From IMG/VR virus record IMGVR_UViG_3300026211_000001: DNA of 23,766 nucleotides, one strand, 5' to 3'. The stretch comes from a virus. A program made the position numbers and the translations under genes. Below the pieces are notes generated by a model. It had not been told where the DNA came from. It made no database searches and saw only the letters and a program-made list of their open reading frames with translations. This document shows, piece by piece, positions 1 through 23,766 of the stretch; the stretch's first letter is position 1, and each line of letters starts with the position of its first letter.

Positions 1-1072
1 CAAAAATTGGCTCATATTTATATCCAGCTCCCATAACTGAAGATAAAGTTAATTGGAGAGTTTCTTCTTGTTTAAATCCTAATTCTTTAGAAATTTTAAC
101 AGTTGCATCTTCTATAAATTTATACTTAGGTGTATTTGCGATATTATATAACATATAACCACCTTTTTTTAATCCATAATAACAATTCTCTATAGTCTTT
201 CTTAAAAATCCATTCTCCCACTTATCTTCTGATGGATACTTAATATAACTTTGTGTGAGCTCATCGGAATACTTTTCCGTATCGAAATAAGGTGGTGAAG
301 TAAAACATAAATCGAGTGATTCTTTTTCAGAAACAAAATCTTCACTTCCTTTCATATAAATATCAACTTTCTTATTTAGATATGTAAAATCTTTTTTCAT
401 TTCTAATAACCCATTATATGTCCTCGTGGCAGGTTCAGTTCCAATATAATGTTTAGTATTTGATGATGCTAAAAACCCCAATAACCGTCCGCCCCAACCA
501 CTTGACATATCTCTTATAACTCCACCACCACCATACTTCTCATATATTAGTTTGGCTGCTGTTGGTCTAAAATTAGATACTGATTGAGTGCCTGTATATA
601 TTTTAAGTGATTGTCGTAACCTATTTTCACGAAATATATTTCTTTCCACTTCTTCCTCTTCATCATTACCATGTTTCATTTGCCACTTCCAGGCCTTCCT
701 AATTGTAGATTTAAATTTATCATCATCATTAAAAGTTTCCATTGGTGATTTCATTGCGTCACCACATCTAATTTCCCAAAAAAATGGAAAATATGACCAA
801 GCTAATCTTAAACAGTGCATAGTCTGAATAATTTGATTATCTATAAAAATAGTATTAACATCAAACTTCCTAAGTTTCTTCATGTGTTGATGCTTTTCTT
901 GTTCTGTTATACTGTAATGTGGGAATCCATGCCTTCGATAATAATCAAAGATTACTTCAACACCATAATCTATATTTATAGTATTTATATTATTTGTAAC
1001 CTTATAAAATTCTAAATCTTCTTTATCATACTCTGTAAATTTAGATAGAACTTCATAATCAACTTGTTTCAT
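1..1072 (-). CDS. DNA amino-methyltransferase (N4-C/N6-A type), C-terminus runs off the window start; not in the ORF track
   Basis: Hand translation from ATG at 1072 (ATGA overlap with the stop of 1069..1569): MKQVDYEVLSKF...SNFRPTAAKLIYEKY...DMSSGWGGRLLGFLAS (SAM-binding motif I)...LCFTSPPYFDTEKYS (catalytic SPPY)...GYKYEPIF. No stop seen before base 1. Confidence 0.85.
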   Translation of the reverse strand, partial: MKQVDYEVLSKFTEYDKEDLEFYKVTNNINTINIDYGVEVIFDYYRRHGFPHYSITEQEKHQHMKKLRKFDVNTIFIDNQIIQTMHCLRLAWSYFPFFWEIRCGDAMKSPMETFNDDDKFKSTIRKAWKWQMKHGNDEEEEVERNIFRENRLRQSLKIYTGTQSVSNFRPTAAKLIYEKYGGGGVIRDMSSGWGGRLLGFLASSNTKHYIGTEPATRTYNGLLEMKKDFTYLNKKVDIYMKGSEDFVSEKESLDLCFTSPPYFDTEKYSDELTQSYIKYPSEDKWENGFLRKTIENCYYGLKKGGYMLYNIANTPKYKFIEDATVKISKELGFKQEETLQLTLSSVMGAGYKYEPIF

Positions 1073-1569
1073 CTCAAATGTAAAGTTTCAATTTGTCTTG
1101 GATCAGTTCCATAACTTTCAAGAAGAGAATATAACTCAGCCTTTCCCTGTTCGGTCATATAATATCTATCAACATATTCTTCTGATTCTAAATTACTGAC
1201 GCTAAAATGTTTTGAAACTAATTCAAGCAACCACTGTGGATATTCCATCTCTTTTCTCCCTTTAACATAACGAAGCCACTGCTTCCCTTTTGGTAAAATA
1301 TCAATATACAATCTATATAAATCTTTTGGTGATATTGGATATTTCTGAATTTCATTTACAAAATCTACCCATTCCACCTTCATAGATAAGAAACGATTTA
1401 TCATATAATTTGACCAAGTTTTCTTATCTCCTTCTGTTAGAAATTCCCAATAATTTTTATTCTGAATCTCCGTCAGATTTTTTAGGTGATGAAACAGATT
1501 CTTGCTTTTTATCTTCTTTTTTTGGTTTATCTTCCTTCGGTTCTGGTTTTTTCTTGTAATCGGTTTCAT
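1069..1569 (-). CDS. gp62: Clamp loader small subunit, T4 gp62-like
   Basis: YMINRFLS...FVNEIQ...YIDILPKGKQWLRYVK...LELVSKHF resembles the gp62 pattern. Same operon as gp44- and gp45-like genes. Start codon uncertain because of a 113-nt overlap with the upstream ORF. Confidence 0.75.
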   Translation of the reverse strand: MKPITRKNQNRRKINQKKKIKSKNLFHHLKNLTEIQNKNYWEFLTEGDKKTWSNYMINRFLSMKVEWVDFVNEIQKYPISPKDLYRLYIDILPKGKQWLRYVKGRKEMEYPQWLLELVSKHFSVSNLESEEYVDRYYMTEQGKAELYSLLESYGTDPRQIETLHLR

Positions 1570-1765
1570 AAAATCCTGTTCCTTTAAATATAACTGCGGG
1601 TTTTGAAATTTTCCTTCTCATTTCAGTTACCACTCTTTCAATACTATAAAATGGTAAACTTTTTAACTCTACACAATCAGGGCAGTCTGGAGCCTTATCA
1701 TCTACTTTCTGTAAAACTTCTTCTTCGTGTCCACAATTAGGACAAACATACTCATAAATCGGCAT
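1457..1765 (-). CDS. FmdB-family zinc-ribbon protein
   Basis: MPIYEYVCPNCG...CPDC...FKGTGFYETDY is the typical FmdB-family pattern, followed by a Lys/Glu-rich tail. Confidence 0.85.
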   Translation of the reverse strand: MPIYEYVCPNCGHEEEVLQKVDDKAPDCPDCVELKSLPFYSIERVVTEMRRKISKPAVIFKGTGFYETDYKKKPEPKEDKPKKEDKKQESVSSPKKSDGDSE

Positions 1766-2000
1766 CCTCAGTCTCCACTAGATTTTTATATATCTCCATA
1801 ATTTCTCCACAACTACCACAAGAATAAACTTGAACTGGAACTACAGCTTCTTGTCCTGTCGGTGACATTATTGGCGATATTCTCTTAATAATATATGTAA
1901 GAAGAAATACATTGTTATTGCACTTTTTACATTCCAAAGTCTCTGCCTTAGATATATCTACATTAACTTCAGAGTTTGATGATTGTGTTAATTTCTGCAT
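1752..2000 (-). CDS. Small zinc-ribbon protein, unknown function
   Basis: Two CxxC pairs (CKKC, CGSC); GAGG upstream of the ATG; tight packing with neighbours. Confidence 0.7.
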   Translation of the reverse strand: MQKLTQSSNSEVNVDISKAETLECKKCNNNVFLLTYIIKRISPIMSPTGQEAVVPVQVYSCGSCGEIMEIYKNLVETEDADL

Positions 2001-2024
2001 TATTTTATTACCTCATCTCTTAAA

Positions 2025-2291
2025 TTATTTAATCATATCAGCAATGGTATCCGCAACCAAATCTGACTTCTCATCATCTATTGCATGTAAATCAGCTAAA
2101 TAATGCCCGAATAAATGTCGGGCTTGATAAACATCATCACAGTCTAGATCATTTATTCTAACTTCACCTGGTGGATCTGTTACATCACAAGGGTCTGTTG
2201 GTAATGCTTCTCGTATTGTTTTAGGTTTCGGTATACTATATACTTCAAATAACCGTTCAAATTCATTTTTTACTGTTTGATAATTACTCAT
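2025..2291 (-). CDS. Hypothetical protein (88 aa)
   Basis: Fills the gap between clpP and the zinc ribbon on the coding strand; GAGGA upstream of the ATG; no family recognised. Confidence 0.6.
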   Translation of the reverse strand: MSNYQTVKNEFERLFEVYSIPKPKTIREALPTDPCDVTDPPGEVRINDLDCDDVYQARHLFGHYLADLHAIDDEKSDLVADTIADMIK

Positions 2292-2300
2292 TGCATTCCT

Positions 2301-2897
2301 CTATATAATTTCATCTACTAATCCATATTCAAGACACTTTTTGGCATCCCAAAGTAAATCATGTTTCAATATTTCATCTAATTCTTCTGTTGGAACTTTA
2401 GTATGTTCTGTATATACAGTTCTAATAGTTTCCATCATCAAATCTAAATTCTTTTTCTCATCCTCTATTTCAGAATACTTTCCCCACAATTGTGAAGATA
2501 ATTGATGAATTAACATATATGAATTTTTACTCATAAATCTTTTCTTGCCTACTACTGAAAGAAATGTAGCTGCACTTGCACAAAATCCATCTACAAAAGT
2601 GTATACAGGAACATTACATCTTGAAATTGTATCCATAGATGCAATACCAGCAGTGATTGAACCTCCACCTGAATTTATAAATAATCTAATTGGTGGTGGA
2701 TCAATTTCTAATACATTAGATACTGTAAGATGTTTTGCTTCTAATTCACTAAGTTTGTGATTTAATTCAACTACCGTTTCTCTATTCACTCCAGAATAAT
2801 AATATATTTTATTTTCATAAACTGAAATATGTTTTTCTTCACCTGGTTTTACATTTTTCTTTGGTGCCGGATTTTTTTCTCCCCAATATTCTTTCAT
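2301..2897 (-). CDS. clpP: ClpP-like serine protease (peptidase S14)
   Basis: FINSGGGSITAG (ClpP YINSPGGS pattern), GFCASAA (catalytic Ser), MLIHQ (catalytic His), KHDLLW...EYGLVDEI (Asp region and C-terminal motif). Confidence 0.9.
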   Translation of the reverse strand: MKEYWGEKNPAPKKNVKPGEEKHISVYENKIYYYSGVNRETVVELNHKLSELEAKHLTVSNVLEIDPPPIRLFINSGGGSITAGIASMDTISRCNVPVYTFVDGFCASAATFLSVVGKKRFMSKNSYMLIHQLSSQLWGKYSEIEDEKKNLDLMMETIRTVYTEHTKVPTEELDEILKHDLLWDAKKCLEYGLVDEII

Positions 2898-3820
2898 TTT
2901 ATTGCTCCTAATAGTTCTATAATCATAGCCATAGCATTAATCTCTTTATCCACAACTTGTGCATCTGATAATTCATACCTGGCAATTATTAAAATACATT
3001 CTGCTACATGACCCTTACCATATTCATCTACCTTATCATATAACAACCTAAATAAATCTGCAAAATCTTTAACTTGATTGTCTGCTAACAATTGTCTTGT
3101 ATTTCTAAAAGCGTTCTTCTTATCTTGTGTCTTTAATATTTCAAGTACTTTTAATTTATAATCCCTCTCTAACAAACTCTCTTTATCTATCTTAACAACT
3201 CCATCTACTACCTGTCGTTGAGCAGAATTAATTACTCTACGAATATCTGGATAACCTGAATCAATCACCAATTTCAAATCCTCAAGTTCATATCCTACAC
3301 TTTCTTCTCCCAGAATTTCTACCAATCTTTTCGCAACATCTGGTTTAGATGGTGGTGTTGTCTGAAACAACTGACACCTACTCTGAATGGGATCAATAAT
3401 TCTCTCAACAAAATTACAAGTTAAAATGAACCTACAGTGTCTACTAAATGTTTCCATTAAGTTCCTTAGTGCAGCTTGTGCATTAGGAGTTATATAATCA
3501 CACTCATCAAGAATTACAATCTTCAATTCTTTAAACCCAAGTGTTGACGCAAACATCTTTACTTTATTTCTGATTGTATCTACATTATTTTCATCACTCG
3601 CATTAATATAAATAGAATCACATTCAATATGATTAACAAGTATTTTAGCAATAGTGGTTTTGCCTGTACCTGGTTTTCCATAAAACAAAAGATGTGGTAA
3701 GTCACCATTCTTAAGATACAAAGACACCTTACTCTTAAGATGCTCGTTCCCAATATAAGTATCTAAAGTGGAAGGTCGATACTTTTCAACCCACAAATAA
3801 TGGGATAATTTATCAGTCAT
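2894..3820 (-). CDS. gp44: Clamp loader large AAA+ subunit, T4 gp44/RFC-like
   Basis: LWVEKYRP, Walker A GKPGTGKTT, INASD, Walker B ILDECD, SRC motif. Start moved from 3853 to ATG 3820, which has AGAGGA upstream and overlaps the stop of the upstream gene. Confidence 0.95.
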   Translation of the reverse strand: MTDKLSHYLWVEKYRPSTLDTYIGNEHLKSKVSLYLKNGDLPHLLFYGKPGTGKTTIAKILVNHIECDSIYINASDENNVDTIRNKVKMFASTLGFKELKIVILDECDYITPNAQAALRNLMETFSRHCRFILTCNFVERIIDPIQSRCQLFQTTPPSKPDVAKRLVEILGEESVGYELEDLKLVIDSGYPDIRRVINSAQRQVVDGVVKIDKESLLERDYKLKVLEILKTQDKKNAFRNTRQLLADNQVKDFADLFRLLYDKVDEYGKGHVAECILIIARYELSDAQVVDKEINAMAMIIELLGAIK

Positions 3821-5024
3821 TCCTCTTTCTCCAAATCCACGTTGGTTCTCCAAATAACCCCGCTCTATCAGGCAATATATATTCGGGTTTTCTATTGGCT
3901 ACTTCTGTTACTTTTGCAGTCCCAACTCCAATACAATTGGGTCTTTTTGCCATCTCATAACCTATACAATCGTCATATTGACTGTCAGGAAATGTATCTA
4001 AAAAATCATTCATTGGATCACAAATAGACAACCATCCTTTTTTTCTACCTTTACTGGCTGCATTTACATCACTGATATTGACTAATAAATATCCACCTGG
4101 CTTCAAAGTTTTCCAAATATTTTTTAATGCTTTATGTAAAAACAATTCATTCCAACTTTCTATATCTTTATACCTAACCCAACTCTGAGTTTTATCATAA
4201 CTGTATCTCTCAACATTAAAATATGGTGGACTTGTGAATACTAAATCAAAGAAACTTTCATATTTACTCAAATCTACATCCTCTGCTGGTTCACACATAA
4301 AATCTGACTTTTTAGGTTCTTCAAAAAATCCTAAATGTTTATTGTAAAACTCGGCCTGTTCTTCGTATATAGGATGGTTCTCTTCTCTCGGGTCAATACC
4401 AAGATAATACTTCCCAGTATTAGATGCGTAAAATCCAGCCAACCTATCTCCCCAACCCATACTAAAATCAAGAATATTTCTTGCTTCATAAAAATCATAA
4501 ATTGCCTTGGCAACATTTGGTTTGAATTGAGAACAGATATACTTACGAAGTGCAATACAAGACCTTAAAGTTCCTCTACTTACTTTTTCTACTTCCAATG
4601 TAAAAAGTGATCCTAACAATGTGTACATAAACTTCGGATTGTTCCAAGTTCTAAGAGGTCCTGGTGAAATTGTACCATCAACAGACCATCTATTTTCTTG
4701 TTGAAAATAATTACTCGCACTATTTCCAGTGTTGATTCGCCTAACTATCTTATTACCAAGAGGCCATTTATAATCAGACCTAGCAAACCACTCACTTTCA
4801 ATTGTAACATCATACCAATGAGTTGCTTTCAATTTCATGAAATCATTGTAAGCCTGTTTTTTAGATATTACTTGATACGGTGGTTCATAGTCAGCCAAAA
4901 TTTCTACAAGTGAATCTTGTATGTCGTGTCTCTCGAAATTCTTTTTTATATAATTCCACTCTTCTTCATCAATATAAATGTAAGGCTCCATATTTCTAAA
5001 TTTATCGAAATATGTTAAATACAT
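3813..5024 (-). CDS. DNA amino-methyltransferase (N4-C/N6-A type)
   Basis: SQFKPNVAKAIY, DFSMGWGDRLAG (motif I variant), FTSPPYF (motif IV); motif I precedes motif IV. TAATG overlap with the clamp gene. Confidence 0.85.
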   Translation of the reverse strand: MYLTYFDKFRNMEPYIYIDEEEWNYIKKNFERHDIQDSLVEILADYEPPYQVISKKQAYNDFMKLKATHWYDVTIESEWFARSDYKWPLGNKIVRRINTGNSASNYFQQENRWSVDGTISPGPLRTWNNPKFMYTLLGSLFTLEVEKVSRGTLRSCIALRKYICSQFKPNVAKAIYDFYEARNILDFSMGWGDRLAGFYASNTGKYYLGIDPREENHPIYEEQAEFYNKHLGFFEEPKKSDFMCEPAEDVDLSKYESFFDLVFTSPPYFNVERYSYDKTQSWVRYKDIESWNELFLHKALKNIWKTLKPGGYLLVNISDVNAASKGRKKGWLSICDPMNDFLDTFPDSQYDDCIGYEMAKRPNCIGVGTAKVTEVANRKPEYILPDRAGLFGEPTWIWRKRND

Positions 5025-5749
5025 TAAACTGGATCCTGAATCGCCACCAAATAATAAGTTACATCATAATCATCGACTTTGAAATTTATTCGAGATAGTC
5101 CCTGGTCACTAACTTCAAAAGTTGCACTCTCACATTCCTTATTAGCTGAAAGAACTTCTCTAAAAAGGTCTGCATTAAAAAATATCGTATCTATTACATC
5201 ATAAGTCTCTGTTGAAACCGGTAGTGTAACATGATTTGTATTAATTTCGGCATATCCAATCACAAGTTTTACACCAACATCATCTGTAAGAACAGCAAAA
5301 TAATCTGTGTCTGGTAATGCATTCTTTCCTGCAATAAACTTGTTTATAAAAGTTGAATCCACTTTAATTTGAACTTGAAACTCAGGCAATTTTTTAAGAT
5401 CGGGTGGTCTGTTTATAACAGACAAATCAGATAACATAAAATTAACTGAAGCATTGTCATCAGACACCTTTAAAGATACTACCTTATCTCCAGATTCTTT
5501 ATGTTCTAATGTAATATTATCTGAGAGAACTCCCAGTAACCTAACCAATTGATCTGTATTGTATACTCCAAATTCGCTGTTACCAAAATTCCAATTTTCC
5601 AAAGTTAATTCGCCGAGTAAAGATTTATCTCCTGTTATAAATCTGGTCGACAATGTATTATCACTAATTTCCAATACAACTGAATTTACATTTCCACTCA
5701 AATGATATTTGTCAATGAATCTTGTAAATGTATTTTTATCCATAACCAT
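5024..5749 (-). CDS. gp45: Sliding clamp, T4 gp45-like
   Basis: 241 aa; FGVYNTDQLVRLL, VNFMLSD and C-terminal VTYYLVA resemble gp45/PCNA-fold clamps; lies between polymerase and clamp loader; AAGGAG upstream. Confidence 0.85.
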   Translation of the reverse strand: MVMDKNTFTRFIDKYHLSGNVNSVVLEISDNTLSTRFITGDKSLLGELTLENWNFGNSEFGVYNTDQLVRLLGVLSDNITLEHKESGDKVVSLKVSDDNASVNFMLSDLSVINRPPDLKKLPEFQVQIKVDSTFINKFIAGKNALPDTDYFAVLTDDVGVKLVIGYAEINTNHVTLPVSTETYDVIDTIFFNADLFREVLSANKECESATFEVSDQGLSRINFKVDDYDVTYYLVAIQDPV

Positions 5750-5758
5750 TCTCCTTAA

Positions 5759-5800
5759 TTATAACCATATATACATATATATTGGTTGGGGTTTCTAAAA
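5759..5800 (-). promoter_or_regulatory. Putative promoter of the clamp / clamp-loader operon
   Basis: Minus strand reads TTTTAGAA...CAATATATAT...GGTTATAATTAAGGAG. The ATATATAT core (5775-5782) recurs in three other spacers. Confidence 0.4.
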
Positions 5801-8314
5801 TCAAAAAAATCTTTCTATTGTTTGCTGTTTATCTACTGGGTCGCCCCATTTCAAACTTTTATAGAACATATCAATTTTTTTCTTTAACGATTGTTTATAA
5901 ATTTTATTATAATCTATATTTTCTTTGATGAACTTTATAATTTCTGGTGGATCTTCATGCCCCCTATAAGCAACCACTTCAATTCCAAGTTCATTATTCT
6001 TCATATATGACCACCGAATTTTATCTCCGTTATTTATGAACATATATTTATCATCTCTTTTGTAATGTTTTAACAAATCATTATATCTGACTGCTGCTTT
6101 GACGTGAACTGGAGCTCCTTTCTTAAAGGTTGTGAGAATAGATCCGTTTTCTTCTCCTTTTCTAGCATACTTCCTAAGTCCTTTTACACCAGTTGGAGTT
6201 GCTATCTTATCTATATTCATTAATTTCATACTTTTCTTAAAATTAATAATTCTATCATCTATTTTATCTTTCGGTACATCTGCCAAAATATCTTCTAAAA
6301 CATCAGATAATAATTTTCTAAGAGCGGGTGGAAAATTACTCCTAACTGTATCCAATCCCTTTACAAGAATTTTATTTACTTTAACTCCATTATCATTTAT
6401 TATTCTCATCCCATATCGTTTCTTAGTAACAAACAATCCACTCTTAGCTATGACCTCTTGTTTAATTTGAAATCTGTGTGTGTCCAAATTACAAAAGTTT
6501 TTGGCGAAATGATTGTAAGAATCATTTATAAACTCCTGAACATTTTCTGCAACATCTAAAATTTTCTCTGAAATCATAACATCACTTTTAATACCGACAG
6601 TTGGATATTTTTTTTCTATTAATGGTAATGCTGGAGCAAAAATACTATCAGTATCTATATAAATTACATAGTCCTTAGATGTTCCAAGTTCTTTATTGTA
6701 ATAGAAATTCACAATTTCCTTACTGTATTTAATAAGAGATTGGCCGGTTTCAGTTGTAGCAGCTGCATTATCTAAATCGTAAAACCTAAAAACGGGCAAT
6801 CCCAATACTCCATACATAGAATTTAATAAAATCTTTTGTAAGTGTTGTCTCCGATTAAAATATAAATACTTTTCATTATCTTCTTTTTCTGCAAATTTTT
6901 TCATTAATTTTCGATATTCCACTCTCTGATCAAACCAAGTTTCTAATAATGCTGGTATCAATCCTCTCTTGTCTGTTCTGTAAAGAATTCCATTCGTAGA
7001 AATTGAAATCTTATTGTCATCTAAATATTTTTTTAATTTAGATTCACTTGTACTTCCTTTTAATTTACCATCTTTAGTATGTGCTGTATATGTTTTTTTC
7101 TCACCCCTAATAAATTGTTTAGCATTCCACCCTTTCACTTTACCAATTTTAGTTTCTGGAGATATATTCAAACTCATAATTGTAGATGGATACATTGAAG
7201 TAACATCTAAATCATAAATCCAATCGTGTTTTCCTTTCTGTGGCTCTTGTACATAAGCACCAACAAACTTAACCCCTGTATCCATTTTTTCTCTGCCCTT
7301 TGGATCTTTATTTGGTGCTACGATATCCAATCTTTTAAGATAAGTTAAAATCGCCCCTTCCAAATATCGACTACTATGATAAATGTCTTCATACGGACAG
7401 TGCCCCATATGACATATACCTCTACAAATTTCTATAAAATCTAACTTATCATCTAACTTCTTAATAATTTCAACATCATTAATATTATATTCAACAAACT
7501 TCTTTAAATCATTTTCATATAAATCATTTAATGTTCCAGAATATGGAATTTTCTTTACACCAACTTCGTTCTCACCTATATCATCTAATCTATAGGAAGG
7601 TTTTCCTCCAAATGTAAACTTCTTATAAAGACTTAAATAATCAAGACACGATACTCCTGCTATCAAATATCTATTTTTATACTTACTCCAATGTACCTCT
7701 CTTATAGGAGATAATAAATTTGCAAATTCATTTCCAAGAACTTGAATTGCTCTATTATAAAGATATGGAATATCAAAAAAATCTATATTCCATCCAGAAA
7801 GAATTGTAGGAGATACTTCAAGGTATTTTCTAAAAAACCCAGATAATAATTCTTCTTCAGTTTTAAATGTTTCTATAATTCTATTTTCTTGAACATCTAT
7901 ATTTAATTTATTGTCTGGATCTAATACAAAACAACTATATTCATCCATAATTTTATCATAAAATGCTATTGAAGTAATCTTGTTTTCCGCCTTACTAACA
8001 TTTGGAAACCCCTCTGTAACTTCAACTTCTATATCTATAAAAGCAACTCTATGTCCTTCTGAAACTTCATCCGAATCTGTATATATATCTACTAACGCCC
8101 TTATCTCTGCATTAACATCACTCTCGTGAAGTCCTGGCTGGTCATTATCCCACTTATAAACTTTATTTAATCTATCACCATATAATGAAACATATCTTCC
8201 ATTTGAATTTTTCACATAAGCATACCTCTTGTGTGGCAAAACAAGATAGCCTTTTTTATCATCCCAAATATGTATTTTTTTTCTGAAATTATCGAAATAA
8301 ATATTCTGATACAT
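5801..8314 (-). CDS. gp43: Family B DNA polymerase with 3'-5' exonuclease, T4 gp43-like
   Basis: ExoI FIDIEVE, ExoII WNIDFFDIPY, ExoIII YNINDV; polymerase motifs DVTSMYPS, KILLNSMYG, YIDTDS all intact. Confidence 0.97.
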   Translation of the reverse strand: MYQNIYFDNFRKKIHIWDDKKGYLVLPHKRYAYVKNSNGRYVSLYGDRLNKVYKWDNDQPGLHESDVNAEIRALVDIYTDSDEVSEGHRVAFIDIEVEVTEGFPNVSKAENKITSIAFYDKIMDEYSCFVLDPDNKLNIDVQENRIIETFKTEEELLSGFFRKYLEVSPTILSGWNIDFFDIPYLYNRAIQVLGNEFANLLSPIREVHWSKYKNRYLIAGVSCLDYLSLYKKFTFGGKPSYRLDDIGENEVGVKKIPYSGTLNDLYENDLKKFVEYNINDVEIIKKLDDKLDFIEICRGICHMGHCPYEDIYHSSRYLEGAILTYLKRLDIVAPNKDPKGREKMDTGVKFVGAYVQEPQKGKHDWIYDLDVTSMYPSTIMSLNISPETKIGKVKGWNAKQFIRGEKKTYTAHTKDGKLKGSTSESKLKKYLDDNKISISTNGILYRTDKRGLIPALLETWFDQRVEYRKLMKKFAEKEDNEKYLYFNRRQHLQKILLNSMYGVLGLPVFRFYDLDNAAATTETGQSLIKYSKEIVNFYYNKELGTSKDYVIYIDTDSIFAPALPLIEKKYPTVGIKSDVMISEKILDVAENVQEFINDSYNHFAKNFCNLDTHRFQIKQEVIAKSGLFVTKKRYGMRIINDNGVKVNKILVKGLDTVRSNFPPALRKLLSDVLEDILADVPKDKIDDRIINFKKSMKLMNIDKIATPTGVKGLRKYARKGEENGSILTTFKKGAPVHVKAAVRYNDLLKHYKRDDKYMFINNGDKIRWSYMKNNELGIEVVAYRGHEDPPEIIKFIKENIDYNKIYKQSLKKKIDMFYKSLKWGDPVDKQQTIERFF

Positions 8315-8334
8315 CTATAACCTAAATATAGATT

Positions 8335-8384
8335 AAAAAATGAAACACAGGGGAAATATTTCTACTTCCCCTGTTACATTTCAT
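8335..8384 (-). terminator. Intrinsic terminator downstream of the TonB receptor
   Basis: Perfect 9-bp stem ACAGGGGAA (8347-8355) / TTCCCCTGT (8366-8374), followed on the minus strand by GTTTCATTTTTT. Confidence 0.8.
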
Positions 8385-8397
8385 TTCTTTTTGCTTG

Positions 8398-11190
8398 TTA
8401 GAAATTTACAGTAATACCTGCATTAAAGTATCTTGGTATTCCAAGAAATACTTCTGCGTTATGAGCTGCGTGAGTTTTATCTCCGTAACTATTGTATTGA
8501 CTGTGATCTACTGCATCCTGCACATATACAGCATCTAATGCGTTAAACATATGAGCAAATGCCTGTAGATTCAACCCACCGATTTTTGGCAAATCGTATG
8601 TAGCATGTAAGTCCATCCTAGAAAATCCAGGTGCCTGCCATACTTGTTCTCTATCAGCGTCTGCGTCTGAACCATCATACTCTCTTGCATTAGGACTCCA
8701 ATCTGCATAATTGTCATCATACACATTGAACGAAGATTGCAATCTAAGTCCTTTTATTGGTGTTACTGTAACACCTACAACATAAGCTGTCTGAGGCATA
8801 TCACCTACAAACAAACCATCAAGTGCGTAAGAATATGGAGTGGTTGTCTGTCCAACAACCTGACCTTGTTCATTATACTCATCTTCCTGATAATTACCAT
8901 CTGCATCACCAACAAAAGTCCAGTTTCCAAGACTTACTGCGGCATCCAAACGAACCATATTGGTAACATTAGTAGATGCCTCTACTTCAACACCTTTATG
9001 ATTCTGGTTTATACCAGATAAGAAGATAACATCAGTATCACCTGAACTACCTTGTCCACTCGTTACAGCTTTGGTAAGGTTTCTATCTTTCCAATCTGTA
9101 TTGTATGCACTGACTTTAACTGCCAGATTTCTAGCACTGTAATTCACTCCAGCTTCTGAACTGACAAACTGTTCATTTGCCGGGTCTGAAGCAACTGTTC
9201 CATCAAAGTAAATCACGTTATCCATAATAGGTGGTTTTTCCACAATACCGAAGTTACCGAAAACACTAACGTTATCTGCAACATCATACATTGCTCCACC
9301 TTTGAACTGAGTAGTAATAATAGGATCACCGTGATCTATAACTTCATCTGCAACAGTGAAATGGTCTTGGTAAGTATAAGCAATGCTCGATACTCCACCC
9401 ATACCATATGCTGAAAGTGGACCTGAGGAATATGATCCTTGTAAGAATCCACCTAACCAATCAACTGTAGTTTCATTGTGATAAGCAATAATATCACCTA
9501 ACTCAACATTTTTACCATCAGGTGCATTATCATCAGCAAAATCCACATAGAAATCACCACCAAGTAAATCACGAACTTCACGTGCATGTTCTATACCTGC
9601 AGTACGCCAATCTATACCCGCCTGTAATTTAAGTGCATCACTTAAATCTAAGTTGAGTTTAGAAATAACACCAATCGTATTTTGACGATTAATACTGTTC
9701 CTCAAAATACCTACTGATTGACCAGATTCTCTACTAATAGCTCTCTTATCAACATATACTACTGAATCTGTGCCAGAGTTCATAGCAACAAGAGCATTCC
9801 AATCACGAGTCCAGGGACCACGACCATAATAGAACTTATAATCATCATCACCTAAGTTACCATCAGCATCTAAGGTAGGAATCCTACCATAAGTACCAGT
9901 TCCACCTCCTGAACCACCACTCCAATAAAAGACTGAACTCAGTCTTGTTTTGTCATTGATAGTTAAGAAATGGTTAAGGTTAACCAATGGTTTGTGAAAG
10001 AAGTTCTCTCTTTCATTTAGATAGTTAGGATCGTGTCTAGCAACTGTATTGGCTCCATACATATACCAATATTGTTTACCCTCATAAGACGGGTCAATTG
10101 GTGACCAGTTCTGGTTAAATGTTCGTCCAACATCTTTGAACTGACCATCTTCACCAAGAGCTGTAGCGTCATATCCTTCTACACTTTCAGCAAACTCGGC
10201 ATCGTATGCGCCAAGATTCTGTTTGTATAGATTCTGACCATGACGTTGTGGTGCACCGACTGCATATAATTCGAATCGGTTCTTTTCATTCAGTGCGTAA
10301 CTTGCACCAAAGTAATATGCCCAAGCATCTGTCCACGTCTTGTCTATGACACCATCACCTGTCTTTCTAACACCAGTAAAACTGAAAGCGAACTTGTCCG
10401 CTACCAACCCAGTGTTGTAATTGAAAGTTGATTTCAGGAATCCACCTGCTCCAACTTCCTGTTTGTATTTACCACCCTTTTCAAGAGCAGCAGGATCTGT
10501 TATGATGTTCATAGTTCCACCAATAGAAGGTGCAGCTAAATTAACAGCACTTAATCCACGTTGCATCTGGATGGATTGTGCAACATCTGCTACACCATCC
10601 CAGTTAGACCAATAGACCCAACCATTTTCCATATCATTCTGTGGAACTCCGTTAATCATTACCGCAATATTCCGTTGGTTAAACCCACGAACATTGATAC
10701 GTGCATCTCCTGCTCCACCACCCTGTTGAGTTGCATATACACTCGGAGTAAGATTAAGAGACATTGGTAAGTCTTGTGAACCAAGACGAAATTCAATCTC
10801 TTCCTTTCCTACCGTAGTATAAGCAACAGGTGTTTTTTCATCTGCCCTCGAAGCCAAAACCTCAAGTGCAGACATCTCTAATGCAGATACTGAAAGGGAG
10901 AAGTCTACGGCACTTACCGCTTTCCCCTCCGCTACATCAACCTCTACTGAAAGAGATGCATATCCAATTGAAGAAGCTGTAAGTGTATAAGAACCTGCAT
11001 CTACCTTGATAGAATAAGCACCATCTGCGTCTGCAGCGGCACCCAAATCAGTTCCTTCTACTACAACATTAGCTCCAACTAGGGGTTTACTCGTTTCTGC
11101 ATCGGTAACTGTTCCCGCAACTGATTGTCCCCAAAGAACAATCGGCATAAAAAACACCGCCAATGTAGAAATTAAGTTACGATTCTTCAT
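8398..11190 (-). CDS. TonB-dependent outer-membrane receptor with N-terminal carboxypeptidase-regulatory-like domain
   Basis: Signal peptide (MKNRNL...IVLWG/Q), GTVTDAETSKPLVGANV domain, plug motif VRGFNQRNIAVMINGVP, barrel C-terminus PRYFNAGITVNF ending in Phe. Start moved from 11226 to ATG 11190, which has AAGGAG at 11197-11202. Confidence 0.93.
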   Translation of the reverse strand: MKNRNLISTLAVFFMPIVLWGQSVAGTVTDAETSKPLVGANVVVEGTDLGAAADADGAYSIKVDAGSYTLTASSIGYASLSVEVDVAEGKAVSAVDFSLSVSALEMSALEVLASRADEKTPVAYTTVGKEEIEFRLGSQDLPMSLNLTPSVYATQQGGGAGDARINVRGFNQRNIAVMINGVPQNDMENGWVYWSNWDGVADVAQSIQMQRGLSAVNLAAPSIGGTMNIITDPAALEKGGKYKQEVGAGGFLKSTFNYNTGLVADKFAFSFTGVRKTGDGVIDKTWTDAWAYYFGASYALNEKNRFELYAVGAPQRHGQNLYKQNLGAYDAEFAESVEGYDATALGEDGQFKDVGRTFNQNWSPIDPSYEGKQYWYMYGANTVARHDPNYLNERENFFHKPLVNLNHFLTINDKTRLSSVFYWSGGSGGGTGTYGRIPTLDADGNLGDDDYKFYYGRGPWTRDWNALVAMNSGTDSVVYVDKRAISRESGQSVGILRNSINRQNTIGVISKLNLDLSDALKLQAGIDWRTAGIEHAREVRDLLGGDFYVDFADDNAPDGKNVELGDIIAYHNETTVDWLGGFLQGSYSSGPLSAYGMGGVSSIAYTYQDHFTVADEVIDHGDPIITTQFKGGAMYDVADNVSVFGNFGIVEKPPIMDNVIYFDGTVASDPANEQFVSSEAGVNYSARNLAVKVSAYNTDWKDRNLTKAVTSGQGSSGDTDVIFLSGINQNHKGVEVEASTNVTNMVRLDAAVSLGNWTFVGDADGNYQEDEYNEQGQVVGQTTTPYSYALDGLFVGDMPQTAYVVGVTVTPIKGLRLQSSFNVYDDNYADWSPNAREYDGSDADADREQVWQAPGFSRMDLHATYDLPKIGGLNLQAFAHMFNALDAVYVQDAVDHSQYNSYGDKTHAAHNAEVFLGIPRYFNAGITVNF

Positions 11191-11218
11191 AATCGTCTCC
11201 TTCATTGTTTTATTGAAA

Positions 11219-11254
11219 TGACGCATTTTTCAACAGGTGCGTCAACTGCCTGTT
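11219..11254 (-). promoter_or_regulatory. Predicted H-type RNA pseudoknot in the nrdJ / TonB receptor spacer
   Basis: Minus strand AACAGG-CAGU-UGACGCA-CCUGUU-GAAAAA-UGCGUCA: 6-bp S1 and 7-bp S2, both perfectly Watson-Crick and interleaved. Confidence 0.55.
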
Positions 11255-11269
11255 TTTCCCACGATATTT

Positions 11270-13237
11270 CTAAATTTCACATACATCATTATTACAAAAT
11301 TTTTCAACCACTGCCTCACTTCCCTTAATCTGTCTAAAAGATAAATATTTAAGTTTTGACATCATCGTGTCATATTTTTTCTTGTCCACTTCTTCATATG
11401 GCATTTGTGCATAAGCCCCTCCATTCCTTCTCGGTAATAGAGAAATCCCCTTTAATTGATACTGATAAATATCCAAAACATGAGACAAGTCTCTTTTCTC
11501 TGTTTCTGGATCAAAAGTAACAGTACAACTAACTTGATTGTCTGCCCAATACTTTTGCATAAAAGCTGCCAAACTAAATTGTTCCCATACTGATAATTCC
11601 TTAGAAGTTCTTATTCCTTTACCAACATCGACTGGAACTTCCACCACTACCGTAGTATCCTCTGAACCAAATGCTGGTTCTATCTTATATCCAGAGGCCT
11701 CAAGTGGTTTAAGTAAAGGACTGTATTTTGATAATCTTATTCGTCTAATATATAATCTACTTTCTGGATAATGTAGTCCTGGAGTAGCACCTGCTAATAG
11801 TGAAACAGTACCACTTGGTTTTACGGAAGTAGTCTTAATAGAACGGGGGGTTGCGAACCACTCACTATAAACCTTGTCCCAATCTTGAATTACATTATAT
11901 CCATCCATTAACCACGTTTTCAGTTCATCTATTCCTTTGTAAGTTATAAATTGTGCAATACCACTAACACTACAACCAATTCTACGATTTCTTAACATAA
12001 CACGATTAGTTTCTGGCCAATGAGTCTTTCCGAGTGTTACTGTCTTAGCATACAAATAGGCATATTTAAGTGTTCTTTTAAACTCTTCCAAATTTTCATG
12101 ACGAAACGGAAATGTTTCTACAAGACAACATAACTCATATGACTCTAATGTCTGTTCTAAACACGGATTGCCACCTGCTGCTCGTGTATCATAACCATTT
12201 GGTTCATCACACATTCTACCATAACTTCTCATATTTTCTAACCATGCAAACCCAGGTTCACCGTTGTCTGTAATTCTTTTACAAGACTCTGTATAATCCA
12301 TTCCAAGTTCTGCAAATACTGAATTATTAGAAGTCCAACCATATTGTTCTCTATGTGGATTCTTTTTATAGTTTTTGAGATTTAGATACTCTTCATCACT
12401 TGGATCACCAAATACAATCTCTGCTGTTCTACGAACATTGCCCGCAACTACACATTTACCTACAAGATTCATAATATCAACAATAACCGTAGAACTAATT
12501 GGAGATCCAACGTTTTCATCAAGAACCTTTCTTATACCTGTGTGTGACTCTTCTAATGGTTTGTGGCCACTTGAAAGACCACCAAAACCTTTAATTGGTT
12601 CTCCCTCTTTTCTTATTTTATTATAATTAAACTTTATAGGTGATGTTCCATGAAAATAACTCTCTAACAATAACCTTAAAGATTCTATCCAACCCTCCCG
12701 AGTGTCTGGAATTACATATAATTCTGAATTTCTATTTTTATTGGGGCCTTTAATTAGGATTTGATTTGCACCTTTTGTATCAAACCCAACTCCTACCCCC
12801 AACATTGATGCGTCCATCAAAAAACAAAATGGTTTTGCATAATCGTCTTTAATAGTAGATGTGGATACAAATGCACAATTGTTCAGTGCTGCATAAAGAC
12901 CTTTTTCTTCTGTAAGTGGAGTTCCCATTGCCCAAAGACCTCGGCCGGGTGGTAAAAACTTCATATTGAATATCTTATCATACATTTCTTGAGCTGACCG
13001 CTGTGCTTGCCAAGGATTCCAACCAAGTTGATGAGAATCAATCCAATTCATTTGCATTGAGTAAGTGCCCTCTACAACCCTTTGAACAGTTTCCCACCAT
13101 TGCTCGTTTTTTCCATCTTCCTTGATGCGAGAATAAGTTCTCATATAAACTAATTCTCCGAGTCCGTTAAATCCAAATGGGGGTCTTTTTCGCTTGTATT
13201 TATCTATGAAATTATCTGATAACTTGAATTTTTCCAT
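11270..13237 (-). CDS. nrdJ: Adenosylcobalamin-dependent (class II) ribonucleotide reductase, monomeric RTPR type
   Basis: FLPPGRGLW, NCAF, GNVRR, active-site NPCLEQ, VKPSGTVS, C-terminal Cys pair FCNNDVCEI; no class I small subunit in the window. Confidence 0.93.
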   Translation of the reverse strand: MEKFKLSDNFIDKYKRKRPPFGFNGLGELVYMRTYSRIKEDGKNEQWWETVQRVVEGTYSMQMNWIDSHQLGWNPWQAQRSAQEMYDKIFNMKFLPPGRGLWAMGTPLTEEKGLYAALNNCAFVSTSTIKDDYAKPFCFLMDASMLGVGVGFDTKGANQILIKGPNKNRNSELYVIPDTREGWIESLRLLLESYFHGTSPIKFNYNKIRKEGEPIKGFGGLSSGHKPLEESHTGIRKVLDENVGSPISSTVIVDIMNLVGKCVVAGNVRRTAEIVFGDPSDEEYLNLKNYKKNPHREQYGWTSNNSVFAELGMDYTESCKRITDNGEPGFAWLENMRSYGRMCDEPNGYDTRAAGGNPCLEQTLESYELCCLVETFPFRHENLEEFKRTLKYAYLYAKTVTLGKTHWPETNRVMLRNRRIGCSVSGIAQFITYKGIDELKTWLMDGYNVIQDWDKVYSEWFATPRSIKTTSVKPSGTVSLLAGATPGLHYPESRLYIRRIRLSKYSPLLKPLEASGYKIEPAFGSEDTTVVVEVPVDVGKGIRTSKELSVWEQFSLAAFMQKYWADNQVSCTVTFDPETEKRDLSHVLDIYQYQLKGISLLPRRNGGAYAQMPYEEVDKKKYDTMMSKLKYLSFRQIKGSEAVVEKFCNNDVCEI

Positions 13238-13295
13238 ATAAACTATCCCTCTTCAAATAAAATTAATTTTAGTACAACATTCATTCCAATACATC

Positions 13296-13320
13296 CATAA
13301 GTATAATATATATTGCATTC
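13296..13320 (-). promoter_or_regulatory. Putative promoter upstream of nrdJ
   Basis: Minus strand GAATGCAATATATATTATAC in an 85-nt spacer; shares the ATATATAT core (13306-13313). Confidence 0.35.
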
Positions 13321-13322
13321 TA

Positions 13323-14681
13323 TTACTCAAATCCATCAACTTTATTCATATCATCATATTTTTTTGATAACATTTTTCTTTCATATTCTTTTGAATTGTC
13401 CATTTTACCTTGTGCTATCTTTCCACCTTTAGTAGTCTCTTCATAAACTTGAATATTACCTATATTAGTATTAACTGTAGATGGAAATGTAATTCCATCT
13501 GGTCCAAACCGATTTTTAATCACATGAAACCTGCCTGTATTCGAAATTTTATCTTCAACTTTCCTACTCATACTCATTACAAAATCTGCAATCATAACTT
13601 TTGCGTAAGCCTCAGCAACTTTTGTTGCATCTATAATATGTTCCTCAAGTGCACTTCTGTTGGCTTGTGATGCTGTCCAAATTGGAACGTCAAACTCACC
13701 AGCCAGTCCTCTTAACTCCTCATATACATTTTCTAAAACAAATCTCCTTTCACTTCCCACTCCAACCAAAATATCTGCATAATCTACTATTACTAAATCA
13801 GGTTTAATTCCTTGTATTTCTGATTGTTTAAGATGAGATGAAAGAGTCTGAACTGAAGCTGATTTTGTTGGATAATATTTTATTAACAATTTTCCTTCCA
13901 ACTCACTTATTATTTTTTCAACTTTTTCTTTATGAAATTTTATATTAGTAGTAGTAACTCCACTAAAAACAGTATCATATCGTAATCCAACATAAGCCTG
14001 ATTCAATTCTAATGTATAATGGATTACTGACAATCCATCTCTAACTGCCCCTGCCGCAATAGACTGTAAACACCAAGTTTTACCAATTCCCGCTGGTGCA
14101 ACAATAACTCCCAATTCTCCTGTACCTAATCCACCATCCATAATTTCATTTACAACATCCCACGGCGACTTTATAGTTTCCCTTGCATTTTTAGTAAGTC
14201 TTTCTTCTATTCCAATAATATAATCGTGTCCTAAATTTCTTTCTGCACCAGATCTCATCGCGTCATCTATCAATTTTTTGATTCCATCATAATCCTTAAT
14301 TTCCAATAAGTCAACTGACTGTACAATGGCATTTTTCAAGACCTGGTTCTTACAAAAATTGAGAGTTTCTTCTTTTATGAACTCTAAGTCAGGAGATTCA
14401 ATATTTCGCCAAGCTTCCTTCAGATTTTCTACAACTCCCGCTTTCAATATATCATTTTCAATTTCATCTATCTTAACTTTCAATACTTCCAATGTAGCAT
14501 TGGTTTTATATTCCATAAAATACGAAACGATTGTATCTACTATCCATCTATTGGCATCTGACTCAAAGTATATTGGCTTTAAAATATCTAATACTGTTTG
14601 TGTAAAAACAGGATCTTCTAATAGAGAAGCTATAACTTTCATTTGAAAAGTAGGACCAAAGCTAGTTAAATTCTCACTCAT
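13323..14681 (-). CDS. gp41: Replicative helicase, DnaB / T4 gp41-like
   Basis: Walker A APAGIGKT, HYTLEL, Walker B IVDYAD, WTASQANR, KNRFG. Confidence 0.93.
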   Translation of the reverse strand: MSENLTSFGPTFQMKVIASLLEDPVFTQTVLDILKPIYFESDANRWIVDTIVSYFMEYKTNATLEVLKVKIDEIENDILKAGVVENLKEAWRNIESPDLEFIKEETLNFCKNQVLKNAIVQSVDLLEIKDYDGIKKLIDDAMRSGAERNLGHDYIIGIEERLTKNARETIKSPWDVVNEIMDGGLGTGELGVIVAPAGIGKTWCLQSIAAGAVRDGLSVIHYTLELNQAYVGLRYDTVFSGVTTTNIKFHKEKVEKIISELEGKLLIKYYPTKSASVQTLSSHLKQSEIQGIKPDLVIVDYADILVGVGSERRFVLENVYEELRGLAGEFDVPIWTASQANRSALEEHIIDATKVAEAYAKVMIADFVMSMSRKVEDKISNTGRFHVIKNRFGPDGITFPSTVNTNIGNIQVYEETTKGGKIAQGKMDNSKEYERKMLSKKYDDMNKVDGFE

Positions 14682-14690
14682 AGTATAAAT

Positions 14691-14870
14691 TTACTCTCCA
14701 TATAATTCTTTTCTATTTTTTTCCCGTGTCTCCTTCAACTTCCTCTGTCTATATCGGTCTCGGGCTTTCCTCAGAATTTTTTCTTTGTTGCGTTCATAAT
14801 GCTCCATCTGCCATCTCCTTTGAGCATCTTGTTGTTCTTCTTCTGTAAAATATTTTCGTTTTCTACCCAT
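14691..14870 (-). CDS. Small basic helical protein (59 aa), not in the ORF track
   Basis: Hand translation MGRKRKYFTEEEQQDAQRRWQMEHYERNKEKILRKARDRYRQRKLKETREKNRKELYGE*; fills the rnh-gp41 gap and its ATG overlaps the end of rnh. Confidence 0.7.
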   Translation of the reverse strand: MGRKRKYFTEEEQQDAQRRWQMEHYERNKEKILRKARDRYRQRKLKETREKNRKELYGE

Positions 14871-15894
14871 TTGTCATTTCAGCGTATCTATTCAACTGAG
14901 TCCAAGTTGTCAATAACCAACTATTAAGATTTGGAAATGTAGAAAATAATCTATCCTCGATAAACATTTTTTCAAATTGCATCTTGGCAGTTGGTGGTAT
15001 TGATTTATTAACATTTGTGCTAATTTTTAGTTTTGCATTGGCTGATATATCAACTTCTTTCAGTTGCATTAATTTATAATTTCTATTTATAACATCGTCT
15101 TCAAGTACAACCTCGTTATTTCTTGCATAATCTTTTAACTCATCTATATCTATCTCTTTGTTTTCTAAAAGAAGTGGAAATTTTTTAATAATGGTTTTTA
15201 ATCCAAATCCCTTTATCCCAGAAATATTATCCGACTTATCACCATCTAAAACTCTATACATAATAAAATTAGACGATGCAATTTCGTATTCTTCTTTTAC
15301 ACTTTCTGGAGTATATAACTTTTTCTTGGTTGGACTCCAAACTGAAACTCGATCATCAACGAGTTGTAAAAAATCTTTATCGGTAGACATTATTGTAACC
15401 TTACTCTCTGTGAGCACTTGTTCTGTAATATACGCAATAACATCGTCAGCTTCTACGCTGTCTACCGACAAGACTGTTAGAGGCAATTTTTCAAGGTATT
15501 CCACACATCTACTCAACTGCATTAACATAGAATGGCGTTCGTCTTCCATAGAACTAAAATCATATGATCTATTCAAACGAACTTTAGTTTTTCGTTTTTG
15601 CTTATATTCTGGATAAATTTTTCGGCGACGAGTAGAACCACCTTTACCGTCAAAAATAACAATACAACGGGTGGGTCCAAGCATCTTTATAGAGTAACCG
15701 ATTGATTTGAGAAAACCAACTATTCCACCAACATGAACTCCATCATCATTGGTAGTTGGTATAACACTGAATACTCGTATAAAAGTATTCAGGCCATCTA
15801 TTATCAATACCTTATCATTTGGCTTGCCTACATCTACATCGCCGCCGTGTTTCTTTATTTCTTCAAGAATAGATAAATATCGTTCATTACTCAT
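14863..15894 (-). CDS. rnh: 5'-3' exonuclease / flap nuclease, T4 RNase H-like
   Basis: IIDGLNTF, VIFDG, EADDVIA, STDKDFLQ, GDKSDNISG acidic motifs. Start moved to ATG 15894, which overlaps the uvsX stop. Confidence 0.92.
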   Translation of the reverse strand: MSNERYLSILEEIKKHGGDVDVGKPNDKVLIIDGLNTFIRVFSVIPTTNDDGVHVGGIVGFLKSIGYSIKMLGPTRCIVIFDGKGGSTRRRKIYPEYKQKRKTKVRLNRSYDFSSMEDERHSMLMQLSRCVEYLEKLPLTVLSVDSVEADDVIAYITEQVLTESKVTIMSTDKDFLQLVDDRVSVWSPTKKKLYTPESVKEEYEIASSNFIMYRVLDGDKSDNISGIKGFGLKTIIKKFPLLLENKEIDIDELKDYARNNEVVLEDDVINRNYKLMQLKEVDISANAKLKISTNVNKSIPPTAKMQFEKMFIEDRLFSTFPNLNSWLLTTWTQLNRYAEMTNG

Positions 15895-16978
15895 CAGACT
15901 CCTCTGAGATTGTAATTTCGTCAATTCCAAAGTTCTTGTCATATTTCAAAATTGCTTTGTCGCAAATCAAATCATAACAATGAGATTTAAATCCCTCGTC
16001 TTCCAGCTGTTCTGACCAATCCTTAGACTGAAACTTTAATTCTTCTCCTTCATGGTTTTCCATAGAATACCATGCTCCACTTTGTTTCACTAATTTATGG
16101 TCTTTTAACACCTGTAACCAACTTCCATCATTATCTAGTCCACTTTCAAAGTAAAGATTGAAATCGGCATGTCTCATTGGGGGTCCAAGTCTGTTCTTAA
16201 TGACCTGAGCTCTCATTTTAATACCAACTGTGTTCTTTTTAGAATCTTTGATTTGACCGAGATTTTTTAATCTGATACGAGTGGAAGCGTGAAATGGTAA
16301 TGCCTTACCACCACTTGTTGTCCAAGGATCACCAAACATTACTCCAAGTCTGGTTCTGAGTTGATTTGTAAAGATAAGGGCAACTCTCTGTTTTCCTATC
16401 ATCTGAGTAATCTTTCTCATAGCTTTACTTGTGATAATAGCTTTATCAGTCGCCCAACCTTCTTTATCAAAATCGCCGTCTAATTCACCTTTTGTAGAAG
16501 CTCCTGCTAAACTGTCAACCAAAATTGTTACAAGTCTATCTTTATCTGACTCACGAACTTTTGCAACTATTTCTACAATAGCCTCAAATACATCTTCAAC
16601 TGTTTCCAAATGAAGATACAATAAGTTCTGAATTTCGATTCCAATTGCTTCGAGAAATTCTCTACTGACGGAAGTTTCTGTGTCAATATAAACAGCAACT
16701 CCACCTTTTCTCTGTGTTTCAGCTAAAATATGAGAACCGAGCAAAGATTTACCACTTGACTCCAATCCATTGATTTCAGTAATTCGGCCAACTGCAACTC
16801 CACCGTTAGGTTTGTTTGAAATAGCCAAATCCAACACAGTAGAACCTGTAGATACAAATTCCTTAATGTCTGTTGGAGTCGGGTCTGAGCCGTCTAGAAA
16901 ATAAGCTACCTTATAATCTTTGAATTGGTTATTTAACTTTTCAGCGAGAACATCTGCCAATTCATCTCTGACTGACAT
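15887..16978 (-). CDS. uvsX: RecA / UvsX recombinase
   Basis: STGS..LD, GRITEI.GLESSGKS (Walker A), YIDTE, VDSLA, FTNQLR, GGKAL.FHAS.RI, KNRLGPP. Confidence 0.95.
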   Translation of the reverse strand: MSVRDELADVLAEKLNNQFKDYKVAYFLDGSDPTPTDIKEFVSTGSTVLDLAISNKPNGGVAVGRITEINGLESSGKSLLGSHILAETQRKGGVAVYIDTETSVSREFLEAIGIEIQNLLYLHLETVEDVFEAIVEIVAKVRESDKDRLVTILVDSLAGASTKGELDGDFDKEGWATDKAIITSKAMRKITQMIGKQRVALIFTNQLRTRLGVMFGDPWTTSGGKALPFHASTRIRLKNLGQIKDSKKNTVGIKMRAQVIKNRLGPPMRHADFNLYFESGLDNDGSWLQVLKDHKLVKQSGAWYSMENHEGEELKFQSKDWSEQLEDEGFKSHCYDLICDKAILKYDKNFGIDEITISEESDE

Positions 16979-16990
16979 ATTACACTCCCC

Positions 16991-17749
16991 CTACTTATTA
17001 AATAATTCATCAAATGCTTCAGATGCATTTGTTACAGTTGTTGTCTGTTCCAAAGTGGCTTCTGTAGCTGAATCACTTTCTTTTGTAGTTGTCTCGTCAT
17101 CAGAGGGACTTAACCAATTTTGTAAAACTTCTGCAAGTTCATCATAAGACTGTTCCTGATAGATTTCTGTGATGTTCTTTTGATTTTCAAGAATACTTTC
17201 AAATACTGCCTTATTTTCAGTTACAGGAGTTTGATTTGGTTTTACACGAATATTTGTTTTTGGAAATGAAGATCCAACTTCTTCAGCTGTCTTGAACTCT
17301 ACTACTACATCACGACCATTTACGGGATCACTAATATCACCATAATCAGGGTCTGCTATAATACTTAAAAGTTCTTGATAAACTGTCTTACCAAAACCCC
17401 AGAATTTAACACCCTCTCCTTCTTCGCTTTTTACTACAACGGGAGCAAAAGTTCTCATCTTGGCTTCTAACTTTTTACCAAGTCTCCAATCTTCCCTATT
17501 TCCGGAAGATTTTAGTTTATCTGCGAACTCTTCAATCGGGTCTGGACGACCAAAACTGATAGGTGACAAATAACTCTTTCCGCCCAAGTCATAATGAAAA
17601 AATAACTCAATGAACGGAATTGATTTATTGTACTTATAAGGTACTATCCTTATTTGAGTTTTACCAGGCTGTGGTTTCCAAAGATTTGTTGTTCTGGTGT
17701 TTGTTGTTTGAAGTTGTTCTAATTTCTTACGAATTGCATCAATATCCAT
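16991..17749 (-). CDS. gp32: Single-stranded DNA-binding protein, T4 gp32-like
   Basis: LWKP...IRIVP, GVKFWGFGK.VY, DISDP..GRD, acidic tail ending FDELFNK; AGGAG upstream. Confidence 0.88.
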   Translation of the reverse strand: MDIDAIRKKLEQLQTTNTRTTNLWKPQPGKTQIRIVPYKYNKSIPFIELFFHYDLGGKSYLSPISFGRPDPIEEFADKLKSSGNREDWRLGKKLEAKMRTFAPVVVKSEEGEGVKFWGFGKTVYQELLSIIADPDYGDISDPVNGRDVVVEFKTAEEVGSSFPKTNIRVKPNQTPVTENKAVFESILENQKNITEIYQEQSYDELAEVLQNWLSPSDDETTTKESDSATEATLEQTTTVTNASEAFDELFNK

Positions 17750-17785
17750 TTTTTATTCTCCTATACATTTCATTTATTAATTAGT

Positions 17786-17803
17786 AATGATGTAACCATC
17801 ATT
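17786..17803 (-). promoter_or_regulatory. Perfect 7-bp hairpin in the gp32 leader
   Basis: AAUGAUG-GUUA-CAUCAUU on the minus strand, followed by an AU-rich stretch and the RBS. Confidence 0.4.
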
Positions 17804-17840
17804 CTGTAATATATATCAGCCAGATTCTAAAACCATCCAA
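17804..17840 (-). promoter_or_regulatory. Putative promoter for gp32-uvsX-rnh-gp41
   Basis: Minus strand TTTTAGAATCTGGCTGATATATATTA, just after a U-tract; resembles the gp45 upstream element. Confidence 0.4.
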
Positions 17841-17850
17841 GTTTTTTTGT

Positions 17851-17918
17851 AAAAAAAAAGTAGCTCATCGTTTTCACGTCTGGTGGTATGGTGGAGACTG
17901 AAAATAACGAACTACTTT
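17851..17918 (-). terminator. Long imperfect hairpin with C-rich loop and U9 tract (terminator or small RNA)
   Basis: AAAGUAGU/GCUACUUU, UCGUU/AACGA, UUCA/UGAA and GUCU/AGAC stems, loop CCACCAUACCACC, then 9 U (plus-strand A run 17851-17859). Confidence 0.6.
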
Positions 17919-17923
17919 AAAAT

Positions 17924-18331
17924 TTTGAAATTTTTGGGGGTGTGAAAATACCATTTCACATTGAGCCACTTTGATAGATTACTTCATATCTCGTTTCCGA
18001 AAGTTACTTCGATTCTCTCTCAATGCTATTAAACATCGTTGAGGCGAATACAATTTCTAACCGATTGCTTTAATCCTCAAAGAAGATTTATTCAGCCAGT
18101 TCTCAGGGAGATTTCCTTTCGGGTACTCCCAATGAAGCGAAAAAGTTGGTTTACTTTCTCAAGTAGTGTTGACTCAAACTCCCGCACGGACTGTCATCCT
18201 AAAAACACCAACATTTAGGTGCTGATTCTCTACCATAGAGGATTGGGATACATTACAAGCCTTTATCAAAACCTGTTGTTCAGTCAACCCCACAGAAAGG
18301 TGTACGGCCTTTCTGCTTTGCCAATTTCAAA
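17924..18331 (-). ncRNA. Candidate large structured non-coding RNA (~410 nt), family unassigned
   Basis: No ORF of 60 aa or more; 9-bp terminal stem, two 7-bp long-range stems, at least eight local hairpins including GAGA and GAAA tetraloops; promoter-like and terminator-like flanks. Strand inferred from the flanking signals and the GNRA loops. Confidence 0.7.
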
Positions 18332-18360
18332 TGTCAAAAAACTGTTGTCTATTACTATAG

Positions 18361-18400
18361 ACTGATATTATATATATAAACCAAAAACGCCAAAACGTGA
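18361..18400 (-). promoter_or_regulatory. Putative promoter of the ncRNA candidate
   Basis: Minus strand TTTTGGCG...TTTATATATATAATATC with a perfect TATAAT at 18367-18372 and the ATATATAT core at 18370-18377. Confidence 0.5.
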
Positions 18401-18414
18401 TTTTTTTTTAATCA

Positions 18415-18744
18415 TTAAAAAAAGTTGTCCAGTGCATTTAAAGCTGTTACTAAGGCGTATGATAAAATTCCCCCGTATCCAAAATATAACCATTTGTTCT
18501 CATACCAACTTGCCTTAACTAACTTAGCTTTCTTTTCTGTAATAGTTAAATCTTCTTCTAACGATGCAACCTTCTGATTAAGTAAATCTATTTCTAAAGT
18601 TTTTAAGCTATCTGAAATAGATAGAGAATCGGCTCTAACTTGTAATTCTTGTATATTTTTGGCAAGTTCATCCGCCTGTTCTTTAGTTAAAGTTGTTTGG
18701 GAAAACCCAAATGATAATATTAAAACAATTATTAGTTTCTTCAT
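18415..18744 (-). CDS. Exported coiled-coil protein with C-terminal hydrophobic anchor
   Basis: Signal peptide MKKLIIVLILSFGFS/Q, heptad-rich middle, C-terminal WLYFGYGGILSYALVTAL. Confidence 0.75.
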   Translation of the reverse strand: MKKLIIVLILSFGFSQTTLTKEQADELAKNIQELQVRADSLSISDSLKTLEIDLLNQKVASLEEDLTITEKKAKLVKASWYENKWLYFGYGGILSYALVTALNALDNFF

Positions 18745-18992
18745 TTCTTCTTCGCAAAATCCTTCAAAAACTTAGCAGCGTCTTTTATCTTCTTTCTCTT
18801 AATAGGGTTCTTAGCTTTAGCTTGTGCTTTCTTAACCCGTTTCAGTTCCTTATCAACCTTTTTAACTTGTTTCTCAAGTTCTTCTTTCTTAACATCTATT
18901 TTCTTAACTTTGGATTTTTTTATTGATGTTGCTTTAGAACTCAATCCCATCAAACCCAAAATTAAAGCAACCAACTTAGCTAAAGTTTCCAC
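18741..18992 (-). CDS. Small protein with hydrophobic N-terminus and Lys-rich coiled coil
   Basis: GTG start with GAGGG upstream; LAKLVALILGLMGL followed by a K/E-rich helix; 4-nt overlap with the next gene. Confidence 0.7.
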   Translation of the reverse strand: METLAKLVALILGLMGLSSKATSIKKSKVKKIDVKKEELEKQVKKVDKELKRVKKAQAKAKNPIKRKKIKDAAKFLKDFAKKK

Positions 18993-18994
18993 TA

Positions 18995-19420
18995 TTAATT
19001 TCCCTCTAAATTTCTATCCCACGTATTAACATCTATTATTGAATAAATTCTTGTCGGTATTATATTTAATCCATCTTCATTTGTGAGAAGTAATGAATTT
19101 TTATATTCTTCCCAGGGTACTGAAAATGTCTTGTCAAGAATACCTTCGTTTAGTGATCTGATAACTTCATTAAGTGCATTTATTGTATAAAGAGTATTTG
19201 TCTGTTTCTTCCTATGTAGAGAAATTGTATCTTTAACATTTTCCATGAAATCATCTGAATACTCTATATTGTATGTGCAAATTAACTGATGATAATCTTT
19301 TTCATTTTGAAACACATAAATTTTGCTAAATACTATTTCATTACACTCAATAATTACATCAACTGTGTCGTGTAGTCTGTTTCTTCGGGTGAATGTACAC
19401 AACAATTGTGTTTTAGTCAT
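18995..19420 (-). CDS. Hypothetical protein (MTKTQLLCTF...)
   Basis: ORF on the coding strand; start moved from TTG 19432 to ATG 19420, which has GGAG upstream. Confidence 0.7.
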   Translation of the reverse strand: MTKTQLLCTFTRRNRLHDTVDVIIECNEIVFSKIYVFQNEKDYHQLICTYNIEYSDDFMENVKDTISLHRKKQTNTLYTINALNEVIRSLNEGILDKTFSVPWEEYKNSLLLTNEDGLNIIPTRIYSIIDVNTWDRNLEGN

Positions 19421-19469
19421 AATATTCTCCAACCATAAATTGAGTTCTCATAATAATTTATTCCACTCC

Positions 19470-20372
19470 TTAATAAACATCAAGCTTTCCTTTTCTATCC
19501 GTATACCACTTACGATATTTTGCTGGAGTTCCAATAGTGATTGGGTTATCACCTGTTGCAGTCGAAATAAGTTTTTCAAGACTGGCTTTTTGTTTGCTAT
19601 CCCCCCACTCCAAATCTTTTTTAGATGCTCTACTCATTACAAATATTTCTTTAATCTTTGCATTATATATCAAAATTTCATTCCACCAAGAAGAACCTTT
19701 TCTGGATGGTGTTGAAAGATTTTTCTTTACTAATTTTTTATGTTTTTTCAACAAATTATTTGACAAAGTAATATAGGCAGTAATTATTTCATTTGCCCTT
19801 TTATTTAATACTTTTTTAACTTCCGCTTCATATTCTTTGATATTATCTGCACCACCACCATATTTTTTCATCAGTTTATCTTTTACTTCCCACTCATAAT
19901 CTTGCCATTCATCACGGTCAGGTATCTTCTTTCTTTTTGCGGCGTTAAATGGCACCAGCTGTTTTTCCCTACCGAAAACTATTAGTGAAGATATCCATCT
20001 ACGACCTGTTTTATCGGGTTCACTTTGCATATCAATATATTTTCTTGCTAATAAAGTTCCTTCTAACCAAAATACAACTCCACCTTCAGTCTGAATACCC
20101 TTTCCTTTAGCTAACTGAGAGTCTTTACCCATTCGAGTGAATGTTGACATAGATTTTTTAGTACCAAGTAATCTTGTTACATTATCTAAATGGTCAAGAG
20201 TTGTTACATGAAAAGAAGTTATTGGTATTTTACCAATTATTTTTTCCATTGACTTTGGATAGATAGGAATAGTCCTACGCATAAGAGCCCATTTTAATGC
20301 TGATTTGGTATGTGCAGGATACCACTTATCTTCAATCCAATCTTCCATTAGTAAGTCTTTTAGTTTAATCAT
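19470..20372 (-). CDS. Hypothetical protein (300 aa), possibly ADP-ribosyltransferase fold
   Basis: Long ORF with TAATG overlap to the upstream gene; FHVT...SMSTFT...WNEIL is only suggestive of function. Confidence 0.7.
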   Translation of the reverse strand: MIKLKDLLMEDWIEDKWYPAHTKSALKWALMRRTIPIYPKSMEKIIGKIPITSFHVTTLDHLDNVTRLLGTKKSMSTFTRMGKDSQLAKGKGIQTEGGVVFWLEGTLLARKYIDMQSEPDKTGRRWISSLIVFGREKQLVPFNAAKRKKIPDRDEWQDYEWEVKDKLMKKYGGGADNIKEYEAEVKKVLNKRANEIITAYITLSNNLLKKHKKLVKKNLSTPSRKGSSWWNEILIYNAKIKEIFVMSRASKKDLEWGDSKQKASLEKLISTATGDNPITIGTPAKYRKWYTDRKGKLDVY

Positions 20373-22462
20373 TATACGTTACACTTACCTAAACCTGGTT
20401 TAGATTTTGTTCCTCTTTCAAGTTTATCTTGATTTTTAAGTTCTTCTGTTGATAAACCCTTTCTAAATTGTTCTTCACTTTGTCCTTTTTCCATAGCAAG
20501 TTTCATATTATGACAATATAAATTTCTTTGCATTGTCTCGGGTATTTTCATTTCTAAATTAGAAGTATTTAATTCGTTATATCCCTTTCCTCTATTTCTT
20601 ACACCAAATTCACATATAGTTATAGGTGGATCTGCTCCTTCAAATAATAATCTGTGTTCTCCTGGTGGATCTACATAATCTAATCTTAATTTAGTTTCTA
20701 ATTCCTTATAAGTATAAGGTTTACCTGTTTTTGGATTATCACCAAACATGGAAGCAAAAACTTCAGGACTTGCTGCCAAACCACCTAATGCCATTTTTTC
20801 TTCCCCACTCATAATAGCCTTTAATGGAAATTTCTCACTAATTAAATTCATCACATTATCATACATAACTTTACCTGCTGGTGTATTTCTATCAAGTGTT
20901 GTGCCTAAAAAGTCTCTCTCAAACTCTTTAGTTACTTCCATATGGTCATCAACTCTCTTTTGTGCTTTCTCATCTCCTGTACTTGCTAACATCTTATTAT
21001 ATGCTAACATAGCTTTCGCATAATATTTAGGATTATATGCGTCTTTTACTATCTTTTTTGCCTCTGGATTATCTTTTAAATACTTTCTAATTTTTCTTGG
21101 TGTAACTGGTGGAGGAATAGATCCAATCATATCTCTAACCGCCCTTAAATACTTTGGTGGGAACGCTTTACTTGGTAAAGATTGCGTTCCAGACATACTT
21201 TCAATATCATCATCACTTAATTTATTTGTTTTTTCTACATCTCCTGATGAAATCTCATAGCCCATTCTCTCTGAACTTTTTTGTTGTCTCTTTTGTGCAT
21301 AAAAAGGATTGGCGGGATTGTCTTTTCCATATAGTTCATCAGCCGCTATTTTTTCTCTCCTCAAATTTTCTTTTTGTAGTTTTTTAACTTCTACCTTATC
21401 TTCTTTAGTAAAAGGTTTTTTATTTCTTAATTCATCAATTCGTTTTTCATTTCTTTCATATGCCTTTTGTTGTGATTTAGGTAAAGTTGATATTGCACTT
21501 TGTTTAACAAATCCAACACTTGGTTGACTTAAAAATATTTTAGTATCTTTTTTTAATGAAACCTCAATTAACTGTCCATCGGCCGTTCTGAAATATACAT
21601 CAGTTGAAAATCCTTTGTTCCCATATGGTAATCCCATAGCTTCAACATCATCACGAACATCCCATGCGGCGTGTGAAATTTCTGTACCTTGTGATTCTGC
21701 AAAATTCCTAATTGTTTTTCGTGCACCTTCAATTGATTGTAACCACCCCTCATCAAACATAGCATCTTTTGGATTAACCATATTACTATTATTTTCTCTA
21801 ACTCTATCCATTAATTGTTTAAATTCTTTATCACCCATTGTTGCCGCCATCATAGTAAATACCTCTGCTGCCTGTGCTGGCATTTCACCTGCCCCAACTC
21901 CTTTCAAAAATTTTGACATATCAGGGTGATCTTTTCCTTCCCCTGAAGAAGAATTTAACATTCTCATTAAAACATCAACATATTTTTTAGGTACTCCTGG
22001 CCCAAATAATTTTTCTATTTCCTTACGAGTTATAGGTTTACCTTCTTTTAATTTTGCTTGTGGTGGTTTATTCTTTTCATAATCCTCATCATTAGGTTCA
22101 ACGTCAGAACCATAATGTTCCTTATTTACTTCACCTAAATTTTTATCCTTTTTAGGTTTTTCTTTCTTTTTATCACCTTTACCACTAACATACGCATCAG
22201 CAGTTTCTTTACTATCCATTCCATATCTTGCGCTATCTTCACCTTGTTTTAATCCTGCCCATCCAGTTTGAGTTTTCCACGTATCTCCTGGATTCCTTTT
22301 TTCAGTCAAATTATATATTAATTCATTTATAACTTCTTCATCCCAATTAAGGTCATTCAAAATATCATACAACTTAATTAAGTGTTGTTTATTGGTGAAA
22401 TCAGGCATACCATCACTAACCCTAAAACTTAATTCGTTCAGTATTTTATCGATATACTTCAT
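20372..22462 (-). CDS. Large hypothetical protein (~696 aa)
   Basis: Long ORF; start moved to ATG 22462 (ATGA overlap with the polA-like stop); contains STDVYF...IEVSLKK. Confidence 0.75.
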   Translation of the reverse strand: MKYIDKILNELSFRVSDGMPDFTNKQHLIKLYDILNDLNWDEEVINELIYNLTEKRNPGDTWKTQTGWAGLKQGEDSARYGMDSKETADAYVSGKGDKKKEKPKKDKNLGEVNKEHYGSDVEPNDEDYEKNKPPQAKLKEGKPITRKEIEKLFGPGVPKKYVDVLMRMLNSSSGEGKDHPDMSKFLKGVGAGEMPAQAAEVFTMMAATMGDKEFKQLMDRVRENNSNMVNPKDAMFDEGWLQSIEGARKTIRNFAESQGTEISHAAWDVRDDVEAMGLPYGNKGFSTDVYFRTADGQLIEVSLKKDTKIFLSQPSVGFVKQSAISTLPKSQQKAYERNEKRIDELRNKKPFTKEDKVEVKKLQKENLRREKIAADELYGKDNPANPFYAQKRQQKSSERMGYEISSGDVEKTNKLSDDDIESMSGTQSLPSKAFPPKYLRAVRDMIGSIPPPVTPRKIRKYLKDNPEAKKIVKDAYNPKYYAKAMLAYNKMLASTGDEKAQKRVDDHMEVTKEFERDFLGTTLDRNTPAGKVMYDNVMNLISEKFPLKAIMSGEEKMALGGLAASPEVFASMFGDNPKTGKPYTYKELETKLRLDYVDPPGEHRLLFEGADPPITICEFGVRNRGKGYNELNTSNLEMKIPETMQRNLYCHNMKLAMEKGQSEEQFRKGLSTEELKNQDKLERGTKSKPGLGKCNV

Positions 22463-23748
22463 ACAAACCTTCCTGTTATGTCTTTCATTTCGTGATAATT
22501 TGGTCCCCAACTTACTTTCGTAGGAAACTTGTCATGTCTTTCAATAACGTCCTTTACTTTTTTTAAAAACTCTAACCCGTCATTCAAACAAAAATCAAAT
22601 AAAAACGAATCATAACTATACAAAACCAATTTACTGTCATAACTCTCTAACTGTGGAATTAACCTTGTCAACATTTTCATGTTGCTTTCTGTCTCAAGTA
22701 ACTGAACAAGATAATTAAATACTTTGTTTTTATTCATATTCCGCAAATTCTTTTTGTATATTCGTTTTTTATAAATATCTGAAACAATAAATTCTTCCCT
22801 TTTATACTCTTTCCAAATTTTATTAATGTGTTTCTTTACCTCATTAAAAAATGGTATAGAATCGGATATTTCTTTTGGTATTCCACCGTATAAAAACTTA
22901 AAAGATAAAGCTTTACTCTCATTATAATCCACTCCATATTGTTCTGCTAAATACTGATGAATTGAGCCTTCTGGTAACTCATATCCTACAAGGTCTGCTA
23001 TCAATCTTAAATGATAACCATCAAAATCATACTCCACCAATACTCCTCTATTTCCAAATCTACTTACAAACGATTTTCTACTTCCATCGTTCTTATTCAA
23101 AGCTGCAAAATTAATTCCACCAAATCTATTTGATGGTCGTCCTGTTGAAGTATAAGGGTTATATTCACTATATACAACACTTTTATTTCTTTGAAGTCCA
23201 CTTGATTCCATATAAGTTAAGGATTCAATTACATCATTATTATATGTCATTATGTCAGAGTCTACATTTTTATTACAGTAAGGCTCCAATAACTTAACAA
23301 GTTTTCTGCAATATTCCAAGTGTTTTAATATTGGAATCACTTTATTTAAGTTTTTCTTGTGGTAAAATTTGGTGGTGAAGTACCGATGAGCATTTGTATC
23401 AACTTCATAAATGTCAAAAGGATGATTAGTGTCCATATAATACAATAAATTTATATCATACACATTTTTGAAGTTTGCTATGTGTGATAATCTCTTTTTA
23501 TCGTATGTATATTTTTTATTAGTGAAATTAGTGAGTTTTTGAAGGTGATCTTCGGTAAGATTTATCGCTTCACTGTGATTAAATGGCAAAATATAGTCTT
23601 CACCATCAAAAAACTTCGCATAAAGAAGCGATAATGGATTTTCTCTGGGATGTAATTTTATATCGGATAAAACGGGAACTAGTATACAATCTTCCAATTC
23701 GAATTTCGTTAAAAACTCGTTATACTGTTCTTCAGTGTCTACCACCAT
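22459..23748 (-). CDS. Family A DNA polymerase-like protein lacking the thumb subdomain
   Basis: TSTGRPS, motif A EYDFDGYHLR, motif B SKALSFKFLYGG, motif C YSYDSFLFD, degenerate exonuclease-like N-terminus; only 429 aa. Confidence 0.8.
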   Translation of the reverse strand: MVVDTEEQYNEFLTKFELEDCILVPVLSDIKLHPRENPLSLLYAKFFDGEDYILPFNHSEAINLTEDHLQKLTNFTNKKYTYDKKRLSHIANFKNVYDINLLYYMDTNHPFDIYEVDTNAHRYFTTKFYHKKNLNKVIPILKHLEYCRKLVKLLEPYCNKNVDSDIMTYNNDVIESLTYMESSGLQRNKSVVYSEYNPYTSTGRPSNRFGGINFAALNKNDGSRKSFVSRFGNRGVLVEYDFDGYHLRLIADLVGYELPEGSIHQYLAEQYGVDYNESKALSFKFLYGGIPKEISDSIPFFNEVKKHINKIWKEYKREEFIVSDIYKKRIYKKNLRNMNKNKVFNYLVQLLETESNMKMLTRLIPQLESYDSKLVLYSYDSFLFDFCLNDGLEFLKKVKDVIERHDKFPTKVSWGPNYHEMKDITGRFV

Positions 23749-23766
23749 ATTTATAACCTTTATTTA

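Follow-up and report, generated by a model that had tools for sequence, protein, structure and literature searches.

We think it fairly probable that the TonB-dependent receptor gene described here encodes a host-derived outer-membrane transporter, which serves a large clade of marine T4-like phages as an auxiliary uptake gene. The window, that is, the whole stretch of DNA that was analysed, comprises 23,766 nucleotides of the IMG/VR virus record IMGVR_UViG_3300026211_000001. The original prediction had seen in the receptor a supplier of vitamin B12 for the ribonucleotide reductase encoded next to it. As far as the sequences tell, an import role would still be the best reading of the gene; the coupling to nrdJ and to B12 did not stand.

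The receptor gene lies on the minus strand. Read from its first ATG, the open reading frame spans positions 8398-11226 (-); translation from the conserved ATG at 11190 agrees with the N-termini of 61 relatives and results in an open reading frame at 8398-11190 (-), a protein of 930 amino acids and a spacer of 79 nt to the upstream gene, nrdJ (11270-13237, -). The product of nrdJ (655 aa; TIGR02505, PF17975, PF21995, phrog_367) is a monomeric class II (adenosylcobalamin-dependent) ribonucleoside-triphosphate reductase; it scores 344.3 bits against the RTPR equivalog model TIGR02505, above the cut-off of 340.05, and is therefore a class II reductase of the RTPR type. Upstream of nrdJ we find a DnaB-like replicative helicase (13323-14681, -; PF03796), and on the other side of the receptor a gp43-like family B DNA polymerase (5801-8314, -; PF00136 and PF03104), the best phage match of which, at 44.7%, is the PolB of Microcystis phage Mel-JY01. 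The surrounding genes make up a T4-like replication module with a clamp, a clamp loader, a RecA/UvsX-like protein, a gp32-like SSB (16991-17749) and a 5'-3' exonuclease, and the order helicase, nrdJ, cargo slot and polB is conserved in relatives. The layout had been foreseen correctly: an intact receptor of about 930 residues follows 79 nt past nrdJ on the same strand, and the pair is flanked by the helicase and the polymerase. The same is true of the terminators, which had been expected after the receptor and not between the two genes. A scan of the spacer between nrdJ and the receptor found no terminator-like site, and the receptor is followed by an intrinsic terminator (8335-8389, -) consisting of a stem, a T-run and an A-run/T-run extension. 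Its GC-rich hairpin of 12 bp (8347-8374) directly precedes the T-run, and the extended fold has -28.2 kcal/mol (z = -7.8).

Judged from its sequence and its predicted structure, the receptor is an intact, genuine phage-borne TonB-dependent transporter. Its N-terminus (MKNRNLISTLAVFFMPIVLWG, followed by Q) looks like a Sec signal when inspected by eye, with a signal peptide at residues ~1-21 and a Gln (Q22) directly after it. In the numbering of the 930-aa protein, there follow a CarboxypepD_reg domain (residues ~24-107; CarbopepD_reg_2 with 69.7 bits in Pfam), a candidate TonB box ALEVLASRA (~108-116), a plug (~118-226; PF07715 with 50 bits, cut-off 23.9) and a beta-barrel (~239-930) that ends in a Phe. 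The candidate TonB box is found at the expected place, and in an alignment of 62 relatives its E110, A113 and S114 are invariant, while V111 and L112 are conserved in at least 90%. In the same alignment the C-terminal aromatic residue F930 is nearly invariant, which fits what is required for insertion by BAM.

The AlphaFold2 (AF2) model of the receptor is a barrel of the TonB-dependent transporter (TBDT) type with an overall pLDDT of 72 and mostly 70-90 within the barrel; the plug is modelled poorly (pLDDT 30-40), and therefore no inference about a binding site was made from the model. Foldseek searches with it gave E = 6e-25 to Fiu and FhuA, with Fiu, FhuA and PqqU at the top ranks, and VIA-align gave Z values of 23-27 against more than 50 TBDT entries over residues ~107-930. 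Neither search discriminated between substrates, and it had rightly been said that the sequence does not reveal the substrate. A PDB search with a profile of 62 sequences matched the N-terminal domain and the plug, and gave no match for the barrel. Among GenBank phages, the receptor has distant matches with at most 30% identity (fragments from gut "Bacteriophage sp." and plug pieces from huge phages).

Close relatives are found elsewhere. Receptor relatives are encoded on 316 IMG/VR stretches, and the best 80 of them are all at least 64% identical. In the ESM Atlas, the receptor belongs to a cluster of 58 members which is 100% viral, and the only clusters added otherwise are from Fidelibacterota. 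Among the genome matches, 79 of the 80 listed are on cellular contigs, nearly all of them labelled Marinimicrobia, with an identity of 52-77%. The cellular orthologue is mostly single-copy in Marinimicrobia and has a housekeeping neighbourhood, with a SRAP peptidase gene upstream and dnaG, cvpA and yqeY nearby. In the tree, 66 cellular copies are split from 81 phage-clade copies with a support of 100. The phage copies thus form one clade, and the phylogeny shows a single apparent capture by a phage ancestor from the Marinimicrobia transporter lineage. The phage is a marine T4-like phage, probably with SAR406 (Marinimicrobia) hosts, a host assignment that comes from the receptor's own phylogeny. 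SAR406 is among the most abundant uncultured groups of heterotrophs of the ocean interior; to our knowledge, it has no cultured marine member and no cultured phage. In the upper ocean, TonB-dependent receptors of Marinimicrobia rank among the transporters with the highest transcription and expression (PMC13096325, PMC5776962).

Purifying selection acts on the phage copies of the receptor as it does on the cellular ones. The dN/dS values are 0.11-0.28 for phage pairs and 0.05-0.28 for cellular pairs, and all phage copies of at least 850 aa (80/80) are free of stop codons. There are no fixed differences between phage and cell, loop deletions never exceed 1-2 aa, and 76% of the plug positions are common to phage and cellular copies at a level of at least 90%. 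The codon usage in turn shows a gene that has been recoded to that of the phage and is a long-term resident: its GC3 is 0.25 compared to 0.18-0.28 in other phage genes, and the median GC3 is 0.35 in cellular orthologues and 0.23 in phage copies. A recent acquisition, which the overall GC of the gene (0.40 vs 0.30) might indicate, was rejected since the GC3 equals that of other phage genes; the higher overall GC stems from codon positions 1 and 2.

The receptor is carried by a mobile, self-contained cassette of ~2.95 kb, which consists of an edge motif, a phage-specific leader pseudoknot, a strong Shine-Dalgarno sequence, the open reading frame and the terminator; nrdJ is its upstream neighbour and lies outside of it. 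It had been suggested to check whether nrdJ and the receptor occur together in related phages, and the outcome was mixed. While nrdJ is directly upstream of the receptor in 65 of the 75 evaluable receptor loci of relatives, the receptor is absent from 47 evaluable relatives that bear nrdJ. In 27 of these 47, nrdJ is followed by polB after 59-4533 nt, with the junction either empty or filled with unrelated cargo, such as a trypsin-dockerin protease, glutamine-synthetase-like, AsnA-like and PLP enzymes. The identity of nrdJ among relatives is 73-78%, no matter whether the receptor is present or absent. In 10 evaluable loci the cassette is found without nrdJ, in another genomic context. Between contexts, closely related phages share homology in the cassette alone, with up to 95.5% nucleotide identity over 2966 nt; it ends ~60-100 nt before the ATG and ~5-100 nt past the stop codon. 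The junction between nrdJ and polB is therefore a cargo slot, the usual home of a cassette that is also found elsewhere, and this is why the receptor adjoins nrdJ. The glutamine-synthetase-like, AsnA-like and PLP enzymes and the secreted protease hint weakly at supply of organic nitrogen as a theme of the cargo. No transposase or homing endonuclease was found within the cassette.

For 12 "TBDR-only" IMG/VR loci we considered that they might be host contigs. This was rejected, as they fall inside the phage clade and have the phage leader; their neighbours are phage-like as well (Hsp20, a halogenase-like gene and a DruA-like gene). In five of the "TBDR-only" records, which are only 12-38% complete, nrdJ was not found.

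The spacer between nrdJ and the receptor is filled by an H-type pseudoknot (11219-11254, -), which had been missed before. Stem S1 pairs 11249-11254 with 11232-11237 and stem S2 pairs 11238-11244 with 11219-11225; the loops are L1 CAGU and L3 GAAAAA, and the whole motif has ~33 nt. The pseudoknot is present in all 77 phage-clade receptor loci that have enough upstream sequence. Among 55 distinct sequences, compensatory changes are seen at 4 pairs per stem, and the core pairs are never unpaired. The covariation score was reached by none of 500 shuffles, and controls with slid positions collapse. A covariance model matches solely upstream of phage receptors, with no match before other cargo or cellular orthologues, and an Rfam search of the spacer gave only noise and no family that matches the pseudoknot. 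Downstream of it, a Shine-Dalgarno sequence AAGGAG (11197-11202, -) is located 6 nt 5' of the ATG at 11190, and either GAGGAG or AAGGAG is found at the equivalent position in relatives.

The edge motif, ATTTCACATAC, has a single exact match in the window (11274-11284, +), where only its inverted form is found, inside the last codons of nrdJ. Of the 77 phage-clade loci, 68 have a sense-strand copy that lies 10-25 nt 5' of the pseudoknot. We rejected the motif as a general phage promoter, since there is one occurrence per locus, and as a host regulatory site it is a weak candidate (at most 1 mismatch in 8 of 67 cellular loci, vs 1.7% background).

How could such a gene be of use to the phage? 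In infected slow-growing oligotrophs, the receptor would be exported via the Sec and BAM systems of the host and energised by the host TonB-ExbBD; a search of five related phage records, 19-63% complete, turned up neither TonB_C nor ExbB families. In the host membrane, the receptor would keep up or increase the import of the host orthologue's substrate, whichever that is, and so feed phage replication. An outer-membrane protein that is made late in a lytic cycle would pay off only with long latent periods, and long infections are assumed here. The pseudoknot would probably set the translation or the stability of the receptor mRNA.

A different explanation, to which we attach a rather low probability, is that the host orthologue is the receptor to which the phages or their competitors adsorb and that the phage copy replaces or dilutes it, blocking superinfection or avoiding the loss of progeny on infected cells, with transport as a by-product. 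TonB-dependent transporters frequently and classically serve as phage receptors, as FhuA does in the entries with T5 pb5 and Llp (8b14 and 8a60, both among the Foldseek matches), so that such a role would fit the same data; related phages exchange the cassette, and the orthologue is a conserved and probably abundant surface protein. However, with a faithful copy of the phage's own receptor, adsorption sites would increase in number instead of decreasing, and we see neither fixed differences between phage and host nor phage-specific loop changes. The long loops are no less conserved in phage copies (0.78) than in cellular ones (0.69), while the plug and the TonB-box block stay invariant, as expected of a working importer.

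The more far-reaching view that these phages remodel the outer membrane of a phylum that is uncultured and abundant worldwide, with a TonB-dependent gate of their own controlled by a new class of small RNA, is one that we put forward tentatively and as improbable at present. The pseudoknot would then be a riboswitch that senses the substrate of the transporter or a translational operator of the gp32 type, either of which would couple synthesis of the importer to how the infection stands, and the receptor possibly a surface molecule contested by related phages; if true, the latter would account for the exchange of the cassette between them.

That the receptor supplies the adjacent adenosylcobalamin-dependent NrdJ with imported cobalamin or another corrinoid, the two genes being a functional unit, now seems very unlikely. 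The proximity of nrdJ in 65 of 75 evaluable loci and the terminator-free spacer would fit this idea, some homologues have been automatically named "outer membrane cobalamin receptor" by JGI, and it has been speculated that RTPR viruses may enhance the uptake of B12 (preprint, 10.1101/2023.03.13.532061). E. coli BtuB is also the nominal top structural match with Z = 27.0, but tied with siderophore receptors. Against it, the host has a different candidate for this task. In the three Marinimicrobia genomes with the orthologue in which we found a cobalamin riboswitch, a single riboswitch per genome directly precedes a receptor of 682-688 aa that is a different protein. These riboswitch-linked receptors match TonB-B12 models (E = 5e-20 to 2e-12; TIGR01779 at 5e-20 over the full length of the receptor), and their best PDB matches are BtuB of B. 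thetaiotaomicron and E. coli. BLASTP shows no significant resemblance between them and the phage protein (E = 0.17). The BtuB models TIGR01779 and NF007926 give no match at E <= 0.01 for the phage protein or for the orthologue L109. The cobalamin riboswitch RF00174 was found neither in the window (E <= 1) nor in the spacer (E <= 10), and it was absent from all 11 cellular orthologue loci searched; as a positive control, it was found elsewhere in 3 of 5 of the orthologue genomes, with 39-86 bits. Finally, the receptor is missing from the 47 nrdJ-bearing relatives, the cassette moves without nrdJ, and the slot also houses unrelated cargo. The B12-supply module was thus not confirmed: the context largely refutes it, and nothing that we found in the sequences points to import of vitamin B12.

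Least probable of all is a selfish or neutral passenger that uses the cargo slot to spread from phage to phage and brings them no benefit. A discrete unit that moves between contexts and is lacking in many close relatives would fit it, but 80 stop-free copies out of 80, dN/dS values of 0.11-0.28, fully ameliorated codon usage, a leader RNA conserved with compensatory changes and a cassette without transposase or homing endonuclease all speak against it.

Marine phages are known to carry auxiliary genes for photosynthesis, phosphate binding and central metabolism. The literature that we searched, on TonB-dependent receptors encoded by phages, on phages of SAR406 and on the pan-genome of cryoconite phages, describes neither this gene nor any complete outer-membrane importer that is energised by TonB and conserved in hundreds of viral contigs. 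If our preferred reading of a host-derived uptake gene is true, viruses of SAR406 alter what infected cells take up from seawater, which bears on the fluxes of dissolved organic matter and nutrients. In addition, the receptor gene is a practical host marker for a large clade of T4-like phages, the nrdJ-polB junction is identified as a slot where host-specific genes accumulate, and the leader pseudoknot supplies a new RNA motif supported by covariation. Whether RTPR phages have a B12 gate of their own has been raised as a question (10.1101/2023.03.13.532061), and the gene pair described here does not show that they do.

Of the known proteins, the closest is the uncharacterised Marinimicrobia (SAR406 / Fidelibacterota) orthologue of ~920-980 aa, with 52-77% full-length identity to the phage protein. 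It has the same order of domains (CarboxypepD_reg, Plug, barrel), the same invariant plug/TonB-box block and the C-terminal Phe, but differs from the phage copy in its housekeeping neighbours, host-like GC3 and the lack of a pseudoknot leader. With BtuB (E. coli 1NQE; B. thetaiotaomicron BtuB1-3, 8BLW/8P97/8BMX), the phage receptor has the TBDT fold in common. In VIA-align, E. coli BtuB reaches Z values of 26-27 against the phage model, with an rmsd of 2.9 A over 489 residues and 12-13% identity, whereas Fiu, FoxA and FhuA, with Z = 25.7-25.9, are tied with it by the program's own rule (within ~1 Z). The phage protein also exceeds E. coli BtuB by ~340 residues and has the additional N-terminal CarboxypepD_reg domain. 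This domain, the Plug, a large barrel and the Gln after the signal peptide are shared with SusC/RagA of Bacteroidota and are features of the FCB group; on the other hand, the match to TIGR04056 has 59 bits (cut-off 368) and covers residues 35-198 only. No SusD-like partner was found in the ten most conserved neighbour clusters of 90 cellular loci or in the phage loci.

The leader of T4 gene 32 mRNA contains a pseudoknot that is a translational operator bound by gp32. As a lead only, the leader described here resembles it in architecture, with an H-type pseudoknot ~30-65 nt before the start codon and an unstructured A/U-rich stretch up to the Shine-Dalgarno sequence, and the phage likewise encodes a gp32-like SSB (16991-17749). 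Here, however, the pseudoknot precedes a transporter gene and not the SSB gene, and the element may just as well serve as a small riboswitch or for stabilisation. A parallel in function comes from marine T4-like cyanophages, which carry genes for uptake and for the maintenance of host functions, such as those for the phosphate-binding protein PstS (pstS) and psbA. Like these, the phage receptor is host-derived and intact, with purifying selection and phage codon usage, and would presumably keep up a host function that is limiting for the yield of phage; unlike these, which are a binding protein of the periplasm and a photosystem core protein, it is a TonB-energised gated channel of the outer membrane, with an RNA leader of its own and the mobility of a cassette.

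The window encodes a T4-like replication module with every gene on the minus strand. The gene order is gp32-like SSB, RecA/UvsX-like protein, 5'-3' exonuclease, DnaB-like helicase (13323-14681), nrdJ (11270-13237), the receptor gene (8398-11190), PolB (5801-8314), sliding clamp, methyltransferase, clamp loader and ClpP-like protease. NrdJ passes the RTPR equivalog model (344.3 bits, cut-off 340.05), and PolB shares no more than 44.7% identity with any GenBank phage. The conserved receptor start is the ATG at 11190, with AAGGAG ahead of it; the alternative ATG at 11226 falls within a conserved RNA stem. This start yields 930 aa and a 79-nt spacer to nrdJ, in which no terminator-like site was found, and a strong terminator lies 3' of the stop codon (12-bp stem at 8347-8374 with a T-run; extended hairpin -28.2 kcal/mol, z -7.8). 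Receptor length, spacer, the two terminator results and the position between helicase and polymerase agree with the original prediction. Two DNA methyltransferase-like genes belong to the module (2-1072 and 3813-5024, both minus); their positions differ among relatives, with one between exonuclease and helicase at many loci. The 660-nt gap separating the gp32-like SSB gene from the next ORF holds a full-length, sub-threshold match to the manA RNA motif (RF01745; 17937-18130, minus; 39.8 bits where the gathering score is 55.2, E 3e-7).

The receptor is a TonB-dependent transporter. It contains the Pfam domains CarboxypepD_reg and Plug. A Gln comes directly after its signal peptide, the conserved block ALEVLASRA resembles a TonB box, and the last residue is Phe. 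Its AF2 model, made with 62 relatives as input (pLDDT 72; barrel good, plug poor), matches such transporters in Foldseek (E 6e-25) and VIA-align (Z 23-27). In IMG/VR, 316 stretches encode a relative, and the best 80 of these are at least 64% identical. Among the best 80 loci in GTDB, searched with one genome per species, 79 are on cellular contigs (52-77% identity), nearly all labelled Marinimicrobia/Neomarinimicrobiota/Fidelibacterota, and one is on a mis-binned phage contig. Of 61 genomes drawn from across the phylum, 25 yielded this cellular orthologue, mostly as a single copy. Its neighbourhood is of a housekeeping kind (SRAP peptidase upstream; dnaG, cvpA and yqeY nearby), and SusD or Btu partners are absent from it.

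A tree of 147 full-length copies separates 66 cellular from 81 phage-clade copies with a support of 100. It is consistent with a single capture followed by diversification within phages, the phage clade being, depending on the root, sister to the cellular copies or nested among them. The GC3 of the receptor gene (0.25) is at the level of neighbouring phage genes (0.18-0.28), which marks the gene as old in phages; its raised overall GC stems from codon positions 1 and 2. A few loci deserve separate mention. L129 is a 4.3-kb contig from a Marinimicrobia MAG. Its receptor lies in a cellular setting, preceded by a DegT aminotransferase and followed by a second, tandem receptor, and lacks the leader pseudoknot described below. 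The tree puts it within the phage clade, at the end of a long branch; this is either a tree artefact or a return transfer from phage to cell. Five loci from MAGs labelled Woeseiaceae, Lentisphaeria, Winogradskyella and Flavobacteriales (L094, L103, L108, L113, L118), whose receptors group with Marinimicrobia copies or the phage clade, are probably mis-binned contigs; of these, L118 belongs to a phage, and the L108 receptor hardly differs from the Marinimicrobia copy L109.

A comparison of phage with cellular copies shows not one column with a fixed difference; 76% of plug positions are common to both at 90% or more, and phage-specific indels comprise 1-2 residues only. A receptor-related role for the phage copy seems doubtful to us, because the loops of phage and host copies do not differ systematically.

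The original prediction had also linked the receptor to nrdJ. This holds for 65 of the 75 receptor-seeded loci that could be evaluated, where nrdJ immediately precedes the receptor or precedes it while carrying an insertion, but not in the other direction: in the nrdJ-seeded scan the receptor is present in only 5 loci and absent from 47 evaluable relatives. In four loci (L013, L014, L044, L054) the best nrdJ match is partial and about 1-3.8 kb from the receptor, pointing to an intein, intron or homing endonuclease inserted in nrdJ. In 27 of the 47 receptor-less relatives polB is next after nrdJ, with a gap of 59-4533 nt. Judged by helicase, PolB and clamp, receptor-bearing phages are no closer to the window than some that lack the receptor (71, 65 and 68% identity for L185/L186). 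Receptor-less relatives among the nrdJ-seeded loci (L168-L243) may contain at this junction a secreted trypsin-like protease with dockerin, glutamine-synthetase-like, AsnA-like or PLP enzymes, or a NUMOD3 endonuclease-like ORF (for example L189:9006-13431, L180:9835-11172 and L172:10873-11883). None of the 15 loci with trypsin cargo is among the 84 with the receptor, and the glutamine-synthetase-like gene co-occurs with either. The receptor-less relatives and these varied, unrelated contents identify the nrdJ|polB junction as a cargo slot.

Ten evaluable IMG/VR loci hold the receptor in a different phage context. Their DNA homology with nrdJ-linked sisters is confined to the cassette: it starts about 60-100 nt ahead of the ATG and ends about 5-100 nt past the stop, with identity of up to 95.5% over 2966 nt (L020 against L023); therefore nrdJ is outside the inherited or exchanged unit. 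In one such context a DruA-like (Druantia) protein (L004:21677-22789, plus) and a tryptophan-halogenase-like gene are near the cassette.

The spacer contains an H-type pseudoknot on the minus strand (S1, 11249-11254 with 11232-11237; S2, 11238-11244 with 11219-11225), with a near-invariant CAG(U) in L1, an A-rich L3 and an A/U-rich stretch onward to the SD. It was found at 77 of 77 phage-clade loci regardless of context. Across 55 distinct sequences both stems have compensatory changes (CG/UA, AU/UA, AU/GC, GC/AU) and the core pairs no unpaired cells; none of 500 shuffles reached the covariation score, which collapses in slid controls. Rfam gave no match. A covariance model finds the pseudoknot once per receptor locus, and neither before other slot cargo nor before cellular orthologues, which marks it as a control element peculiar to the phages and to this gene. 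Just upstream, the motif ATTTCACATAC forms the 5' cassette edge in 68 of 77 phage loci (L002-L081). Read in reverse complement it gives the codons of V-C-E-I at the NrdJ C-terminus, and the window has it at 11274-11284 (plus) only, as this inverted coding copy. Promoter, recombination site and long-range RNA pairing partner are candidate roles.

That the receptor imports B12 for NrdJ, as originally proposed, we consider improbable. No cobalamin riboswitch was found in the window or at 11 cellular orthologue loci. The positive control, a search with RF00174 of five Marinimicrobia genomes that have the orthologue, gave exactly one match (39-86 bits) in each of three. The gene directly 3' of it was in all three a different receptor of 682-688 aa, which aligns full-length to TonB-B12 (TIGR01779; E 5e-20 to 2e-12), has Bacteroides BtuB3 and BtuB and E. 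coli BtuB as best PDB sequence matches, and is not significantly similar to the phage receptor (BLASTP E 0.17). BtuB models match neither the phage receptor nor its orthologue; in structure comparison the nominal top match is E. coli BtuB (Z 27.0), which ties with Fiu, FoxA and FhuA, with identities of 12-13%. Taken together, the riboswitch, model and similarity results indicate that the host owns a BtuB candidate and that the phage captured another gene. In one Marinimicrobia genome a DUF5074 protein with a Por secretion tail (L166:1955-3253, minus) follows the riboswitch-linked receptor and may be a surface B12-binding partner.

Stop codons are absent from all 80 phage-clade copies that are 850 aa or longer, and dN/dS is 0.11-0.28 in phages against 0.05-0.28 in cellular pairs, so the gene is kept functional; that it is a neutral passenger is the least credible reading. 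On balance we favour a host-derived importer. Its expression would start from the autonomous cassette, and the host would supply both the insertion machinery and the TonB that energises it; a search of five related phage records, 19-63% complete, detected neither TonB_C nor ExbB. While infection lasts, such an importer would maintain or increase import of the orthologue's substrate. The results establish what the gene is, its origin, the selection on it, the autonomy of its cassette and the positional character of its link to nrdJ, whereas its expression, localisation, benefit and substrate are matters of inference.

The literature search turned up no account of a comparable TonB-dependent transporter encoded by a phage, or of SAR406 phages carrying one. 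In a preprint on RTPR viruses, B12 uptake by these viruses is put forward as possible, with no mention of receptors (10.1101/2023.03.13.532061). We would rate the receptor as an auxiliary uptake gene, here an apparent outer-membrane gate with its own RNA leader. The nearest analogue of this leader we take to be the pseudoknot operator of T4 gene 32 mRNA.

What the first reader, a model, noticed from the sequence alone, without database searches (positions are those of the whole stretch)
17924..18331. Candidate novel ~410-nt multi-domain structured RNA with its own transcription signals
Seen in a 665-nt ORF-free gap of an otherwise gapless genome. Long-range pairings: terminal UUUGAAAUU/AAUUUCAAA (18331-18323 with 17932-17924); UUUGAUA/UAUCAAA (18270-18264 with 17976-17970); GUUGACU/AGUCAAC (18288-18282 with 18174-18168). 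The latter two cross each other, implying a pseudoknot or alternative folds. Local hairpins: CAGAAAGG/CCUUUCUG (18315-18293), CUCU/AGAG (18240-18228), CCUAAA/UUUAGG (18219-18198), UACUU-GAGA-AAGUA (18165-18152), GGGAG..CC-GAAA-GG..CUCCC (18130-18106), AAUCUUC/GAGGAUU (18088-18072), CUCAA/UUGAG (18043-18019), UGUGAAA/UUUCACA (17960-17941). Spot G+C is 24/60 and 28/60. TATAAT lies upstream and a hairpin with U9 downstream. Established: phages carry large ornate ncRNAs such as ROOL and GOLLD. I cannot match this one to a family. Inference: an abundant phage RNA scaffold, ribozyme or anti-defence decoy transcribed next to the SSB/recombination genes.
Basis: partly seen in the sequence, partly recalled or inferred. 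Interest (0 to 1): 0.88.

Follow-up and report, generated by a model that had tools for sequence, protein, structure and literature searches.

The report
Two-core manA-type phage RNA gene
The gap holds a real, conserved ~420-nt folded RNA of uncultured marine phages, but it is not a new family: it is an enlarged, two-core relative of the known manA RNA motif, and it looks like a separate RNA gene rather than a leader of the neighbouring SSB gene.

Summary
A structured RNA lies on the minus strand at about 18343-17924. I found 59 distinct full-length copies in IMG/VR viral contigs. Covariation is strong: 68 tested pairs are 95% paired, against 31-44% when partners are slid.

It is not family-less. 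The 3' half (18130-17937) matches Rfam manA (RF01745) at 39.8 bits, E 1e-8. That is below the gathering score of 55.2 here, but 7 homologous loci score 55.5-67.7.

The 5' half is a second, diverged manA-like core. One terminal stem, the manA-type G-run/C-run long-range helix and two further long-range helices enclose both cores. The canonical manA of phage P-SSM2 is a single 198-nt core.

Both crossing long-range pairs are not. A different pseudoknot is conserved (18082-18077 with 17974-17969).

An A+T-rich box upstream and a hairpin plus U-run downstream travel with the RNA into three gene contexts: SSB, Hsp20 and Mom-like. About half of related SSB loci lack the RNA.

My reading is a free-standing RNA gene, possibly self-assembling like manA RNAs in a 2026 preprint. 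Function is not shown, and I obtained no transcription data. It is a new variant of a known kind.

The parts
18365..18378 (-). Alternating T/A box containing TATAAT (18372-18367); candidate promoter of the RNA
   Evidence: Read. A ten-base T/A box (at most 1 mismatch) lies within 120 nt upstream in 56 of 56 distinct full-length copies with enough flank, in all three gene contexts. Similar boxes sit in two other minus-strand intergenic gaps of the window. Promoter activity is inferred, not shown.
18347..18362 (-). 5' hairpin between the box and the RNA body
   Evidence: -5.5 kcal/mol, z -3.8. The stem covaries among close relatives. In L033, L016 and L137 it carries an inserted module of about 95 nt; in L148 it is absent.
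18334..18343 (-). Nearly invariant ten-base U-rich stretch at the start of the conserved body
   Evidence: Columns 1-10 of alignment A2 are almost invariant across 27 distinct sequences. Its role is unknown.
18323..18331 (-). P0, 5' strand of the terminal stem; pairs with 17932-17924
   Evidence: An 8-12 bp duplex forms in all 24 distinct flank pairs, at -5.8 to -10.8 kcal/mol against -2 to -4 for shuffles, with A-U to G-C exchanges between clades.
18293..18315 (-). P1 hairpin
   Evidence: Pairs covary, for example GC:14 with AU:13 at one position. It corresponds to P1 of the manA model.
18287..18291 (-). Long-range helix, 5' strand (G-run); pairs with 17941-17937
   Evidence: 27 of 27 sequences paired, with two covarying positions (AU:20/GC:7 and GC:26/AU:1). 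It equals the G-run/C-run helix of the manA consensus.
18250..18284 (-). P3a module of core A: outer pairs, conserved purine-rich strand, inner hairpin
   Evidence: Helices are 91-100% paired with changes on both sides. It aligns to the matching part of the manA model at high posterior probability, but the whole 5'-half match scores only 11.3 bits.
18180..18248 (-). Junction A: closing stem P4a (18248-45 with 18183-80), P5a (18240-28), P6a (18221-06), P7a (18199-88, GACA loop)
   Evidence: Over the whole core-A alignment (junction A plus the P3a module) 94.1% of cells are paired, against 33-41% when partners are slid; covariation score 0.80 against 0.09-0.20.
18170..18177 (-). Helix X, 5' strand; pairs with 17968-17961
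   Evidence: A 7-10 bp duplex forms in all 14 distinct versions, with unrelated sequences between clades; -6.6 to -11.9 kcal/mol against -2 to -4 for shuffles. Twenty non-window-clade rows pair in register in A2.
18139..18160 (-). Linker hairpin between cores
Evidence: Homologous hairpins are seen in all clades of alignment A2.
18132..18137 (-). Helix Y, 5' strand; pairs with 17987-17982 and closes core B
   Evidence: 98.8% paired; 5 of 6 pairs change on both sides.
17937..18130 (-). Stretch matched by Rfam manA (RF01745): P1', P3b, junction B (P4b-P7b), P9 and the long-range 3' strand
   Evidence: 39.8 bits, E 1e-8, full model length, below the gathering score of 55.2. Homologous positions score 55.5-67.7 bits in 7 loci. 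The core-B alignment (17988-18101: P3b and junction B) is 99% paired, against 32-49% slid.
18077..18082 (-). Pseudoknot, 5' strand, in the loop of the P3b hairpin; pairs with 17974-17969
   Evidence: 27 of 27 sequences paired; two positions covary with three and four pair types. It crosses helix Y.
17969..17974 (-). Pseudoknot, 3' strand
17961..17968 (-). Helix X, 3' strand
17941..17960 (-). P9 terminal hairpin
   Evidence: 100% paired, GC:13 with AU:13 at one pair. It matches the last hairpin of the manA model.
17924..17932 (-). P0, 3' strand
17851..17915 (-). 3' hairpin with a conserved apical loop, then nine U; candidate intrinsic terminator, possibly also a functional 3' domain
   Evidence: -20 kcal/mol, z -5.8. 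The basal stem covaries while the apical nine-base motif is kept in distant clades. The motif lies downstream in 42 of 56 distinct copies, mostly 19-46 nt after the RNA.
16991..17749 (-). Downstream gene: gp32-like single-stranded-DNA-binding protein; a neighbour, not part of the RNA
   Evidence: Pfam PF08804 at E 2.3e-12; PHROG SSB families.

Best explanation
What is shown:
- The gap encodes a conserved, highly structured RNA of about 420 nt on the minus strand. It is about 510 nt if the 5' hairpin and the 3' hairpin with its U-run are included.
- It is related to the manA RNA motif (Rfam RF01745).
- It has two manA-like cores. Each has a P3 module and a junction with three hairpins.
- Both cores are nested inside one terminal stem (P0) and one manA-type long-range G-run/C-run helix.
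- Core B sits where a canonical manA has its simple penultimate hairpin. Helices X and Y enclose it, and a conserved pseudoknot ties it to the 3' tail.

What is inferred:
- It is a free-standing RNA gene, read from its own A+T-rich promoter box and ended at its own hairpin plus U-run.
- The RNA acts as an RNA particle rather than as a leader that controls the SSB gene.
- The most likely mode of action is folding into a rigid two-core body whose exposed conserved loops make loop-loop contacts. These contacts could be within the molecule or between copies. This follows by analogy with single-core manA RNAs, which a 2026 preprint reports to build pentamer-based decamers and a 60-mer cage through kissing loops.
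- What such a particle does for the phage is unknown.
For: Identity and structure:
- Rfam manA hit in the window, and hits above the gathering score at the same position in 7 homologous loci.
- Iterated nhmmer finds the whole element in 37 of 81 sequences. All 80 loci fetched after a pattern scan also carry it. In all there are 59 distinct full-length copies.
- Covariation. Long-range helices P0 and X.

Two related cores:
- A model built from core B finds core A at the right register in 15 loci at 12-20 bits. The local E-value is 9e-4 in L059.
- A model built from core A finds the window's core B at 22.3 bits, E 0.0033.
- The core-B model finds the canonical P-SSM2 manA at 37.8 bits, E 1e-6.
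- P-SSM2's manA is a single 198-nt core that fills the regA-purL gap.

Free-standing gene:
- The box and the 3' hairpin travel with the RNA.
- The same RNA sits before gp32, before Hsp20 (L148) and before a Mom-like gene (L137).
- The distance to gp32 varies from 176 to 800 nt. A small Cys-rich ORF or a 204-aa gene is inserted in some relatives.
- 37 related gp32 loci with at least 900 nt upstream have no manA-like core.
- L026 keeps the box and the terminator but lacks the RNA.
- A tRNA-Gly gene lies next to the RNA in two arrangements.
- I saw no conserved alternative pairing between the RNA and the terminator stem (by eye).
- No conserved ORF: lengths are 419-433 nt, and open frames of 43-91 codons fall in varying frames and strands.

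Assembly analogy:
- doi 10.64898/2026.07.01.735769.
- The loops of P5b and P7b are complementary in 23 of 27 sequences, and those of P5a and P6b in 19 of 27.
Against: - No transcription data.
- The window's own manA score is below Rfam's gathering score.
- The window's core A is barely recognised by the core-B model (3.9 bits). The core-A model does not find the canonical P-SSM2 manA.
- The P5a-P6b loop complementarity is absent in the window's own clade.
- Always lying upstream of a same-strand gene, and of non-homologous genes, is the pattern Weinberg et al. 2010 (PMC2864571) took as evidence for cis-regulation.
- The cage result is an unreviewed in vitro study of single-core RNAs at high RNA and Mg2+ concentrations.
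Confidence: 0.5

Rival explanations
1. It is a cis-acting riboswitch or attenuator of the manA class. The two-core aptamer senses a metabolite or physical signal and sets how much transcription reads through the hairpin plus U-run (17851-17915) into the SSB gene.
For: - manA was proposed as a riboswitch candidate because it lies in 5' UTRs of several non-homologous genes (PMC2864571).
- Here the RNA is always upstream of, and on the same strand as, a gene.
- An intrinsic-terminator-like hairpin lies between the RNA and the gene.
- The canonical P-SSM2 copy ends 16 nt before purL.
Against: - The terminator does not overlap the RNA. It is separated from it by 8 nt here, by about 70 nt in L022 and by about 150 nt in L001/L011. 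No conserved anti-terminator pairing was seen (by eye).
- A promoter-like site lies between the terminator and gp32, and a second T/A box at 17817-17807.
- Half of the related phages run the same SSB gene without the RNA.
- The apical loop of the 'terminator' is conserved in sequence, which is unusual for a plain expression platform.
- No ligand for manA has been reported in the papers found.
Confidence: 0.3
2. It is a trans-acting phage RNA with another activity: a decoy or sponge for a host defence or RNA-binding protein, or a ribozyme.
For: - It has the organisation of a free-standing gene.
- It is present in some related phages and absent in others, as is typical of accessory or counter-defence cargo.
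- It lies next to tRNA genes in some genomes.
Against: - Nothing points to a particular target or chemistry.
- No Rfam ribozyme or intron family matched.
- The conserved loops fit RNA-RNA contacts as well as they fit protein binding.
Confidence: 0.12
3. It is the translational operator through which the SSB protein represses its own mRNA, as T4 gp32 does through a 5' pseudoknot followed by an unstructured A/U-rich stretch.
For: - The downstream gene is gp32-like.
- T4 gene 32 autoregulation through its leader is established knowledge.
Against: - A terminator-like hairpin and about 100 nt separate the RNA from the start codon.
- The RNA also occurs before Hsp20 and Mom-like genes.
- Half of the homologous SSB genes lack it.
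- A small hairpin (17802-17787) followed by an A/U-rich leader next to the start codon is a better operator candidate.
Confidence: 0.03

Closest known systems
manA RNA motif (Rfam RF01745; Weinberg et al. 2010, PMC2864571); canonical example in Prochlorococcus phage P-SSM2 at 142837-143034
   Same: - P1 hairpin, then a G-run that pairs with a C-run at the 3' end.
- P3 module with the conserved purine-rich strand.
- A junction with three hairpins, and a terminal P9 hairpin.
- Marine phage setting, with Hsp20/ibpA-type and nucleotide-metabolism neighbours.
- Scores: Rfam model E 1e-8 on the window and above threshold in homologues; my core-B model hits the P-SSM2 copy at E 1e-6.
   Different: - About 420 nt instead of about 195 nt.
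- A second, diverged core.
- An extra terminal stem P0.
- The simple penultimate hairpin is replaced by helices X and Y, which enclose a whole core.
- A conserved pseudoknot from the P3b loop.
- Its own terminator-like hairpin between the RNA and the next gene, whereas the P-SSM2 copy abuts purL.
- The window copy is below Rfam's gathering score.
manA RNA-only assemblies (cryo-EM preprint, doi 10.64898/2026.07.01.735769)
   Same: Same family. Complementary loops at the positions of the reported L5-L7' kissing contact are kept in core B.
   Different: - Those RNAs are single-core and under 200 nt, and were studied only in vitro.
- Nothing is known about assembly of the two-core form.
- The window's clade lacks the P5a-P6b loop complementarity seen in the other clades.
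Large ornate bacterial and phage ncRNAs: ROOL, GOLLD, OLE
   Same: Several hundred nucleotides, multi-domain, often phage- or prophage-borne, sometimes next to tRNA genes, function unknown.
   Different: No sequence or structure match to these Rfam families. This RNA is smaller and is built from manA-type cores.
Tandem riboswitch aptamers, for example the glycine riboswitch
   Same: Two related structured domains in one RNA.
   Different: Here the cores are nested inside shared closing helices rather than lying side by side. No expression platform overlaps them, and no ligand is known.
T4 gene 32 translational operator
   Same: It lies upstream of a gp32-type SSB gene and contains a pseudoknot.
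   Different: - Far larger.
- Separated from the start codon by a terminator-like hairpin.
- Found before unrelated genes, and absent from half of the homologous SSB loci.

Membership tests
manA RNA motif (Rfam RF01745) | Score at or above Rfam's gathering threshold (55.2 bits) | tested here: not met
   Window 39.8 bits, E 1e-8, full-length match; no hit at gathering level. Homologous positions score 55.5-67.7 bits in L022, L008, L016, L027, L052, L036 and L080.
manA RNA motif (Rfam RF01745) | P1 hairpin followed by a G-run that pairs with a C-run after the last hairpin | tested here: met
   18315-18293, and 18291-18287 with 17941-17937. 27 of 27 paired, two covarying positions. The two strands are about 350 nt apart, because they enclose both cores.
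manA RNA motif (Rfam RF01745) | P3 module: two or three outer pairs, a conserved purine-rich strand, an inner hairpin, a conserved UAA-G strand | tested here: met
   Present twice, at 18284-18250 and 18096-18067. Helices are 91-100% paired with changes on both sides. Aligned to the model.
manA RNA motif (Rfam RF01745) | Multi-stem junction with three hairpins (P5, P6, P7) closed by P4 | tested here: met
   Junction A is at 18248-18180 and junction B at 18064-17991. The core alignments that contain them are 94% and 99% paired, against 32-49% for slid controls.
manA RNA motif (Rfam RF01745) | Conserved complementary loops of P5 and P7 | tested here: inconclusive
   In core B the two loops have different letters from the consensus but remain complementary in 23 of 27 sequences. 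In core A most clades keep the consensus P5 loop, but its P7 loop is GACA. The window's own P5a loop differs.
manA RNA motif (Rfam RF01745) | A simple penultimate hairpin between the junction and the last hairpin | tested here: not met
   The model's pairs there are mismatched even in the best-scoring homologue. Instead helices X and Y enclose a linker hairpin and a whole second core.
manA RNA motif (Rfam RF01745) | Lies in the 5' UTR directly upstream of a gene | tested here: inconclusive
   Always upstream of a same-strand gene, but 176-800 nt from it, with a terminator-like hairpin in between. The P-SSM2 copy ends 16 nt before purL.
ROOL, GOLLD, OLE, tmRNA, RNase P, 6S, group I/II introns | Match to the Rfam covariance model or the ARAGORN tmRNA model | tested here: not met
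   No such family among matches up to E 10 in 17700-18460 or at gathering level in the window. No tRNA or tmRNA.
T4 gene 32 translational operator | A structured element followed by an unstructured A/U-rich stretch that runs into the ribosome-binding site of gene 32 | tested here: not met
   The 420-nt RNA ends 174 nt before the start codon, with a hairpin plus U-run between them. The RNA is absent from 37 homologous loci.

The most novel reading that the evidence does not exclude
Marine phages encode, as a separate and mobile RNA gene, a covalently fused two-core version of the cage-forming manA RNA. The fusion would give each chain two sets of kissing loops, and so a new natural RNA-only assembly (a cage, lattice or scaffold) made during infection. 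If so, manA RNAs are structural RNAs rather than riboswitches.
Probability: 0.3. Interest if true: 0.8.

Novelty: new variant of a known kind. Interest (0 to 1): 0.6.

Why it matters
manA has been an orphan riboswitch candidate since 2010. A 2026 preprint now reports that single-core manA RNAs build RNA-only cages in vitro.

This element matters for three reasons:
- It shows that nature also makes a nested two-core form, twice the size of the canonical motif.
- That form is widespread in marine viral contigs (59 distinct copies found here).
- It is packaged like a gene of its own, with a box upstream and a hairpin plus U-run downstream. It moves between SSB, Hsp20 and Mom-like contexts, is present in some phages and absent in close relatives, and sometimes lies next to a tRNA gene.

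That organisation is new evidence on the open question of whether manA RNAs act in cis or as particles. It also offers a defined construct, about 18362-17851, for transcription mapping and cryo-EM.

Tried and rejected
- DNA similarity: BLASTN of the gap and of the L148 copy against 50,697 phage records found nothing. The nearest held virus record, G001, lacks the region. The window's own assembly is not held.
- Other RNA families: apart from manA, the permissive Rfam scan gave only weak matches (E 1 or above) to unrelated families, which I read as chance. No tRNA or tmRNA.
- Coding: no conserved ORF on either strand.
They are absent or not compensated in other clades, and they are mutually exclusive with covarying helices.
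- Side-by-side tandem model: rejected. Core A has no P9 or C-run of its own, and P0, the long-range helix and helix X span both cores.
- Local alternative for the G-run (pairing with 18247-18245): possible. However, the one sequence with a changed G-run (L053) compensates only in the long-range partner.
- Kissing between the P5a loop and the apical loop of the 3' hairpin: only 4-6 nt of complementarity, not consistently kept. Not claimed.
- Which core is ancestral: core B plus P9 is closer in sequence to the P-SSM2 manA (z 3.8-7.1 in four of the five sequences compared, 2.2 in L080) than core A plus P9 (z -0.1 to 3.7). The core-A model does not find P-SSM2 manA. The direction of the duplication or insertion is left open.
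- Earlier tandem or two-core description: a search of the Weinberg 2010 supplements for the core-A signature found none. The stored manA alignment file is truncated.
- Mutual-information and diagonal scans were too noisy to use alone.

Full report
**Setting.** All long ORFs of the window lie on the minus strand. They are packed tightly, and the only large gap is 17750-18414. Downstream on that strand are a gp32-like SSB (16991-17749), a RecA/UvsX-like protein, a 5'-3' exonuclease and a DnaB-like helicase. The upstream neighbours have no family match. The SSB is 68-79% identical to proteins on hundreds of IMG/VR contigs. It is at most 49% identical to any cultured phage (Microcystis phage Mel-JY01; Flavobacterium phages at 39.5%). 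The window is therefore from an uncultured marine phage lineage.

**Observation.** The minus-strand fold of 17924-18331 is more stable than shuffles (z -3.47). G+C is 39.5%, against 33.3% for the window. TATAAT is at 18372-18367. A -20 kcal/mol hairpin at 17915-17860 is followed by nine U.

**Family.** At gathering level Rfam finds nothing. The permissive scan gives manA (RF01745) at 18130-17937 on the minus strand: 39.8 bits, E 1e-8, full model length. In relatives fetched through the SSB gene, the homologous position scores 55.5-67.7 bits in seven loci; the threshold is 55.2. The 3' half is therefore a diverged manA RNA. No other described family matched, and there is no tRNA or tmRNA.

**Homologues.** Iterated nhmmer finds the whole ~420-nt element, not only the manA part, in 37 of 81 sequences. 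A pattern taken from core B picked 81 stretches in IMG/VR. All 80 newly fetched loci carry the full element. In all there are 59 distinct full-length copies. No ORF is conserved: lengths are 419-433 nt, and open frames of 43-91 codons fall in varying frames and strands.

**Structure.** I used MAFFT alignments of 27 distinct copies and counted pairs.
- The core-A alignment (P3a module plus junction A) has 94.1% of cells paired, against 33-41% when partners are slid. Its covariation score is 0.80, against 0.09-0.20.
- The core-B alignment (P3b module plus junction B) has 99.0% paired, against 32-49%.
- On the full-length alignment, 68 pairs in 14 helices are 95.2% paired, against 31-44%. Forty-four pairs change on both sides.
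- The terminal stem P0 and helix X are shifted between clades in the alignment, so I checked them sequence by sequence. Both form in every distinct version, with unrelated letters between clades and energies far below shuffles.

The conserved fold, in window coordinates, runs as follows:
- P0: 18331-18323 with 17932-17924.
- P1: 18315-18293.
- Long-range helix: 18291-18287 with 17941-17937.
- Core A: P3a at 18284-18250 and junction A at 18248-18180.
- Helix X: 18177-18170 with 17968-17961.
- Linker hairpin: 18160-18139.
- Helix Y: 18137-18132 with 17987-17982.
- Core B: P1' at 18130-18106, P3b at 18096-18067 and junction B at 18064-17991.
- Pseudoknot: the P3b loop at 18082-18077 with 17974-17969.
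- P9: 17960-17941.

Seven of the eleven coincide with this fold. Four are not kept in other clades and compete with covarying helices:
- the two crossing long-range pairs;
- 18219/18198;
- 18165/18152.

Its conserved partner is the P3b loop, not the P3a loop.

**Relation to canonical manA.** Prochlorococcus phage P-SSM2 has a canonical manA of 198 nt (181.6 bits). It fills the regA-purL gap, so it is single-core. A covariance model built from core B finds it at 37.8 bits, E 1e-6.
- Evidence that the two cores are related: the core-B model finds core A at exactly the expected register in 15 loci, at 12-20 bits. The local E-value is 9e-4 in L059, but the window scores only 3.9 bits. The reciprocal core-A model finds the window's core B at 22.3 bits, E 0.0033.
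- The arrangement is nested, not side by side. The G-run after P1 pairs with the C-run after P9, across both cores. Core B sits where the canonical motif has its simple penultimate hairpin, and those model pairs are mismatched even in the best homologue.
- Core B is closer in sequence to P-SSM2 manA than core A is in four of the five sequences compared. The core-A model does not reach P-SSM2. I leave open which core is ancestral.
- I found no earlier description of such a form, but that search was limited.

**Gene organisation.**
- Upstream: a ten-base T/A box lies within 120 nt in 56 of 56 distinct copies with enough flank.
- Downstream: the 3' hairpin's conserved apical motif follows the RNA in 42 of 56, mostly 19-46 nt after its end.
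- Contexts: the box, the RNA and the hairpin with its U-run occur together before gp32, before Hsp20 on a 216-kb contig (L148), and before a Mom-like gene (L137).
- Distance to gp32: 176 to 800 nt. Inserted between them in some relatives are a small Cys-rich ORF, a 204-aa gene or a further ~145-nt non-coding stretch.
- Absence: of 73 related gp32 loci with at least 900 nt upstream, 37 have no manA-like core. L026 keeps the box and the terminator with only about 100 nt between them.
- tRNA neighbours: a tRNA-Gly(UCC) gene lies about 80 nt upstream in L001 and about 95 nt downstream in L137 and L144.
- Terminator coupling: I saw no conserved pairing that would couple the RNA to the terminator stem (by eye).
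- gp32's own signals: a sigma-70-like site and a second T/A box lie between the terminator and gp32.

These points favour a free-standing RNA gene over a leader. They are inference only, because I obtained no transcription data.

**Function.** Weinberg et al. 2010 (PMC2864571) proposed manA as a riboswitch candidate, because it lies upstream of several non-homologous genes. A 2026 preprint (doi 10.64898/2026.07.01.735769) reports that single-core manA RNAs form decamers and a 60-mer icosahedral cage in vitro. These are built from pentamers held by kissing loops such as L5-L7'. In the two-core RNA the P5b and P7b loops stay complementary in 23 of 27 sequences. The P5a loop is complementary to the P6b loop in 19 of 27, but not in the window's own clade.

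I rate the readings as follows:
- a structural, possibly self-assembling RNA particle: about 0.5;
- a read-through riboswitch: 0.3;
- another trans-acting role, such as a decoy or ribozyme: 0.12;
- an SSB operator: 0.03.

**Verdict.** The RNA is real and well supported. It is not a new family. It is a new, larger architectural variant of manA with gene-like organisation, and its function is still unknown.

Noticed in passing
L033:2214-2310, L016:1960-2056, L137:2935-3000; L026:2330-2450, L025, L020, L027:384-536: A conserved module of about 95 nt occurs in two settings. In some loci it is inserted in the 5' hairpin just before the big RNA. In others it is a separate ~120-nt element upstream, whose ends mimic the big RNA's terminal stem and G-run/C-run helix (MFE -27.9 kcal/mol). 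It may be another small structured RNA.
   Followed up: partly
L001:1737-1880, L011:2508-2650, L013, L035: A conserved non-coding insert of about 145 nt sits between the end of the RNA and the terminator hairpin in some relatives. L022 has a different insert of about 70 nt there. Both look structured. No Rfam match at E 0.5 or better.
   Followed up: no
L001:1165-1237, L137:3511-3583, L144:262-334: A tRNA-Gly(UCC) gene lies directly beside the RNA, upstream in one arrangement and downstream in another.
   Followed up: partly
window 17787-17817: A second T/A box (17817-17807), a small hairpin (17802-17787) and then an A/U-rich leader precede the SSB start codon. This arrangement recalls the T4 gene 32 operator and is a better candidate for SSB autoregulation than the large RNA.
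   Followed up: no
window 13302-13314: The same kind of T/A box lies in the 85-nt gap upstream of the 11270-13237 gene. It may be a recurrent promoter motif of this phage.
   Followed up: partly
L011, L013, L035, L039 (alignment A1 columns 765-935); L036:2303-2917: Relatives carry extra genes between the RNA's terminator and the SSB gene. One is a small Cys-rich ORF (about 60-70 aa). In another clade it is a 204-aa protein with a methyltransferase-like glycine motif. L036 also has an N6-adenine-methylase-like gene upstream of the RNA.
   Followed up: no
L026:2285-2325 and L027:405-445: A tRNA-like 3' fragment (T-arm and acceptor-like sequence) that ARAGORN does not call lies upstream of the small element. 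It may be a decayed tRNA gene.
   Followed up: no
window 17860-17915; L080:2770-2835; L148:8195-8265: The apical loop of the terminator-like hairpin keeps a nine-base motif across distant clades while the stem below it covaries. The hairpin may therefore be a functional 3' domain of the RNA as well as a terminator.
   Followed up: partly
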